Position numbers and translations under genes: made by a program
DNA from: Dictyostelium discoideum
Taxonomy: Eukaryota
DNA length: 64,000 nucleotides
NCBI GenBank assembly: GCA_000004695.1
Contig: CM000150.2
Span: 3,488,001 to 3,552,000 of the forward strand
Direction: 5' to 3'
Notes under the pieces: generated by a model
The model's input: the letters and a program-made list of their open reading frames with translations, nothing else
Told to the model about the DNA's origin: nothing
Database searches by the model: none
Shown here: piece after piece, positions 1-64,000 of the stretch
How the letters are laid out: every line of letters starts with the position of its first letter
How positions within the stretch are numbered: the stretch's first letter is position 1

Positions 1-125
1 AAAAAAAAAAAAAAGAAAAAAAAAAAAAAGAATTTCTTTCTTAAATATTATTTTTACAATTTATTTATTTTTTCCTTTATTTTTTATTTTTTTTTACATT
101 TTTGTATTTTTAAAAGTTTTTCTAA

Positions 126-251
<126 letters not shown>

Positions 252-292
252 TAATAATAATAATAAATAAATTAATATTATTGTTTTTTTGT

Positions 293-330
<38 letters not shown>

Positions 331-358
331 TATCAAAATAATCAAAATTAAAACTTAC

Positions 359-1009
359 ATGTAAAAGATTTTTTTCATTTAATTTTTCTTTTGAAAGGAA
401 AATGAAATAAAATGAAATACCAATAAAGAAATGCCAAATTCCATGATTAATACGAAGATAATCATTATTATCATCTAAACCACGAGCGAAAAAGAAAGCA
501 GCAACGCCAAAGAAACCAAAACCATATAAAAAGAATTTTGATTTAATCCAATCTGGAATTTTTCTACGTAAAGAATGACGAATGATTAAAAGGATTAATG
601 CAGAAACTATTGGTATAATTGTGAATTCTATTTGCCATGGTGCACGTTCTTGACAATATAAAGTGATAACTAAAAATGTCCAACGTAATAGTTCTGTGCT
701 TTGTTGACTTTGAATATCCATTAAAAAGAAACATAATGCTTGAAATGTTAAAATCGTGAAAACATTATCCAATCTATGCCATTGACCTGATGTCATACCC
801 GATAATTTAAACCACCATGTATTTTCAAAAACTTCACCAACATGATACATCATTGATGCTAATGCACATGATATACCAATAATACCTTCATAAGCACTTC
901 CTCTCTTCAAACAATGATATACAACTGGTATAACTGATAAATTGGTTGAAAATGCTATAAATGCTTGTAATACTTTTTCAGTTGTTATAATTGCTTGTAC
1001 TGCTGACAT
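359..1009 (-). CDS. 7-TM CREST-family putative membrane hydrolase (alkaline-ceramidase/TMEM8/Per1-like). First exon only (ATG at 1009, GTAAGT donor at 358-353). The 3' exon(s) lie at or beyond the window start.
   Basis: ORF 278..1009 (-) translates to a multi-pass membrane protein with CREST-like His motifs (MYHVGE, SGQWHRLD, NHGIWHFFIGISFY ~ HAWWHILTGLGSY of ACER3). The minus-strand GTAAGT donor directly follows ...LLHV, and the rest of the ORF is poly-K intron read-through. Confidence 0.45.
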
Positions 1010-1329
1010 TTTTATTTATATTTTCTCTCTCTCTTTGTCAAGACGTGTTTCTTTTATGTGTGTGAACATGTAAATAAAAAAAAAAATAAAAAAAAATAAA
1101 AAAATAAAAAAAATGAAAAAAAAAAATTAGCGAAAAAGTAAAAAATGAAAATGAAAATTAAATAAATAAAAATTAAAAAATAATCGTTTTTTTGATCAAT
1201 CAATCAAAAAAATATAAATCTTTTTTTTTTTTTTTTTTTTTTTAATAATACTGTTTTTTTATTTTTTTATTTTTTTTTTTTTTATTATTTTTTTTATTAT
1301 TTGTTTTTTTTTTTTTTTTTTTAAAAAAT

Positions 1330-1910
1330 TTATAAAGTTGCCATATCAATTTCACTCATTTCAGTGAGAATTGAAGCAGAATTTCTATCGATTTGATATT
1401 TATCAGAACGAGCACCTTTGAAGAAGATTTCAATGGCATCATCATAATCCTTTGTGAATGGATTACCAGTATGAGCCTCAAAGACTGATCTAACTTCACC
1501 AGATAAAGTGAATTGATTTAAATTGAAATATTCATTGAGAACATCTTCAAACATTAAATAAGTGGATTTGAATGGTGTTAATTTTAATACTGATTCAGCA
1601 GTTGGTGGTTTATAGTTTATGATATCATCAATCAATTTGTCATCAACTTCTGTATATGATTTATGTCTCCAAATTGGTTCTCTACTATCAATCAAATTTG
1701 CTCTAATACCTTCCCAAAGATCACTTTCACTATCATTTACTAATGCCATTGAAATATTATAATCTCTTTCAAAATATTCATTTGATGATAAATCAGTTGG
1801 TGATTCATTAAATAATCTCATTGTTAACTATTATTATTTATTAAAAAAATAAAATAAAATTAATATAAAATTATTATTATTATTATTATAAATTATTATT
1901 ATATATTATC

Positions 1911-1963
<53 letters not shown>

Positions 1964-2951
1964 CTCTACTTACTTTAATACTAATTGGTGATGATTTATT
2001 AATATTTTTAATACAACGTTGTGCCCAATCATAAGTTTTATCAGATTCATTTTCTAAAGCTTCAATGACTTGTTCAATTGTAGTTTTATTTTCAAAACAA
2101 CGTTTGATTGCATCTCTATAGATATCGAGATGAGTTTCTCTACCATCTAATTGAGTTTCAGCAGGTACTGAGAAGGTTGCGATATTTGCAATTAATCTTT
2201 CATGATTTTTCAATGGTAAACGTGAGAGTTGATCATCCAAGGTTGGGATCATATTGGTTGGAATTAAGAAATCGACGAGACCACATTGAATTAATTCAGC
2301 ACCTCTGACACGACGACCGGTCAATGCTAAATAGAGACCAACACCACCATCTAAACGATTTAAGAAACGAATGTTACCAGCGTTTGGGAAGAAACCAACG
2401 GCACAATCTGGGATGGTTAAAATCGAATTTTCACTACCAATACGGAAACCAGAGTTTGCGGTGAACCCAACACCTGCGCCAATCGTCAAACCATCGATAA
2501 TTGATACTTGTGGTTTTGGTGCAACCGACATCAAATAAAACATCTTTGAAACCTTCTTGAAATATTCGCTCAAGAATTTGGTATCGTTTTTGGATTGATA
2601 CAATTTAACAAAATCCAAACCACCGCATTGAATCACACCTGGTGTCGTTGTATGTATACTGTAGGCTGAAACAACCTCATTTGCAATTTGATATTTTATA
2701 AAATGCTCAACTTCTCCCATTGTCATCATATCCAATGCATTCAATGTATCCCTATTATTTAACATACCTCTACTATAGGTTTGTCCAAATGTTGATGGTA
2801 CACAAACTATTGGTGCTCCTTGTCCTGATATACGTGGGAATGGTACACTAAAACCACTTGAATTCTTACCCATTTCAATCTTTGATTTAGTTGAAAGTGT
2901 AAATGATGATCCTGTTTCTACACCTTTTTCATTTGTATCACCTTTAAACTA

Positions 2952-3012
<61 letters not shown>

Positions 3013-3399
3013 TAAATTTATTAATATATTTCATATAGTTTTTGAAAATTTGAAAATTTAAAAAAATTAAAAAATTGTACTTACATGACCCCAATTTTCA
3101 TTTAATTCATTTACATTTGCTAAAACACCTAATTTTGAGAAATTTGGTGAATAATAAAATTTCTCTTCAGATTTTTTATTTGATTCTATATTTGTTAATC
3201 TTTTATCATTAGTTGGTGGAGTTGAAGTTGGTACGAATGGTTTTGGTTGAATTGGTTCAACTTTTTCTAAATTTTTAAAATCAATTTTCTTTCCAAAATC
3301 TAAACCACTTTTTGATGCTTTTCTTTTAACTATTGTAGCATAACTTCTTGAAATATATGTTTTATTACCACAATTTGAAATTTTTCTTAATCCTAACAT
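1330..3399 (-). CDS. 3-hydroxyisobutyryl-CoA hydrolase-like (HIBCH, enoyl-CoA hydratase/isomerase fold), mitochondrial. Exons (minus): 3085..3399, 1974..2948, 1330..1827. Total ~595 aa.
   Basis: The exon-2 translation has the HIBCH ECH core (VSIIDGLTIGAGVGFTANSGFRIGSENSILTIPDCAVGFFPNAGNIRFLNRLDGGVGLYLALTGRRVRGAELIQCGLVDFLIP) and SPISIK ~ SPTSLK. Exon 3 carries LTM..GIRANLIDSREPIW ~ human LTMEYRL..GVRAVLIDKDQSPKW. Donors are GTAAGT in phase 0 and acceptors are TAG. The N-terminal exon starts MLGLRKISN.. and is rich in R/K/S (presequence-like). Confidence 0.8.
1911..1962. repeat. (CAA)n / (GTT)n microsatellite inside HIBCH-like intron 2
   Basis: About 17 perfect CAA units. They read as poly-V in the unspliced ORF but lie downstream of the GTAAGT donor at 1973-1968. 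Confidence 0.8.
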
Positions 3400-3703
3400 G
3401 TTGTGTTGTTATATATATATATAATTTTGCTGTTTTTCTTTTTTTTTTTTTATTATTATTATATATGTATATATATATAACTCTATATCTACAATAATTC
3501 TATTTATAAAAAAAAATAATAAAAAAAAACAGAAATTTTATATGATGATGATTGATCAACACACACTGACAATGAAAGCTGAAAATGAAAAAAATTCGAA
3601 AAAAAAAAAAAAATAAAAAAAAATTAAAAAAAAATAAAAAAAAAAAAAAATTACAAAAACGATTAATTTTCATTTTTATTTTTTTCCCGCACTTCTCTTT
3701 AAG

Positions 3704-3735
<32 letters not shown>

Positions 3736-3737
3736 TT

Positions 3738-3776
<39 letters not shown>

Positions 3777-4336
3777 CATTTTTTTAATATCTCCTTTGGG
3801 CAAAGATGAAAAAAGATAACAAAATATAAAACAATTAAAAAAGTTTACCAAATCATGTCATTAGAATTTGGAATTTCAATATGATTCAATCAATGTTGCT
3901 ATCAGTTAATAATATATTTCTATATCAAATCCAACCAACCACAATTGGCATCCAGTGATCCATTTGGTGAATGTAAACCAGGTATTTAGATAAATCATTA
4001 AATGATAATTAATGTGGTCAAAGTACAATCAATACAGGTAATATATTAATGTTAAACAAATAGATACAGAGATGATTACAAGTAATAATAATAATAATAG
4101 TGTATTTGCCCAACAACAACAATAGCACAAAAAAAAACAATTACAAAAAAATGAATGGTAAATAATTATTTTTGAGTAATCTATTTATCTATACTAAATC
4201 CATATTAAAAATAAATAAAACCATTTTTTAAAAATATTTTTTTTTCCAAGTGCCAAATCTGTTACTTTTTTTTTGTCCTTGATTATTTTATTTTGTCCTA
4301 TTTTTATTTTTTTTATTTTATTTTATTTTATTTTAT

Positions 4337-4968
4337 TTAGTCTATTTTTATTGGTGAAACAGTGTTGTTAAATGATGAAGTTGTAGCACCATCTTCATTT
4401 TCTTCATTTTCACAGGTGTTTTCATCAGTAATTTGAATATCACCAATTAAAGATTCATCATCCATAATACAACAATAGTTATCACAAATATTGTTAATTG
4501 TTGAGATGTGATTGATTAATGGTAAAATACTAATAATTATTGGATTTAATATAAAAATTATAACTATTATCATCAAAATATTAACAAGGAATATGAGTTG
4601 ATTCCTATCATTTAAATATTTCAATAAAATGATTTCAATTTCTTCAATAATTAGTTTAATATTAAATTTTACATTAAAATTATTATTATTATTATTATTA
4701 TTATTGTTATTATTGTTTTCTAATGTTTGATTATAATTAAATTCGAAATGGTTATTACTACTACTACTACTATTATTGTTTTCTTCTATATTTAAAATTC
4801 CAGTTGTATTTGAATTGATTTGAGTATTATTTTGTTGTTGCTGTTGTGATTTTTTAATATTTACATCATAAAAATTTGTTACATTTGCAGGAAATATGGT
4901 ATTGATATCTTGAATATTATCATTTACATCTGGTAAGTCAGTATCATAATTTCCTTGATTTCCAAAGA

Positions 4969-5003
<35 letters not shown>

Positions 5004-5748
5004 GTATTCATCATAAATGATAGATTGAATAAAACTAAACATAACATTGCACAAATAATAGTTATAACCTTTAATATATAAATTAAACCTAAAATATCAA
5101 ACTCAATAGTTTGTTTTAATTTACTATTTCGTTTCTTTTCAGTTTTCACAAATTTCGATGTTGATTGAATATTATTAATTGTTGTTGTTGTTATTGTATC
5201 TTCTTCTCCTTCTTTTTCTACTTCCTCTTCATTCAATTTTGTTGAGTTTTTTAATTTTGATAATTTTATTTGTTGTTGTCGCTGCTGCTGTGAAAAAGTT
5301 ACTTGTTTCTTCTTTTTATTAGCAGTTTGTGATTTTTGACTATTATTATTATTATTATTTTGATTATTTGATGATGAAGAAGATAGTTGTTTTGATTTTG
5401 ATTTTGATTGAGGTTGTGATTGGGGTTGATTTATTTGTGTTTGTTGTTGATGTTTATTATTTGTATTGGTTAGAATTTTATTATTATAATTTAAAAATGA
5501 GATTGAAAAGATCAATAATATAGAAGAGGATAATAATAAAGTAAAAGTGACATAGGTTATAGTGTATAAAACTTTATCTATACTCCATATACCTGTCAAT
5601 TGATGAATTTCAATATGATCTAAATATAATCTAATTGATAACCATGAAATCAATAAAAATACCAATATTGTTATCCATGGTATTTCTAACATCCTTTCAA
5701 TCACTGTTTCAATATAATCATTTTGAAATTTTAATATATATTTCTTTA

Positions 5749-5821
<73 letters not shown>

Positions 5822-6799
5822 TATTATATCAGTAGTTTTTATATTATTGAATGATAATGTGTATTTTTTTAAAATATATGATATGGTTGAATATGAAATG
5901 TTATTTTGTTTATTATTATTATTATTATTATTATTATTTTCTAATTTATTTAATATTATTGATTGAAATAAAAAGTAAATATAATTGAAAGAATAATAAA
6001 TTAAGAATGTTATTATGATTTGAATTGATGTACTTAGGAATTTATTATCATTCATTTGTAATGGTAGTCTAAGTATTGATTTACTTTTGTAAAAAATATT
6101 ATTGTTATTATTATTAATACATTTATTAATATTTATAGAAGTAATTAATAAATTTTCATCAAAAATCCAACTTAAATAATTAATTAATCCACTACTTTCT
6201 AGTGAATACCATAGCATTACTAGTATACCAAAACAAAAGAATATTCTTTCAATATATTTTATAAAATACTTTTTTATCTTTAATTTAAATTCACAATATT
6301 CTCTCTATAAAATATATTAATATATTAGTATATATATATATATTTATATATATAATTATTATAATAATTTATAATTTACCATTAATAATGAGGATTTGAT
6401 AAAATTTAATAATGATATTGATATTATTATTATGAATATTGATATTAATGATAGAAATAGAATTGATGTTAAATCATTTCCAAAACTATACCTAATTGGT
6501 AGATCTCTTTTAAATGTACTTGTATTACTATTGAATAGATTTATAATGTCATCATAGTTTGGTTCTTCAGTTATCATTGATTCTAATGTATTATTATTAT
6601 TGGATATGAGTGTTGTTTGATTTACTTTATTTGATTTTAAAGTATCATTAACTATAGTTTCAATCTCTGCAACTGATTGTGTAAATTCTATTGGTGGTGG
6701 TGGTGGGGGTGGTGATGATTCTTGATGAGCAATTGGTTCGAAAAAAGCACTCATTCTTTTTCTTTTTAAAACAGAGTTTCTAATTTCATTTCCAATCAT
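4337..6799 (-). CDS. Asn/Gln-rich multi-pass membrane protein, function unknown. Exons (minus): 6380..6799, 4337..6304. About 795 aa.
   Basis: ORFs 6359..6799 and 4337..6217 are joined by a GTAAAT donor after ..SLLM and a TTTTATAG acceptor, in frame and phase 0. The product has several hydrophobic helices and very long poly-N/poly-Q tracts. No recognisable catalytic motif. Confidence 0.5.
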
Positions 6800-7621
6800 T
6801 TTATTTAATTTTTTATTATTTATTACTTAATTATTTGATTATTATTTATTTAGTTTTATTTAATTAGTTTTATTATTAAGTTTTTGTGTGGTGTGGTGTG
6901 TTATAATGAGTGCATGCTTTCCTTTTAAAAAGTTTTTTTTTTATTTTGTATTGTTTGAATAAGTGTTTTGTTTTTTTTTTTTTAATTTTTTTTTTTTTTT
7001 TTTTAAAACTGATAAACTTTTTTTTAAAAAATTTAAAAAAAAAAAAAAAATAAAAAAAGAACTGTTTGGTCACCAATTTTTTTTTTTTTATATTTTTATT
7101 TTTATTTTTTGATTTAATTTCAAATTTTCTATTTAATGGTAGTGAAATCTTTTTCAGATGAATTAAATAATGAATGTAATAAAATCAATTATCTAGCACC
7201 AATGCAATGATCATTTGAAAAATTATCATTATCAAATTATCATTACATTGTTGTTATATAATTTGGACATATCCAACTCTTACTTTAGATTCACCTTTAT
7301 ATTTAGATACATCAACCATTTTTAAACCATCAATTAAAAGTTAATTCATCACAATTATTACCTAAAACTTTATTATTTGTACCATGGTTCATTATTGAAA
7401 ATTGATTTTGTTGTGGTTTAGATCCAAAAACTATGTTTTTTTGATGTGATTATAAACTTTTTTTTTTTTTTTTTTTTTTTACTGATTTTTTTTCTCTCGT
7501 AGAACCTCACTCCTTTATTCATTGATGCGCATTAGATGGCGCAATCATAAAAAGAAATAAATTTAGTAGTTTCCAAGAAATAAACACTTCTTCCAAGTTC
7601 ATCTACATAAAACAAGGTGGT

Positions 7622-8401
7622 ATGATAGTCATTATAGAAACTCTTTTAGGTAAACTTCATGGTTATGTAACCGACTTTATTTCTCATTCAATTGGCATCC
7701 AGACTGCATTATTTACCAACCCATTCTCTGTAGAGTTTTATGCTAATGTCTCTCTACAATTAAATAACGGTGATTGTATTAATGCTGATACCTCTGTTGG
7801 CCCTTTTGGAAGAAACGTTAATTCTCCATCATTTATCATTGAAACTTGTATTTCACAATCTCTTCCAAGCGGAATTGAAAAGATTAGAAAGTATTTCCGT
7901 TCTCCAAATATCATGGTAACTCTTTTATTGAAGATTTTTGGAAGACGTGCAGATGGTACCTATGTAGGTCTTGCAATTTTACATAGAAGGGTTGGAACTG
8001 CAGGACAATGTACTTCTATTATTTCATTTGGTTCTCATCCAACAACACCTGAATATGAAGAACAAATTAGAAATTTATTAAACACAGCCACAAACGTTGT
8101 TGGATTTACACCCATAAATCCAGTTGGTAATGTTGCTTTAAATACACCACCATATGTTGTTGATGTATGTATTATGATTAATAATGAAATTAATTAATAT
8201 TATAGCAACTATAAATCATAAATAATAATTGTACTTTATTTAACACCTCTACAGATTCCAATCGCTCAAGTTTTTCACGGTGCTCCACAACCAGTTTTCT
8301 TACAAAATGTTGCACCAATTCAAGACTTTACAATCGATCTCTTTAGATTAAAACAAAAGATTGATACAATTGAAGATTTTACTGCTCCTTTCCATCAATA
8401 A
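7622..8401 (+). CDS. Conserved-looking hypothetical protein (~229 aa) with non-biased composition. Exons: 7622..8164, 8255..8401.
   Basis: A 191-aa ORF with normal amino-acid complexity. A GTATGT donor after ..PPYVVD and a CTCTACAG acceptor give a phase-0 junction ending in TAA after ..FTAPFHQ. I could not assign a family; MED20 was considered and not supported. Confidence 0.5.
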
Positions 8402-8895
8402 TCACTCGCAACAATTAGAATTAAAATAATTATATAAAAAATAAAAAATAAATCCCATAGATTAGAACTTTTTAAATTTAAAATATATTCTTAATAAATC
8501 TCTCACATAGTTTGGTAGAGAATTTCCAGTAGAAATGTATGTTATACAAAATTTATTGGGGGATGGAATGAAATATAAAGAATTCATCAAAGACAATCTT
8601 CATTAAATTGCATATAATAGGTATGCCAGTATAATTTAAAAAAAAACTGAAATTTTTAATCCTTTGATACCTTTTACAATTTTTACTCAAAAAAATAAAT
8701 ATATAAAAAAAAACAAAAATGACTAGAAAAAAAAAAATATCTATTAATAGATAGTGTTTTACAAATTCCATCATAAATATCAAATAATATTTTTTTTTTT
8801 TTTTTTTTTTTATCAGTTAGAAATAAAATAATGCCATTTTTGACATATTTTTTTTTTTTTTCTTTTACTTTTCTTTTTTTTTTTTCTTTTACTTT

Positions 8896-8937
<42 letters not shown>

Positions 8938-8968
8938 TTTCATTCATTTACCAATTTTAAAATACAGA

Positions 8969-10286
8969 ATGTTATCTACAGAAATATTATTTTGGAAAGT
9001 TATAAGAAATAAATATTTATTTAGGAAAATATTTGAAAAAATTGAAAACGAGTTATATTATACAGATTATCAAAAGTATCATGTTTTAAATAGAATCAAA
9101 TTTAAGAATATTCATTCATTCGATTGGATGATAAAACAAAAGTTGTACTCATTAATAAAGAGTAAAATCAAGTTTAATGATATTATTCATTTTGAACCAA
9201 CATCAATTACAAATTTTTTCTTAATAACATCAACATCAACAACAAGTACAACTATAACTACAACTTCATTTGAAAAAGAGATTGAAAATGAAAATCAAAT
9301 TAAAATCTTTAAACAATTATTAAAATTATTAATGAATTATAGAAGAGGTGAATTTGAAATTAAAGATTTAATAGAGACATCAATTGCAACTAGTAATCCA
9401 CATGCTATTGAATTATTTATATGTACAAAGAATAATTATCAATTATCATTGACATCAAGACAATTTAGATATATTATATTTAATGATAGTTTTTCAATTG
9501 AACTTATAAAATCATTATTTAAACAACAAACTAAACAACAATTAGAAGAGAATCAATTAGATAGTTTTAATTTTGAAAAGAATTATTATAATAATAACAA
9601 CAATAACAATAACAATAACAATAACAATAATAATAATAATAATGGTGATGATTATTATTGGTTAAAAGAATTAAAAAAATTCATTCTTTTAACTTCAATT
9701 TATTCATCTAATAGTAGTTTTAGTGATAATATTAAAAAGGAATTCCAAAAATTTTACAATCACTATTTAGAAATTTATGATGAACCAATTGAAGAATTAA
9801 ACCAAGATTTTGATTTAATTTATAGATATTCAATAAAAAGATATAGTTTAAAATCATTAAAATTCTTAATTAAAAATAATTATTTTGAATCACAAATTTT
9901 AGATAAAAAAAGAAAATTACAACAACATAAACAAGGAAATAATAATAGTAATTATAGTATTAATAGTATTAATAATAATAATAATAATAATATTAGTAGT
10001 GGAACAAAAATTATAGCACCAATAGAATTTATACATAATAATCCAGATCAAGTGATTGAATTTATTAAATTATATTATTCTGTTGGAATAAACCCAGACT
10101 TTCCACCATTCGATTTCATTGAAACATTTCGTTCAATATTATTTAATGATAATGCATCAACTCTATATAATAGGTTAGTTAAATCAATACCAGACCCTGA
10201 AATAAATATTGCTCAACTTCCACTTGAATTTCATCCAGTATTACCATACCTATTTATAACAAAAAAAAGTTCACCTTCCTTACATT

Positions 10287-10375
<89 letters not shown>

Positions 10376-10751
10376 TTGACAATGATGATATTAAATAAAG
10401 AAACCATCGATTGGATTTCAAATACAATAAAGAAAAGTAAAAGTAATTTAAGTTTTATTAAATCAAAATTATATGATGCATTGAAAGATGGTAATTTAAA
10501 ATTTAAATCAATTCAAATGGCAAAGTATGCATTCGATTTATTGGTACCAATAGATTTTGAAAAATCAAAAATGCAAAGATTTTTTTATTCTGCAGTTATA
10601 AATGTTAATTCCCAACTATTAGAGAATTCAATATTATTACTTGGTAATCATAGTTTTAGTTTCGATATCGAAACTATTAAATTACCATCACTTCAATATC
10701 AAACATTAAATGAAATTATAACAATGATCAACTATTTTTATAATTATACTA

Positions 10752-10790
<39 letters not shown>

Positions 10791-12265
10791 TTAATAATAA
10801 TAATAGCAATAGTAATAGTAATAATAATAATAGTAGTGGTAATAATGAATTAATATTAAATGAAAATGAAATTCAATCATTATTATTACATTTATTAAAA
10901 GAGATAACAATTATTAAACCAGATTATTATTGTTTAGATAAAATTGGGTTCAAATTTTCAAAATTTAAAAATGCTACAATGAAATTAGTATATCATTCAA
11001 TTAAGGAATTAAATGAATGGGCATTGAAATGGATTTTATATAGTGATTTTGATATAAATGAATGTGATGCACATCTAATTTATAATGATGATTTTCATTC
11101 CAATGTCTTTGACATTAAAACAGGTACAATTGAATATTTATCAACAACAACAACAACAACAACAATAAAAAATTTTAGTTTTACTATTGAAGATATTATA
11201 GAATCAATTAATTATTGGTTAAATGAAATTAAGAAACAAAAACGAAATTATCAAATTGAAAAACAAAAACAAAAACAAAAAAGATTCTTTATAATAATTT
11301 TAAATGAACTTTATAAAATGTTAATATCAATGAAGGCAATGACAAAGGATATTCTATTATCGGTCCATAATTTATTTAATGAGAATCAAATTGATATTGA
11401 AAATCAACTTTTATTAGAAGAAACAAAAGAATCAATGTTTATCACTTTATTTAGACATTTATCAATTATTGATAATAGATATATTTCATTCATAATGACA
11501 ATTTTAAAAGGTACCGATGAATATTTTTATATTTTAGAATGTTTAAAACATCAAACAATCACTGTATCAACAATATGTAATTTATCATTTGATGAGATTT
11601 TAAGTAGATTAAGATCATCTTTATTGAAATATGAAGAATCAATATTACCAAACACAACTTTTTATAATATTTTAACTCCATTATTACTGGATTATTGTTT
11701 ATCTTACTATTTAAATATAAAAAGGGTTGATTTATTTTTCAAAGAGTTGGATGAAATAAAGAAATTTCTTTTTCAAAATGAAAAAACTAGAAAAAGAATT
11801 AATAATTCTACATTTTCAAGGGCAATAAGAAACGCAACCAATATTCTCAATGAAGAGGAGATAGATAATCTCATCAGTATTTTACCAAATAATGCCAATC
11901 ATTTTCAATCTATTTTTATTTCTTCAGTTTCACAAAATAATTTTCAAATTGTTAAACATATCCTTAAAAATTATAATGATAGGGAACTATTTCCAGATTC
12001 TGATTCTCCATTATTGAAAACTGTTTTTAGAGAAAATAACTTGGAAATGTCAAAAATTTTATTAAATCATTTAAAATATAGATTTACAAACAATTCTAAA
12101 GATTCACTTTTCACAGAGTCGTTCAATAATGGATTTTTAAAACTTTGTGAATTATTGGTTCAATCATTTCCAGATTATAATTTTAAAATTTCAGATTCAA
12201 TGATAAAAGATATAAAATTAAAAGGATATAATCATATGTTTTTTTCTTTAATTATTAAATATTAA
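8969..12265 (+). CDS. Large (~1098 aa) low-complexity Dictyostelium-type hypothetical protein. Likely true start is the ATG at 8969 (MLSTEILFWKVIRNKYLFRKIF..).
   Basis: A continuous 3.4 kb ORF. The track start at 8831 is poly-T read-through (poly-F). The product has poly-N/poly-T tracts and no identifiable enzymatic motif. The N-terminal F-box-like and C-terminal ankyrin-like resemblance is weak. Confidence 0.5.
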
Positions 12266-12587
12266 AAAAAAATAAATAAAAAATTAAAATAAATAATAAT
12301 TATATCAGTACTATAAATTCAGTAAATCTTTTTTTTTATTATATATTAAAATAATTTTTAACTTTAAAAAATAAAATGAAAAAAAGAAAGAAAATTATTT
12401 ATATAATTTTTTTTTTATATATTTTTTTTTATTTTATTATTTATATTTTTTTTTTTTTTTTTATTTTTTTTTTTTTTATATATGTAACATATGTTGTTAT
12501 TTGAGTAAAAAAAGGTGAAGCATTAATGTTGTTATTAATTTTAATAATATATTTTTTTTTTTTATAATTTTTTTTTTTTTTTTTTTT

Positions 12588-15500
12588 TTAACCAACTCTA
12601 GGAATACAAACTTTGACATCAACAAAGAGTAATACCAAGAAACCAAGTACCAAGAATAAAACAATATTGTGAGCATGGTATGAAGAAGCATATGGCCATT
12701 GTTTTTCACTTTGACGAAGAGCCATTGGAATGAAAGACCATAAATGCCATAAGGTAGAGAAAGAGAAACCAGCTACGACAACCAAAAGCCACATATCATT
12801 TTGGAAACAATTAAATCTAAGTACAGCACTCATCATAGCCAAGATATTAACAACAAAGAGGATAATATTTGGAAGGAAAAGTCTTGAATTTTTAATGGTA
12901 TCAGATTCTTTGTTTGAAGTACGGAAAGATTGTTCAGCCTTATGTTTACCACTTGATTCTTGAGCATTATCATTTTCATTGACCAATTTAGTTTGACGGA
13001 AAACTTCACAAACTACTGGTTTCTTTACGAAATCTCTCTTCCAATTCCACATGGCTAACTTATGACGACTAATCTTTCTAGCTTTAAGAAGTTTAACGAT
13101 TGAAGCGGAACCTTCTCTCCATGATGAAATATAAGTACCAGCAAAACCAAAGAAAGTTTGTTCAGCTCTCCAAAGATCAGTAGCTTCTACCCAAAGTGAT
13201 GGACCACTCTTACCGGCTTCATAAGGTCTCTTGGCTCTAAGAATCATATATTGAATGACTCTTGGTAACACCATTACAGGAATCATACCGACGAGAATGA
13301 AAATGATTGGATCTTTTACAACGATTGGTACAGTCCAAATACTCATAATTAATGGAGAAGCACCATAGAAGAAAGCAGTTGGTGAAAGGAATGGATAAAT
13401 ACAAGAATCAAGATTGTAAAGCATCTTTCTCCAACCAAGTTTACCTCTAATGTAACCCCAAGGAGTGAGAGAGAAAATTTCAACTGCACCTTGAGCCCAA
13501 CGTTTTCTTTGTTCCAAAGTTTCTTTAAGATCTACTGGAGCGGTACCAACTACAAGTACTTCATTGTGATACCAAGATTTGTAACCACTAACTTGTAATT
13601 TCATACCAGTATACATATCTTCTGTTACAGAGTTATACATAATACCACCGATATCATAGAGTGGTTGACGTCTGAAAATAGCGTTTGTACCTACGAAAGG
13701 ACAGGCATTGTTTGCAGAACGACCTTCCATTACTGGACCATAAAACTCCATATTACGATGACCTAATGGATCGTCTACTGGATAAATGTTACTAAAGAAT
13801 TGTGGTGTTTGAACAAAAGCCAAATCTTGACCTTCATCACTGTAAAAGTATGGTAAAACTCTTTTGAGGAAATCTGGATGAGGTTGTTGATCTGCATCAA
13901 GTAAACCAAGGAACTCGTAATCGGCTTTAGTTGATTCATTAAAGAGGGCATTATTGATGTTACCTGCTTTATTATGTGGAATGGGTGGTTTACGTCTACG
14001 AAGGTAGGTACATTTTGGTGAAACTATTGGACCATCACAAGTATCGAAATCTATACGTACATTACCGGAAGAGATTTCATCCCATGGTAACTCTTGTCTA
14101 CCCATCATCAACACTTGATATTGTGCCATTGCTAATGCTTCAGTATTGAGGAATCTAAGACGATGTTGATTATTCAATTCGGAAACAAAGTTTCTAACAT
14201 AATCTTTCTTTAAGAGAATTGAACGAATCAATGGACGGAAGAATGCTGAACCATGCCATAATGATTGGAGGGAGTCAATGGTAAAGTTGGAAATCTTTTC
14301 ACTCTCACTCTTTGTGAATGTACGATATGGTGAGAAATTATCATCACGAAGTTTAGCGATTAAAGCACGTTCAGCATCATCGGCATCTCTTGGAATCTCT
14401 TGACCAACACCAAACCATGAATTCAATAGGAAATATTCAATAAACCATTGAACCTCTGCTTCAATGACTTCCTTTGTTGAGGATTCAATCTTTGAACTGG
14501 TTTCATTTAGAATACCATGTGGATCTTCATGTTGACTTGTTACAGGTGGACGAATATTGTGAACGGAATAAACTGCCTTTTGTAAGAGTACATAAAGGAA
14601 ATTCTTTTCAACCGATTGAAGATGTGCCCAACCTCTTGATTCACGATAATTTACAGAATCATCCAATAAACCAATCCAAAGGTTTTCACTTGGATAATCC
14701 ATAGAGATTGCAGTTCTAAAAGTACGTGATACAATGGATGGTGGTTCTTTGTAAGTACAAACGTACATCATAACGGTTGGATGCTTCTTTCTTCTCTTGG
14801 CAAGGATTTGTTCCAATGTTACCACCAAAACAAAAGTACATGGATTGGTAAAGTTATTCAAATGCAATGCTGAACCCAAAAATGAGATAAACTCTACAAT
14901 GATGAAAAGGATTGAATAAGAGAATGTGATATAATCGGTTCTATTCATTGTCCAACCGGCACGATATGCAAAGTAAAAAATATTCCAAATTAAAAATACC
15001 GCCATGGTTGCTTGAAGAATTGCATGAGAAAAGTATGGTTTAACTTCAAATACAACCTCCTTCTTCTCTTCACCAATGATTGTCTCTAATGTTTCAGAAT
15101 CTTCTTTGGCGACATGTTTCTTTTTACTTAATTGCATTGATGATGGTTTCTTCTTTTGTGATGACAACTCTTTATCTTTTTGCTTTTGTTGTTGTTGCTG
15201 TTGTTGTTGTTGCTGTTGTTGCTCTTGGTATACCTTGTGTTGACGCATTTTCTCTTCCATCTCTGCTAAACTAATATCAGGATCAACCAATGTATCAAAT
15301 CTTTGACCGCCACTTGTTGTGCCATATTCCGATGATGGAGAATTCATTTCCTTTGGGAACTGTTTCTTTTGTTCATCATTACCGCTGCCGCCACGAGAGT
15401 TTGAAGATGATGGTAAATCATCCATACCTTCACTAATTGGTAAACCTTCGGTTATATTACCATCGTCACCACTACCACCATCATCTTCACCAAAGTCCAT

Positions 15501-15767
15501 CACAGTATTCTTTTTCTTTAAAACACCACTACTCTTTAACTTTCTCTCTGAATCTTTTCTAACAGATTTCTTTTTTAAATCTCTTGCTATCCATTTCAAA
15601 TTGCTTTGTGATGGTTTTGGTTTTAAATTTCTACTACTTTGATTATTACCAATATCTCTACCAATATTATTACTACTATTATTCATACTATTATTATAAC
15701 TACCCCCACTACTATTTATATTATTAGGGGTGTTTATTGGGAAATCACCCCCTTCATTTCTATCCAT
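12588..15767 (-). CDS. dcsA: Cellulose synthase catalytic subunit (UDP-forming), intronless, 1059 aa
   Basis: GT-2 processive glycosyltransferase motifs are present: LLDDSVN, GLLDADQQP, VTEDMYTG and QRKRWAQG (QxxRW). TM clusters flank the catalytic loop. Length and architecture match Dictyostelium DcsA (1059 aa). Confidence 0.9.
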   Translation of the reverse strand: MDRNEGGDFPINTPNNINSSGGSYNNSMNNSSNNIGRDIGNNQSSRNLKPKPSQSNLKWIARDLKKKSVRKDSERKLKSSGVLKKKNTVMDFGEDDGGSGDDGNITEGLPISEGMDDLPSSSNSRGGSGNDEQKKQFPKEMNSPSSEYGTTSGGQRFDTLVDPDISLAEMEEKMRQHKVYQEQQQQQQQQQQQQKQKDKELSSQKKKPSSMQLSKKKHVAKEDSETLETIIGEEKKEVVFEVKPYFSHAILQATMAVFLIWNIFYFAYRAGWTMNRTDYITFSYSILFIIVEFISFLGSALHLNNFTNPCTFVLVVTLEQILAKRRKKHPTVMMYVCTYKEPPSIVSRTFRTAISMDYPSENLWIGLLDDSVNYRESRGWAHLQSVEKNFLYVLLQKAVYSVHNIRPPVTSQHEDPHGILNETSSKIESSTKEVIEAEVQWFIEYFLLNSWFGVGQEIPRDADDAERALIAKLRDDNFSPYRTFTKSESEKISNFTIDSLQSLWHGSAFFRPLIRSILLKKDYVRNFVSELNNQHRLRFLNTEALAMAQYQVLMMGRQELPWDEISSGNVRIDFDTCDGPIVSPKCTYLRRRKPPIPHNKAGNINNALFNESTKADYEFLGLLDADQQPHPDFLKRVLPYFYSDEGQDLAFVQTPQFFSNIYPVDDPLGHRNMEFYGPVMEGRSANNACPFVGTNAIFRRQPLYDIGGIMYNSVTEDMYTGMKLQVSGYKSWYHNEVLVVGTAPVDLKETLEQRKRWAQGAVEIFSLTPWGYIRGKLGWRKMLYNLDSCIYPFLSPTAFFYGASPLIMSIWTVPIVVKDPIIFILVGMIPVMVLPRVIQYMILRAKRPYEAGKSGPSLWVEATDLWRAEQTFFGFAGTYISSWREGSASIVKLLKARKISRHKLAMWNWKRDFVKKPVVCEVFRQTKLVNENDNAQESSGKHKAEQSFRTSNKESDTIKNSRLFLPNIILFVVNILAMMSAVLRFNCFQNDMWLLVVVAGFSFSTLWHLWSFIPMALRQSEKQWPYASSYHAHNIVLFLVLGFLVLLFVDVKVCIPRVG

Positions 15768-16233
15768 TATTTTTTATGACAAGAAATTGAATTTATATAT
15801 ATTTGTATTATTATTATTATTATATTTAAATAAAAAAAGGATATTAAACTATAGTAAGTTGATTTTTTTTTATTATTATAATTAAAAAAAGAAAAATCTT
15901 AAATGGTTAATAATTAATTATAAATAATATAAAAAAAAAAAAAAAAAAAAACAAACAAATAATTATTTTTTTTTTTTTTATTTTTAAAAAAATAAAATTG
16001 ATTGACACAAAACAATATTTAATTTTAAACACACAAAAACATAAATATATATATATTATATTTATTTTTTTTTGATTTAAGAATTTTTTGGAGATTTATG
16101 TTAATTAATTTAATTATTACCCTAAATATTATTAATTTTATATGGATATGGTATTACAAATATATTTAATTTATAGTTTTATTTTCTTATTACAACAATA
16201 AAAAATATAAAGTAAAAACTGTTGTTGTTGTTT

Positions 16234-16264
<31 letters not shown>

Positions 16265-16559
16265 ATTATTTATAAAATTAAATAATAAAAAAAAAAGAAA
16301 AATAAAAAGTATAAATAAATAATTTTAAAAAAAAAAAAAAAAATAATAAAAATAAATAATTAAATAAAAATTAAAATAATTGTTGTATATAAGTGTGATG
16401 TATATAATAATTATTATTACTAAATTATTGTGGTTTGTTTTTTTTTTTTCTATATTTTTTATACATATCACCCAAACTAATAATAAAATAATTAAAAAAT
16501 AAATAAATAAAAAAAAAGGCAAAAAAAACACACACACCCTGTATATGTGCATGCACATA

Positions 16560-16700
16560 TATATATTTAAAAGTGCTAAATCTAAACAATTTGATGGGGT
16601 GGTTGATGTATGTGTGTGGGTGATATTGTGTGTGGTTTTGAAAAATAGTGGTATATTTTGTGGAGGTGGTGGTAGTAGTGATTATTTTAATTGTTTTTTT
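16560..16700. promoter_or_regulatory. G/T-rich island (plus strand; C/A-rich on the dcsA sense strand) about 0.8-0.9 kb upstream of dcsA. Candidate CAE/G-box-type element.
   Basis: GGGGTGGTTGATGTATGTGTGTGGGTGATATTGTGTGTGGTTTTG...GTGGAGGTGGTGGTAGTAGTG sits inside an otherwise >85% AT desert. Similar islands lie at 17690-17720, 18285-18300, 19085-19135 and 19200-19235. Confidence 0.3.
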
Positions 16701-17576
16701 TCTTATTATTTCCCTTTTTCAATAAGTTATTGATTGTTATGACAATATTTTTATTATTTTTATTAAGAGCGTTAAATTTTTTTTTTATTTATTAATACTA
16801 ATATGGTGATGATATTACTTTTTCTTTTTTTTTTTTTTTTTTTTTTTTAATTTTATAATTATTTTATTTTATTTTTATAATAAAACCATACAAATATAGA
16901 GTATTTGATTACTAAAAAAAAAAATAGTTATTTTGTAGTTTTTTTTTTTTTTTTTTTTTTTTTTTTGTTTTTTTTTTTTTTCTTTTTTTTGTTTTTTTTT
17001 TTTTGTTTTCTATTCAAATAAAAATAATACAATGAATAAATAATAATTATGATTTCAATGAAAACTTACTTTTTTTTTATTTTGCCAATATTAGATTATT
17101 ATTATTTTGGACAGTATTAAAAAGTTTTTTAAAACTAAAAATAAATAATTGAAAAAAAAAGGGGTTAATAATTATTATTATACATATGGAAATTAATTTG
17201 TTGATAACAAATAATTTTTTTTTTTCCAAATCTCCATAAATTTGTTATTACTCTTTATACAATCAAAATTAAAATAAATAATTAAATAAAAACACACGCT
17301 ATTGCTACACTACTAATACTAACGACTACCGTTTCTACTCTCTCTCCTCCCTTAAACAACAATATATTAAAAAAAAATTTAACTGGCTGTTATTATTTTT
17401 ATAATTATTATTATTATTTGAGATTAAATTATTTCAATTTTTTTTTTTAAAAAAAAAAAATTTTAAAAAAAAGATATTGAATTAAAAAAAAAATATATGG
17501 AATTATTCTTTTTTAATTAAACTATTAGTTAAATATAATTATTATTATTTTTTTTTTTTTTTTTCCAATTAATTTT

Positions 17577-17610
<34 letters not shown>

Positions 17611-17802
17611 TACAATTATATTGTGTTTAAATAATAATTATAAATATTGGAAGAAAAAAAAAAAAAAAAAAAAACTTGAAGGGGGTAGTGAGTGTGAGAG
17701 TAAAAGATAGTGGTGAAGTGTGGTTAAAACAAATAATAATTTAATTTTCAAAAATAGATAGAGATGGGTTGTGCAATTATTTATATTTATAGGTTATTTA
17801 TT

Positions 17803-17849
<47 letters not shown>

Positions 17850-18833
17850 AGGGTCCTTACAAATTTTAATACAAATAATTCGGGTATAATTAAATTAATA
17901 TTGAACAAACTTTATCGTTTTTATATTGTTGTTTCTCTTTTTTTTATATATATATATTTTTTATATATATATATTTTTTTTTTATTTTTTATTTTTTATT
18001 TTTTATTTTTTTTTATTTTTTTATGTAATGTTACTATTATATTGTTTATTTTTTTATTAATTATATATTATCTACAACTAATTAAAGTGTGAAATTCATA
18101 ATTATGAAGTTATTTTTATGATCAAAAAAAAAAAAATTAAAAATTAAAATTAAAAAATAAAAAATGAATAATATTTTAAAATAGATTAAAATAAATTCGA
18201 TGTTATTATTGTTAATTTTTTTAAAAAAAAAAAAGAACAAATAAAAATACTTGAATTGTTTAATTATTTGAGTATTCAAGAATTTGGGTGAGTGAGTGTG
18301 GTAGAATATGTTTTTCCATAAAAAAAAATATATTTTTTACTGAAAGTGAAATTACAAATACTAACCCAAACACGACTTTTTATTTTAAATTGGGTAATAA
18401 AGTAAAAAAAAAAAAAATAAATAAATTTGAAAAAACAATATTTTTTTTATTTTTATTTTTTAATTACAATAACCTCTAATTGTTGTAAAATAAAATAAAA
18501 TAAAATAAAAATACCTACTTTGAATTATACAAGTTTATTATTTTTTTTTTTTTTTTTACTTTATGGTTTGTTTTTTGATTAGAATTGGAAAAAAAAAAAT
18601 TTGTTTGTTTTTTTTTTTTTTTTTTATTTATTTAAAATTAAAAAAAAAAAATTTGAATAAATAAATAAATAGAAAATAAAAAATTAAATAAATAAATAAA
18701 ATATGGTCTTTATAGATTAAATTATAATTTTGATGAAGCGTTTATCAATATTATTTTTTTTTTTGTGTATGTGTTTAAATAATTTAATTGAAATTAAATA
18801 AATAACTTTTTTTTTTTTTTTTTTTTTTTTTTA

Positions 18834-18874
<41 letters not shown>

Positions 18875-19158
18875 TTAAAAAAAATATATGTATATATTAA
18901 AAAAATTAAAAAAAAATGGAAATTATAAAAAATAAATAAAAAAATAAAAAACAAATTTATTTGTATATTTTAATTGGCTTCAAAGTAAAACTTGTGTGGG
19001 TACATTCATTTGTGTTTTGTTTATTTTTTGATGATGAAAGAAATCAATTTGGGGAGAGAGTTTAGCACATATTTATAAAATTTATTTTCATATATAAACC
19101 ACACTCACACCCAAAATCATCATTGGGGTGTTTATACAAACACACAAATATTATTTTT

Positions 19159-19212
<54 letters not shown>

Positions 19213-20369
19213 TTTGTGTTTGTGTGTGTGTATGTTTTAAAACACCAAAACTGGTTTTTTTTTATTTTTTTAATTTATATTTTTTATGTAAGATGATACG
19301 ACACAGAATTAATCAATTTGATATGAATTGAAAAACAATAAAAAAAATAACAATAGCAGTATAACGAGAAAAAAATAATAAATAAATTAAAAAATTTAAA
19401 AAAAAAAAATGGAAAATATTAATAAAAAAAAATTTTATCTTATTATAGACGATATGAGTGTACCATTTTCGACTTTAAAACTTTCTAATAAAACATTTCT
19501 TTCTTTTTTTTTATCATTATTTTTTTTTTTTTTATTTTTTTTTTTTTTAAAGTGGTATCACTGACCTTTTTGAGCAACTTTTAATTTTTTTTTTTTTTTT
19601 TTTTTTTTTACTATTTCAAAAAGTTACTTTTCACTACAACTATTTTTAGAAGGTAATCGAGAACTAATCACTAATCTTTTTTTTTTAATACAATCATTTC
19701 TATCGAACTTTAATTTCTATTATCTAACTATTTTTAAGATTTAGTATCAAAAAATAAAAAATAAAAAAATAAAATAAAAATTTTTGGTTAAACGACTGAA
19801 AAAAAAAATATAAAAAGGAGTTTTTAAACAAAAAAAAACATTTACACAAAAAAAAAAGGCGCCTTTTTTTTTTTTTTTCAAAAAAACCACAAACATTGTT
19901 ATTTGCTGATTTTATTTTTTGGATTTTTTTTTTTTTTTTTTTTGATTTGAATTTTTTATTAATTAAAAAAAAAAAAACAAATTATAAATACCAATATTAA
20001 TTGTTGATTATTTTAAAAAAAACTGTTATTTTATAGTTAATTTTTATTTTTCTATTGGGCAATAAATATATTTTTTATTTTTTTAATTTTATTATAAATT
20101 AAATCATTCAACTCTCCAATACATTTCTTGGTCAATAGTTTGATCTTTAACCTTGGACAATGTACTTTTTAAAGATTTGTTACATATTTTGATTTCACCA
20201 GCTGATATTATGGATTAAAAAAATTTTTTTAAACAGTCTTTTCCAAATTTTGTTTTTTTTTTTTATTTTTTTGCACAATAATTTAAAAAAAAATTTTAAG
20301 TAAATATAAAAATATTTTATTTAATTAGATATATGTTAAGAATTTTTTTTATTTTTTTATTTTATTTAT

Positions 20370-21356
20370 TTAATTAAAAAAAAAAAAGAAAAAGAAAGAT
20401 ACAAAAGTTAAAGCAAATGAGAATAAATTGATTTTAATAAGATTTGAAGAATTAATTTCACTAAAATCAACAACGTCATTAATTTCAAAGAATTCATTTC
20501 TTATTCCACTATTACCATTTTCATTTTCATCGAAATTAGTATTAATACTACTCAATGAGAATTGATCGATATCTCTAATTGGAATCTCTTTTGAATTTTC
20601 AATTTCACTACTAAAACTTTCAATTTTATCATCACTTTGACTAGACTGATAACTATCAAATGAATTAATATTATTATTATTATTATCACTATTATTACTA
20701 TCACTATTATTACTACCACTACTACTACTACCACTACTACTACTACTTTGACTAATATTATTAATTATTGTATGATTATTAAAGAAATTTAAATCATCTA
20801 ATGGTATAATTTCAATATGATTAAGTGGAATAATTAAAGGATCATTTGAAATTGAAGTTGGATAAATATTTGGTCTTTTAATATAGATTTTAATGTAACC
20901 ATCATTTTGATCCACATTTTCAATTTTAAATTTTATGTATTCACCATTAATAGCACGGAATGAATATGATTTACTGAATGGACCTAATGGTTCTTGAATT
21001 GATTCATAGAAATCATAATAATATAATTTGAAATTAATATTTGAAATAACTTCAATTGTGAAAAACTTTTGATCACCATTATTAAAATATCCTAATGATT
21101 GGTTTGCACCTAACATTATCATATCTGTTGAAATTTCACCACCTGCTAAATGATATTTATTATTATTATTACTGTTACTACTACTATTATCATCAACTAA
21201 AACCTCTTTAACTCTTGAATAAACATAATCTATTGCACCTTCATGATTTGAATAAAATACAATAAAATGATTTTGTTGTTCTTCATCTTGAATATTTTGT
21301 TGACAAGAAATTAGTTTTATTAAAACTAAAAAAATAAATAATAATATTAGTTTCAT
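20370..21356 (-). CDS. Secreted or GPI-anchored Ser/Asn-rich protein (328 aa), function unknown
   Basis: N-terminal signal peptide MKLILLFIFLVLIKLISCQ, a central S/N-rich tract and a C-terminal hydrophobic tail LFSFALTFVSFFFFFFF (GPI-signal-like). Intronless. Confidence 0.55.
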   Translation of the reverse strand: MKLILLFIFLVLIKLISCQQNIQDEEQQNHFIVFYSNHEGAIDYVYSRVKEVLVDDNSSSNSNNNNKYHLAGGEISTDMIMLGANQSLGYFNNGDQKFFTIEVISNINFKLYYYDFYESIQEPLGPFSKSYSFRAINGEYIKFKIENVDQNDGYIKIYIKRPNIYPTSISNDPLIIPLNHIEIIPLDDLNFFNNHTIINNISQSSSSSGSSSSGSNNSDSNNSDNNNNNINSFDSYQSSQSDDKIESFSSEIENSKEIPIRDIDQFSLSSINTNFDENENGNSGIRNEFFEINDVVDFSEINSSNLIKINLFSFALTFVSFFFFFFFN

Positions 21357-21474
21357 TACTATTTTTAATTCTTTTTTTTTTTTTTTCCAAATATTTTTTT
21401 TATTTTTTTTTTTTTCGGATGGATTTTAAACAAAAAAAAAAAAAAAAAAAGGCTGGTATGTAAATGGGTATTTT

Positions 21475-21508
<34 letters not shown>

Positions 21509-22533
21509 TTTATTTTTTTCTTTTTTCGATTTTAAAAATTAAAATTTTAAAAATAATTGGTTATAAAAATGACAATAATATATCTGTTTGTATTTATGTG
21601 TGAATATTAAAATCTTGTCTCTTTTTCTTTGTAATTTTTAAAAAGAAAAAATAAAAAGATAAAAAAAATAATTTAAAAATGAAATAAAAAAATAAATAAA
21701 TAAAACATTACATATCTAAATGAATTTTCGAATGTGGGTTTTTTTATTTATTATAAAAAAAAAAAAAAAAAAAATAAAAAATAAGAAAATAGAATATTTT
21801 ATTATGTCAAATTTTAAAAAAAAAAGAAAAAAAAAAAAAAAAAAAAAGAAAAGAAAAAAATATTAAAGATGATGGGATTGAGGAAAAATTATTAAAAAAA
21901 AAAAATCATTTGGATGAATTGAATATTAAATCAATACTAAATTTAAATATTCATCAAATCAATAAATTCCATTGAACAATAATTTAATTTATTTTCTAAG
22001 ACATAGTTAAATAGAAATATAAAAAAAATATCCTAATTTATTTTTTTAATTTTTTTTTTTTTTTTTTTTTTTATTATTTTTTTTTTTTAACCTATGTTTG
22101 AATATAAATATCTTGTTTCTTTTTCTTTGTAATTTTTATAATAAATAATATCATGAATTGACAATAAAAAAAAATCTGAGTCAGCACACAGACAAGGTGT
22201 TATTTCTGAATAAAAAAAAATTCAAAAAAAAAAAATTTAAAAATACAAAAAATAAAAAAAAAATAAAAAAAAATAAAAAAAAAAAAAATAAAAACAAAAT
22301 ATTAATTAATTTTATGTCATTAATAAAACAAAACATAATAATAAAAATAAATATTATTTATTATGAAATAAAAAAAATAAAGAAAAAAAAAAAAAAAATA
22401 AAAGTAAAATAATATTGTGGAAATAAAAAAAAAATAAAAAAATAAAAAAATGAATAAAATATATGAAAATAATAATAATTTTGAAAACCAATTATTTAAA
22501 AAACTATCTTTATGTAAGTATGTTCCACAAATA

Positions 22534-22635
22534 AATTTAATTTATTAATATCCCACAAACCCCTCCCACCAAAAACAATTTTTAAAAAAATATTTTTACA
22601 TGTTGATGTGTGGGATATTAATAAACTAATTTATT
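22534..22635. promoter_or_regulatory. 17-bp perfect inverted repeat (TTTATTAATATCCCACA ... TGTGGGATATTAATAAA) with a ~47 bp spacer. The left arm contains a DUSE-like TCCCACAA.
   Basis: Seen directly at 22541-22557 and 22609-22625. The spacer contains CCCTCCCACC. The structure lies ~150 bp upstream of the KCTD9-like ATG at 22769. Confidence 0.4.
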
Positions 22636-22663
22636 TCCATTTTTTTTTTTTGTTTTTTTTTTG

Positions 22664-22694
<31 letters not shown>

Positions 22695-22768
22695 TTTTTC
22701 AAATTTTTTTTTTTTTTTTTTTATTAACACCAAATACCACACAATATTAAAATAAATATGTAGCTACC

Positions 22769-23836
22769 ATGAATGATGAACAGATAACAACAATTAATAA
22801 TCATAATACTCTAGATGAACAAGAAGATGAAATAAACAAATTAACAACATCTTCATCATCATCAACTTCATCATCACCATCAACTTCTTATATTACATTA
22901 AATAATGCACCACCACCAACAACAACACAACCAAAAATTCCAATAATAACACCACCAACAACAACAACAACAACAACCACTACTACTACTTCGAATACTG
23001 CTAATACTACAATAAATAATGATTCAATTTTAAAATTAAATATTGGTGGTGAAATTTATTATACGACTGTATCAACGATATTATCAGACTCAAATTCAAT
23101 GTTTTATTTAATGTTTGGTACTGGTAGATTTAATGTACAGAAAGGAGATGATGGTACTATATTTATTGATAGAGATGGTAGATATTTTCATTACATATTG
23201 AATTGGTTAAGATCAAAATTTATACCATTCATAAAGGATGATGCCATAAGGGATAGTGTTATGAATGAGGCTAAATATTATCAAATCACAAGTTTAATAG
23301 AGTATATGCAATACCAAATAGCATCACAAGCACCACCACCCGATATTGAAAAATTCTCACAAAAAGAAATATTACAATTGGTGAATCTATCACACCCAAA
23401 CCAACCTATTCAATTACCGTCTGCCAATCTATCAGGTTTGGATTTATCAGGTTTGAATTTAAAGAATGCTAATCTTAGATTTGCAAATTTAGAAGGTTCT
23501 CTATTGAAATATTGTAATTTGGAGGATGCAAATCTTGAATCTGCAAATCTTAAAAACTGTGATCTTAGATTTTCAAATATTTCATGTTGCAGTCTACAAA
23601 GAGCTCAACTTCAAAATTCACAACTTCAATACTCTTCCTTTGTTGGCTCAAATCTATCTGATGCTGAATTATGTGATGCACAACTTCAAAGTGCTGATTT
23701 TCAAAGTGCAAATCTTCAAGGTTCAAATCTTCAAGGTGCAAATCTGTTAGATACAAATTTACAAAATGCAAAAGTTCAAGGTACTTCATTTAGTAGAGTT
23801 CTTAATGTTCAACGTGCTAAAAATTTAAAAAGATAA
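22769..23836 (+). CDS. KCTD9-like protein: BTB/T1 tetramerisation domain followed by pentapeptide repeats (355 aa)
   Basis: T1/BTB: LKLNIGGEIYYTTVSTILSDSNSMFYLMF..IFIDRDGRYFHYILNWLR. Then more than 15 A(N/D)LxxA(N/D)L pentapeptide units (ANLSGLDLSGLNLKNANLRFANLEGSLLKYCNLEDANLESANLKNCDLRF...). Confidence 0.75.
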   Translation: MNDEQITTINNHNTLDEQEDEINKLTTSSSSSTSSSPSTSYITLNNAPPPTTTQPKIPIITPPTTTTTTTTTTTSNTANTTINNDSILKLNIGGEIYYTTVSTILSDSNSMFYLMFGTGRFNVQKGDDGTIFIDRDGRYFHYILNWLRSKFIPFIKDDAIRDSVMNEAKYYQITSLIEYMQYQIASQAPPPDIEKFSQKEILQLVNLSHPNQPIQLPSANLSGLDLSGLNLKNANLRFANLEGSLLKYCNLEDANLESANLKNCDLRFSNISCCSLQRAQLQNSQLQYSSFVGSNLSDAELCDAQLQSADFQSANLQGSNLQGANLLDTNLQNAKVQGTSFSRVLNVQRAKNLKR

Positions 23837-24074
23837 AATAAAAAAAAATAAAAAAATATATAATTGTATAAATTTAAATTTAATGAATATTTTTTTTTTT
23901 TTTTTTTTTAAACTATTTGTTTTTATTTAATATTTTAAAAATTATTATATTTTATTATTTATTATTTATTTTATTTTATTGATATTACTTTAATTTATTT
24001 ATTTATTTTATTTTTTTCTTTTTTTTTTTTTTCTTTTATTTTATTTTTTTTTTTTTAATTTATTTTTTTTTTAT

Positions 24075-26549
24075 TTATTGTTTATCTTTACCATAGACTT
24101 TATTAAGATCATTATTTTCCATACCAAATTCCATTAATACTTTTTCTTGTTGTTTACCCTTTGGAAGTTCAACAGCCTCAGTCCAAGTAGGTTTAAATCT
24201 TAATTCTTTGCTAGCTTCATACTCATCGTAGACTTGTTGTAACTCTTCTTTAGTGTAAGTACCATTCAACCATTTGTTGTATTCTTCCAACTCTTGATTG
24301 GTGAGACTATATACATTTGGATTATAAATTGTGAAAGTACCATTCTTGTAGGAGAAGATACCTAAAGATTTAGCTTGTCTAATGGTTTTAACGATCTTCT
24401 TTTGATGTTTTAAACAATTACCACTGAAATGTCTTGGAAGCATATCACCGGCTTTATTTAAATAGATGGAAAGGAAAGGAGTATTGAGTGGATCAACTTG
24501 CCAATTTGGATTTTGACAAAGGAGACATTTTGGATTCTTTTTTTTTGGTGTAAATAATTTACCAGTGACAGGATGATAGATTGGTGGATCGATATTTGAT
24601 AGGGAACCTTGAGAAACCTCTTGAACGATTTCATTCATAGTTGAAGTGTGATCGTTGTATTCTTGTTCCTTCTTTTGATCGAGTAACTCTTTTTGTTGAT
24701 CGTATTTGTATTTAATGAAATTACGAATCATCATTGGATCTCTGGTCTCGAGTAAATCTTTTTGGAGTTGTTTCTCATTTTCATAGAGTTTAGCTTTGTA
24801 CTCTTCCATGAAAAGGTGGGATTCATATTGTGGTTGATCATTGACGAGATCGATCTTGGTTTGGAAATCATTTAAAAGACCCTCTTGAATGACTCTATCT
24901 TTGAATGCTTTAACCATTGGTGAATCCTCTTTGGTGACCAATACTCTATCCTCTGGGAGCATAATTTCATGGGTTGGGAACTCTTCAGCTTCATTTGGTG
25001 AAAGAGTGACGTGATCACGGAATGAATCACCTAACATCATTGTTCTCCTCTCCTTTTCATTTTCAAGATATTCATAGACTGCGTCCATATATTTACCTTC
25101 AGAAGGTAAGTTAAGACTATATTCAACTAAATCACTACCAAACATATCAATGAAAGTATGTAAGGCATCCATTTCTGATAGAGAAAACTCTTCCAAGATC
25201 TCTTCAACCTCTCTTGCTGATCCTTTTCCATTGGTAAAGCAAATCAACTTGTTGGCAGCGGATTTCAATTTATCAAGTTTTTTTTGACTCTTTACATCCT
25301 CTTCATACAATTTCTCGTATGGCATGGTGAAACCATCATCGAATTGTTTCAATAATTGACCATCTTGATAGATGTAATTACCAGAGTTTTCACTCGAGAA
25401 ATCCAATGAATAACGAGTTAAATCTTCAATACCAAGTGGTTGTTGTAAAAGTTTTTTCATATCAATTGAACCATCCTTTTGAATTGCACCTGCCTCTTTA
25501 GCTTTATATCTTAAAATAGTATTATTTCTAAAGAGAATATCCAATCTCTTCTGCTCCAATGATGAATTGAATTTATAATCTTTTGCTATCTCTTTAATTT
25601 GTAAATCTAAAATCTTTTGTTGAGCTATTCCAATGACTTTTTTCTCTTTCTCTGATAATTCAACTTGAGAGTCGAGTTGGTCGTCATCGGCTTCATTCAC
25701 CATTGAAAATGACTTTAAAGTTTCTGCTGAAATTTCAAAATCATCTCTAAATATTAATTTATCTTTTAATGGAATACCATCATCGAGGAAATTCATAACC
25801 ATGAGTTTAAATTGTGGGTCTTTGTTTGATTGATCTTCCATCTTTTCAATTAACATTTTGATTTTACTTTCTTTATTCTCTAATGAAAATTCTTCATCAT
25901 GATCTTCTTCATCAAGTTGATCAATTTCTTCATCTATTCCTCCAACTTTTTGATCTGCAACCAATGGTGATGGGAATGCATCACGCAAAATTGGGTCATA
26001 TCTGATTTTTTCGGTTTGTGTAACTTTGTGGATTGGAATTTTCATACCAGTGGTTTCATCAATTGGTCTTTTAGATTCAAATTCTTTCTCTTTATCTTTT
26101 TTTAATTTCTCTGCTTCGGCATCCAAGAGACCGTTGGCTTTAAAACGTTCAAATTCAAATTTATTCACTGATGCAAGTTGTGATCTAGTGACAACACCTT
26201 TTTTCTCTAAAAATCTCTTCCACAATTGTAATTCTGCTTCTTTTTGTTCTTTACTTTGTATTGAGAATTGTTCAATCTTTGGATCTAATGCATTTTCAAT
26301 TGATGAAACTTGTTGTTGAAGATTATTAACTGTATCTAATTGTCCTAAAAGTCTTGATTTTGTTATCTCTTTAATTAATTCTGATTTCTTTTTAATTAAT
26401 TCTCTATTCTCTTTAAATTTTTCAAATGATATTGAATGATCATGATTACCACTATGATCATTACAATAATTTCTTGTAATTGAAATTTGACCTTTATTTT
26501 TTAAAAATAAATTTTTATTTTTAATTGATAATCTTATTATTGATTGCAT
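24075..26549 (-). CDS. 824-aa coiled-coil protein with a C-terminal ribosomal protein S18 fold (putative mitochondrial S18-family protein with a giant N-terminal extension)
   Basis: C-terminus KKKNPKCLLCQNPNWQVDPLNTPFLSIYLNKAGDMLPRHFSGNCLKHQKKIVKTIRQAKSLGIFSY aligns position-by-position with bacterial S18 (RRRKFCRF..IDYKD...[42 protein letters not shown]). The N-terminus MQSIIRLSIKNKNLFLKNKG is presequence-like. The remainder is K/E-rich coiled coil. Confidence 0.6.
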   Translation of the reverse strand: MQSIIRLSIKNKNLFLKNKGQISITRNYCNDHSGNHDHSISFEKFKENRELIKKKSELIKEITKSRLLGQLDTVNNLQQQVSSIENALDPKIEQFSIQSKEQKEAELQLWKRFLEKKGVVTRSQLASVNKFEFERFKANGLLDAEAEKLKKDKEKEFESKRPIDETTGMKIPIHKVTQTEKIRYDPILRDAFPSPLVADQKVGGIDEEIDQLDEEDHDEEFSLENKESKIKMLIEKMEDQSNKDPQFKLMVMNFLDDGIPLKDKLIFRDDFEISAETLKSFSMVNEADDDQLDSQVELSEKEKKVIGIAQQKILDLQIKEIAKDYKFNSSLEQKRLDILFRNNTILRYKAKEAGAIQKDGSIDMKKLLQQPLGIEDLTRYSLDFSSENSGNYIYQDGQLLKQFDDGFTMPYEKLYEEDVKSQKKLDKLKSAANKLICFTNGKGSAREVEEILEEFSLSEMDALHTFIDMFGSDLVEYSLNLPSEGKYMDAVYEYLENEKERRTMMLGDSFRDHVTLSPNEAEEFPTHEIMLPEDRVLVTKEDSPMVKAFKDRVIQEGLLNDFQTKIDLVNDQPQYESHLFMEEYKAKLYENEKQLQKDLLETRDPMMIRNFIKYKYDQQKELLDQKKEQEYNDHTSTMNEIVQEVSQGSLSNIDPPIYHPVTGKLFTPKKKNPKCLLCQNPNWQVDPLNTPFLSIYLNKAGDMLPRHFSGNCLKHQKKIVKTIRQAKSLGIFSYKNGTFTIYNPNVYSLTNQELEEYNKWLNGTYTKEELQQVYDEYEASKELRFKPTWTEAVELPKGKQQEKVLMEFGMENNDLNKVYGKDKQ

Positions 26550-27588
26550 TTTTTTTTTTTTTTTTTTTTCTATAATAATTGATAAAAAAAAAATTAAAAA
26601 AAATAAACAAATAATAAATAAAAAATAAAAAAAAAAAAAAAAATTTCAAAAAAACGAAAAAAGTTTGCTCAAAATCAAAAAAAAAAAAAAAAAAAAAAAT
26701 AGCTTTGAAAAAAAAAAAAAAAAAAAAATAATTTATTTTTTTATTTTTTTATTTTTTTTTTTTTCCAAAATGAATTTCATTTTTTTATTTTTATTTAATT
26801 TCTGATAAAAATAATTTAATGTTATTTATTTTTTAATATGAATTTAGTATAGATAAATAGAGAACTTTAAAATACACAAAATCATATAAAATAAAATAAA
26901 AAATAAAAAATAATTGTATCCATTTTGTTTTTTGAATTTTTTTTTTTTTTTTTTATTTCAACCAAAATTTCGGGCTTAAATAATTTTTTGTAATTGTTTT
27001 TTTATTTTGATGAACAAAGAATAGGGAATATATTTATATAAAAATAGATTTTTTAAAAAAATAAAAAAATAAAAAAATGATTTGATTGAATTGGTTTATT
27101 TTTTATTAAAATATCTAAATTTTTTTTTTTATTTTATTTTATTTTATTTTTTTTTTTTTAATGCAATAAATGAGGATTATTTATTTGGGTTTGGATTTGA
27201 AAAAAAAAAAACAAATTTCAAACAAATAATCTTCACTTATTGCATTAAAAAAAAAAATAATAAAAAAAAATAAAAAAAAAGAAATAATAACAGAAATAAA
27301 AAGAAATAAAAAGATGAAAAAAAAAGTTCACACAAAACTAAAAAAAAAAAAAAACAGAAATAAAAAAAGTTTGAAAAAAAAAAAAATTAATGCATTGAAT
27401 TTTTAGGCGATTCATGAAAGTTTCAAAAAAATTTAAAATTGTCAAACTTGCTCAATTCGAATGATGATGAAATTGATAATGACTTTTCCAACCGAAAAAA
27501 AAAAAAAAGACAGTTTTATTTTAGATATTTATTATTTTTTTTTTTTTTTTGATTTTTTTTATTTTTATTTTTAATTTTTCTTTTTTCT

Positions 27589-27631
<43 letters not shown>

Positions 27632-27794
27632 ATATCAGATATATAAACAATATTATTATTTATAATTATTTTTTTTTTTTTTTTTTTCTTAATTTATATA
27701 TGCATGTAATATATATTTTTTTATTTTATTTTATTTATAAATAGTTTTTTTTTGATCAAAAAAATAAAAAAAAAAAAAAAGAAAAACAAATAAA

Positions 27795-29258
27795 ATGTTT
27801 TCAAAAAAAATATCATTGTATAATAAAACTAATGGAAAAAAAGATAATTCATCAAAAGTATTTTTATTTGTAATATTATTTGTTGTTTTAGTAATTGTTT
27901 TTGTGCAAAGTTTAAGTATTTCACAATTTAACAATGAAATCTCACAAACAACCTCAATAACTATAGATACTAAAGAAAGTAATGATAATAATAATTTAAT
28001 TATTAATAAAAATAATAATAATGAAAATATAAATAATAATAATAATAATGATAATAATGAAAGTGATGAAGATGCATTATTAAGAAAACAACATCAAGAA
28101 TTTAAAGAAGCAGAAGAGAAAGCAAATAAAGGAAAAAGTTTATCATATGCAACAAGATCATATGCAACTAGAAAACCAAAAGAAAAATCAGAACAACAAA
28201 TTGAAAATGAAAAATTAACATTATTAGAGAAAGATATTTTAAGAGGTAGAGTTTTTAAAGAGTTTAAAGATGAAGTTGAAATATTAAAGAGTCTTGACAC
28301 TGATCCAGGTTATGCAAGCATATTGAATTTACCAGATTATAAGCCACCAACAGGTGACGAATTGGTAGACAAAGTTAAAGATACCACATGGAAATTAAGT
28401 AAAGAGGAAAACCCATTCTATTTACCAAAACCACATATTTTCATCCACGTTCCAAAGGCAGCAGGAAGCAGTTTGGGTGGAATTTTCAAGAGAAATGAAA
28501 AGCGTGATAAATTTGCGCACCATTGGAAACATCCATCCTATTCAGAACTTGAAAGTACTATGCAAAAAGATTCAATTTTCGGACATATTAGATACGGTCT
28601 TCATTTCTATTTCAATGATAATGACCCAACTAGAGTACCAGAGAATCCATATGGTTTAAATAAGTATTCCTATATGACAATGTTAAGAGAACCAGTGGAT
28701 AGAGTCATCTCAAATTACTATTATCATAGACAAAATAGAAAAGATCCATTCCATGAATTAGCAATGAATCATAATTTAACAGAATGGATTAAAGTTGCTG
28801 CAGCTGGTAATAATGAGCAAGCCAGAATGATTTGTGGTATGGGTTGGGAGGATTTCGGTAACCAAACCATCTACGATATGGCACTCCATCATTTAAAATA
28901 CACTTTTAAATTTGTCGGTATAACTGAACAATTTACAGAGAGTTTGGTTTTATTTTCCCATTATAGTGGTTTTCAAAATATTAGATACTCTAAAATCAAT
29001 ACCGGTAGACAAAGAGTATCTGTTGATAAAATTCCTGACGATTTAAGAAAAGAGATTGAAGAAAGAAATTGGATAGATGTTGCACTCTATAAAATGGCTT
29101 TAGATATCTATAATAAACAAATTGATCAAATTGGTAGAGATTTCTTTGAACAAGAAGTAGCCGCTTACAAAGATAGATATTTATCTGGAAAATATAAAGT
29201 ACCAAATATTTTACATACAACTAAACCAGTTGAACAAACTCAACAACAACAACAATAA
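27795..29258 (+). CDS. Type-II membrane (Golgi-type) carbohydrate sulfotransferase, Sulfotransfer_2-like (487 aa)
   Basis: An N-terminal signal-anchor (VFLFVILFVVLVIVFV), then the 5'-PSB motif IFIHVPKAAGSS and the 3'-PB motif LREPVDRVISNYYYH. Confidence 0.7.
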   Translation: MFSKKISLYNKTNGKKDNSSKVFLFVILFVVLVIVFVQSLSISQFNNEISQTTSITIDTKESNDNNNLIINKNNNNENINNNNNNDNNESDEDALLRKQHQEFKEAEEKANKGKSLSYATRSYATRKPKEKSEQQIENEKLTLLEKDILRGRVFKEFKDEVEILKSLDTDPGYASILNLPDYKPPTGDELVDKVKDTTWKLSKEENPFYLPKPHIFIHVPKAAGSSLGGIFKRNEKRDKFAHHWKHPSYSELESTMQKDSIFGHIRYGLHFYFNDNDPTRVPENPYGLNKYSYMTMLREPVDRVISNYYYHRQNRKDPFHELAMNHNLTEWIKVAAAGNNEQARMICGMGWEDFGNQTIYDMALHHLKYTFKFVGITEQFTESLVLFSHYSGFQNIRYSKINTGRQRVSVDKIPDDLRKEIEERNWIDVALYKMALDIYNKQIDQIGRDFFEQEVAAYKDRYLSGKYKVPNILHTTKPVEQTQQQQQ

Positions 29259-29399
29259 AAAAAAAAAAAAAAAAAAAAAAAAAATAAAAATTAAAAATTA
29301 AATTAAATTAAATTAAAAAAAAAAAAAAAAAGATTTAAAAAAGTTTAATATTTATTTGTTATTATTATTGTTTTTTAAAAAAGATAAAAAAATTTAAAA

Positions 29400-29872
29400 T
29401 TAATTTCTTAAAAATAATGATTTATCTAATGTCATTCCTAAAATTACCCAACCTGCCATAAACAAGAATCCACCAATTGGAGAAACACCCTATTATTAAG
29501 TTTTAAAAAATTTTAAAATTTTTAGTATTTTTTTTTTTTTACCAAAGTCTGGATAAATTTTTTTTTTTTTTTTTTTTTTTCTTTTTTCAAAATAATTACT
29601 ATTTTTCTATTTGTAAGTGATAAATTATATAATGATCCACTAAATAATAAAATTCCAGTTAAAAACATTGGACCAACAATATTTTGTTGTGTTGAGAATG
29701 GAACAAGGAATAAGGCAAATGAATGATAAAGATGGTATTGTTGTGCAGTTTTCCAAATATCTTGACGTGCTACATCAGTAACTTTTTTCTTTAATCCATG
29801 TCCACCATAAGCACCTGAAATAATAGCACTACAAGCGCTAATTCCACCAATTTTCCACCAAAGTTCGTTCAT
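29400..29872 (-). CDS. TMEM256 / DUF423 family small membrane protein, copy 1. Exons (minus): 29600..29872, 29400..29489.
   Basis: MNELWWKIGGISACSAIISGAYGGHGL...YHLYHSFALFLVPF matches the TMEM256 AYGAHG...HSLALL core. Exon 2 GVSPIGGFLFMAGWVILGMTLDKSLFLRN* matches the APAGGTLLLLGWLALAL tail. A GTAATT donor after RKI is conserved in both copies. An alternative GTAAAA donor after FIQTL exists in copy 1 only. Confidence 0.7.
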
Positions 29873-29892
29873 TTTTAATAATATTGAGATAA

Positions 29893-29923
<31 letters not shown>

Positions 29924-29940
29924 TTAAAAAAATTTTGGCC

Positions 29941-29972
<32 letters not shown>

Positions 29973-30241
29973 AAAAACATATCAAATCAAAATAATTAAA
30001 CTATTTTGTAATCATTCAAAAATAATTAAGATTAAAAAAAAAAAAAAAAAAATTAAATATAGAAATTTAAAAAAAATGAATTGTTTTGAGTGATTAAAAA
30101 AAAATAATTCAAAATAATAAAAAAAGTTAAAACACCATGGTGAAAATATTAATTTCCCAAAATACATCCACATAAAAAAAATATAATTATTGTGTGTTTG
30201 TATTATTATCCACTTTTGAATTTTATTTATTATTAATAAAT

Positions 30242-30306
<65 letters not shown>

Positions 30307-30420
30307 TAATTATTGGGCACAATTACACTAATAACTTAATCAATTAAGAAAAAATAAATAATAGGACAAAGGTAAATAAAATTTGAAAAATAAAAAAAAA
30401 AATATAAAAAAAAAAAGAAA

Positions 30421-30737
30421 TAATAATCATTTTCTTAATCTGATTCAGCGGTTCATTTGGTTTAGGTTAAACAGGTACAGGCTCATAAGGTATAAAGCAT
30501 TTATCCGGTACAGGTTTATTAGGTTCATCAAGTAAAAATGCATATTTAAGGTTTATCAGATTCAAAAATTTTAACATTTGATAGGTACAGGTTTAACAGG
30601 TACATGTTTATAAGGTACAGCTTAAGCAGGTTCATCAGGAACAGGTCTAACATGTTCATAGGGTTTATCAAGTTTTTAAAGTGCAGGTTAAACAGGTGCA
30701 GGCTTGACAATTTCATCAAGTTTTACAGTTTAACATA
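30421..30737. repeat. Degenerate period-8 repeat (units like AGGTACAG / AGGTTTAT / AGGTTCAT), about 40 units, ~40% GC
   Basis: Seen directly: ..caggtacaggctcataaggtataaagcatttatccggtacaggtttattaggttcatcaag.., with G/GT recurring every ~8 nt. It has no codon periodicity, is bounded by AT-rich DNA and abuts the duplication breakpoint at 30738. Confidence 0.6.
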
Positions 30738-30807
30738 TAGATATTTATCTGGAAAATATAAAATATTAAATATTTTACAAACAACTAACAACTCAAAAAT
30801 AAAATAA
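30738..30807 (+). pseudogene. Duplicated 3'-terminal fragment of the sulfotransferase CDS (copy of 29169..29230)
   Basis: atagatatttatctggaaaatataaaatattaaatattttacaaacaactaa matches gatagatatttatctggaaaatataaagtaccaaatattttacatacaactaa. The ORF 30604..30807 ends RYLSGKYKILNILQTTN against the parental DRYLSGKYKVPNILHTTK. Confidence 0.7.
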
Positions 30808-30934
30808 AATAAAATAAATTTAAATAAAATAATTATCTAATAAATTAAATTAAATTAAATAAAAAAAAAAAGATTAAAGAGAGTGTAAAATTTATTTATT
30901 GGTTTTTAAAAAAAAGGATGGAAAAAAATTAAAA

Positions 30935-31427
30935 TTAATTCTTCAAAAATAATGATTTATCTATAGTCATTCCTAAAATTACCCAACCTGCCATAAATGA
31001 TACTCCACCAATTGGAGGAAGTTTCTATAATTTTTAAAAAATAAAAATTTTAGTTTTTTTTTTTTTTTTTAATAATTACTATTTTTCTATTTGTAAGTGA
31101 TATATAATATAATGATAAATTTTTTTTTTTTTTTTTTTTTTTTTTAATAATTACTATTTTTCTATTTGTAAGTGATATATAATATAATGATCCACTAAAT
31201 AATAATATTCCACTTAAAAACATTGGGCCAACAATATTTTGTTGTGTTGAGAAGGGAACAAGGAATAAGGCAAATGAATGATAAAGATGGTATTGTTGTC
31301 CAATTTTCCAAATTTCTTGACGTGCCACATCGGGAACTTTTTTCTTTAATCCATGTCCACCATAAGCACCTGAAATTATAGCACTACAAGCAACAACTCC
31401 ACCAATTTTCCACCAAAGTTCATTCAT
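30935..31427 (-). CDS. TMEM256 / DUF423 family small membrane protein, copy 2 (tandem paralog, ~90% identical). Exons (minus): 31155..31427, 30935..31024.
   Basis: MNELWWKIGGVVACSAIISGAYGGHGLKKKVPDVARQEIWKIGQQYHLYHSFALFLVPF... Exon 2 is KLPPIGGVSFMAGWVILGMTIDKSLFLKN*. The same GTAATT/ATAG splice architecture. Flanking 3' sequence is homologous to copy 1. Confidence 0.7.
31069..31192. repeat. Tandem duplication of a ~46-bp unit (aataattactatttttctatttgtaagtgatatataatataatgat) at the exon1/intron boundary of TMEM256 copy 2
   Basis: Two copies are separated by a poly-T run. They duplicate the ..SLTNRKIVII exon end and its GTAATT donor (the ORF track shows ..SLYYISLTNRKIVII twice). Confidence 0.7.
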
Positions 31428-32579
31428 TTTTAATAGTATTGAGAAAATAAAAAAAAAAAAAAATTAAAATAAAATTTTATTTAAAAAAAAAAATATCATA
31501 TACAAAATTACAAAAAATGTTATATTAATATTTTTAAGCGTTGTATGAAAATATTAATTTTTATAAAAACAATAATAAAAAAAAAAGTATTTATTAGTGT
31601 GTTTATGTTATTATTCACTATTGAATTATTATCATAATTAATGAAAAAAAATTGATCTATTAGAAAAAGAATTAACCGGTAAAGTGGTTTATCTAGATTT
31701 TTTTAAAAATTGTAATGTTTATCTAATTAAGATTTAAAATATTTTTTTAGTCTGAAATTATAAAAAAGAATTACAAATTACATCAAAAACTAAAAATAAA
31801 CTAACGTTTAATGATAAAAAAATTAATAATTCCAATAATAATTGTCTTAATTATAATTTCATCTAAATTTCTTTTTTTTTAATTTACATTAATAAAAAAA
31901 AAAAAAAATTTTAATAAATGAAATTCATTTTTTTGGGTGTTTTTTGTTTTCCTTAATTTACATTAAAAAAAAATAAAAAAAATTAGCGGTGGGCAAAAAT
32001 CGGTTATTACTATTTATTATTATTGTGATTATTATTTTTATTATTATTTTTATTATTATGGGATGTTTTCAATCAAAATTTAATGGCCTGTCTATTACCA
32101 GAAGGTGTTCAAGTTTTTTATTTTTGTGATAATAAACAAGAATACAGGAACCCAATAAAGACTGTATTTTTATAAGATAGATTCATTCAAATTAAAAAAA
32201 AAACAGGGTGCACTATTACTAAAAAAAAAAAAAAAAAAACAAAAATAAAAAATAAAGGTGAAAAGATTTTTTTTTTATCGTTTGTAGATTTGTATTTTAA
32301 ATTTTTTTTTATTTTTTTTCTTGATTTGGTTTGGTTGGTGGGTTTTGAGATAACAATAAATTAATAGGTTTAAAAGTTGAATTTTATTTTAGGATGTGAA
32401 AAAAAATTTTCAAAATAATTATTATAATAATTCCTCACTCCTGATTTTTGGTTGGAAAGTTGATTTTTTTTTTTTTGGGTTATAATTCTTTGTTGATTTT
32501 TAATATTTTTTATTTAATGATTTAAATAAAATAAAATCCATTTATTAAGAAATGCGAAATAGAAAAAAAATAAAAATAA

Positions 32580-32613
<34 letters not shown>

Positions 32614-32869
32614 AATTGATAATTAAAAATAAAAAAATAAAAATTAAGTAATGAAAAATTAAATAATATAATTTAAATTTAATTAAAAAAGAAATTTTGT
32701 TTTTTTTTTTTGATGAAAGAATGATTCTTCACCTTCTTTGATCCTTTTAATCAAACTTAAAGTTTTAATAAAAAAAAATTAAAAAAATGAAATTCATTAA
32801 TTTTCTTTTAGTGTTTTTTAATTTTTTAATTTTTTGTTTTTTTTTTTTTTTTTTTTTAAAACTTTAAGT

Positions 32870-32904
<35 letters not shown>

Positions 32905-32959
32905 CTTTTTCTCACCATTGTCAGTAAGATCTTAGATTTCTATATATATACATTTAACA

Positions 32960-34817
32960 ATGATCAAAGCATTAGCAGCAGTTAAAAAACAAATTGAAGA
33001 AATAAATGAATGTAAGTTTTTATTTTTTATATTTTATTTTTTATTTTTTATTTTTTTTTTTCTTTATTAGTATCATCAAGTGACACTAATAATAAATTTT
33101 ATTATTTTTTTTTTAATTTTTTAATTTTTTTAATTTTTTTTATTTATTTTCTAAAATTAAAAAAGATGAAAAAAGAATTGGACCAGATTGTAATTTATCA
33201 CAATTCCAAGTAACATTAGAGAATTTTAATAAATTAAGACAAGCACAAAATGCAGTTATATTAGCTAAACAAAGTAAAGCAAATAGTGGTAAGATAGTTG
33301 AACCAACCGAAGCACAATTGGTAGCCAATTTCATTGAATGGTTAAAGGGTAAAGGATTTGATGAAAGTAAATGTAAAGTAAAGATTGATAGAAACACATC
33401 AGAGGGTACTGGTTTAGTTGCAACTCAAGACATTAAAGAGGGAGAGGATTTTGTAGAGATACCAAGCAACCTTTTCATTACGACTGCAGTAGCATTCCAG
33501 GGATTGGGAAAACCACCAATTTTAGAGAATGACCGTTTAATTCAATCGATTCCAGGTATTTTATTATCAATTTTTTTAGTTAAGGAATTGTCCAACCCAA
33601 CCTCTGAATGGGGACCATATATAAAACTATTACCAAAACAATACAACACCGTCTATTATTGGGGTCTCAAGGAGTTTACCCAATTCAGAGGCTCACCAAA
33701 TTTAGAGTATGCCATGAGATATGTTCGTGGTGCCATGCGTCAATATTGTTATCTCTACTCAATGATTGATCGTACTCAAAGTAATATTATGCCAATTTCA
33801 TCATTTACATGGGATGCCTTTGTTTGGGCCATTTCAACCGTTCAATCACGTCAAAATCCAGTCTATGCAGGTAATGGTAATGGTAGTATTATGGCTTTGA
33901 TTCCATTTTGGGATTTCTGTAATCACTCAAGCACCGGTAGCAAAATCACCTCATTCTATCACATGGATTCCAATTGTATGACCAGTGGCGCCATAAAGGA
34001 TTTTAAAAAGGGTGAGCAAGTTTACATGTTCTATGGACCACGTGATAACACTCAATTGTTAATGCATGCTGGTTTCGCAACTAAAACCAATCTCCATGAT
34101 TCTTATCCATTCGAATTACATTTGTTAGAAGGTAATCATGAAATTCGTCATGATAAAGTTCATCTCCTCGAAGAACGTGGTATTAGAGATGGTGTCGTTG
34201 TAAACTTAAATCAAAATCCAACCTCAAATGAACTCCCACTCGAATTGATTCCATTCTATCGTATCTATGCCCTCAGTGAACAAGAAACTCGTGCAATCGC
34301 ACCACCACAAGTACCTGGTGAACATAATCATCATCATGGCCATCAACTCGAACTTAAACCATTGGCTTTCAAAATTATCACTCAAGAGAATGAAGAGAAA
34401 GCTTATTCAAATTTGGTTCAAGCACTCAAAGGTAAACTTGCTTCTTATCCAACCACTTTAGAAGAGGATGAACAAGAATTGAAAAAGAATCCACCTGCAA
34501 ATCAAAGATTCATTTTATACACTAAAATCAATGAAAAGAAAATTTTAGATAGAAATATCAAATATCTTGAATCTTTAATTAAAAAAGGTGTTATGAATGT
34601 TACCTTCAAATTACCAGAATTAGTTGAACATACTGAACATGCTAATCATGATCATGAACATGGTGATAATTGTAATCATGAAGATCATGGTAGTCATGGT
34701 CATTCTCATGGTGGTGATGATAGTCATGGTCACTCTCATGGTGGTAATGATAATCATAATCATTCACATGGTGGTCATGGTCATTCACATCAACATGGTG
34801 CAAATTGTAACCATTAA
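32960..34817 (+). CDS. SETD3-like SET-domain protein methyltransferase with Rubisco-LSMT-type substrate-binding region and a His/Gly-rich C-terminal tail. Exons: 32960..33011, 33166..34817.
   Basis: Exon 1 MIKALAAVKKQIEEINE + T ends at a GTAAGT donor. The exon-2 acceptor is AAAAAG, giving ..YEKRIGPDCNLSQFQVTLENFNKLRQ.. like the SETD3 N-terminus. FIEWLKGKGF..GTGLVATQDIKEGEDFVEIPSNLFITT matches SETD3/LSMT FxxWL..GxGLxAxxDI..GE..xxIP. The tail HEHGDNCNHEDHGSHGHSHGGDDSHGHSHGGNDNHNHSHGGHGHSHQHGANCNH is in frame. Confidence 0.75.
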
Positions 34818-35264
34818 ATAAACAATCAAAAAAAAGTTAAAGAAAAGGAAAAAAAAAAAAAAAATATTAGAATACAATACAAATAATATATGTTTAGAAT
34901 TATCAAATGTAAAGGATCGAATAAATTCTATTTAAATAATTAAAAACTTTTCAAATTAATCAAATTATTGTGAAAATATCAAACTAATTTTCAAGATAAT
35001 TAATTTCTTTTTTTTTTTTTTTTATTCAAAAATTTTCTTTTTTATAATTTTTTTTTTTTTTCTTTTTTTTTTTTTTTTATGTTTATTAATATGCTAATTA
35101 AAAATAAATAGTACTATTATTTTTTTTATTGTTATTAATGTTATTATTTTATTATTATTATTATTATTAATTCCTTTGATGGTTTTTTTTTTTTTTTTTT
35201 TTTTTTTTCTTCTTTTTTTTTTTCTTCTTTTTTTTTTTTTTTTTATGCACCTATATGTATTATT

Positions 35265-35694
35265 TTATAAAGTATATCCTCTACTTTGAAGAAATTTTGT
35301 TGCTTCATCAACTAAATCAACATCCATTTTATCAATTGTTTGAATATAAGATTTAGCTTCGTCGACTTCATTATCTTTGAAACCAAATAGTTTCAAAGTA
35401 TTTACAACTTCAATGATTAATTCATCTTTTCTTGAACGGAAATCTCCAGAGAGGAAAATGGATTCACCTTCTTTTGACATAATTCTATCCCAAATGATAT
35501 TGTTTTCTCTTTCATAACCTACATCTGATACTAAAATATGTAAATATCCATCATGTTTGGTCATGGTAGCAAAGTGATTGTTTCTAAAAAATACACATAG
35601 TTCATCTTCTTTTAAGTGTTCTTGGATTAATGACAAACCATAATCTGTTAATTGATTACTATTTGCGAAATCATTAACTTTTTATTTATTTATT

Positions 35695-35732
<38 letters not shown>

Positions 35733-36099
35733 ATAAAATAAAAGTGTTAGAATTAGTACTCTATTTTTTTATTATTAAATATTATTAATGAAACTATACT
35801 TTTTTGTTGTAACTCTGGTTTTGCATTTGGAAAACTTTGATCGAAAGTAACAATCTTTGGAACTAAATCGTTATAATTTAAGTGGCCAATAAGTTGCTTG
35901 ACCTCTTTTTGATTTGGATCTACAATCCAACCATGAACCAATTTAATATTTAAATAATCAAAAATTTGGCATGGTTCAGTCTTTTCAAATCCTTGAATAC
36001 TGTCAAAGTATATATTTACAATTAAACCCTTCTCTAAACTTGGTAAAACATTTTTATTATAATCTTCTAATATTTCTAATACATCTTGATTCTAAGGAA

Positions 36100-36152
<53 letters not shown>

Positions 36153-36185
36153 AAAAAAAAGTTAATATTTAAAGTTTAGTGATAA

Positions 36186-36224
<39 letters not shown>

Positions 36225-36869
36225 ATATACATACTTCTTTATAAAGGCTTTTAGCATGTTTCATAATTAAATCACCAAGTTTTTTAATTGTAACAAATTG
36301 AATATCAGGATCTAAATAAATTTTTTGAGAGAGTAATAAAACATTTGCAATTGAAATCAATGGACATGGTCCATTCTCATTTTGAAGGATAATTGAAACT
36401 TCTTTCTTAAGGTAAGTGATTCTCTTTACTCTATATCTATTTTCAGTTGGTCCAATTGGTTCGTCATCGATAAGTTGAACACTTAATTTAAATACCAATG
36501 ACTCGTAATCTTTGCCATTATCCCAATATGATGCACCTTCGTCACCTTCTATATGGAACCATAAATTATTTTCATAAACTCCAATCACTTTTTATTATTT
36601 TAATTATTTTAATTAAAAAAATAAAAAAATAAAAAAATAAAAAAATTAAAAGAAAAAAAAAAAAAAAAAAAAATGAAGTTAGTAATGACATAACATTTTT
36701 TAATAAACATTAACACTATAATAAAATTGATGTAATTACCTGTTCCAGCACCTTTTGGTGTCATTACTCTTGATCCTGCAAAAAAACCATACCTTTCACA
36801 TGAGGGTCTTGAAACATCAAAATCGATCAATTTTCCATCTTTTGATTTATATTGAAAAGTATCTGCCAT
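35265..36869 (-). CDS. MINDY-family (FAM63/DUF544) Lys48-specific deubiquitinase. Exons (minus): 36740..36869, 36235..36587, 35800..36091, 35265..35677.
   Basis: Catalytic motif QNENGPCPLISIANVLLL (MINDY QNGPCPL..N.L.L). Downstream LHILVSDVGYERENNIIWDRI ~ MINDY-1 LYLLVTDQGF..VVWE. Junctions are GTAATT/AAAAAG (phase 1), GTATGT/CCTTAG (phase 0) and GTATAG/AAAAAG (phase 1), all frame-consistent. An (AAAT)11 repeat sits in intron 2. Confidence 0.8.
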
Positions 36870-36946
36870 AATTTAATATATCTGTTTATTATTGTATTAA
36901 AAAGTTGTTGTTGTGTAGTGGTGGGGATGAGACAGGGGTTGTGTGG

Positions 36947-36979
<33 letters not shown>

Positions 36980-37132
36980 AAAAAAAAAAAAAAAAAAAAA
37001 ATAATAAATTTTTTAAAATAACAAATAAAAAAATAAAAAAAGTTGAATGAGTTTTCTCTAAATTTAAATTTGGTGATATATAAAGGGAATATTATTATTA
37101 TTAATCTTTATATTTTTGAGTATCCAATTTTG

Positions 37133-37179
<47 letters not shown>

Positions 37180-37817
37180 AAAAAATTAAAAAATTAAAAA
37201 ATTAAAAAAAAAAGTTTTTTTAAATTAAAAATTTAAAAAAAAAAATAAAATAAAAAAAAATTAAAAAAAAATTTTTGTCAACAAATTGAAACTATAATTT
37301 TAATAAAAAAAAAAAAAAAAATTGATATGGGTTATTAAAATCCAATTTTTAAAATTGATCCTGTTTGAGGAATAATTAAAAAATTGGAAGTTCACCAAAT
37401 TAATATGTCACAAATAGAAAAAATAAAAAATTAATAAAAAAAAAAAAATAAAATAAAAATAAAAATAAAAAAAATGGAAAAAAAAAAAAAAAAAATTTAA
37501 AATTTTTTTTTATTTTTTTTTTTTTTTTTTTTAATATTTTTGTCAACTTCATCAAAAAATTTTTTAAATTAAATTTTTTTTTTTTTTATTTTTTATTTTT
37601 TATTTTTTTTTTTTTTTCATAAAATATTTGTAGTTAATTAAATAACATATATAAATTTATTAAACTTAGATTAATTAGGTGTAATAGTTTATAATAGTAA
37701 CAATATATAAAAAATCACACTTGTAAATAATAATAATAAATAAATCAATCAATCAATCAATCAATCAAAAAACACTTTTAATATTTAAAAGTAGCACATA
37801 TATATATATACTCAAAA

Positions 37818-38079
37818 ATGTCGATTATGGCTTATAATGGTGGTGCTTGCATCGTAATGGTTGGAAAGAATTGTGTTGCAATTGCATCAGATTTAAGATT
37901 TGGTATTCAACAACAAACTATTTCAAATGATTTCCCAAAAGTTTATAGAATTAATGATAAATGTTTTGTTGGTATTTCTGGTTTAGTCACTGATGCACAA
38001 ACTTTGTATGTATTCAATAAATAATAAATAATAATAATAATAATAATAATAATAGTTTATTAAATGAATAAAATAACTA

Positions 38080-38124
<45 letters not shown>

Positions 38125-38839
38125 TATAATAATTATAATTATTATTATTTATTTTTTTATATATAGATATCAAAAACTTGTATTTAGACATAACTTATAT
38201 AAACTTAGAGAAGAGAGAGATATGTCACCAAGAGTTGTTTCAAATTTACTCACAAATATGTTATATGAAAAAAGATTTGGACCATACTTTACTGAACCTT
38301 TAATTTGTGGTTTGGAAGGTCCAGATAATACACCTTTCATTAGTGGTATGGATCTCATTGGTGCTAGCGTTGCAACTGATGATTTTTTAGTTGTTGGTAC
38401 TATGACTCCTGCAATGTATGGTGTTTGTGAAACTTTATACAAAAAAGATATGGTATGTTATTTTTTTATTTTTTTATTTTATTCTCAAAAATAAAATTCA
38501 ATAATGTATCGCGCGAGATTAAACTAACAATCATCATTTTTTTTATTTTATTTTTTTTATTTTTAGAATGAAGATGATCTTTTTGAAACTATTTCACAAT
38601 GTATGTTAGCAAGTTTAGATAGAGATGCTCTTTCTGGTTGGGGTGCCATTGTTCATGTAATGTAAAGTATTTTAGTTTATTAAATTATATTTTGTTTATT
38701 CTTATGTTGCCATTGCTTAAACCAATATTAATTATTTTTATTTTTTTATTTATTCTATTTTATAAAAAAAAAAAAAAAAAAAAAAAAAAGTACTCCAACT
38801 CAAGTTATCACAAAGAAATTATTAGGTCGTCAAGATTAA
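37818..38839 (+). CDS. psmB3: 20S proteasome subunit beta type-3. Exons: 37818..38005, 38167..38452, 38567..38661, 38791..38839. 205 aa.
   Basis: [33 protein letters not shown].. is ~65% identical to human PSMB3 [54 protein letters not shown] and DLFETISQ are conserved. The C-terminus [20 protein letters not shown] ~ [20 protein letters not shown]. All four junctions are GT..AG with consistent phases. Confidence 0.9.
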
Positions 38840-39141
38840 ACAAAACAAATACTAAAAATAAAAATAAAAAGAATAAAAAAAAAATTAAAAAATAAAAAAA
38901 AAAAATAAAAAAAAAAAATTTATTTTTAAAATACAAAAAAAAAAAAAAAAAAAAAAAAAACAAAACAAAAAAGAAATGATTGAGTCTACAAACACATACA
39001 CCCTTTGAAATAATTTTTCATACTTTTTTTTTGTAATTTTATTTTATTTTATTTTATTTTTTTTTCTATTGATTTTTCAACACACCAAATTTTTTTTTTT
39101 TTTTTTTTATTACACACAATAAACAAGCTTAACAAATAAAA

Positions 39142-40263
<1,122 letters not shown>

Positions 40264-40358
40264 AAATAAAAAAAAATAAATAAAAAAAATAAAAAAAATA
40301 AAAAATTAAAAGTAATTTATTTAATTATTGTTTATAATAATGATTAATTAAAATATTA

Positions 40359-41764
40359 TTATTTTTTTAATTTGAATGTGATTTTAGGTTTATCGTTTCT
40401 ATTACCACTGCTATTCGGATTTGTGCTAGTTGTTGTATTATTATTGTTATTATTGTCGTTGCTACTATTTTGTTTTAAAACTTTATTTACAGATGTGGTT
40501 GTTGTTGTTGTTGTTGTTGATGATGTGTGATCAACAGTTGAATTTTGTTTCATTGTATCATATAATTCTTTAAATATTGTTGGATTCTTTTCTTCCAAAG
40601 CTATCATTTTCTGTTCAATTAATTTAACACGTTGGTAGATGTCAATGGGTACGGGTGGTACAACCAATTTTAAATGATTCTCTAATATTGATAATCTATC
40701 ATCAATGAAGGGCTGCTGAATGGTAGATGATGAAATATTATCCAATGGGCCCGTTAAATTATAGGTTTTGGTTATTTTCATTTTAGATGGTGGGACAGCT
40801 GAACATCTTGATGTGTTATTATTATTATTTGCATCACTACTGCCACTGCTATTATTATTACTACCAGCAGCATTAACACCATTACTACTATTTTCAGAAT
40901 CATCAATAAATTCAACGATATTGTATTTACCATTTTCTAACTTCTTTGAGGTGGTAAATGTTTTAACACGTTTTTCAATATCTTCTTTTGGTGCTGTAAC
41001 TTGAACTATCTCGCTATGTATTGTAGGTATATCGAATTTAGGTTCCTCTAATACCTTTTTAAACCTTTTTATTCTATATGCATCTTTATTATTTTTATTA
41101 TTTACAATACTATCTTTTGAATTAATTTTATGATATAGCGACTTTTTTTTTTTTTTAAAAAAAAAATTAAGTATTAATAATATAATTATTTATTTGGATT
41201 ATTTATTTATTTAACTATTTTACATACAACTGTTTCTGATAAAAATGTTTGTGTATTTTTTACATATTCATTATCAATATTTAAAGTTTGATTTATTGAT
41301 ATGGTTTTATTATTACTATTGTTTTTGCTTTCTTTATTATTTTTATCATCAATTTGATTTGAAATAATTAAATTTATGTCTTCATTTAAAAGTTGAATTA
41401 ATTCTTTATTTACATTTATCTAAAAAAAATTGAGAAATGGAATAAAAAATTAAAATAAAAATTTAAAAAAAAAAAAATGAAAAAAAAAAAATTAAAATTA
41501 ATTTTTAGTTTTTGTGAAATTTCTAAAATCGGAAAAAAAAAAAATAAAATAAAAAAATGAAATAAAAAAAAAAAAACTTACTCTATTTAGATATTTAATT
41601 AATGAATCTTTTTGTGATAATAATAGTGATAGTTTAATTTCTTTATTTAATTGAACTTCTGTAAGAAATGCTTCGCTATTTTTGGGTGCAATAGGTGGGT
41701 CAACTATATCAATATCAACATCTATATCATCTTCATCTTCAAAATATTCATCATCACTTCCCAT
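40359..41764 (-). CDS. Acidic/Ser-Thr-Asn-rich hypothetical protein (~377 aa). Exons (minus): 41582..41764, 41224..41419 (or 41228..41419), 40359..41113.
   Basis: Exon 1 MGSDDEYFEDEDDIDVDIDIVDPP...LIKYLNR ends at a GTAAGT donor. Exon 2 INVNKELIQLLNEDINLIISNQ...FLSETVV. Exon 3 ..KRFKKVLEEPKFDIPTIHSEIVQ...PPSKMKITKTYNLTGPLDN...LSILENHLKLVVPPVPIDIYQRVKLIEQKMIALEEKNPTIFK. The exon2/3 phase requires the GTAAAA donor (phase 1). No family assigned. Confidence 0.45.
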
Positions 41765-42129
41765 TATTTTATTATTATTTAAATGTAGAAACCTTTTTTT
41801 AATTTTTTGTGTGTTGAAATAAAATGAAAAATGAAAAAATAAAAAAAATAAAAAAAAAATAAAAAAATTAAAAAAAATAAAAAATAAAAAAAATAAAAAA
41901 TAAAAATAAAAAATATAAATATTATTAAATATTTTAATAATAAAAGAGTCTGAAAATATCTTATTTTTATTTTTTATTTTTATTATTATTATTTATTTTT
42001 TTATTACTATAATTATAAAAAAAAAAAAAAAAATTTCTTTTTATTTTTCTCTTTTCTTAACACTTTTGAACCTGACCATTTTTATTTTTAATTTTTTTTT
42101 TTTTTTTTTTTTTTTCAATTTTTTTTTTT

Positions 42130-42169
<40 letters not shown>

Positions 42170-42458
42170 AATTTTTCAAAATTTTATAGATTTTTTTTTT
42201 TATTTAAAAAAATAACAACAAAACTTAACTAATACTCTTTTTTTTTTTGGGTTTGTTTTGTATTCGTGTTTTTTTAAACCCTTTTTTTCCTTTTTGTTTT
42301 TTTTTTTTTATATTATATATATATATATTATTTATATATTCCAAATTTCGGATTGCGTTAATTATTCTAAAATAACAGCCAATCCTCATCTTCTCAAATC
42401 TATCATTTTAGATCTAACTCCCAACATACAATTTTAAAAAAAACATTAAACAATCAAA

Positions 42459-42907
42459 ATGCAATCACTCCAACAACAACAACAACAACAATTCAATCAA
42501 CTCGGTGGTTTCACTGTTTTCGTTGGCCATATTCCATCTTCAATGAATGAAGAAGGTGTCTCTCAAATCTTTAATAAATTTGGTAATATCCTCGATATTA
42601 CTATAATTAAAGATAAAAGAACAAATGTCTCAAAAGGTAATTATACACAACATCACATCATTTTTTAAAAAAAAACATTCCTTTAAAAAAAAAAAAAAAA
42701 AAAAAACATTCCTTAAAAAAAAAAAAAAAAAAAAAAACACCACACCACACAAACCATATTATTACTTTTCCAAATTTAAAAGGGGGGTTTATTTTCATAT
42801 TATGAAATTTTATCTCTAACAATATATTTTTTATTATTATTATTTTTATTTTTTTTTTACTAATAATTCAAATTAATTTGTATGTTCACGTAATTTCTTC
42901 CTTTTTT

Positions 42908-42956
<49 letters not shown>

Positions 42957-43772
42957 ATAACAGGTTGCGCTTTTATTACATTCTCAACTAAAGAAGAAGC
43001 TGATAATGCATTAAATACCACAAACGAAAGTGGAACTTTCCTCGAAAATGTAAGTTTATACTTTTTTTTTTTTTTTTTTTTTTTTAATTTTTTTTTTAAA
43101 AAACTAAATTAAATTTATACTTATAAAAAATGTTTATTATTATCTTTTATTTATTTATTTTTTAGATGAATAAACCATTACAAGTTAAATATTCAGATAA
43201 TGAAATTGAAAAGATGGAAAGAAAATTATTCATTGGTATGTTAGGTACCTCCGATGAAGATCAAATTCGTATTTTGTTTGGAAACTATGGTATTATTGAA
43301 GATTTGAACATTGTTAGAGAAAAGGATGGTAAACCAAAGGGTTATGGTTTCATTAAATACTCAACCAGAGATGAATCTGAAAATGCCTTAAGAGAAATCG
43401 ATGGTAAACATACTCTTCCAGGTTCAAATCTTCCAATCATCGTTAAATTCGCCGATACTGAAAGACAAAAGAGAAAGAAGTTACTCGGTAATCAACAACC
43501 ACCACAAAACCCTTTCAATTTCTATCAACAAAATCAACAACAACAACAACAACAGCAACAACAACAACAACAACAAAATCAATACCAACCATTCTTCTAT
43601 GGTCAAAACTCTCAAATGTCACAAGCTATGGGTAATAATGGTTATCGTGGTTATCAACAACAACCAAATGTTAATTTTGGTATGATGCAAGGTAACCAAG
43701 CTTTTGATTGTATGTAATTTAAATATTTTATTTATTTTTATAATATTTTTTATTTTATTTAATTAATTAATG

Positions 43773-43803
<31 letters not shown>

Positions 43804-44109
43804 AATTTAGATAATCAACAACAACAACAACAGCAACAACAACAACAACCAAACGAATCAAATGATTTATTCATTTATTACCTCCCATTCACTTATGGTG
43901 ATGAAGAATTAAAACAACTTTTTGCTCCATATGGTAATGTAATAAGCTCAAAAGTTTTCATTGATAAAAATACTCAACAATCTAAATGTTTTGGTTTTGT
44001 ATCTTATGATAACACTCAATCAGCCATTGCTGCAATTCAAGAATTAAATGGTCGTGCTATCGAAGGTAAAAAACTCAAGGTTAATTTCAAGAGAGAAAAA
44101 CAATTTTAA
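42459..44109 (+). CDS. CELF/Bruno-like (CUGBP Elav-like family) RNA-binding protein with three RRMs. Exons: 42459..42636, 42964..43049, 43166..43709, 43811..44109.
   Basis: RRM1 [40 protein letters not shown]|[16 protein letters not shown], split by a GTAATT...ACAG intron that restores the SKGCAF signature. RRM2 [84 protein letters not shown]-rich linker. RRM3 [63 protein letters not shown]. Confidence 0.85.
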
Positions 44110-44424
44110 GTTAAAATAATAATAATAAAAAAAATAAAAAAATAAAAAAAAAAATAATAAAATTACAAAAAAAAAAAAATAAAAAAAAAAAATAAAAAAA
44201 AAGAAATAATTTTTTTAAAACTAAACAAATACCAACAAATACATACACCATAAAATAATAATAAAAAAAAAAAAAAAATAAAAAAGAATTAAAAAAAAAA
44301 AAATCCTTTTTATATAATATAGTCTTAATGTATTATTAAATAACCAAATAAAAATAATAAAAATAAAAATGATAATAATAAAATAAAAAAATTAAATAAT
44401 TAAATAAATAATTTAATAAACTGG

Positions 44425-44457
<33 letters not shown>

Positions 44458-44827
44458 ATATTTTTCAAAAAGTGTGTGTGCAATTATGATTTTCCAGAAA
44501 AATTAAATCTAAAAATAATTTTGATTAGACAGTTTTTTCTAATAAAAAACAGTGTTTTGGTAAATATGTTGTATGAAATGTTTAATTATTATAATTAATT
44601 GTTTTTTTTATTTTTTTATTTATAATAATCAATTATTTGAAAATGGTCTCGTGGTGATGGTAGAAGTAGCAAAGTGTTTGATTTGAGATTTGTTGATTAA
44701 AAATGATCAGTTGGAGAGCTATATTGTCATTAGTTTATTTCAAATTTTTTTTTTTTTTTTTTTTTTCCTAAAAAAAATATACATTATTGTAAATTGTGCA
44801 TGTCCTATTTTATTTTTTTTTTTTTTT

Positions 44828-44858
<31 letters not shown>

Positions 44859-45171
44859 TTTTTTTTTTTTTTTTTTTTTGTAATATTTTAATTTGAAGAT
44901 TTCAATTTAATAGATTTCATTTAGATTTCTTTAATGTATTGTTTAATATTAATTAGTTTTTTTTTTTTTTTTTTTTTTTTGGACCTTTTTCAAATTAATT
45001 ATTTTTCAGACTCATAATCTAATCGGTTAGACTTTTTTTTTTTTTTTTTTCAAAATAATTATCATTTCTATTAATTCAAATAATTTTAAATTTAGGTTTT
45101 TAATAATTATTCAATTTTAATTATAATTTAATATTTAAAATTAATTTAAATTTAAATAAATTAAATTGTTT

Positions 45172-45231
<60 letters not shown>

Positions 45232-46264
45232 CAAACTGACAGTTTCCAAAAATAAAATCCTAACTGTAAAATTAGTAATATGAAAAGACGAAAAAAAAGG
45301 GAAGAGAATATATTCGAATGTCTGAGAATGAAAAAAAAATAAAAAAAAATAAAATAAATTAAAAATAAAATAAAATGAAAAAAAACTAACTTCTCTTTAG
45401 TTTAATATATATTGGAAATGTACACACACAATATTTTAAAGAGATTAGTTAAATTAAAAAAAAATATGAAAAACCATAGATTTTACTTTTTTGAAATTTG
45501 ATATGTAACTGCTTGCTTTGCTGTTTCAATTATCTTAATAATCTTTTATGTGCAGGGCATCTGAAAATTAATTTTAAAATAAAATTACTTTTACTAACAA
45601 TCAAAACATATCACAACAGTACTTTTTTTTAAAACGTTTTATTTAAACAATTTATTTTATTTTTATTTTTATTATTTTTATTATTTTTATTATTTTTTTT
45701 TTTTTTTTAAAAAATAAAAAAATAAAACTATAAAATAAAAAAAAAAAAAAAAAATATATTTTATTATTATTTCATTATTTTTATTATCTCTCTCTTTCTC
45801 TCTTTTTTATATTTTTTTTATTTTTATTAATTAATATTAACATTATAAAAACACACTTGTATATATATTATTTGTTTATTTAAAATTAATAATTAAATAA
45901 ATTATTTAAAAAAAAAAAAAAAAAAAAAGCTTTTTTGATTTTTTTTTTTTTTTTTTTTTTTTTCGTTGTGTTTTTTTGTGTTCAGTATCTAATTTTGTAA
46001 TATTTATTATTTTTCCAAAAACCCACACTTTCTACATGTTATAAAATTAGAATATATTGGTTAATCAATTGTAAAATTACTTTTAAAAACAATGGTTTTT
46101 ATTTTTTCATACTTTAATTATTTTTGTGTAAGTTTTTTTTTTTTTTTATATATTTTTTTAATTAAAAAAAAAAAAAATAAAAAAAAAAAATTAAAAGATC
46201 TAAAATAAAAATAATAAAATTAAAAATAAAATAAAAAAATAAAAAAAAATAAAAAATTAAAAAT

Positions 46265-46320
46265 AAAATCTATTTTTAAAAATAAATTCTATTTTTAAAA
46301 ATAAATTCTATTTTTAAAAT
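46265..46320. repeat. About 3 tandem copies of a ~22-bp unit (aaaataaattctatttttaa), ~150 bp upstream of the G8-protein start
   Basis: Seen directly: ..aaaataaaatctatttttaaaaataaattctatttttaaaaataaattctatttttaaaat.. Confidence 0.6.
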
Positions 46321-46467
46321 TAAAAAATAATTTAAAATATTAATCTAATATATATATATATATTTTTTTTTTTTAAAAAATTTTATTATTTTTTTTATTT
46401 TTTAATATAGATTAATTATAGGCTCTTTTTAAAAGAAAGAGATAACAAAAGAAGATATTATTTTAGA

Positions 46468-49400
46468 ATGAAAAATTTAATATTAATATTTTTTATTTTT
46501 TTATTTATTTCAAATGGTAAGTTTTTTTTTATTTTTTTTATTTTTAGAATTAAAAATTAACTATTATTATTCATTTCTTTTATTTTTTTTTTTTTTTTTT
46601 CCAATTTCCAATTTTTTCAATTATTTTTTAATTAACACTTTTTTTTTTTTTTTTTTTTTTTTCTTATTCTTTAAAAATAAAAAGTATATTCATATGTATC
46701 AACATGTAATGGACCTGATTCATATACAGCAAATTTAAAACCATGGAGTTATGGAAGTAGTTGGATTTCAGGTAAAATTCCAGTAACTGGAGATAAAGTA
46801 GAAATTCCATCAGGATATAGTATATTATTAGATGTATCAACACCAAGATTAACCCAAATTTGGATTCAAAGTGGTGGTCAATTAGTTATTAGTTCAAAAC
46901 ATGGACCATTGGAAATTATAACCGATGGTATATTAATTGAAGGTAGAATGGATGTTGGTGATGAAAATTGTAAATTTAATGAATCATTTACAGTTACACT
47001 TACTGGTATTGAAGGACAAGGATATATTGAAAAAAAGAGTGATATGCTCCAAAAGTATATTGGTGTTTTACCAGGTGGTTCATTGGAAGTTCATGGTTAT
47101 CTTAGTTATCCAATTCCAACATGGACTAAATTAAATAAAACAATCACTGGTGGAAGTACAATGATTATTAATGTTGCCGATGACGTTAGTATGTGGCCAG
47201 TTGGCTCAACAATTGTATTGGGTAGTACCGATTTTGATATGTACCAATCTGAAGAGGTTATAACTCTTTCATGTCCAGAATGTTCGGCTTATCAATTGAA
47301 AATCAATGGTTCAAAATATTATCATTTTGGTGCAATCACTTTTGGCGTCGATGAAAGGGCCGAAGTGGGTCTATTAACTAAAAATATTGTAGTACGTGGT
47401 GAAATGCAGCCAACTTGTAACGGTTCAAGAATTTGCGATTATTTCAATTTCGATGGGTTTGGTGGACATATTAAATTTGTTAAAGGCTTTGCAAATGGTC
47501 ATCTCGAGGGTATGGAAGTCTACAATATGGGTCAAACCTATAATGTTGGTTATTATCCAATTCATTTTCATATGTGTGGTGATGTAGATACAGGTTCCTA
47601 TGCAAATTGGCCAAGCTATGTAAAAGATGTTTCAATTCATCATACAAAGTCAAGATGTTTAACAATTCATGGTACAAGTGGTTTGGTTGTAGTGAATAAC
47701 TTTGCCTATGATCATTATGGACATTGTTATTTCTTTGAGGACGGTAGTGAACAAAGAAATTATTTAGATTCAAATGTTGGTTTAGTAACTCGTTATGGTT
47801 ACCTTTTACCATCAGATAGAGATGGAGATGTTTGTATCTTTGCCAATCCAACCGATTACAATGGAAATGCAATTGATATTGGAACATGTCAAGCGGTGGC
47901 CACTTTTTGGATTACAAACCCAAATAATTATTTAAAGAATAACGTTGCTGGTGGTTCTGCAAATACTGGTTTTTGGTTCCTTTTCCCCGAGGCAGTAAGT
48001 GGCATTTCATCTTATATTTCCGCTTATGACAATGTTTATCCACCATATATTCCAATTGGTAGTTTTGTAAATAACAAGGCCCATTCAAATGTTTTGCAAG
48101 GAATGAACATTGATCAATCTCATCAGATTCAACAACAAAGTGCAGATTATCCAAATCCTCATCTTTCAATGACCTATGGTCGTTATAAACCAAGAGTTGA
48201 CCCAACCAATCCATCTTCAGCACGTGCAACCTCTTTGATTTATCAATTTACAGCTTATAAAAATAAATGGAGAGGTTTATGGGCTAGAGGAGGTGATCTT
48301 GTTTTCCATTCATGTATTTTCTCAGAGAATGCAATCGGTGCAACTTTAGCAGCAGAGGGTGTAATGCAAGCAGATATGGGTTCAACTCAACAATGTATTG
48401 GTTGTACTTTTATTTTGGAAACAGAGAATGTTGGTCAAGCAACAAATGGTTTAAATACCTATGGTGGTGTTACACTTCCAGCCTACTATCAATTCAGTCA
48501 AAGAGGTATTGAAATTTATGATGGTCCTGTTATACTTCAATATTGTACCTTTATTGGATTCAATACCGATGGATCAAGAAATACAAGTGCAATTGGTTGG
48601 TTCCTTTATGATGATTGGATTTTCTCTACCACAAATCAATTGATTGGTTCAACTTTTATTAATTCAAATCTACGTGTATTAAATATACCATCCAATTATG
48701 ATGGTGCTAAACAACAAATTTTCCTTGATGCCGATGGTTCAGTCACTGGTACCAAGAATTCCTATGTTGTCCCAAGTGTTCCATACTTTTATTCAAGTAA
48801 AAGTGTTATAAATACCGCATGGAATATGTCAATCTCCACAGAGAAATTTGCATCACTCTATGTCTATAATAAAGATGTCGCAGGTAGTAATATACCAGAT
48901 TCAGCAGGAATTATCATGGTAAGAGATGAATATTCATATTATCGTCATATCCTTCAAGGCGTACCAAATGGATCACCAAGAAATACATTTTTACCAACAG
49001 TTATGCTTGGAAAGAGTTATACAATGCATTTCCCACATGCAACACCACCACATCTTCAAGTTCAATTAACAAATTTCGATCAAAGTGATCAAGTTATCGT
49101 TGGTATTTGTTATCCAACTTGGGGTGTCACTTTTGAAATCACTAAAAATGTTATTATCAACAATTGGAATGCTGTCGTTGAATCAGTGAAAATGGTTGAC
49201 TCATTGGATCAAGTTAAAAATGACACCAAAGGTTTATCAGCATACTATGATTCAGTGACAGGTTTATTATTCTTAAATGCAATTCAAGAAAGAACTCGTC
49301 AATGGAATTATTTTTGTCCAGATGTTGGTTGTGAAACTTTTGATATCCAAATAACTGGTTTGGGTGTAAACACAAATACTGGTTATTGTTCAAGCTCTTA

Positions 49401-49639
49401 TCCAAAATATTCCAAACTATCATTGGCAACAAGAGGTGGTTGTAATGGTGATCCAAATTTAGTATATGATATATGTGGCGTTTGTGGTGGTGATGGTTCA
49501 ACTTGCGGTGCTACCACAAATAAATTGGTAAATGAATTGGGTTTATCAAATTCAAATTCTGCAATTTCAATTAATTTATTACCATTTAATTTTATTTCAA
49601 TAACATTTTTAATTTTTTCAATAATAATAATTTTATTAT

Positions 49640-49641
<2 letters not shown>
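46468..49641 (+). CDS. Secreted G8-domain / right-handed beta-helix protein of the CEMIP (KIAA1199)/TMEM2 family, with a C-terminal hydrophobic tail. Exons: 46468..46516, 46685..49641. About 1002 aa.
   Basis: Exon 1 is the signal peptide MKNLILIFFIFLFISN + G with a GTAAGT donor. Exon 2 opens with a G8 domain (KPWSYGSSWISGKIPVTGDKVEIPSGYSILLDVSTPRLTQIWIQSGGQLVISS), followed by PbH1-like GxxxxxN repeats and conserved Cys pairs. It ends ..LLPFNFISITFLIFSIIIILL*. The track ORF 46909 starts at a TTG inside exon 2. Confidence 0.75.
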
Positions 49642-49670
<29 letters not shown>

Positions 49671-49790
49671 TTATATAAATAAATTAATAAATAAAAATAT
49701 ATTTAATATATTTTATTTATAATTTAAAAAAAAAAAATGTTTTGTTTTGTTTTATTTTTAGGTGCCAATTTTTGTTCTAAAATTAAATTT

Positions 49791-49828
<38 letters not shown>

Positions 49829-49959
49829 CAAAAAATTTCATAAATGAAAAATTGTTTCGTTATTTTCTCATATTTATTTTTTTTTTTTTTTTAACTTTAA
49901 ATAAAAAATAAATATCTTTTTTTTTTTTTTTTTTTTTTTAACTTTATATATAAAAAATA

Positions 49960-51386
49960 ATGTCACATAAAGATAGACGTGGAAATTCATCAAATGATGG
50001 AAGTTCTTGTAAATTTTCTTTTTTTTTTTTTTTTTATCAATTTAACAAATAAAATAAAAATACTAATTTTTGGAATAAAATAATAATAAAAATAATAATA
50101 ATATTAATAGTTAAGTTAAATGAAACTTTTACATCAAGTGAAGTTGAAGTTAAACCAACATTTGAATCAATGGGATTACGTGAAGAATTATTAAGAGGTA
50201 TTTTTAATTATGGATTTGAAAAACCATCAGCAATTCAACAACGTGCAATTTTACCAATTATTAAAGGTAGGGATACGATCGCACAAGCACAATCAGGTAC
50301 AGGTAAAACAGCAACATTTTCAATTGGAGCATTACAATGTGTAGAAGTGAATGTAAGATCACCTCAAGTTTTAATATTATCACCAACAAGAGAGTTAGCA
50401 CAACAAATTCAAAAGGTAGCATTGGCATTATCAGAGTTTATGAATATTCAAGTCCACGCATGTGTTGGTGGAAAGAATTTAAGTGATGATGTTAAGAAAT
50501 TAGAGACTGGTGTTCACATTGTTAGTGGTACACCAGGTCGTGTATTAGATATGATCACTCGTAAATCACTTCCAACTCGTCATATTAAAATGATGATTTT
50601 AGATGAGGCCGATGAGATGCTTTCATTGGGTTTTCAACAACAAATTAATGATGTATATAGATATTTACCAAATGGTACTCAAATCGTATTAGTATCAGCT
50701 ACTCTAACACAAGATGTAGTTTCAATGACTGAAAAATTTATGACAAAACCAGTTCGTATCCTATTGAAACGTGATGAACTCACTTTGGATGGTATCAAAC
50801 AATTCTTTGTATCTGTAGAGAAAGAAGATTGGAAATTCGGTACACTTTGCGATATCTACGATAGTCTTACAATCACTCAAGCTGTAATTTTTTGTAATAC
50901 TAAAAAGAAAGTAGATCAATTAACTGAACAAATGCGTGATGCTAATTTCACTGTAGCCTCAATGCATGGTGATATGGTACAAAAAGAAAGAGAAGAAATT
51001 ATTAAATCATTTAGATCTGGTGAAAAGTTTGGATTTTTTTTTTTTTTTTTTTTTTTTCTTCTTCAAAAAATCATAATTTCTGTTAATTAATTGATTCATA
51101 TACTAATTATTATTTTATTTTATTATTATTTAGTCGTGTTTTAATTACAACAGATATTTTAGCTAGAGGTATTGATGTTCAACAAGTTTCATTAGTTATA
51201 AATTATGATTTACCAATAGATCGTGAAAATTACATTCACAGAATAGGTAGATCCGGTAGATTTGGTCGTAAGGGTGTTGCAATTAATTTCGTTAAAAACT
51301 CTGACATTAGAATTTTAAGAGATATTGAACAATTTTATTCTACTCAAATTGATGAAATGCCTGTAAATTTTGCTTCAATCATTTAA
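49960..51386 (+). CDS. DEAD-box RNA helicase eIF4A-III (exon-junction-complex helicase, FAL1/eIF4A3 type). Exons: 49960..50008, 50111..51026 (uncertain 3' end), 51134..51386.
   Basis: Exon 1+2: [87 protein letters not shown].. (human eIF4A3 [55 protein letters not shown]). DEAD, SAT and HRIGRSGR motifs present. The eIF4A3-specific C-terminus [26 protein letters not shown] is present. The exon2/3 junction needs a GTTTGG donor to keep frame (gives ..FRSGEN|RVLITTD). Confidence 0.9.
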
Positions 51387-51580
51387 AAAAAAAAATAAAT
51401 AAAAAATTAATAAATAAATGGAAATATATTGAAATAAAATTATAAATATTATTTTTTTTATAAAATTATAATTTAATTATTATTAATTATTTATTTTTTA
51501 CAATTAATATAATAATAATAATAATAATTTTATTTTATTTATTCATTTTTTTTTAATATTACTTTATATTTTATTTTTTT

Positions 51581-53510
51581 TTACTTTTTAGCATTCATTA
51601 CTTCAAGTTTTGTTGAATTTTTAGGTTCTAATAAAATTGATTGTTCATAAGTATCATCTTCAAATTTTTTCTTATCACTCATATGAGGTAATTCACAAAG
51701 GAAACCTAATACTGAAGGTTTTGGTTTAATTGTATAACCTTGTTGTTGATATTGTTGGATTTCCAAAATGGTATTAAAGATCATTTCTCTCTTTTTAAAG
51801 TTAATTAAACCTTTGATTTCATCTTGATTTCCATCTTCAATAAAGGTTAAATCGGTTAAATAGATACCCAAGTATGGTATTAATGGTGGACATGTTGAAT
51901 GAATTATATCACGATATACTTTATGAGATTTTTTGGTATCCAGGAATTTACATAGGAAATCGAATTTCTTTTGATACTGTTTTGAGATTAATGATTTGGT
52001 ATGATTTAAACGATAAACTCCACTTGCCATTAAACCACTTAAGCCAGCTAATAGTCCATTGAAATTTGAAAGTTTATAAAGTGCATAACAAATCTTTATC
52101 ATTTTTAACATCATTTTCGATCTTTGTTTAATATCGTTCTCTCTAAGTATTGCCCAAGAAACAAATGAACTAAAACTATTGAATCTATTGACCATCGAAG
52201 CAATATTTGGTGTATTGGTTTTTTGATCAGGTTTTGACCAAGCTTGATTCAATAATTCAATCTCTTCAATGGATTTATAGGAATCGAAATCTAACAAAGT
52301 TAATTGTTCAGCAATATCAGTTGAACTTTGTGAGAAAATAAACTCTGTTGAATATTTCATCCAAAATATCTTTGCCTTTGGTATACCTTGGCCATTATTT
52401 ATTATTGGTAATTGTAATCTATCTTTTTGTTTTTGTTGTTTAAATTTCTTTAATATTAAATCACTATATTGGCCATGTCCATTTCTTCTTGTTGAATTTA
52501 AAAATGCTGTTAACATTTTAAATAATGATGGTTGTTGTATTGTGCTATTTTGTAAATTCGTACTTTGTTGTAATTGAGGTTGAGGTTGTTGTGGTTGAGG
52601 TTGTGGTTGTGGTTGTGTCGTTGAGTTTTGTATTGGCTGAGTTGATTGTGTTGTAATTTGTGGTGGTTGTTGGAAATCACTTGGATATTGTTCTATCCAT
52701 AATCTTAAAACATTTAAAACTCTTAATTGTATTGGAATTTGAATTTTTTGAACAAATTGATATGGTACAATATTCTTTAGATTTGGTGTAAAATAACGTT
52801 GAATTAATTTCATTAAGAATATATCACCTGTTGTAAATGATCTATAAGTTGTGATAAAAGTTTTTGTGAATCTTAATTCGGTATTTGATTCACATGTTAA
52901 CTTTAAAATCAATTGATTCAACGAAGCATATTTAATTGATCTATAGAATTTATCATCAATATTGGTATTGTTTATATAGTAAACGTTTATGTCTTCCTTT
53001 TCTTCTTCTAACCAAATAGAAGTATCAACTTTATCTTTACTAGTTAAATGATTGTAAACCTCCATAAAACTTTCAATTGCATATTGTAATTGATTCTCTT
53101 CGAATGATGATGATCTCGATTGCAATCCACCAACAATACCACCATTACCAACACTCAATGTTGTACCTAATCCACCGCCACCACTTCCACCAATACCATT
53201 TGAAGGCATTATTGGTTGAGGTTGTGAGAAATTACCAGTTGAAAATGATTTACCAATACTTCTATTATTTATCATTACATTATTTGAACTTGAACTTAAT
53301 AAATGGTGATGACTATGATTATATTCACGATTATGATTATGAAATTGGTGTGGTGGTAATAATAGATTTGGTGTTGATGAATTTGGTGAATTTGTTGATG
53401 ATACATTTGCTAAATCACCAATTGTTGTTGAACTTGATAATGTTGATGTTGATGAATTATTATAATTATGACCACTTTTATTTGTTTCATTTTTATTTTC
53501 ATTTTTATTT

Positions 53511-53584
<74 letters not shown>

Positions 53585-53818
53585 GGGATTGTTGGCATTG
53601 TTTGTATTGCTATTTTGACCTTCTTTTCCCATTAATGAATTTAATATATCCATTGTATTTAATTGAAAGGTTGGTGTTGATTCAGCAGAGTTATTATTTT
53701 GATTTACAACACCAAACTTTCCACCAGTAGCATTATAAACTAACATTGATGTAGGCGAGATTGAGGAATAGTGTGGTTTTCTATTTAATTGTTGTTGTTG
53801 TTGAGATTGAGATTGTAT

Positions 53819-53915
<97 letters not shown>

Positions 53916-53938
53916 GATTGAGATTGTATTTGTTGTGG

Positions 53939-53993
<55 letters not shown>

Positions 53994-55220
53994 AAAATTT
54001 GTTGAATATGATGTTGTGAGGCAGCAGATGATGGAGTTTGAGTTGAGGATGAAAATGATAGGGAAGCTGATGAAGAAACAGGTGTTGTATAAGAACTTGT
54101 ACTTGCACTACTTCCACTTGAGGTATTTCTTTTTACATAAGTCATTGGTGAATCGGTAGATAAAGAATGTGATAGAAATAAACCACATTTCGGAGATGAT
54201 ACTGATTCATTATTATTACCACTGTCAACATAATAATTTGAACTTAAATTATTACCAATTAATTTTGTATATTCTTTTGAAAATGTATCCAATTTCGATA
54301 AAACTTTATTTATTGTTAAAACAATATCATCATCTTTTGATGACGAGTATGAAGATGATAGCAAAGAGGAATGAGAAGATTTAATTGTATTTGATGGATT
54401 AGTTGTAGTGTTTGTAGTGGTTGTGGTGGTGGTAGTAGTGGTTGTAGTATTATTATTTGTAAAAATATCCATTTCAATGAAATCCAAATGATCACTAATT
54501 GAAGGGAATAATTGTTGGGTAGAATAAAACAATTGGTTTGAAACTTCACTTAATTCTTTACTTTTCTTTCTTGTATCTGTTAAATCAATTAATTGAACTT
54601 GGTATAAGAAATCATTTGAATTCTTTATTAGAGATATGAATATTTCTTGTGCTATACAATAGGATGTATTATTTTCAAATAGTATTGAAATATCTTTATT
54701 ATTATTATTATTATTATTATTAATATATTCTTCATCAGTTAGATAAGTATCCAATAGCTCATATAAATAATTTTGAATTTTTTTACATTGATCCATAATT
54801 TCCAAATAAACTTCTTGAATTAATTGAATTTTAAATGATGGAGATTTCATCATTTTCAAAGCAGGTTTTTTATATGGTACATTATTGTTATTATTATTTG
54901 TATTGTTATTATTGTTATTATTATATACATTTAGATTATTTCCATAAGTAGTTGTTGTAGTTGTTGTGGTAGTTGTTGAATTGGTATTTGTTGTATTTGT
55001 ACAGTCAGTGTAATTACTCATTGTATCATCACAATCGATATAACATGATGATGATTGAGTTGGACTATTAATTACACTATTATTACCAGTTTTACTGACA
55101 TTAATACTTATATTATTTGAATTATTACTATTATTATTATTATTATTACTACTATTGGATATATTTGAATTATTGTTACTATTATTATTATTATTAGAGT
55201 TAATAATGCTATTATTATTA

Positions 55221-55257
<37 letters not shown>

Positions 55258-56525
55258 TATTATTATTATTATTGTTATTATTACTAAATGTTAAAGTATT
55301 AATATTATTATATGAAGAATTACTTGGTGATGAAATCGATGGAAATGAAGAAAGTGATAAATTTAAATCGTTCGGTGAATTAATTTCCTCACTACTTATA
55401 CTATCATTACTGTCTGTCATATCGATATTCGAACCACTATTTAAAATTAAATTTGGATTATTCCAAAAATGGATTTTCAAAAACTTTTTTAATTGCTGAA
55501 ATAATTCTATCCTTTTTATATTTATATCACCTGTTTATTTTTTAAAATTAAATTATTTTTTTATAAAAAAAATGTTAATAATACTCACATTTATGAAAAT
55601 TAAAAATAGAAAAAAAAAGTGAATATAATAAACATACCATGATAAAATTCAAATTTAATTTCTTTTAATAAAAATTTTACAGATTTTACAACACTATATT
55701 TTATAGATGGATTTATTAAATTTGATTGTTTTAATAAATTTTTACAATCTTTTTCTAATTGAATAATTGATTCTTTAAAATCCTATAAATTTTTAAAAAA
55801 AAAAAAAAAAAAAAAAAAGATAAAAAAAAATTATATATATTAATATTAATATATATATAAATCTATATATATAAATCTATATCTATCTATATGAAAAATT
55901 AAAATAATTAGTTTTTAAAATATAATTTACAATTAAATTTGTTTTATATTTTCTATCAGTTTGTTCAGTTGTATTTGATTTTAAATTTACTAAATTTGAA
56001 AGTTGTTTTTCTATATTTGATATTATTTCTAATGTTGAAATTCCAATAAATTCTTCACATTTAATAAATTGTTTTAAAATTGGAAATTTTCCAAGATAAT
56101 CAATTTCTTCAATTAGAAAAGTTTCATTATCACTCTCTACTATTATAATACCTTTATTCAGATTAAAATATTGTGATCCCATTGAAGAATTTATAATTAT
56201 ACCATTGTTATTAATATTACTACCATTTCCATTATTATTATTATTATCCCTATAATTATCCATCCTTCTACCTATTAAATTCGATATATTATATATTTTC
56301 TGTTGTTTTTCATTTTCTAAAATCTATAATTATTATTATAATTTTTTTTTATAATAAATTAAATTTTAATAAATTATTTTTGTTTTTTTTTTTTTTTATT
56401 TGGAGAGAAAGTCTTTCTCTTACTTTTAAATATAATTTTTTATTTTCTTCTATAAAGTCGAAAGAAATTACTTGATCTAAGGTATTGAATCTATTTTCAT
56501 TCCAACCCCATAAAATTACAACCAT
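51581..56525 (-). CDS. Large RasGEF (REM/RasGEF_N + CDC25-homology catalytic domain) with poly-N/poly-Q/poly-T tracts. Exons (minus): 56424..56525, 55931..56323, 55638..55782, 51581..55530. About 1529 aa.
   Basis: The 3' exon carries a RasGEF_N region (..FYRSIKYASLNQLILKLTCESNTELRFTKTFITTYRSFTTGDIFLMKLIQRY) and a CDC25 domain (..SKMMLKMIKICYALYKLSNFNGLLAGLSGLMASGVYRLNHT...YRDIIHSTCPPLIPYLGIYLTDLTFIEDGN). Upstream exons are joined by GTAAGA/TTATAG (phase 0), GTAAAT/TTATAG (phase 0) and GTATGT/AAACAG (phase 1). The first ATG is at 56525 (MVVILWGWNENRF..). The 5'-most exons are less certain. Confidence 0.8.
53800..54000. repeat. (TTG)n on plus = (CAA)n on the coding strand. Encodes two long poly-Q runs in the RasGEF.
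   Basis: A direct gttgttgtt... run. The antisense ORFs (poly-V, poly-L) in the track are artefacts of this repeat. Confidence 0.85.
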
Positions 56526-56932
56526 TTTATTGATTTCTATAATTTCTTTCCTCAAGAGGAAATTTTTTTTCTTTTTTTATTACTTTTTTTTTATTTCTGT
56601 TTGTTTTGTTTTGTTTTTTTTATTTTTTGTTTTTTTTATTATTATTTTTTTTTTTTTTTTATTCTTTTTTTATTCTTTTTTTTAAAAATAATCTCTTTAA
56701 AGTGTTTTCACATGTGCTCTTAATTTTCAACTAAATTTAATCTATTCTAAATTAATTTATTTGGCAATGCTATTTTTAATTTTATCGAATTATTTTTAAA
56801 ACTCTACAAAATGGGAAATTTGAAATAAATAAAATACTATAATCCTGTTATAATAATAATAATAAATAAAAAATAAAATAATAATAAAAATAATAAAAAT
56901 AATAATAATAAACCTTTTGATTGTATTTTGAT

Positions 56933-56986
<54 letters not shown>

Positions 56987-57365
56987 TATTTATTTTTTTT
57001 TTTTTTAATTAAAAAAATTATAAATTATTTATTTATTATATATAACTATTTATTTATATTTTAGGGAGCTTGTTGTACATAAGTTTTTTATTATTATTAT
57101 TATTTTTATTATTATTATTATTATTATTAATATGTGTGTGCTAGTGGTGGTTGTTGTTATTATTTGGATTTTTTATTTTTACAATACAATTATTGGTGGA
57201 TTTGATTGATTAATGATAACTATTATTAATTTAATTATTTTTATTTATTATTATTTTATTGTTAATATTAAAAAAAATAAATAAATAAATAAAAAAATAG
57301 AAAATAAAAAAAATAAAAAAAATAAAAATAAAAAAAAAAAAAGAAAAATTTAATAATGAGCTCTT

Positions 57366-57420
57366 ATTTTGTGTGAATGTGTGTGTGTGTGAGTGTGTGT
57401 GAGTGTGTGTTGTTTTGAGT
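57366..57420. repeat. (TG)n-like microsatellite (gtgtgaatgtgtgtgtgtgtgagtgtgtgtgagtgtgtg), ~850 bp upstream of the RasGEF start. It is CA-rich on that gene's sense strand.
   Basis: Seen directly. Confidence 0.7.
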
Positions 57421-57673
57421 GTGGTATCCACATATATAAAAAAGAGTGTGCTAGTAATTTTGATTAAAAAAATACACCACAGAAGCTTACCATTACCTTT
57501 TATTCTCAACTTTTTTTTTTTTTTTTTTTATTTTTATTTTTATTTTTTCCAATTATTATTATATTTTGTTTCTGTACTAAAATTTATGTTGTGATTAAAA
57601 AGGACTGTTATTATCATTATTATTAACATGTTAATATTATTATTATTATTAATTTAATAATGAATTTTAAAAA

Positions 57674-57708
<35 letters not shown>

Positions 57709-58329
57709 CTTTAAAATACAAAATATTCATATTGCTAAATTTATATAAAAAAGCTATTTTTATACAATCACAATCAATTCTCCTATTAGATTTTCAACAC
57801 ACAAGCACACCCCATGCAAATTTTAATTTATATATACATATTTTTATATATATTTATATACAAGTTGTCAAAATAATCAGATCTTTTATTTTTTATTTTT
57901 TATTTTTTTTTATTTTTTATTTTTTATTTTTATCTGGGTTATTTTCAATAATAAATAAAAATAGAAAAAAACAAAACTATTATTAATTTAATTTTAATTT
58001 TTTTTTTAATTTTTTTTGTTTTTTTAATTTTTTTTTTTTTTTTTTTTTTTCCAACAGTTAAAAAAAAAACAATAATAATAAAAACAATAAAAATAATAAT
58101 AATAAAAATAATAATAAATAAAAAATATTAAAACCATAGTTATATATAAAAGAGAGGTTAATGAATGACACTAAACAATTAATCCAATAACCTGCATGCA
58201 TTCATACAGATAAAAACTACTAGTTAATATTTCATCTTTGAAATTTCCACACACTCACTCACAAAAAATTTGAGTACACTAAACAAGATTCAAAGAGATT
58301 AATTAAATAAATTGGAGATGGGTGAATGA

Positions 58330-58371
<42 letters not shown>

Positions 58372-58582
58372 TAATTTAAACAATTTTTATTATAATCTAA
58401 ATGTTGATTGTTTTTGATTTAAATCTAAAAATAATTTTTGAAGTGCATGGTGGTGTTTTAAAAAGGAAATTTATTTTTTTTTAAAAAAAAAAAGGAATGA
58501 AAAATAAAATTAAAAATTAAAATTAAAATAAAAATGAAACAATTATAAAAAAATAAATAAAATTATAAATTATAAAATTATA

Positions 58583-58613
<31 letters not shown>

Positions 58614-58767
58614 GTTGAACAAAATTTTAAAATAAATTTAAAAATATAAAAATAATAATGGTATTTAAAGTTTTTTTAATGATTTTGATGTGATCAAAAA
58701 TAAACAAAAAAAAAAAAAAATAAAAAAAAAATAAAAAAATAAAAAAAAAAAAAATTAAAAAAACTCA

Positions 58768-58804
<37 letters not shown>

Positions 58805-59013
58805 ACTTATTTTATATATTATTTACACAAATTCACCTTTCTCACACAAACTCACTTAACTCACCCCAAACCAAAATAACCTATTGTATATAAATTGATA
58901 AACGTATTATTAAATACTCACTTTCACTCACTTCACTCTCACTCTCACTCCCACTGCATTCTTCACCTCCAAAACAAAACTATAAATACTTATTTATTTA
59001 TTTAATAAAACAC

Positions 59014-59055
<42 letters not shown>

Positions 59056-59266
59056 GCAAATTTGTTAATAGTAAAAGCAACCCACACTCACTCACTCACT
59101 CACACACAAAACATTAAAAAACAGAAAATATAGAATATAATATAAATATAGACACACACTCACCCTCACTCATATATATACAACATACATTTAAGTACAA
59201 AGAAAGACAAAAACAATAATAATAAATAATAATAATAAATAATAATAATAACAATAACTGATTTAA

Positions 59267-60768
<1,502 letters not shown>

Positions 60769-61386
60769 TTAGTGTATCATTAATCAAACCTAAAATAAAA
60801 AAAAAAAACTAAAAATAAACAAAAAAAAAATAAAAATAAAAAAAAAAATCTAAAAATAAACAAAAAAAAAAATAAAAAATAAAATAAAAAAAAAAAAATT
60901 TTAAAATAAATAAATAAATTTTAATAATAAAAAATAAAATATAAAGAAAAAAAATAAAAAAAGGAATAATTACTTAGCAATTTTTGCTTTTTATTTTATT
61001 TTTTTATATTATTATACATAAACAAATTATAATTTCGGATAAATGATAAGGATTTATCTTATTGTCGGGGACATTAAATGTAATATGATATTTTAATTAT
61101 TATTTTTTTTTTTTTTTTTAATTTTTTATTTTTTTTTTTTTTTTTTTATTTTTTTTAATTTTTGAAATTTTTTTTTTTATTTTTTTAATGTTGTTCAGAC
61201 TTTTTTTTTATTTTTTATTTTTTATTTTTTATTTTTTATTTTTTTTATTATTTATTTTTTATATATATTAAAAAAGAAATCAATAGCAATAAAATATTTA
61301 TACAATAAAAAAAAAAAAAAAAAGTTTATTAGAGTTGTTGTCCATTATTATTATTTTTTAAACTTTTTTTTTTTTATAAAAAAAGA

Positions 61387-64000
<2,614 letters not shown>

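Follow-up and report, generated by a model that had tools for sequence, protein, structure and literature searches.

An AT-rich, ORF-free region upstream of the Dictyostelium discoideum cellulose synthase gene dcsA as a probable extended 5' control domain

The dcsA upstream region and its published transcripts

In D. discoideum, the single cellulose synthase needed for stalk and spore walls is encoded by dcsA, whose promoter has, to our knowledge, never been dissected in this species. The window analysed here, i.e., the whole stretch of 64,000 nucleotides at chr1:3488001-3552000, contains dcsA on the minus strand (chr1:3500588-3503767); all positions below are those of the window, with an offset of 3,488,000 derived from the dcsA coordinates. 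[quoted passage not shown] The spacing of 0.1-1.4 kb that had been given for the other genes is roughly true, but low-GC gaps of up to ~2.5 kb, the next longest, also exist.

The absence of any credible ORF upstream of dcsA, as claimed in the same description, holds. All ORFs of at least 50 aa in 15768-20369 are low-complexity strings of F, I, K, and N, none of which reaches the Pfam cut-off; neither a tRNA nor, even at E<=1, an Rfam match was found there, and no protein gene is called within the dcsA upstream region in a second D. discoideum assembly. Calling the region gene-free was nevertheless wrong, since four intergenic lncRNA models had already been published inside it; formally, these are the transcribed genes whose discovery in the desert had been named as evidence against its reading as an enhancer region.

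12588-15767, minus strand: dcsA
16057-16846, plus strand: lncRNA DDB_G3970023 (CUFF_476_1), antisense to the intron proposed below (PMC5295588 supplements)
16975-17481, plus strand: lncRNA DDB_G3970945 (CUFF_477_1), antisense to the proposed leader exons (PMC5295588 supplements)
17298-17393 and 17068-17134, minus strand: lncRNA DDB_G3974039 / CUFF_478_1, two exons (PMC5295588 File S4)
17672-18536, plus strand: lncRNA DDB_G3970157 (CUFF_479_1), divergent from the proposed distal promoter (PMC5295588 supplements)

Expression of these models correlates with that of dcsA to different extents, with r = 0.90 for DDB_G3974039, 0.75 for DDB_G3970023, 0.70 for DDB_G3970945, and 0.23 for DDB_G3970157 (PMC5295588 and its supplements). 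In that study, curation as lncRNA relied on the lack of a tiling path to a neighbouring gene, and reads were mapped with a 500-nt intron maximum; its available text gives no knock-out phenotype for the four loci. The plus-strand models overlap the proposed leader and reach 17481, so that a single leader does not account for all transcription there; part of their signal may be strand leakage.

Conservation, G/T-rich islands and transcription factor binding

The region was compared in four species, D. discoideum, D. citrinum, D. firmibasis, and D. dimigraforme. Between 15768 and 19850, 45-61% of positions per segment are identical in all four, versus 31% in a neighbouring intergenic region, and the difference is larger for G/C positions (52% versus 20%). 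Of the ~4.5 kb that had been taken as one block, the conserved part thus ends at 19850, whereas the distal ~0.5 kb is an unconserved spacer. Sequence conservation of the dcsA upstream region is not detectable outside the D. discoideum species complex. An extended stretch without ORFs is itself found 5' of dcsA well beyond it: it measures 4.1-5.8 kb in the complex, 6.0 kb in D. purpureum, where the neighbour gene is different, and ~3 kb in both T. lacteum and H. album. That such a stretch recurs in Dictyostelia whose neighbouring genes have changed suggests that a control domain has long been under constraint. In P. pallidum, dcsA promoter fragments of 1.6 kb and 3.0 kb were reported to give different expression.

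Within the AT-rich sequence, every G/T-rich island quoted in the preliminary description is present, 5-10 nt away from where it had been placed (16596-16635, 17681-17700, 17710-17723, 18286-18301, 19100-19130, and 19209-19234). Together with their surroundings, these islands can be described as follows.

16528-16635, no strand assigned: island 1 group, ACACACACACC and a 16-nt x 2.2 tandem G-box-like unit, 9 KGKGKGK matches
17681-17723, no strand assigned: island 2, sense-strand CCACACTTCACCAC...CTCACACTCACTACCCCC, under the weaker SpaA summit
17717-17777, no strand assigned: 61-nt block adjoining island 2, conserved in the four species
18286-18301, no strand assigned: island 3, sense-strand CCACACTCACTCACCC, 8 nt from the strong SpaA summit
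18993-19146, no strand assigned: island 4 group, TGTGTGGGT and two inverted half-sites, ACACCCAA and TTGGGGTGT, ~9 nt apart
19209-19234, no strand assigned: island 5, (TG)n-like run
19851-20369, no strand assigned: unconserved spacer, 3' flank of DDB_G0270940, 5% of positions identical in the four species

[quoted passage not shown] It has 18 matches in 6 clusters in 15768-20369, where 1000 first-order Markov simulations averaged 1.3 matches and 1.2 clusters, making islands ~14-fold commoner than composition predicts; its density of 3.9 per kb compares with 1.0 per kb in the window's remaining low-GC DNA. Across the whole window, 71 matches are found where 25 are expected, and GT runs of a like kind also occur in other intergenic parts. 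Paired half-sites fitting the consensus lie at 16528-16635, at 18993-19001 with 19107-19146 (on both strands), and at 19221-19231; the scan gave no match in islands 2 and 3 (17681-17723 and 18286-18301).

Conservation of the islands in other dictyostelids, a check that the preliminary description had itself put forward, was found to a varying degree within the four species, but there is no sequence-level match beyond the D. discoideum complex. The flanks of island 1 (16566-16607 and 16627-16671) are conserved and interspecific indels in the island measure 18, 4, and 16 nt, which rules out coding sequence there; the group can be regarded as a set of candidate GBF sites, located inside the proposed intron. 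Island 2 keeps its CA-rich character at the orthologous place in the four species. Island 3 is identical in three of them and reads CCCACACCCACCC in D. firmibasis. The island 4 group, with KGKGKGK on both strands and 87% of its G/C positions identical in the four species, would be the best-conserved candidate GBF site. The sequence of island 5 is poorly conserved, yet it is CA-rich in all four.

Published ChIP-seq data place two SpaA summits in the region, chr1:3506278 and chr1:3505713 (PMC5923282 SupData1), or 18278 and 17713 of the window. The former lies 8 nt from island 3 and the latter inside island 2, a coincidence to be read with the reservation that, where a genome is 85% AT, ChIP peaks may be biased towards islands of higher GC content. 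The peak at chr1:3506278 was detected in all three experiments with a fold enrichment of 7.0-9.2, and that at chr1:3505713 in experiments 2 and 3 (PMC5923282 SupData1). The stronger peak stands in row 2 of the genome-wide table of SpaA peaks at protein-coding genes, among those of pspE, cotA-C, and pspB, and the published list of spore-wall SpaA targets includes dcsA, to which two reproducible peaks are assigned. Islands 2 and 3 share the 10-mer AGTGAGTGTG; the same 10-mer is also present at two positions that lack a listed SpaA peak, 58250 and 59083, and therefore the islands alone do not specify SpaA binding. In addition, GtaC occupies the dcsA promoter, somewhere in the region, and does so solely at late aggregation, the stage at which the gene is turned on. 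Expression of dcsA is induced from 12 h, a timing compatible with dependence on gbfA.

Taken with the conservation and the P. pallidum fragments, SpaA and GtaC binding support the earlier proposal of a large developmental cis-regulatory region for dcsA. The view of the islands as factor-bound sites stands for two of the five that had been listed, which coincide with SpaA peaks, but GBF, which had been put forward as the driving factor, is not the factor shown: the SpaA-bound islands are without its half-site consensus, and a literature search found no GBF ChIP, EMSA, or GBF-dependence data for dcsA.

A proposed distal start and leader of dcsA

We favour, with a probability of about 0.65, the view that the desert is an extended 5' control domain of dcsA, around one third of which probably lies within the dcsA transcription unit. 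The main new element of this proposal is that the minus-strand lncRNA DDB_G3974039 (17298-17393 and 17068-17134) is probably a non-coding leader of dcsA, with the following features.

17394-17520, minus strand: possible core promoter for the distal start, containing conserved blocks as well as TATA-like and T-run sequences
17298-17393, minus strand: proposed leader exon 1a, the first exon of DDB_G3974039, with a GC-richer conserved block at 17298-17331
17135-17297, minus strand: intron of 163 nt, GT..AG, between the published minus-strand exons (GT 17297-17296, AG 17136-17135)
17070-17134, minus strand: proposed leader exon 1b, the second exon of DDB_G3974039 / CUFF_478_1 (PMC5295588 File S4)
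15849-17069, minus strand: proposed 5'UTR intron of 1221 nt, GTAAGT...CTATAG, with a conserved donor and a parallel in T. lacteum
15768-15848, minus strand: 81 nt following the putative CTATAG acceptor, proposed to be the 5'UTR portion of the exon with the ATG

DDB_G3974039 is assigned to the dcsA strand because of its GT..AG intron at 17135-17297, whose acceptor, TTTATTTTTAG, is conserved. Its second exon (chr1:3505068-3505134; PMC5295588 File S4) has its 3' end 2 nt into a GTAAGT (17069 to 17064) that is the sole one on the minus strand in the 4.6 kb and is identical in the four species. The transcript thereby shows the strand and canonical splice sites expected of a dcsA leader. In exon 1a, the block 17298-17331 is 91% identical in all four species, and beyond the 5' end of the model, at 17393, the blocks 17411-17460 and 17485-17515 reach at least 90%. 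At the other end, the CTTACTATAG/T motif 81 nt upstream of the ATG is conserved in the four species, as is the block from -6 to -34. CTATAG is a putative acceptor, chosen by conservation alone; the reverse complement of the motif is a plus-strand GTAAGT at 15854, and its conservation could hence serve another purpose. The 1221 nt between the proposed donor and acceptor are identical in all four species at 58% of positions.

A comparable leader architecture is present in the T. lacteum orthologue, where one RNA contig aligned to the genome places the leader exon of dcsA between -1981 and -1657 and shows a 1397-nt intron (GTAAGT...TTTTAG), spanned by a single contig, together with a second intron of 122 nt. 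CA-rich islands lie 215-305 nt upstream of this leader.

Transcription of dcsA would start at a distal promoter at or slightly upstream of 17393, ~1.6 kb from the ATG, giving a pre-mRNA with two short non-coding leader exons, 17393-17298 and 17134-17070; removal of the 163-nt intron and of a ~1.2 kb intron (17069-15849) would join this leader to the ATG exon. Provided that DDB_G3974039 is indeed the dcsA leader, the bound islands 17681-17723 and 18286-18301 are only ~0.3 and ~0.9 kb upstream of the distal start and would act as promoter elements, both being occupied in culminants by SpaA, a Cud-type factor driving spore-wall genes. SpaA peaks have a median distance to the start codon of -415 to -434, which the dcsA sites fit if counted from ~17393 and not from the ATG, and the impression of a "-2.5 kb enhancer" probably arises because distances were taken from the ATG. 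The groups at 16528-16635, in the intron, and at 18993-19234 would be candidate sites for a post-aggregative (GBF/GtaC) or a stalk component, and the plus-strand lncRNAs, of which DDB_G3970157 covers both SpaA-bound islands, may represent promoter-associated or antisense transcription of the active domain.

Against this proposal stands the length of the intron, typical Dictyostelium introns being far shorter than 1.2 kb, as does the plus-strand transcription that overlaps the leader. With odds only slightly better than even, we would extend the proposal as follows: the distal promoter ~1.6 kb upstream and the ~1.2 kb 5'UTR intron, ~8 times the usual Dictyostelium length, are shared with T. lacteum and hence old within Dictyostelia; DDB_G3974039 is an artefact of the 500-nt limit; and the intronic G-box islands and the antisense transcript could point to an additional, proximal promoter or to a control element within the intron, giving separate spore, stalk, and (ancestral) cyst modules, as the 1.6 and 3.0 kb fragments of P. 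pallidum hint.

Alternatively, dcsA transcription could start beside the ATG, with the 4.5 kb acting as a far-upstream enhancer field of GBF-bound islands and the lncRNAs being enhancer-type by-products. Several islands do fit the GBF consensus in pairs, dcsA is on at 12 h as GBF-dependent post-aggregative genes are, CUFF_476_1 begins on the opposite strand, 290 nt before the ATG, as divergent transcription from a proximal promoter would, and the conserved block at -6 to -34 would suit a proximal start. We nonetheless hold this to be rather unlikely, since the two islands with in vivo data bind SpaA and are without the GBF consensus, no GBF data for dcsA came out of the literature search, and a proximal start leaves unexplained both the spliced same-strand transcript ending at a conserved GTAAGT and the T. 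lacteum leader. Proximal and distal promoters could also coexist, the two models not being mutually exclusive. That the four lncRNAs are instead independent genes with functions of their own, the minus-strand one not belonging to dcsA, agrees with their curation as lncRNA genes in PMC5295588, with the splicing of one of them, with the correlation of three models with dcsA (r = 0.70-0.90), and with the 91% conservation in exon 1a. It is an improbable reading given that a 500-nt intron maximum would make any distal leader look like an lncRNA, that the minus-strand model stops on a splice donor and not at a terminator, and that the T. lacteum orthologue joins a comparable exon to dcsA coding sequence; nor does the available text of PMC5295588 give a knock-out phenotype for these loci.

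The (TG)n-like nature of island 5 and of parts of island 1, whose length differs between species, and the comparable GT runs in the window's other intergenic DNA would also suit a neutral AT-rich spacer, with the islands as functionless, microsatellite-like products of GT/CA slippage. This is very improbable in view of conservation exceeding that of the neighbouring intergenic control, above all at G/C positions, of SpaA summits on two islands along with GtaC ChIP, and of the recurrence of the long 5' region in distant species with different neighbours. Least credible of all is a hidden, unannotated protein-coding gene or small structured RNA gene, even though the gene caller of the other D. 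discoideum assembly extends the upstream gene to ~20032 and odd multi-intron calls of 66-191 aa appear upstream of dcsA in three other species: the low-complexity ORFs and the empty Pfam, tRNA, and Rfam searches speak against it, indels between species are not multiples of three, 19851-20369 is unconserved, and leader exons explain the odd calls, which share the strand of dcsA, at least equally well.

The control domain proposed here bears on the choice of reporter fragments: the real promoter is probably 1.6 kb upstream, with the SpaA-bound islands just beyond, and, if the leader is true, a 1 kb "promoter" fragment would hold intron only. A distal start would also explain an apparent outlier of the SpaA ChIP-seq, a top-ranked peak 2.5 kb from the start codon, and it flags an annotation risk, in that mapping RNA-seq reads under an intron-length maximum can make "lncRNAs" out of distal leader exons. 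Moreover, a long-lived dcsA control domain accords with the evolutionary connection between encystation and sporulation. The result is useful at the annotation level; the element itself is not of a new kind.

Comparison with known systems

The dcsA region resembles the prespore and spore-coat promoters of D. discoideum (cotA, cotB, cotC, pspB) in its CA/GT-rich islands within AT-rich DNA and their conserved AT-rich flanks, in the strength class of its SpaA peak, which is that of the cotA-C, pspB, and pspE peaks, and in that dcsA, too, is a spore-wall gene. A GBF site together with an AT element forms the minimal prespore unit, according to the title of Powell-Coffman 1994. The bound islands of dcsA differ from the CAE/G-box of prespore promoters in being without a KGKGKGK half-site and from typical SpaA targets in their distance to the ATG, which is 1.9 and 2.5 kb where the median for SpaA peaks is ~0.42 kb. 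Unlike pure prespore genes, dcsA is also needed in stalk cells, and more than a prespore module is thus expected.

Alternative or distal promoters and spliced non-coding leader exons also occur in other Dictyostelium genes, among them pdsA. Alternative promoters are used by acaA and carA (GtaC paper) and, for srfA, are named in the title of a cited reference. Like these, dcsA is a developmental gene with a multi-kb 5' region and a proposed non-coding leader on a common coding exon, and the proximal and distal promoter regions of P. pallidum dcsA are likewise functionally distinct; the junction of leader and coding exon in D. discoideum dcsA differs in being a proposed one. The closest parallel is drawn with T. 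lacteum dcsA, which has a leader exon, there 1.7-2.0 kb upstream of the ATG, a long GTAAGT...AG 5'UTR intron along with a short one, and CA-rich islands located 215-305 nt further upstream than that exon. The long and the short intron, however, occur in the opposite order, the leaders are without detectable sequence similarity, and the last T. lacteum intron ends 3 nt before the ATG, unlike the 81 nt proposed for D. discoideum.

Finally, the unspliced plus-strand transcripts, divergent from or antisense to an active promoter domain, are reminiscent of enhancer RNAs, or of promoter-upstream and antisense transcripts, in animals and yeast, and two of the three are co-expressed with dcsA; unlike their animal and yeast counterparts, they are known only as Cufflinks models, with possible strand leakage from a very abundant sense transcript. 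As for animal-type distal enhancers, the distances of the dcsA islands become promoter-proximal if the distal start is real.

The AT-rich interval upstream of dcsA

The 1059-aa ORF of D. discoideum DcsA occupies window positions 12588-15767 on the minus strand, the same as chr1:3500588-3503767 (-) reported for DDB_G0269124 in the supplements of a developmental lncRNA study, where the next gene upstream, DDB_G0270940, lies at chr1:3508370-3509356 (-), i.e., window 20370-21356 (PMC5295588). As these gene coordinates match exactly, the window corresponds to chr1:3488001-3552000, and the region under study, 15768-20369, spans the entire interval from the 3' end of DDB_G0270940 to the dcsA start codon. 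With 14.7% GC, versus 21.9% in the window, it is the largest low-GC stretch in a 200-nt GC profile of the window, broken by two short patches only, and the next largest gap measures about 2.5 kb. Its ORFs of at least 50 aa are low-complexity strings. The G/T-rich islands (CA-rich on the dcsA strand) quoted in the preliminary description were all found, offset by 5-10 nt from the coordinates it gave, and the GC profile, the island positions and simulated controls confirm its picture of a low-GC, ORF-poor and island-bearing region as real and non-random.

G/T-rich islands of the region
16528-16635, island 1
17681-17723, island 2, at a SpaA ChIP-seq summit
18286-18301, island 3, at a SpaA ChIP-seq summit
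18993-19146, island 4
19209-19234, island 5

A hidden protein gene was rejected, as none of the nine region ORFs of at least 50 aa gave a Pfam match above cut-off (two weak low-complexity matches fell below the gathering score); likewise, no protein gene is called in the region in a second D. discoideum assembly. A structured RNA gene was rejected after a tRNA scan of the whole window, which returned zero, and after Rfam searches, with no match at gathering score window-wide and none at E<=1 in the region. An extra DDB_G0270940 exon, placed by a gene caller in the other assembly and reaching to about 20032, was rejected, since the stretch is unconserved (5%) and the extension is also contradicted by single-exon calls in other species. 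The product of DDB_G0270940 itself (20370-21356, minus strand) is 328 aa long and rich in Ser/Asn; its N-terminus is hydrophobic, and no Pfam domain is recorded for it. The gene is a late one, as is dcsA, and its FPKM climbs from about 2 up to 94 at 22 h.

Transcripts of the region and a predicted dcsA leader

The interval had been described as gene-free. It is in fact transcribed, since the lncRNA study lists four intergenic models within it (PMC5295588), and the description must be given up on this point. Formally, this is also the outcome, a transcribed gene in the desert, that the preliminary description had named in advance as refuting it.

Intergenic lncRNA models, with r with dcsA (PMC5295588)
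16057-16846, plus strand, CUFF_476_1 / DDB_G3970023, r 0.75
16975-17481, plus strand, CUFF_477_1 / DDB_G3970945, r 0.70
17672-18536, plus strand, CUFF_479_1 / DDB_G3970157, r 0.23
17298-17393 and 17068-17134, minus strand, CUFF_478_1 / DDB_G3974039, r 0.90

In the minus-strand model, the 163-nt intron between the exons begins with GT (17297-17296) and ends with AG (17136-17135) on the dcsA strand, which fixes the strand of the transcript. The 3' end of the model, at 17068, falls 2 nt inside a GTAAGT (17069->17064), the only one on the dcsA strand within 4.6 kb, and this GTAAGT and its flank, GTAAGTTTT..TTGAAATCATAA, are identical in D. discoideum, D. citrinum, D. firmibasis and D. dimigraforme. 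Reads in the lncRNA study were mapped using TopHat with --max-intron-length 500 (PMC5295588); any longer intron thus went undetected, and a distal leader exon was bound to come out as an "lncRNA" of its own. At 81 nt 5' of the ATG there is a candidate acceptor, CTTACTATAG/T (the slash marks the splice boundary, here and below), which is kept in all four species amid variable sequence; its use would give an intron of 1221 nt. We therefore favor, with a probability of roughly two in three, the reading that the minus-strand lncRNA is the non-coding leader of dcsA, its junction to the coding exon being a prediction in D. discoideum. No DcsA was found among the D. discoideum transcript contigs searched.

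Independent support comes from T. lacteum, where alignment of an RNA-derived Logan contig (L007, from ERR3252991) to the genome contig (L006) gave three blocks: a dcsA leader exon at -1981 to -1657, a second exon of 134 nt, and a coding exon that begins 3 nt before the ATG. The long intron (1397 nt) reads AAAG/GTAAGT...TTTTAG/ and the short one (122 nt) GTAATT...TTAG/. Two more T. lacteum RNA contigs confirm the short intron, and both end in an A-run before the long one.

In the lncRNA study, DDB_G0269760 (CUFF_481_1, 22417-22513 and 22764-23836, plus strand) has a leader exon spliced over a 250-nt intron, so leader exons were recovered where the intron is below the 500-nt limit. Expression of the minus-strand lncRNA also follows that of DDB_G0270940 (r = 0.92). 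On the plus strand, CTTACTATAG itself reads as a GTAAGT donor (15854-15859); being readable on both strands, its conservation is not assignable to one strand from sequence alone. Within the 163-nt leader intron, positions 17227-17269 (TTTGATTGT..AAAGAGTAATAACAAATTTATGGAGATTT) are nearly invariant in four species and may serve as an alternative exon or for control. A TATA-like TATAAAAATAA at 17403-17393 was not adopted as core promoter, since its position coincides in part with the 5' end of the modelled transcript; by the same token, the start may be further upstream. In D. purpureum (L003), the sole sense-strand GTAAGT in 6 kb upstream of dcsA, AAAAGATCA/GTAAGTATAATGGG at -3520, is a candidate donor of an even more distal leader exon. 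Gene calls with very short products, stretching over 2.7-4.2 kb, are also found upstream of dcsA, all on its strand, in D. dimigraforme (L005 4714-8935, 125 aa), H. album (L008 4431-7101, 66 aa) and C. fasciculata (L009 5354-8818, 191 aa); these may be mis-modelled dcsA leader exons rather than genes.

Factors at the islands

The preliminary description had linked the islands to the G-box binding factor GBF. The GBF half-site consensus, (T/G)G(T/G)G(T/G)G(T/G) (PMC2257962), has 18 matches in six clusters in the region, against means of 1.3 matches and 1.2 clusters in sequence simulated with the same first-order composition, and the density of 3.9 per kb compares with 1.0 per kb in the window's other low-GC DNA. 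Composition by itself would therefore not yield the islands by chance. The consensus is present in some islands but absent from the two with binding data, 17681-17723 and 18286-18301, and the literature searched gave no data on GBF binding or GBF-dependence of dcsA, and no promoter dissection of the D. discoideum gene. What these two islands bind in vivo is SpaA; the others are candidate GBF sites. The SpaA ChIP-seq supplement assigns two peaks to dcsA (PMC5923282).

SpaA summits assigned to dcsA (PMC5923282)
18278 (chr1:3506278), -2508 from the ATG, 8 nt from island 18286-18301
17713 (chr1:3505713), -1946 from the ATG, within island 17681-17723

The -2508 peak is enriched 7.0-9.2-fold in three of three experiments and occupies row 2 of the table of protein-coding SpaA peaks, in the company of pspE, gnt11, pspB, psvA, cotB, galE and cotC (PMC5923282). 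Islands with 10-nt margins make up about 6% of the interval, and by our own rough estimate both summits would fall on them by chance with a probability of about 0.4%. The dcsA locus is a bona fide target of SpaA binding. Relative to the proposed distal start, the summits lie at about -320 and -885; measured in this way they are in line with the genome-wide median of SpaA peaks, -415 to -434 from start codons (PMC5923282), and are no longer extreme outliers.

Both bound islands contain an exact 10-mer, AGTGAGTGTG (sense strand CACACTCACT). It is not sufficient for SpaA binding, since it recurs at 58250 and 59083, where no peak is listed. These minus-strand copies, with many near-copies around them, belong to a second GT/GAGTG-rich island cluster (57378-57410 and 58247-59170) in an ORF-poor stretch at about 56263-59907, and no SpaA peak is listed at the matching positions, chr1:3545-3549 kb.

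Binding of GtaC is also documented: ChIP-seq found dcsA bound at late aggregation only, with peak coordinates not stated there, and in RNA-seq from the same study dcsA, at about 1 initially, reaches 244-416 by the last time point, other columns, presumably the null, staying near 1 throughout (PMC4506546). Expression of dcsA rises sharply at 12 h and a second time at 18-22 h (PMC5295588).

Conservation and organization of the region

Over about 4 kb the region can be aligned colinearly to its counterparts in D. citrinum, D. firmibasis and D. dimigraforme, with 71-74% identity. When the four species are aligned by MAFFT, 45-61% of the D. discoideum positions per segment are identical in all species across 15768-19850, and 5% in the last 519 nt of the interval; by the same measure, the intergenic DNA upstream of DDB_G0270940 reaches 31%, the fast-evolving DDB_G0270940 coding sequence 69%, and dcsA, over the first 1500 nt of its coding sequence, 85%. 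G/C positions are conserved at 52% in the region versus 20% in the control. Throughout the interval there are many blocks of 20-76 nt in which at least 90% of positions are invariant, among them a 61-nt block adjoining island 2 and those flanking island 3. The islands lie at orthologous places in all four species, and several stay CA-rich though their sequence or length changes, as in ACCACACTCACTCACCC -> CCCACACCCACCC in D. firmibasis, or in island 1, whose indels of 18, 4 and 16 nt between species rule out coding sequence. This pattern argues for constraint on composition or motif. The best conserved island is the inverted half-site pair at 19107-19131, with 87% of G/C positions invariant. 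A (TGT)14 microsatellite at 16220-16262, at about -490 and reading (ACA)n on the dcsA strand, persists as a CAA-type repeat in D. citrinum; D. firmibasis and D. dimigraforme have not kept it.

Conservation of the islands in other dictyostelids, proposed as a check, holds within the four-species D. discoideum complex, with no similarity above shuffled controls detectable beyond it: when 11 conserved blocks were aligned locally to the 10 kb preceding dcsA in D. purpureum, T. lacteum, H. album and C. fasciculata, scores practically never exceeded those of shuffled controls, the few marginal excesses being low-complexity and BLAST matches being A/T runs only. A long ORF-free 5' region is found in close relatives (4.4, 4.1 and about 5.8 kb), in D. 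purpureum (6.0 kb with no credible ORF, next to a different upstream neighbor, a divergent proteasome gene), in T. lacteum (3.0 kb) and in H. album (2.9 kb). The P. pallidum null mutant regains spore-wall cellulose with a 1.6 kb dcsA fragment, and cyst expression requires a 3.0 kb fragment (PMC4210663).

Taken as a whole, the region is most likely a composite dcsA 5' control domain in five parts. An 81-nt 5'UTR would adjoin the ATG, preceded by a leader intron of about 1.2 kb carrying G-box-type repeats (16528-16635) and an antisense transcript, and then by two short leader exons with their small intron (17070-17393). Upstream of these would lie a distal promoter, its CA-rich islands placed at about -0.3 and -0.9 kb and bound by SpaA in culminants, then another 1.3 kb of conserved DNA that contains the GBF-type half-site pairs (18993-19234), and at the far end 0.5 kb of spacer free of constraint. 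The two-step rise of dcsA would fit an early post-aggregative input from GtaC, possibly also GBF, and a later one at spore maturation from SpaA; which input acts through which island is inferred. The proposal of an enhancer-type control region was therefore right in spirit, but wrong as to the factor and the lack of genes, and probably as to geometry. Binding and transcription here are already documented by existing genome-wide datasets; what is new is their synthesis, in which the annotated lncRNA is probably the dcsA leader and the real promoter would lie 1.6 kb upstream.

Nothing in the dcsA region needs a new kind of element, and its islands resemble the CAE/G-box and AT-element modules of prespore promoters. 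CACCCACCCACCC and CACCCACACCCC, two CA-rich islands of T. lacteum, precede its leader by 215-305 nt and in this mirror D. discoideum island 2, which precedes 17393 by about 290-330 nt. The dcsA arrangement may be likened to that of pdsA, another Dictyostelium gene with alternative or distal promoters. A multi-kb 5' region with a predicted spliced leader also recalls acaA and carA, genes with alternative or distal promoters according to PMC4506546, and srfA, whose alternative promoters are cited in PMC2257962.

What the first reader, a model, noticed from the sequence alone, without database searches (positions are those of the whole stretch)
29169..31427. Segmental tandem duplication of [sulfotransferase 3' end + TMEM256 gene], with the upstream breakpoint filled by a period-8 G-containing repeat
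The last ~57 bp of the sulfotransferase CDS (29169-29225) reappears at 30738-30795, followed by homologous 3' flank and a second, ~90% identical two-exon TMEM256 (DUF423) gene. Where the remainder of the sulfotransferase should be, there is instead a ~320 bp array (30421-30737) of degenerate 8-nt units (AGGTACAG / AGGTTTAT / AGGTTCAT...) at ~40% GC. That composition and periodicity are alien to both Dictyostelium coding DNA (period 3, AT3-rich) and its intergenic DNA (A/T homopolymers). I would expect this to be a young duplication breakpoint associated with an uncharacterised short-period satellite. The second TMEM256 copy also carries an internal 46-bp tandem duplication spanning its exon-1 donor.
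Basis: seen in the sequence. Interest (0 to 1): 0.6.

Follow-up and report, generated by a model that had tools for sequence, protein, structure and literature searches.

The report
Old DUF423 tandem duplication, orphan minisatellite
This is an ordinary, already annotated tandem gene duplication on Dictyostelium discoideum chromosome 1; it is old rather than young, some wild strains have lost it again, and a small 15-base repeat of unknown origin sits inside the dead leftover of the neighbouring sulfotransferase gene.

Summary
The window is D. discoideum AX4 chromosome 1. The self-similarity is real: 29173-29925 matches 30737-31476 at 80% over 787 columns. Both DUF423/TMEM256 genes are intact and already annotated (DDB_G0269766, DDB_G0270942).

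Eight orthologous loci from other Dictyostelium genomes change the interpretation.
- **Age:** the duplication is old. Orthologous second copies exist in AX4 and in the divergent strain FIZ (100% bootstrap).
- **Selection:** the second copy evolves faster but is still constrained (dN/dS 0.28).
- **Loss:** strains FIW and FIR lost one unit by unequal recombination, and FIY has a partly deleted second unit.
- **Breakpoint:** the original left breakpoint lay at or upstream of sulfotransferase position 28960, not at 29173. The array therefore does not fill the duplication breakpoint. It sits inside the decaying sulfotransferase relic.

The array (30448-30732) is real and compositionally distinct. 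Its unit is 15 nt (AGGTAC + AGGTTTAAC), not 8 nt, and its GC is 30-37%, not 40%. It has exon-like three-base periodicity but no open frame. I found no homologue in any frame, no copy elsewhere in the window or the other loci, and no significant similarity to the sequence it replaces. Its origin is unresolved.

Overall this is an ordinary structural variant of low interest.

The parts
27795..29258 (+). Sulfotransferase-like gene DDB_G0269764 (487 aa, single exon). It is the parent of the duplicated 3' fragment.
   Evidence: The ORF is listed. The sequence exactly matches XP_646260.1. Pfam Sulfotransfer_2 scores 46.8 bits against a cut-off of 22.
29173..29399 (+). Start of duplication unit 1 as still recognisable in AX4. 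It holds the last 86 nt of the sulfotransferase CDS and the shared 3' intergenic flank.
   Evidence: blastn matches 29173-29925 to 30737-31476. Ungapped identity is 94% for the CDS fragment and 89% for the flank.
29400..29872 (-). DUF423/TMEM256 homologue copy 1, DDB_G0269766. Exon 2 is 29400-29489, the intron 29490-29599 and exon 1 29600-29872.
   Evidence: The spliced 120-aa product exactly matches XP_646261.1. Pfam DUF423 scores 78.7 bits. Orthologues are present in all 8 other loci.
29873..30426 (.). Upstream region of copy 1 (region A), the paralogue of the region upstream of copy 2. It contains an 82-nt tandem repeat (29946-30125) and a 59-nt poly(A) run.
   Evidence: 30141-30246 matches 31546-31651 at 72% (D16). 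30283-30340 matches the FIZ inter-unit region, which in turn matches 31816-31914. The repeats are listed.
30427..30451 (.). Left flank of the array (AATCATTTTCTTAATCTGATTCAGC), shared with strain FIY. Its origin (end of region A or sulfotransferase relic) is not resolved.
   Evidence: A 24/24 match to L001. Alignments to the sulfotransferase gene, to the copy-2 upstream region and to the FIZ junction are all non-significant.
30448..30732 (.). Degenerate minisatellite ('the array'). Its 15-nt unit is AGGTAC + AGGTTTAAC, with variants of 9 and 24 nt and higher-order copies. GC is 30-37% and every frame contains stops.
   Evidence: Tandem Repeats Finder finds periods 15 and 24. Seven of the 8 window matches to the unit fall here, against 1.24 expected. 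No copy exists elsewhere.
30733..30795 (+). Sulfotransferase pseudogene relic, matching sulfotransferase positions ~29170-29236 with an 11-nt deletion. It is the non-coding remnant of the co-duplicated gene end.
   Evidence: 48/52 identity (D20). The alignment is A1.
30935..31427 (-). DUF423 copy 2, DDB_G0270942. Exon 2 is 30935-31024, the intron 31025-31154 and exon 1 31155-31427.
   Evidence: The spliced 120-aa product exactly matches XP_646262.1. Pfam DUF423 scores 77.1 bits. It is orthologous to FIZ copy 2 (100% bootstrap). dN/dS between these orthologues is 0.28.
31054..31191 (-). AX4-specific 75-nt tandem duplication at the exon 1/intron boundary of copy 2. The two identical 63-nt blocks are 31054-31116 and 31129-31191.
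   Evidence: Direct comparison. It is absent from FIZ copy 2 and from every copy 1 (alignment). Reading through to the second donor would add 25 in-frame codons (ORF 31050-31427).
31428..31920 (.). Upstream region of copy 2 (region A'), ending near the inferred right breakpoint of the duplication (about 31914-31945).
   Evidence: 31444-31726 matches the single-copy strains FIW and FIR at 82-83%. 31816-31914 matches the FIZ inter-unit region (83/113).

Best explanation
**What it is.** A head-to-tail segmental duplication of about 1.5 kb on D. discoideum chromosome 1. It originally copied at least the last ~300 bp of the sulfotransferase-like (ST) gene DDB_G0269764, the whole DUF423/TMEM256-homologue gene, and about 0.5 kb of that gene's upstream region.

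**When it arose.** It arose before the AX4-type strains split from the divergent 'cf. discoideum' strain FIZ, at about the depth of the split from D. citrinum.

**What happened afterwards.**
- Shown: the second DUF423 gene (DDB_G0270942) is intact in AX4 and FIZ and evolves about 3-7 times faster at non-synonymous sites, but with dN/dS still well below 1.
- Shown: the co-duplicated ST piece is a dead relic that each lineage has trimmed differently.
- Inferred from a mosaic pattern: the ancestor of FIW and FIR deleted one whole unit by unequal homologous recombination.
- Shown: FIY deleted most of copy 2.

**The array.** The 285-bp array in AX4 is a degenerate minisatellite with a 15-nt unit. 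It lies inside the ST relic, where ST ~28960-29172 should be, not at the original duplication junction. My best inference is that it is non-functional DNA produced by a secondary event in the relic, either local repeat expansion or a deletion repaired with inserted filler sequence. The 75-nt duplication in the intron of copy 2 is a very recent AX4-lineage slippage event.
For: - **Identity of the locus:**
- **Duplication:**
- **Orthologous loci:**. FIZ has two full units plus a partial third; FIY has a remnant; FIW, FIR, two D. citrinum, D. dimigraforme and D. firmibasis have one copy.
- **Age:** AX4 copy 2 and FIZ copy 2 form a clade with 100% bootstrap. In the ST gene tree FIZ lies outside (AX4, FIW, FIR, FIY) with 100% support, and (AX4, FIW, FIR) has 76%. 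dS is 0.173 between the AX4 copies, 0.128 between AX4 and FIZ copy 1, and 0.114 between AX4 and D. citrinum.
- **Constraint:** dN/dS between the copy-2 orthologues is 0.28, against 0.04-0.09 for copy 1.
- **Unequal-recombination loss:** in FIW and FIR the first ~70 nt upstream of the ATG carry copy-1-type diagnostic bases and the rest carry copy-2-upstream type, with essentially a single switch (pattern AAAPAAPPPP...). Supporting blast scores are 332 against 101.
- **Breakpoint:** the FIZ relic matches ST 28960-29031 (61/74, p<0.002) and the FIY relic matches ST 29141-29219 (64/81, p<0.002).
- **FIY remnant:** it keeps the copy-2-type start of exon 1 (sequence; blast).
- **Array is secondary and dispensable:** FIY has 24/24 of the left flank and then the ST relic with no array. 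Copy 1 is conserved in all strains that lack the array.
- **No sign of function or known family:** stops in every frame, no protein homologue in six frames, no Rfam hit.
Against: - **Array origin:** it is not established. It has no significant similarity to the ST segment it replaces.
- **Informative strains:** only FIY is informative about absence of the array. FIW and FIR lost the unit, and FIZ deleted the relevant stretch.
- **Unit divergence:** unit-to-unit identity is 61-82%. That is too low for an expansion younger than the AX4-FIY split (3.1% ST divergence). The array is therefore either older and was lost from FIY, or was imported already diverged, or arose by an error-prone process.
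- **Composition:** its exon-like GC and three-base phase are unexpected for neutral Dictyostelium non-coding DNA.
- **Dating:** it rests on 354 and 1253 aligned nucleotides. Placement of the copy-2 clade after the D. citrinum split has only 63% bootstrap support. Gene conversion between the copies could distort dS.
- **Not examined:** expression of copy 2, and the genome-wide copy number of the array.
Confidence: 0.75

Rival explanations
1. One reading: a young tandem duplication whose upstream breakpoint was filled, at the time of duplication, by an uncharacterised short-period (8-nt) satellite associated with rearrangement breakpoints.
For: The array directly abuts the recognisable sulfotransferase fragment at 30733-30737. 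It is compositionally distinct from the flanking intergenic DNA. No local source was found for it.
Against: - The duplication is shared with the outgroup strain FIZ, and dS between the copies is 0.17.
- The relics in FIZ and FIY reach sulfotransferase positions 28960 and 29141, beyond the AX4 boundary. The AX4 boundary is therefore not the original breakpoint.
- FIY has the same left flank without the array.
- The period is 15, not 8.
Confidence: 0.07
2. The array is a decayed fragment of a coding tandem repeat. On the minus strand it would read as a (V/D)(K/E)PVP pentapeptide repeat, and on the plus strand as GTGLT. It was copied in from elsewhere in the genome during repair of a deletion in the sulfotransferase relic.
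For: - GC by phase is 0.35/0.69/0.06, like Dictyostelium exons, where the third position has 0.13-0.17.
- GC of 30-37% equals exon level.
- Spacings between copies are nearly all multiples of 3: 9, 15, 33, 15, 15, 24, 42, 15, with one exception of 77.
- The minus strand reads DEPNKPVPDKC...VPVKPVPIKC.
- The high divergence between units fits import of an already old repeat.
Against: - No protein with E<=10 in a 5.8-billion-cluster collection that includes the AX4 proteome and the new Dictyostelium annotations, in any of six frames.
- The best frames contain 5-7 stops and a frameshift.
- Proline would be encoded almost only by CCT, whereas D. discoideum strongly prefers CCA (my own knowledge of its codon usage).
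- A 15-nt unit built as 6 + 9 gives multiples of three without any coding history.
Confidence: 0.2
3. The array grew in place from the sulfotransferase relic itself. Slippage or unequal exchange between two nearby TT(C/T)ATC-containing 9-mers in the relic seeded a 15/24-nt repeat, which then expanded and diverged.
For: - Array 30461-30508 aligns 33/48 to the FIY relic, directly after the shared left flank and with the same spacing (p 0.05-0.11 before counting the positional coincidence).
- ATTTATCCGG (30499-30508) and ATTTATCTGG (30742-30751) bracket most of the array.
- The TT(C/T)ATC motif recurs at least six times in the array and twice in the relic.
- This origin would explain why there is no copy elsewhere and why the composition is exon-like.
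Against: - The chained-alignment test is not significant (P = 0.066 against random exon 52-mers, 0.13 against shuffles).
- Alignments to the sulfotransferase gene itself are at chance level.
- 69% identity to the FIY relic is far below what orthologues at about 3% divergence should show.
- Unit divergence of 18-39% needs either more time than the AX4-FIY split allows or an error-prone process.
Confidence: 0.3
4. The array is a functional element, for example a distal upstream element of copy 1 or a 3' end/terminator element of copy 2.
For: It lies 575-860 bp upstream of the copy 1 ATG and about 200 bp downstream of the copy 2 stop codon. Its G content has not decayed to the intergenic level.
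Against: It is absent from every other strain and species examined, while copy 1 and its proximal ~100-nt promoter are conserved. FIZ keeps a constrained copy 2 without it. No Rfam family matches.
Confidence: 0.04
5. The array is an assembly or cloning artefact in the AX4 reference.
For: No direct evidence. The block is unique, and the second AX4-like assembly that carries identical proteins (KAM9941051/52/72) could not be retrieved.
Against: Both flanks are continuous with sequence shared with FIY. The composition and codon-like AT third positions look like Dictyostelium, not vector or E. coli. Only chance 21-mer hits were found in prokaryote and metagenome collections.
Confidence: 0.03

Closest known systems
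Tandem segmental gene duplication with later loss by unequal (non-allelic homologous) recombination: ordinary copy-number polymorphism
   Same: - Two direct-orientation units share coding and non-coding sequence.
- A truncated copy of the neighbouring gene sits at the unit boundary.
- The single-copy strains have a sequence that is a unit-1/unit-2 mosaic.
- The number of units varies among strains: 1, about 1.2, 2, and 2.5.
   Different: Nothing essential. The junction itself cannot be placed to the base because the flanks are AT-rich and low in complexity.
Large duplications in laboratory stocks of D. discoideum (Bloomfield et al. 2008, PMC2643946, seen)
   Same: Same organism. Both show that copy number varies between stocks and isolates.
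   Different: According to their abstract those duplications are 15 kb or more and arose recently in axenic laboratory stocks. This one is about 1.5 kb, predates strain divergence and is present in wild isolates.
Minisatellite (tandem array of 10-60-nt units with higher-order structure)
   Same: - Head-to-tail degenerate 15-nt units, with periods 15 and 24.
- Higher-order copies at spacings of about 110-125 and 221 nt.
- Presence or absence differs between strains.
   Different: Units are only 61-82% alike. The GC content and three-base phase look like exon sequence. D. discoideum non-coding repeats are normally almost pure A+T (my recollection of the 2005 genome paper, which I could not retrieve). 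Whether it is one locus or a family is unknown.
Filler or templated insertions at double-strand-break repair junctions (end joining, microhomology-mediated repair)
   Same: Relative to FIY, about 40 nt of the sulfotransferase relic are replaced by about 285 nt of unrelated sequence. That is the deletion-plus-insertion signature of such repair.
   Different: No donor sequence was found. Typical templated insertions are much shorter and are traceable to nearby sequence.
TMEM256 / DUF423 (PF04241) family
   Same: Both genes pass the Pfam threshold (78.7 and 77.1 bits against 25) and have the same two-exon structure.
   Different: Copy 2 has 15 amino-acid differences in 118 aligned residues and a raised dN/dS. 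The function of the family is unknown.

Membership tests
Tandem segmental duplication | Two adjacent, same-orientation copies whose similarity is far above chance and extends through non-coding flanks | tested here: met
   80.4% over 787 columns at E = 0. The 3' flank is 89% and the intron 96% identical over ungapped columns. The upstream block is 72% identical.
Tandem segmental duplication | A truncated copy of a boundary gene at the start of the second unit | tested here: met
   Sulfotransferase relic 30733-30795. Independent relics occur in FIY (sulfotransferase 29141-29219) and FIZ (28960-29031).
Young (strain-specific) duplication | Copies nearly identical, and the duplication absent from the closest outgroups | tested here: not met
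   dS between the copies is 0.17. An orthologous copy 2 exists in the outgroup strain FIZ.
Period-8 satellite | Dominant repeat period of 8 nt | tested here: not met
   Lag 8 gives z = 2.0 against z = 6.5 at lag 15. Tandem Repeats Finder reports periods 15 and 24. GG spacing alternates 6 and 9 nt.
Minisatellite | Head-to-tail array of 10-60-nt units, above chance | tested here: met
   Tandem Repeats Finder scores are 56 and 65. The repeat family has 10 copies of 31 nt. Seven unit matches fall in the array against 1.24 expected in the whole window.
Dispersed satellite or repeat family associated with breakpoints | Further copies at other loci, enriched at rearrangement junctions | not testable with these tools
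   No whole Dictyostelium genome was searchable. There are no copies in the other 63.7 kb of the window or in 8 x 20 kb of orthologous loci.
Protein-coding repeat (live gene) | An open reading frame across the array | tested here: not met
   Every frame has stops. The best frames have 5-7 stops plus a frameshift.
Protein-coding repeat (relic) | Detectable homology to a protein in some frame | tested here: not met
   No hit with E<=10 for the minus PVP frame, the plus GTGLT frame, or the four remaining frames.
Protein-coding repeat (relic) | Three-base periodicity with an AT-rich third position | tested here: met
   GC by phase is 0.35/0.69/0.06, compared with 0.39/0.29/0.17 in the sulfotransferase CDS and 0.13/0.12/0.11 in intergenic DNA. 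A 6 + 9-nt unit would give this pattern without any coding history, so the test is not decisive.
Sulfotransferase-derived sequence (decayed pseudogene) | Significant alignment to sulfotransferase positions 28953-29172, which the array positionally replaces | tested here: not met
   The global alignment gives z between -0.3 and 1.1. Local alignments give p = 0.17-0.93. Control exons score as high or higher. Only a marginal match to the FIY relic was found (p 0.05-0.11).
Transposable element fragment (including tRNA-targeted TRE elements) | Terminal repeats or a target-site duplication; a nearby tRNA gene for TRE elements; TE-encoded protein similarity | tested here: not met
   No terminal inverted repeats or flanking direct repeat. 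No tRNA gene anywhere in the window. No protein similarity. Non-coding TE parts could not be compared.
Known structured RNA | A match to an Rfam covariance model | tested here: not met
   No match with E<=1 in 29000-32200 on either strand.
DUF423 / TMEM256 (PF04241) | Pfam gathering score passed | tested here: met
   78.7 bits for copy 1 and 77.1 bits for copy 2, against a cut-off of 25.

The most novel reading that the evidence does not exclude
The array is one copy of an undescribed, G-containing 15-nt-unit repeat in D. discoideum. It would be either a dispersed satellite or mobile sequence that gets inserted at repaired breaks, or the last trace of a lost proline-rich-repeat gene. Its genomic distribution would then mark sites of past rearrangement.
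Probability: 0.08. Interest if true: 0.45.

Novelty: new member of a known kind. Interest (0 to 1): 0.15.

Why it matters
It matters little beyond this locus. Both genes are already annotated, and tandem duplicates are common in this genome.

The useful outcome is a worked example. A small duplication that looks 'young with a strange breakpoint filler' in a single genome turns out, once sister genomes are compared, to be an old copy-number polymorphism. It has been lost by unequal recombination in some wild strains and is decaying in different ways in others.

Two points may be of minor practical interest to Dictyostelium researchers:
- DDB_G0270942 is absent or broken in several wild isolates, so it is dispensable there.
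- The AX4 allele carries a strain-specific 75-nt duplication at its exon 1 donor.

The origin of the 285-bp exon-like repeat is the only open question. One genome-wide BLASTN search would settle it.

Tried and rejected
- **Array as a decayed sulfotransferase (ST) coding sequence.** Local, global and position-restricted alignments with shuffles were all at chance. One apparently significant permissive alignment to ST 28102-28389 was shown to be a composition effect, because unrelated exons score higher.
- **Array as an inverted ST piece.** The reverse-complement scores were lower.
- **Array copied from elsewhere in the window or the orthologous loci.** Sensitive blastn and 8-mer enrichment scans found nothing. 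The one outside match to the unit (50295) is the SGTGKT motif of an eIF4A-like helicase.
- **Coding parent.** Three protein searches covering all six frames gave no hit with E<=10.
- **Foreign origin.** Exact 21-mer scans of the metagenome and prokaryote-genome collections gave 14 single hits. All encode GTGLTGT inside unrelated ORFs, and the similarity ends after 21-29 nt.
- **Structured RNA.** No Rfam hit.
- **tRNA-targeted retroelement context.** No tRNA gene in the window.
- **Self-seeding from the relic.** Suggestive but not significant.
- **Exact junction of the duplication.** All candidate alignments of the 30415-30460 flank and of the FIZ junction gave p = 0.08-0.4.
- **A third decayed DUF423 unit in 31960-32610.** Only weak collinear hits (p = 0.07-0.29).
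- **Retrieving the AX4 or AX4-like contigs** to check the assembly: not on record.
- **Literature on the three gene identifiers:** none found. The 2005 genome paper is not held.

Full report
**Identity of the locus.** Exact-sequence look-up places the window on D. discoideum AX4 chromosome 1 (contig of 4,923,596 bp).
- The 487-aa ORF at 27795-29258 (+) is DDB_G0269764.
- The spliced 120-aa products of the two minus-strand genes are DDB_G0269766 ('transmembrane protein 256 homolog') and DDB_G0270942.
- Pfam confirms Sulfotransfer_2 for the first and DUF423 for the other two.
- Both DUF423 genes are therefore already annotated. No paper in the searchable library mentions any of the three identifiers.

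**Check of the observation.** The duplication is real.
- The repeat finder reports 29173-29224 = 30737-30788 (92%), 29387-29497 = 30922-31032 (86%), 29565-29864 = 31120-31419 (93%) and 30141-30246 = 31546-31651 (72%).
- A gapped blastn joins 29173-29925 to 30737-31476 at 80.4% over 787 columns. Ungapped identity per segment is 87-98%.
- In copy 2, a 63-nt block (T17 plus 46 nt) is identical at 31054-31116 and 31129-31191. This 75-nt tandem duplication spans the last 37 nt of exon 1 and the GTAATT donor. It is absent from all other copies.
- Between the units lies a block with GC 0.30-0.37, flanked by intergenic DNA at 0.08-0.16.

The description of the array needs correction.
- Tandem Repeats Finder gives periods 15 (AGGTACAGGTTTAAC) and 24.
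- Autocorrelation z-scores are 6.5 at lag 15, 4.9 at lag 9, 4.6 at lag 24 and 2.0 at lag 8.
- GC of 30421-30737 is 32.5%.

**Comparative evidence.** Using proteins of the same 90% clusters, I retrieved 20-kb orthologous loci from eight other assemblies:
- D. cf. discoideum FIY (L001)
- D. discoideum FIW (L002) and FIR (L003)
- D. cf. discoideum FIZ (L004)
- D. citrinum FIV and FIU (L005, L008)
- D. dimigraforme (L006)
- D. firmibasis (L007)

All have the order sulfotransferase (ST) gene - DUF423 - SET-domain gene.
- FIZ has two annotated DUF423 genes. It also has a third partial unit, where L004 reverse-complement 8887-9215 matches window 29309-29652.
- FIY has one gene plus a remnant: the shared left flank, an ST relic, and then the copy-2-type first ~75 nt of exon 1.
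- The other six have a single copy.

**Age and fate of the duplication.**
- An NJ tree on 354 exon positions groups AX4 copy 2 with FIZ copy 2 in 100% of bootstraps, on long branches.
- A tree on 1253 ST positions gives ((((FIR,FIW),AX4)76%,FIY)100%,FIZ)100%, then the other species.
- The duplication therefore predates the FIZ split. FIW and FIR, which are nested among duplication-bearing strains, must have lost a unit.
- dS is 0.173 between the AX4 copies, 0.128 between AX4 and FIZ copy 1, and 0.114 between AX4 and D. citrinum. The counts are small, but this is not a young event.
- dN/dS between the copy-2 orthologues is 0.28, against 0.04-0.09 for copy 1. This indicates relaxed but real constraint.
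- In FIW and FIR, the diagnostic sites upstream of the ATG switch once. They are copy-1 type for the first ~70 nt and copy-2-upstream type for the rest (blast scores). This is the mosaic expected from unequal homologous recombination between the two units. The step is inferred, not observed.

**Where the original breakpoint was.**
- The co-duplicated ST piece matches ST 28960-29031 in FIZ (61/74) and ST 29141-29219 in FIY (64/81). Neither score was reached in 500 shuffles.
- In AX4 the recognisable homology starts only at ~29170.
- The duplication therefore began at or upstream of ST 28960, and each lineage has since deleted different parts of the relic.
- The right breakpoint maps near 31914-31945 in the copy-2 upstream region. 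The exact junction cannot be placed statistically.
- The AX4 array thus sits inside the relic, where ST ~28960-29172 should be, and not at the duplication junction.

**The array itself.** It spans about 30448-30732.
- The unit is AGGTAC + AGGTTTAAC with many variants, and there are higher-order copies. Unit identity is 61-82%.
- GC by phase is 0.35/0.69/0.06, and copy spacings are almost all multiples of three. The block therefore looks like exon sequence. The minus strand reads ...DEPNKPVPDKC...VPVKPVPIKC and the plus strand reads GTGLTGT.... All frames carry stops, and a frameshift lies near 30530-30580.

The searches for a source all came back empty.
- No significant similarity to the ST segment it replaces, by local, global or positional alignment. 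One spurious 'hit' was exposed by exon controls.
- No similarity to the rest of the window or to the eight loci.
- No protein with E<=10 in any of six frames, in a collection that includes the Dictyostelium proteomes.
- No Rfam family.
- No tRNA gene nearby that would suggest a tRNA-targeted retroelement.
- Only chance 21-mer matches, all coding for GTGLTGT, in metagenome and prokaryote contigs.

There is one hint.
- Array 30461-30508 aligns 33/48 to the FIY relic, immediately after the shared flank (p about 0.05-0.1).
- ATTTATC(C/T)GG occurs at 30499 and again at 30742.
- A chained-alignment test of self-seeding is not significant (P = 0.07-0.13).
- Only FIY is informative about absence of the array, and it lacks it.

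**Interpretation.**
- Shown: an old tandem segmental duplication, a constrained but faster-evolving second DUF423 gene, lineage-specific decay of the ST relic, and copy-number polymorphism among strains.
- Inferred: loss by unequal recombination in FIW and FIR.
- Inferred with moderate confidence: the array is non-functional and arose secondarily in the relic, either by in-place expansion or by a deletion repaired with inserted sequence.
- Its high unit divergence relative to the AX4-FIY split (3.1% in the ST gene) and its exon-like composition remain unexplained.
- Assembly artefact is unlikely. It could not be excluded directly because the AX4-type contigs could not be retrieved.

**Verdict.** This is an ordinary structural variant containing one small orphan repeat. 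Interest is low. The single decisive follow-up is a whole-genome nucleotide search with the array.

Noticed in passing
window 31960-32766 (flanking repeats 31898-31959 and 32767-32832): A 0.65-0.87-kb segment between DDB_G0270942 and the SET-domain gene (ATG at 32961) is present only in AX4 and FIY. It is absent from FIW, FIR, FIZ and the other species, and is bracketed by a 62-nt direct repeat (78%). Its origin is unknown. Weak collinear hits to the end of DUF423 exon 2 and exon 1 are not significant (p 0.07-0.12), so a third decayed unit is possible but unproven.
   Followed up: partly
window 31815-31878: This 64-nt stretch matches FIW and FIR in inverted orientation (92% and 89%). This suggests a small inversion or rearrangement polymorphism in the DUF423-SET intergenic region.
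   Followed up: no
L004 (FIZ), reverse-complement coordinates 8587-8832, 9418-9661 and 8887-9215: FIZ carries a third, partial duplication unit (3' flank, exon 2 and part of the intron). It also has a ~245-nt AT-rich element present twice at 81% identity between the units. Neither was found in the other loci.
   Followed up: partly
window 31050-31427 (minus strand): The 75-nt duplication in copy 2 is in frame. Use of the second identical donor would therefore insert 25 residues ([25 protein letters not shown]) without a stop. The annotated model uses the first donor.
   Followed up: partly
window 29946-30125 and 30243-30301: An 82-nt tandem repeat (2.2 copies, 73%) and a perfect 59-nt poly(A) run lie upstream of copy 1. 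This region has diverged much more than the equivalent region upstream of copy 2.
   Followed up: no
window 29226-29258 and the orthologous sulfotransferase genes in L001-L008: The C-terminal tail of the sulfotransferase varies between strains and species in its poly-Q length and ending ([15 protein letters not shown], and a different tail in D. firmibasis). The D. citrinum FIU gene model starts further downstream, giving 455 aa.
   Followed up: no
window 50295-50309: The only match to the array unit outside the array lies in the [10 protein letters not shown] motif of an eIF4A-like DEAD-box helicase gene. It is a chance match.
   Followed up: yes
L009-L022 (metagenome and prokaryote contigs): The 21-mer GGTACAGGTTTAACAGGTACA recurs in unrelated aquatic metagenome contigs. 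It always encodes GTGLTGT within Gly/Thr/Ser-rich ORFs that look like tail-fibre proteins (for example FSGPGTGLTGTASGLSIGG). It is unrelated to the Dictyostelium array.
   Followed up: partly

Follow-up and report, generated by a model that had tools for sequence, protein, structure and literature searches.

The gene at positions 32960-34817 on the forward strand of the window (the whole 64-kb stretch of Dictyostelium discoideum DNA that was analysed) encodes, by sequence and modelled fold, the D. discoideum orthologue of SETD3, and it carries a disordered His-rich C-terminal tail that is kept throughout the dictyostelids. Dictyostelid SETD3 is a known enzyme in a variant form particular to this lineage. 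The explanation that accounts best for the whole, with somewhat better than even confidence, is that of a SETD3 orthologue whose tail serves as a reversible divalent-metal binder tuning the enzyme. The gene consists of two exons and one intron (Table 1), and its spliced coding sequence of 1704 nt gives a product of 567 aa, identical to XP_646263.1/EAL72234.1/UniRef100_Q55D68 of D. discoideum AX4. A literature search found no paper on Q55D68 or XP_646263, and the combination of SETD3 and Dictyostelium returned incidental mentions only.

The preliminary description of this locus had recognised a SETD3-type body followed, in the same reading frame, by a His/Gly-rich tail. The first part is borne out by the domains, the sequence, the fold and the diagnostic Asn256, and the second holds in the genome and also in a spliced transcript. 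Logan contig L004 (SRR24091725) joins position 33011 directly to 33166 and runs unbroken, at 99.6% identity, through the whole tail and the stop codon to 34847. As the intron is missing from it, L004 derives from spliced RNA, for which this is solid evidence, and as it also reads through the tail and the stop codon, the tail is not removed from the mature mRNA by a splice or an earlier stop. The A-run at the 3' end of L004 was considered as proof of polyadenylation and rejected, since the genome itself has 16 A at 34849-34864 and 10 unmatched bases precede the A-run of the contig. JGI contig L001 (1937 nt, Polysphondylium-like) was rejected as a transcript, being genomic with the intron retained; because this intron lies at the same position, L001 supports conservation of the intron position but gives no transcript evidence. 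The same tail frame is found in the AX4 reference and in at least seven independent assemblies, and orthologues never use either of the remaining frames. An artefact of annotation, assembly or frameshift, or loss of the tail by splicing before the mRNA matures, is refuted by L004; the agreement of the assemblies on the frame also counts against it, no evidence in its favour was found, and this explanation can practically be dismissed.

Table 1. Features of the D. discoideum SETD3 gene and its product (positions in the window)
Feature	Nucleotide position	Strand	Protein position	Evidence and remarks
5' UTR, minimum extent	32921..32959	+		Intron-less contig L004 aligns from 32921, right after an Illumina adapter remnant
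Exon 1	32960..33011	+		ATG at 32960, 17 codons plus 1 nt; splicing arithmetic; joined to exon 2 in L004
Intron	33012..33165	+		GTAAGT...AG, 154 nt, 8% GC; missing from L004
Exon 2	33166..34817	+		Stop codon TAA at 34815-34817; gap-free 99.6% alignment to L004
SET domain including iSET insertion	33405..34037	+	aa 98-308	Pfam PF00856, E=1.5e-10
Rubisco-LSMT-type substrate-binding domain (Rubis-subs-bind)	34137..34547	+	aa 342-478	Pfam PF09273, E=2.8e-21; helical in AF2 model
Internal His-rich surface loop (PGEHNHHHGH)	34314..34343	+	aa 401-410	pLDDT below 50 at 401-405 and 407-410
Disordered His/Gly/Ser/Asp-rich C-terminal tail	34608..34814	+	aa 499-567	69 residues; pLDDT 29-36 (AF2)
First Cys-x-His motif, in GDNCNH	34671..34679	+	C520-N-H522	GD[ND]C[ND]H conserved in D. 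discoideum group
30-nt tandem repeat within tail	34687..34779	+		TRF score 130, 3.1 copies, 85% matches, no indels; encodes [DN]D[SN]H[GN]HSHGG
C-terminal Cys-x-His motif, in HSHQHGANCNH-COOH	34806..34814	+	C565-N-H567	HQHG[AP][NG]C[NK]H, D. discoideum to Polysphondylium violaceum and JGI contig
3' UTR, minimum extent	34818..34847	+		L004 alignment reaches 34847, then the contig ends in an A-run

The body has the architecture of a SET domain followed by a Rubis-subs-bind domain, both Pfam matches lying above the curated cut-offs; the NCBIfam scan found no family, which is not surprising in a eukaryotic protein. Among solved structures, the sequence search placed human SETD3 first (E=3e-54), and bit scores of 187 for SETD3, 90 for Rubisco LSMT and 40 for SETD6 place the protein closest to SETD3. 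The AF2 model (pLDDT 80, pTM 0.77) has SETD3-actin-peptide complexes as its top Foldseek matches, with TM scores of 0.75-0.80, and the corresponding E values rank SETD3 (about 1e-29) before LSMT (4e-21) and SETD6 (3e-16).

The functional side chains are mostly those of the human enzyme. Sixteen of the 19 residues are identical to human SETD3 (E104, R215, Q216, R254, Q255, N256, W274, D275, N278, H279, I284, Y288, Y313, R316, H324 and F327 in human numbering), including the histidine-specifying Asn256, and most of these 16 are invariant across 13 dictyostelid sequences. The catalytic residues N248, W266, D267, N270, H271, Y307 and R310 correspond to human N256, W274, D275, N278, H279, Y313 and R316. 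N248, in the context SRQN or TRQN, aligns with human N256 and is invariant in the 13 dictyostelid sequences; Asn256 of SETD3, which is Phe in LSMT and SETD6, confers histidine over lysine specificity (PMC6400499). In the His73 pocket, W274, D275, I311, Y313 and R316 are represented by W266, D267, M305, Y307 and R310, the change from Ile to Met being conservative. The actin-peptide contacts R215, Q216, Q255, I284, Y288 and H324 are kept as R209, Q210, Q247, I278, Y282 and H318, while N154 is changed to G, M252 to Q and P259 to Y. The AdoMet-binding residues E97, R246, N270, H271 and F321 (human E104, R254, N278, H279 and F327) are also kept. In the N-terminal helix, where the alignment is less certain, human R75 (AdoMet) aligns with E66, which is Glu or Asp in all dictyostelids and Arg in non-dictyostelid homologues; replacement of Arg75 by Ala in human SETD3 lowers kcat about 400-fold (PMC6400499). 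Because Arg75 aligns with Glu/Asp in dictyostelids, AdoMet binding may differ, and catalytic activity is not guaranteed.

The actin segment 63-102 gave top-score matches to PDB chains named 'Major actin', which indicates that the substrate peptide is conserved; no actin gene was found in the 64-kb window from which this peptide could be read directly. Dictyostelium actin carries methyl-His73, as described in the older literature. Human SETD3 grips actin at Y69, I71, W79, D80 and D81, which are hydrophobic and acidic residues on either side of His73, and the I71A substitution alone cuts actin binding about 100-fold (PMC6400499). The human enzyme was crystallised and is active as aa 2-502, with the C-terminal region left out (PMC6400499); the tail starts at the point from which the human protein, too, is dispensable in vitro, so that the C-terminal extension is accessory. 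For the folded body (aa 1-498) a mode of action like that of the human enzyme can be expected, in which S-adenosylmethionine would donate a methyl group to N-tau of actin His73. Actin residues about 66-84 would sit in the groove of the SET/iSET lobe, and His73 would enter a shallow pocket and stack there on Tyr307 (human Y313); Asn248 (human N256) would make this pocket specific for histidine. We infer catalysis on actin by this enzyme.

The tail is composed of 30% His, 17% Gly and 16% Asp+Glu (about 21 His and 11 Asp/Glu), with one Lys and no hydrophobic residues. The string quoted in the preliminary description, HEHGDNCNHEDHGSHGHSHGGDDSHGHSHGGNDNHNHSHGGHGHSHQHGANCNH, is exactly aa 515-567. 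At the protein level about three imperfect 10-residue repeats of the HGHSHGG type can be recognised. HxH motifs number 8 in the AX4 tail and 6-16 in orthologues, and Cys always adjoins His. A Cys near the position of the first Cys-x-His motif is found also in D. purpureum and P0007; the terminal Cys motif is absent from these two, so that no single tail site is universal. The tail is no chance ORF, being the only His-dense stretch of the His/Gly/Ser type in the 64-kb window. A phmmer search with the tail alone against all PDB chains (E<=10) gave 0 matches, and as the tail is of low complexity, such empty homology searches are uninformative. Two assignments of the C-terminus (-NCNH or -CKH) were rejected: a CaaX box, as the Cys is at -3 and not at -4, and a PTS1, as there is no terminal L or M. 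Within the body, a His cluster is found at the position of aa 401-410 in all dictyostelids, and it includes Cys (S[AS][NS]CGH) in three deeper lineages. Another His-rich run in the window is located at about 59815.

All full-length dictyostelid orthologues, from Cavenderia to Dictyostelium, carry the tail, and these come from the nine species or lineages examined: D. discoideum, D. citrinum, D. firmibasis, D. dimigraforme, D. purpureum, P. violaceum, a JGI soil contig, EukProt P0007 and Cavenderia fasciculata. Its His fraction is 26-35% in all of them. The repeat copy number varies among isolates of D. discoideum, D. cf. discoideum and D. citrinum, with the frame always kept, and the Ser of HSH is encoded by TCT/TCA in D. 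discoideum and D. firmibasis versus AGT/AGC in D. purpureum and the JGI contig. Retention of the tail across dictyostelids, with its frame, its His fraction and the switch of Ser codon class, points to a tail under selection. Among the 150 best SETD3-like representatives, whose median is 3, at least 8 His in 30 aa are found only in dictyostelid entries. A His-rich tail was not found in the non-dictyostelid members of this set, including Balamuthia and Filamoeba; the SETD3s of these two amoebozoans have Ser/Lys-rich C-terminal tails. The preliminary description was thus correct in regarding the tail as foreign to other SETD3s.

We infer that the tail most likely serves as a regulatory appendage that binds metal of the Zn2+ type. 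Such binding is made probable by a composition of 30% His, the HxH motifs, the conserved Cys-x-His motifs and the predicted disorder. Disordered segments with dense HxH or His-Cys clusters are characteristic of metal-binding His-rich tails and loops, and aa 499-567 form such a segment. Near-identical strings occur in zinc-binding or zinc-transporter sequences, namely as GHGHSHGGHGHGHG in SLC30A1 and in the His-rich regions of SLC39A7 (PMC13027442), and AdcA, another Dictyostelium protein, binds Ni-NTA by a His-rich extension restricted to its lineage (PMC3001460). The polymorphic repeat number, on the other hand, fits loose constraint on the tail and counts against the metal-binding reading. 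In the proposed mechanism the tail would reversibly bind divalent transition metals, most likely Zn2+, and metal loading or protonation would turn a strongly anionic, extended tail into a neutral or cationic, compacted one. This switch would tune the location of the enzyme, its self-association or its meeting with a very acidic substrate. An older, smaller His cluster is located in the surface loop of the C-terminal lobe.

Protonation alone might also be sufficient. The tail would then be a pH-sensing electrostatic module, as in hisactophilin, passing from net negative to positive as cytosolic pH falls through 6.5-7 and giving a pH-gated attraction to acidic actin or membranes without metal, a possible though unlikely reading. 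The calculated tail charge is +5 at pH 6.0, -0.5 at pH 6.5 and -6 at pH 7.0 (generic His pKa 6.5), with the same flip of sign in all orthologues. Net charges of at least +6 in the last 40 aa are found in 24 of 151 SETD3-like proteins, and a notable subset of protist SETD3-like proteins, including those of Balamuthia and Filamoeba, have constitutively basic Lys/Arg tails, which suggests that a positively charged C-terminal appendage is useful to SETD3-like proteins. However, a sensor acting by charge alone would have no use for the conserved Cys-x-His motifs, hisactophilin is folded and shows no homology to the disordered tail, and human SETD3 is without a basic tail. A pH module and metal binding are compatible, and neither excludes the other. 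The Dictyostelium genome is rich in repeats and often contains low-complexity tracts, and the tail could be a tolerated expansion of this kind, without specific function and kept by replication slippage. The 30-nt tandem repeat with its copy-number polymorphism among isolates, the second His-rich run in the window at about 59815, and the finding that the His-rich domain of AdcA is dispensable for AdcA localisation (PMC3001460) agree with such an origin. It is nevertheless quite improbable in view of the same tail composition and frame across the deepest splits of Dictyostelia, the synonymous differences among repeat units together with the Ser codon-class switch, and the conservation of both the non-repetitive terminal motif HQHGANC[NK]H and the parallel internal His loop. 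In deep comparisons, moreover, the tail is 67% conserved in aligned columns versus 53% for the body.

The tail might instead be a substrate of histidine methylation, most plausibly by dictyostelid METTL9 (1-methylhistidine at HxH) and less plausibly by SETD3 in cis, in which case methylation of the tail His would tune metal affinity; this, too, must be rated as rather improbable. METTL9, a different histidine methyltransferase, targets HxH where x is A, N, G, S, T or C (PMC12269839, PMC13027442). This consensus with small x (G/S/N), a point missed in the preliminary description, occurs 8 times in the AX4 tail and up to 16 times in other species. Peptides with GHSHG and GHGHSHGGHGHGHG are listed METTL9 substrates, and methylation lowers their zinc binding (PMC13027442). 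A putative METTL9 orthologue is present in D. purpureum (PMC12269839); however, D. purpureum METTL9 is inactive on two human substrates in vitro, and its Motif I deviates. As for methylation in cis, many tail His precede Gly, as in actin His73-Gly74, but only one protein substrate is described for SETD3 (PMC12269839). The enzyme binds actin through Y69, I71, W79, D80 and D81 (PMC6400499), whereas the tail has no hydrophobic residues. Since SETD3 binds these residues around His73 and the tail has none of them, self-methylation of the tail as an auto-substrate appears unlikely.

To our knowledge, SETD3 is generally regarded as an enzyme of one substrate, and no physiological regulator is known for it. 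Dictyostelium is genetically tractable and is famed for its actin biology, for endosomes rich in zinc and for a histidine-rich pH sensor that binds actin. A clade-wide disordered His/Cys tail on SETD3, with strings matching zinc-transporter loops and METTL9 substrates, makes dictyostelid SETD3 a cheap and direct route to ask whether metal or pH regulates actin histidine methylation. In the most far-reaching proposal, which is very doubtful, the tail and the internal His loop would form a metal- or pH-gated switch coupling actin His73 methylation to Zn2+ or pH status, with the tail possibly His-methylated too (by METTL9 at HxH or in cis). If true, this would be the first cross-talk between two protein-histidine methylation systems on one polypeptide. 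Should the tail be inert, the present analysis would still document a conserved natural 'His-tag', through which the protein will probably be retained on Ni-NTA when Dictyostelium lysates are purified.

Compared with human and animal SETD3 (EC 2.1.1.85), the dictyostelid protein shares the two-domain architecture and the fold, and a disordered extension occurs at the same place after the last helix. It has the same residues as human SETD3 in the His73 pocket (N256, W274, D275, Y313 and R316) and in most of the contacts to AdoMet and to the actin peptide. It differs in possessing a His/Gly/Ser/Asp tail of 47-124 aa and the internal His loop, at the position of which human SETD3 has HLLGDSAIDR. 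The His-rich regions of ZIP/ZnT transporters (SLC39A7, SLC30A1, SLC30A5) are HxH-dense, contain almost identical HGHSHG and GHGHSHGGHGH strings and are known targets of METTL9, their Zn affinity falling on methylation (PMC13027442); they are loops or N-termini of membrane transporters, whereas here a free C-terminal tail is attached to a soluble methyltransferase, and the resemblance is compositional, homology not being demonstrable. Bacterial metallochaperones of the SlyD, UreE and HypB type carry C-terminal metal-binding tails and are built alike, with a disordered stretch in which His, Asp, Gly and Cys abound attached to the end of a folded enzyme or chaperone, but they show no homology and belong to another kingdom and pathway; we know of no metallo-enzyme client for SETD3. 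Hisactophilin is also a His-rich, actin-related Dictyostelium protein, but a small, folded and myristoylated one. Finally, the H domain of AdcA, from the same organism, is likewise a lineage-specific, Ni-NTA-binding His-rich extension; it lies at the N-terminus, is made up of contiguous poly-His clusters and is missing in P. pallidum, whereas the SETD3 tail is found in all dictyostelids sampled.

The gene at 32960-34817 yields a spliced coding sequence of 1704 nt and a protein of 567 amino acids identical to D. discoideum AX4 XP_646263.1 (EAL72234.1, UniRef100_Q55D68). It was already annotated before this analysis, its product being labelled 'SET domain-containing protein' and, in UniRef, 'protein-histidine N-methyltransferase'. 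The base composition of the window is about 20% G+C. D. discoideum, D. firmibasis and D. purpureum share the gene order DUF423 protein, SETD3, MINDY-type deubiquitinase, which in the first two only is followed by a proteasome-subunit gene; at that position D. purpureum carries an unannotated gene on the minus strand. This arrangement is ordinary synteny, not an operon.

Features of the D. discoideum SETD3 orthologue and its surroundings (window coordinates)
Feature	Position	Strand	Remarks
Exon 1	32960-33011	+	DNA reading and splicing
Intron (GTAAGT...AG)	33012-33165	+	154 nt, 8% G+C; DNA reading and splicing
Exon 2, stop TAA	33166-34817	+	DNA reading and splicing
Internal His cluster PGEHNHHHGH (aa 401-410)	34314-34343	+	Low-confidence surface loop, C-terminal lobe
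Tandem repeat of the tail	34687-34779		30-nt unit, 3.1 copies, 85% matches, 0 indels (Tandem Repeats Finder)
Neighbour gene	31050-31427	-	L002, L003 compared
Neighbour gene	35265-36588	-	L002, L003 compared
Neighbour gene	38222-38494	+	L002, L003 compared

The body of the protein is a SETD3-type enzyme, as the preliminary description had proposed. Human SETD3 is the best match among all PDB sequences (E=3e-54, 187 bits; Rubisco LSMT 90 bits, SETD6 40 bits). With an AlphaFold2 model built from 15 homologues (mean pLDDT 80, pTM 0.77), the first 20 Foldseek matches are all SETD3 structures (E about 1e-29, TM 0.74-0.80, target-normalised), and LSMT and SETD6 rank after them. Functional residues were taken from the SETD3-actin peptide structure (PMC6400499) and transferred through a HMMER alignment. 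Sixteen are the same as in human SETD3 (E104, R215, Q216, R254, Q255, N256, W274, D275, N278, H279, I284, Y288, Y313, R316, H324 and F327), most of them invariant across 13 dictyostelid sequences, while N154, M252, P259 and I311 are changed to G, Q, Y and M, respectively. Among the identical residues, N256 stands where the lysine-methylating LSMT and SETD6 have Phe (PMC6400499). The actin segment 63-102, which is bound by SETD3, gives top-scoring matches to PDB chains named 'Major actin'. Dictyostelium actin bears N-tau-methyl-His73, as recorded in the older protein-chemistry literature and in deposited Dictyostelium actin structures. The SETD3 assignment is well supported by sequence and predicted structure, with one catalytic-residue difference, and catalysis would be expected to follow the human SETD3 mechanism.

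The difference concerns Arg75, the human ligand of the AdoMet carboxylate, which falls outside the HMMER alignment of the D. discoideum orthologue. In the MAFFT alignment A2, which is soft in the helix carrying this residue, Arg75 corresponds to Glu66 (exon 2; window about 33153-33160), and Glu or Asp occupies the position in every dictyostelid, while coral and non-dictyostelid protist homologues retain Arg. The difference gives real reason for caution about activity, because R75A lowers the kcat of human SETD3 about 400-fold (PMC6400499). The change may represent a lineage-specific shift in cofactor binding or an alignment artefact.

The 90%-identity cluster of the protein includes a 567-aa member on L004, a Logan contig from run SRR24091725 that cannot contain the genomic gene, being 1828 nt long against 1858 nt. 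L004 starts with an Illumina adapter remnant, matches the window at 32921-33011 and then passes directly to 33166 (AAATGAAT joined to ATGAAAAAAG), the intron being absent. From 33166 to 34847 it aligns gaplessly at 99.6% identity, and this stretch takes in the entire His-rich segment and the TAA. The tail is therefore retained in the spliced mRNA, neither a splice nor an earlier stop removing it, and so withstands the transcript check that the preliminary description had set as its refutation; the string first reported is exactly aa 515-567 of the spliced product; the observation is correct, and reflects neither chance nor artefact. The A-run at the 3' end of L004 does not on its own prove polyadenylation, since 16 A are present in the genome at 34849-34864. 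Ahead of this run, 10 bases at L004 1793-1802 (AGGGTACAGG) are absent from the AX4 genome (compared with the window from 34848 onward) and might reflect strain variation, an artefact of the library or a chimeric assembly.

Model confidence is very uneven, with pLDDT of 29-36 from aa 499 to the C-terminus and below 50 at aa 401-405 and 407-410, so that a well-folded enzyme of 498 residues is predicted, with two floppy parts, one internal loop and a tail of 69 residues. The tail is composed of 30% His, 17% Gly, 9% Ser and 16% Asp+Glu, with a single Lys, and beyond aa 505 (ELVE-H506) hydrophobic residues are absent except for two Ala. Its repeat unit encodes [DN]D[SN]H[GN]HSHGG, and the repeats are flanked by GDNCNH (Cys520) on one side and the C-terminal HSHQHGANCNH (Cys565) on the other. 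The internal loop is His-rich in all dictyostelids, and in three lineages carries an S[AS][NS]CGH-type Cys motif (SANCGH, SASCGH, SSCGH) resembling the GANCNH of the tail; human SETD3, in contrast, has no His cluster at this position. The tail is the sole His/Gly/Ser-type His-dense stretch within the 64-kb window. A His/Gln homopolymer-like run of a different sequence type (59815-59905, plus strand, about 30 codons, open in one frame) lies between ORFs 59503-59811 and 59907-60323, which resemble halves of a CNOT9/Rcd1-like protein, and may be a coding insert or an intron.

Every full-length dictyostelid orthologue possesses the His-rich tail: four D. discoideum/D. cf. discoideum assemblies, two D. 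citrinum assemblies, D. firmibasis, D. dimigraforme, D. purpureum, Polysphondylium violaceum, a JGI metagenome contig, one EukProt dictyostelid, and Cavenderia fasciculata, in which the unit reads HGHSHGG[KQ]PCHGHGGNDAHGHSHG. For Acytostelium the entry is marked as partial, and it ends exactly where the tail would begin. Tails are 47-124 aa long with 2 to about 7 repeats and 26-35% His, and in all cases are read in the His frame. Repeat units differ by synonymous changes, and in D. discoideum and D. firmibasis the Ser of HSH is encoded by TCT/TCA, as against AGT/AGC in both D. purpureum and the JGI contig; these codon patterns indicate that the repeats are not fresh microsatellites and point to selection on the peptide. 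A non-repetitive terminus, HQHG[AP][NG]C[NK]H, is common to D. discoideum through P. violaceum, and in deep comparisons identity over aligned columns is 67% in the tail vs 53% in the body. The annotated C. fasciculata protein XP_004359524.1 lacks the central SET core (...LYDFFNKTP, then ...HDKLHVLEERG). This is probably a wrong gene model rather than true domain loss, since the N-terminus, C-lobe and 124-aa His tail are all retained.

An exhaustive HMMER search of 1.84 billion representatives with the tail-less body gave 146 proteins at E<=1e-30. Among the best 150 representatives, at least 8 His per 30-aa window were found only in dictyostelid entries (median 3), in agreement with the earlier view that the tail is not a feature of described SETD3 proteins. 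Balamuthia mandrillaris and Filamoeba sp., the closest amoebozoans outside Dictyostelia, have Ser/Lys-rich rather than His-rich C-terminal tails, and about one-sixth of SETD3-like representatives end in a strongly basic tail. Disordered C-terminal appendages are thus common and lineage-variable, the His-based one being the dictyostelid version. Among the SETD3-like proteins of other protists, a notable subset (P0024, P0027, P0029, P0040 and others) have poly-Lys/Arg tails, such as SKKKKRNRNRNKKK in Balamuthia or K11 in Filamoeba, which may serve as nuclear localisation signals or as basic patches that attract actin.

The crystallised, active human construct comprises aa 2-502 (PMC6400499), and because the tail is attached where this construct already ends, it would be an accessory module on the enzyme body. 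Reversible binding of Zn2+-type metals is the preferred putative function, suggested by the dense HxH, the Cys always beside His and the conserved terminal Cys/His motif. Sensing of pH would be an alternative compatible with metal binding, as its computed charge falls from +5 at pH 6.0 to -6 at pH 7.0 (generic His pKa). The tail could also be 1-methylated in trans by METTL9, whose consensus, HxH with small x, it matches (PMC12269839, PMC13027442); however, the D. purpureum METTL9 orthologue is inactive in vitro on human substrates. Self-methylation by its own SETD3 domain, the auto-substrate idea of the preliminary description, is unlikely, since human SETD3 relies on actin Y69, I71, W79, D80 and D81 (PMC6400499) and the tail has no counterparts of these residues.

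Literature searches by accession (Q55D68, XP_646263) found no paper on the protein, and those on SETD3 and Dictyostelium found incidental mentions only, none describing the tail. The tail represents a conserved, clade-specific variation on an enzyme already known, and makes a moderately interesting, easily tested lead, not a system of a new kind. The putative metal-binding function is also suggested by known proteins. The His-rich regions of the zinc transporters SLC30A1 (GHGHSHGGHGHGHG) and SLC39A7, which bind zinc (PMC13027442), carry nearly the same strings as the tail, and Dictyostelium AdcA likewise has a lineage-specific His-rich extension, which binds Ni-NTA (PMC3001460).
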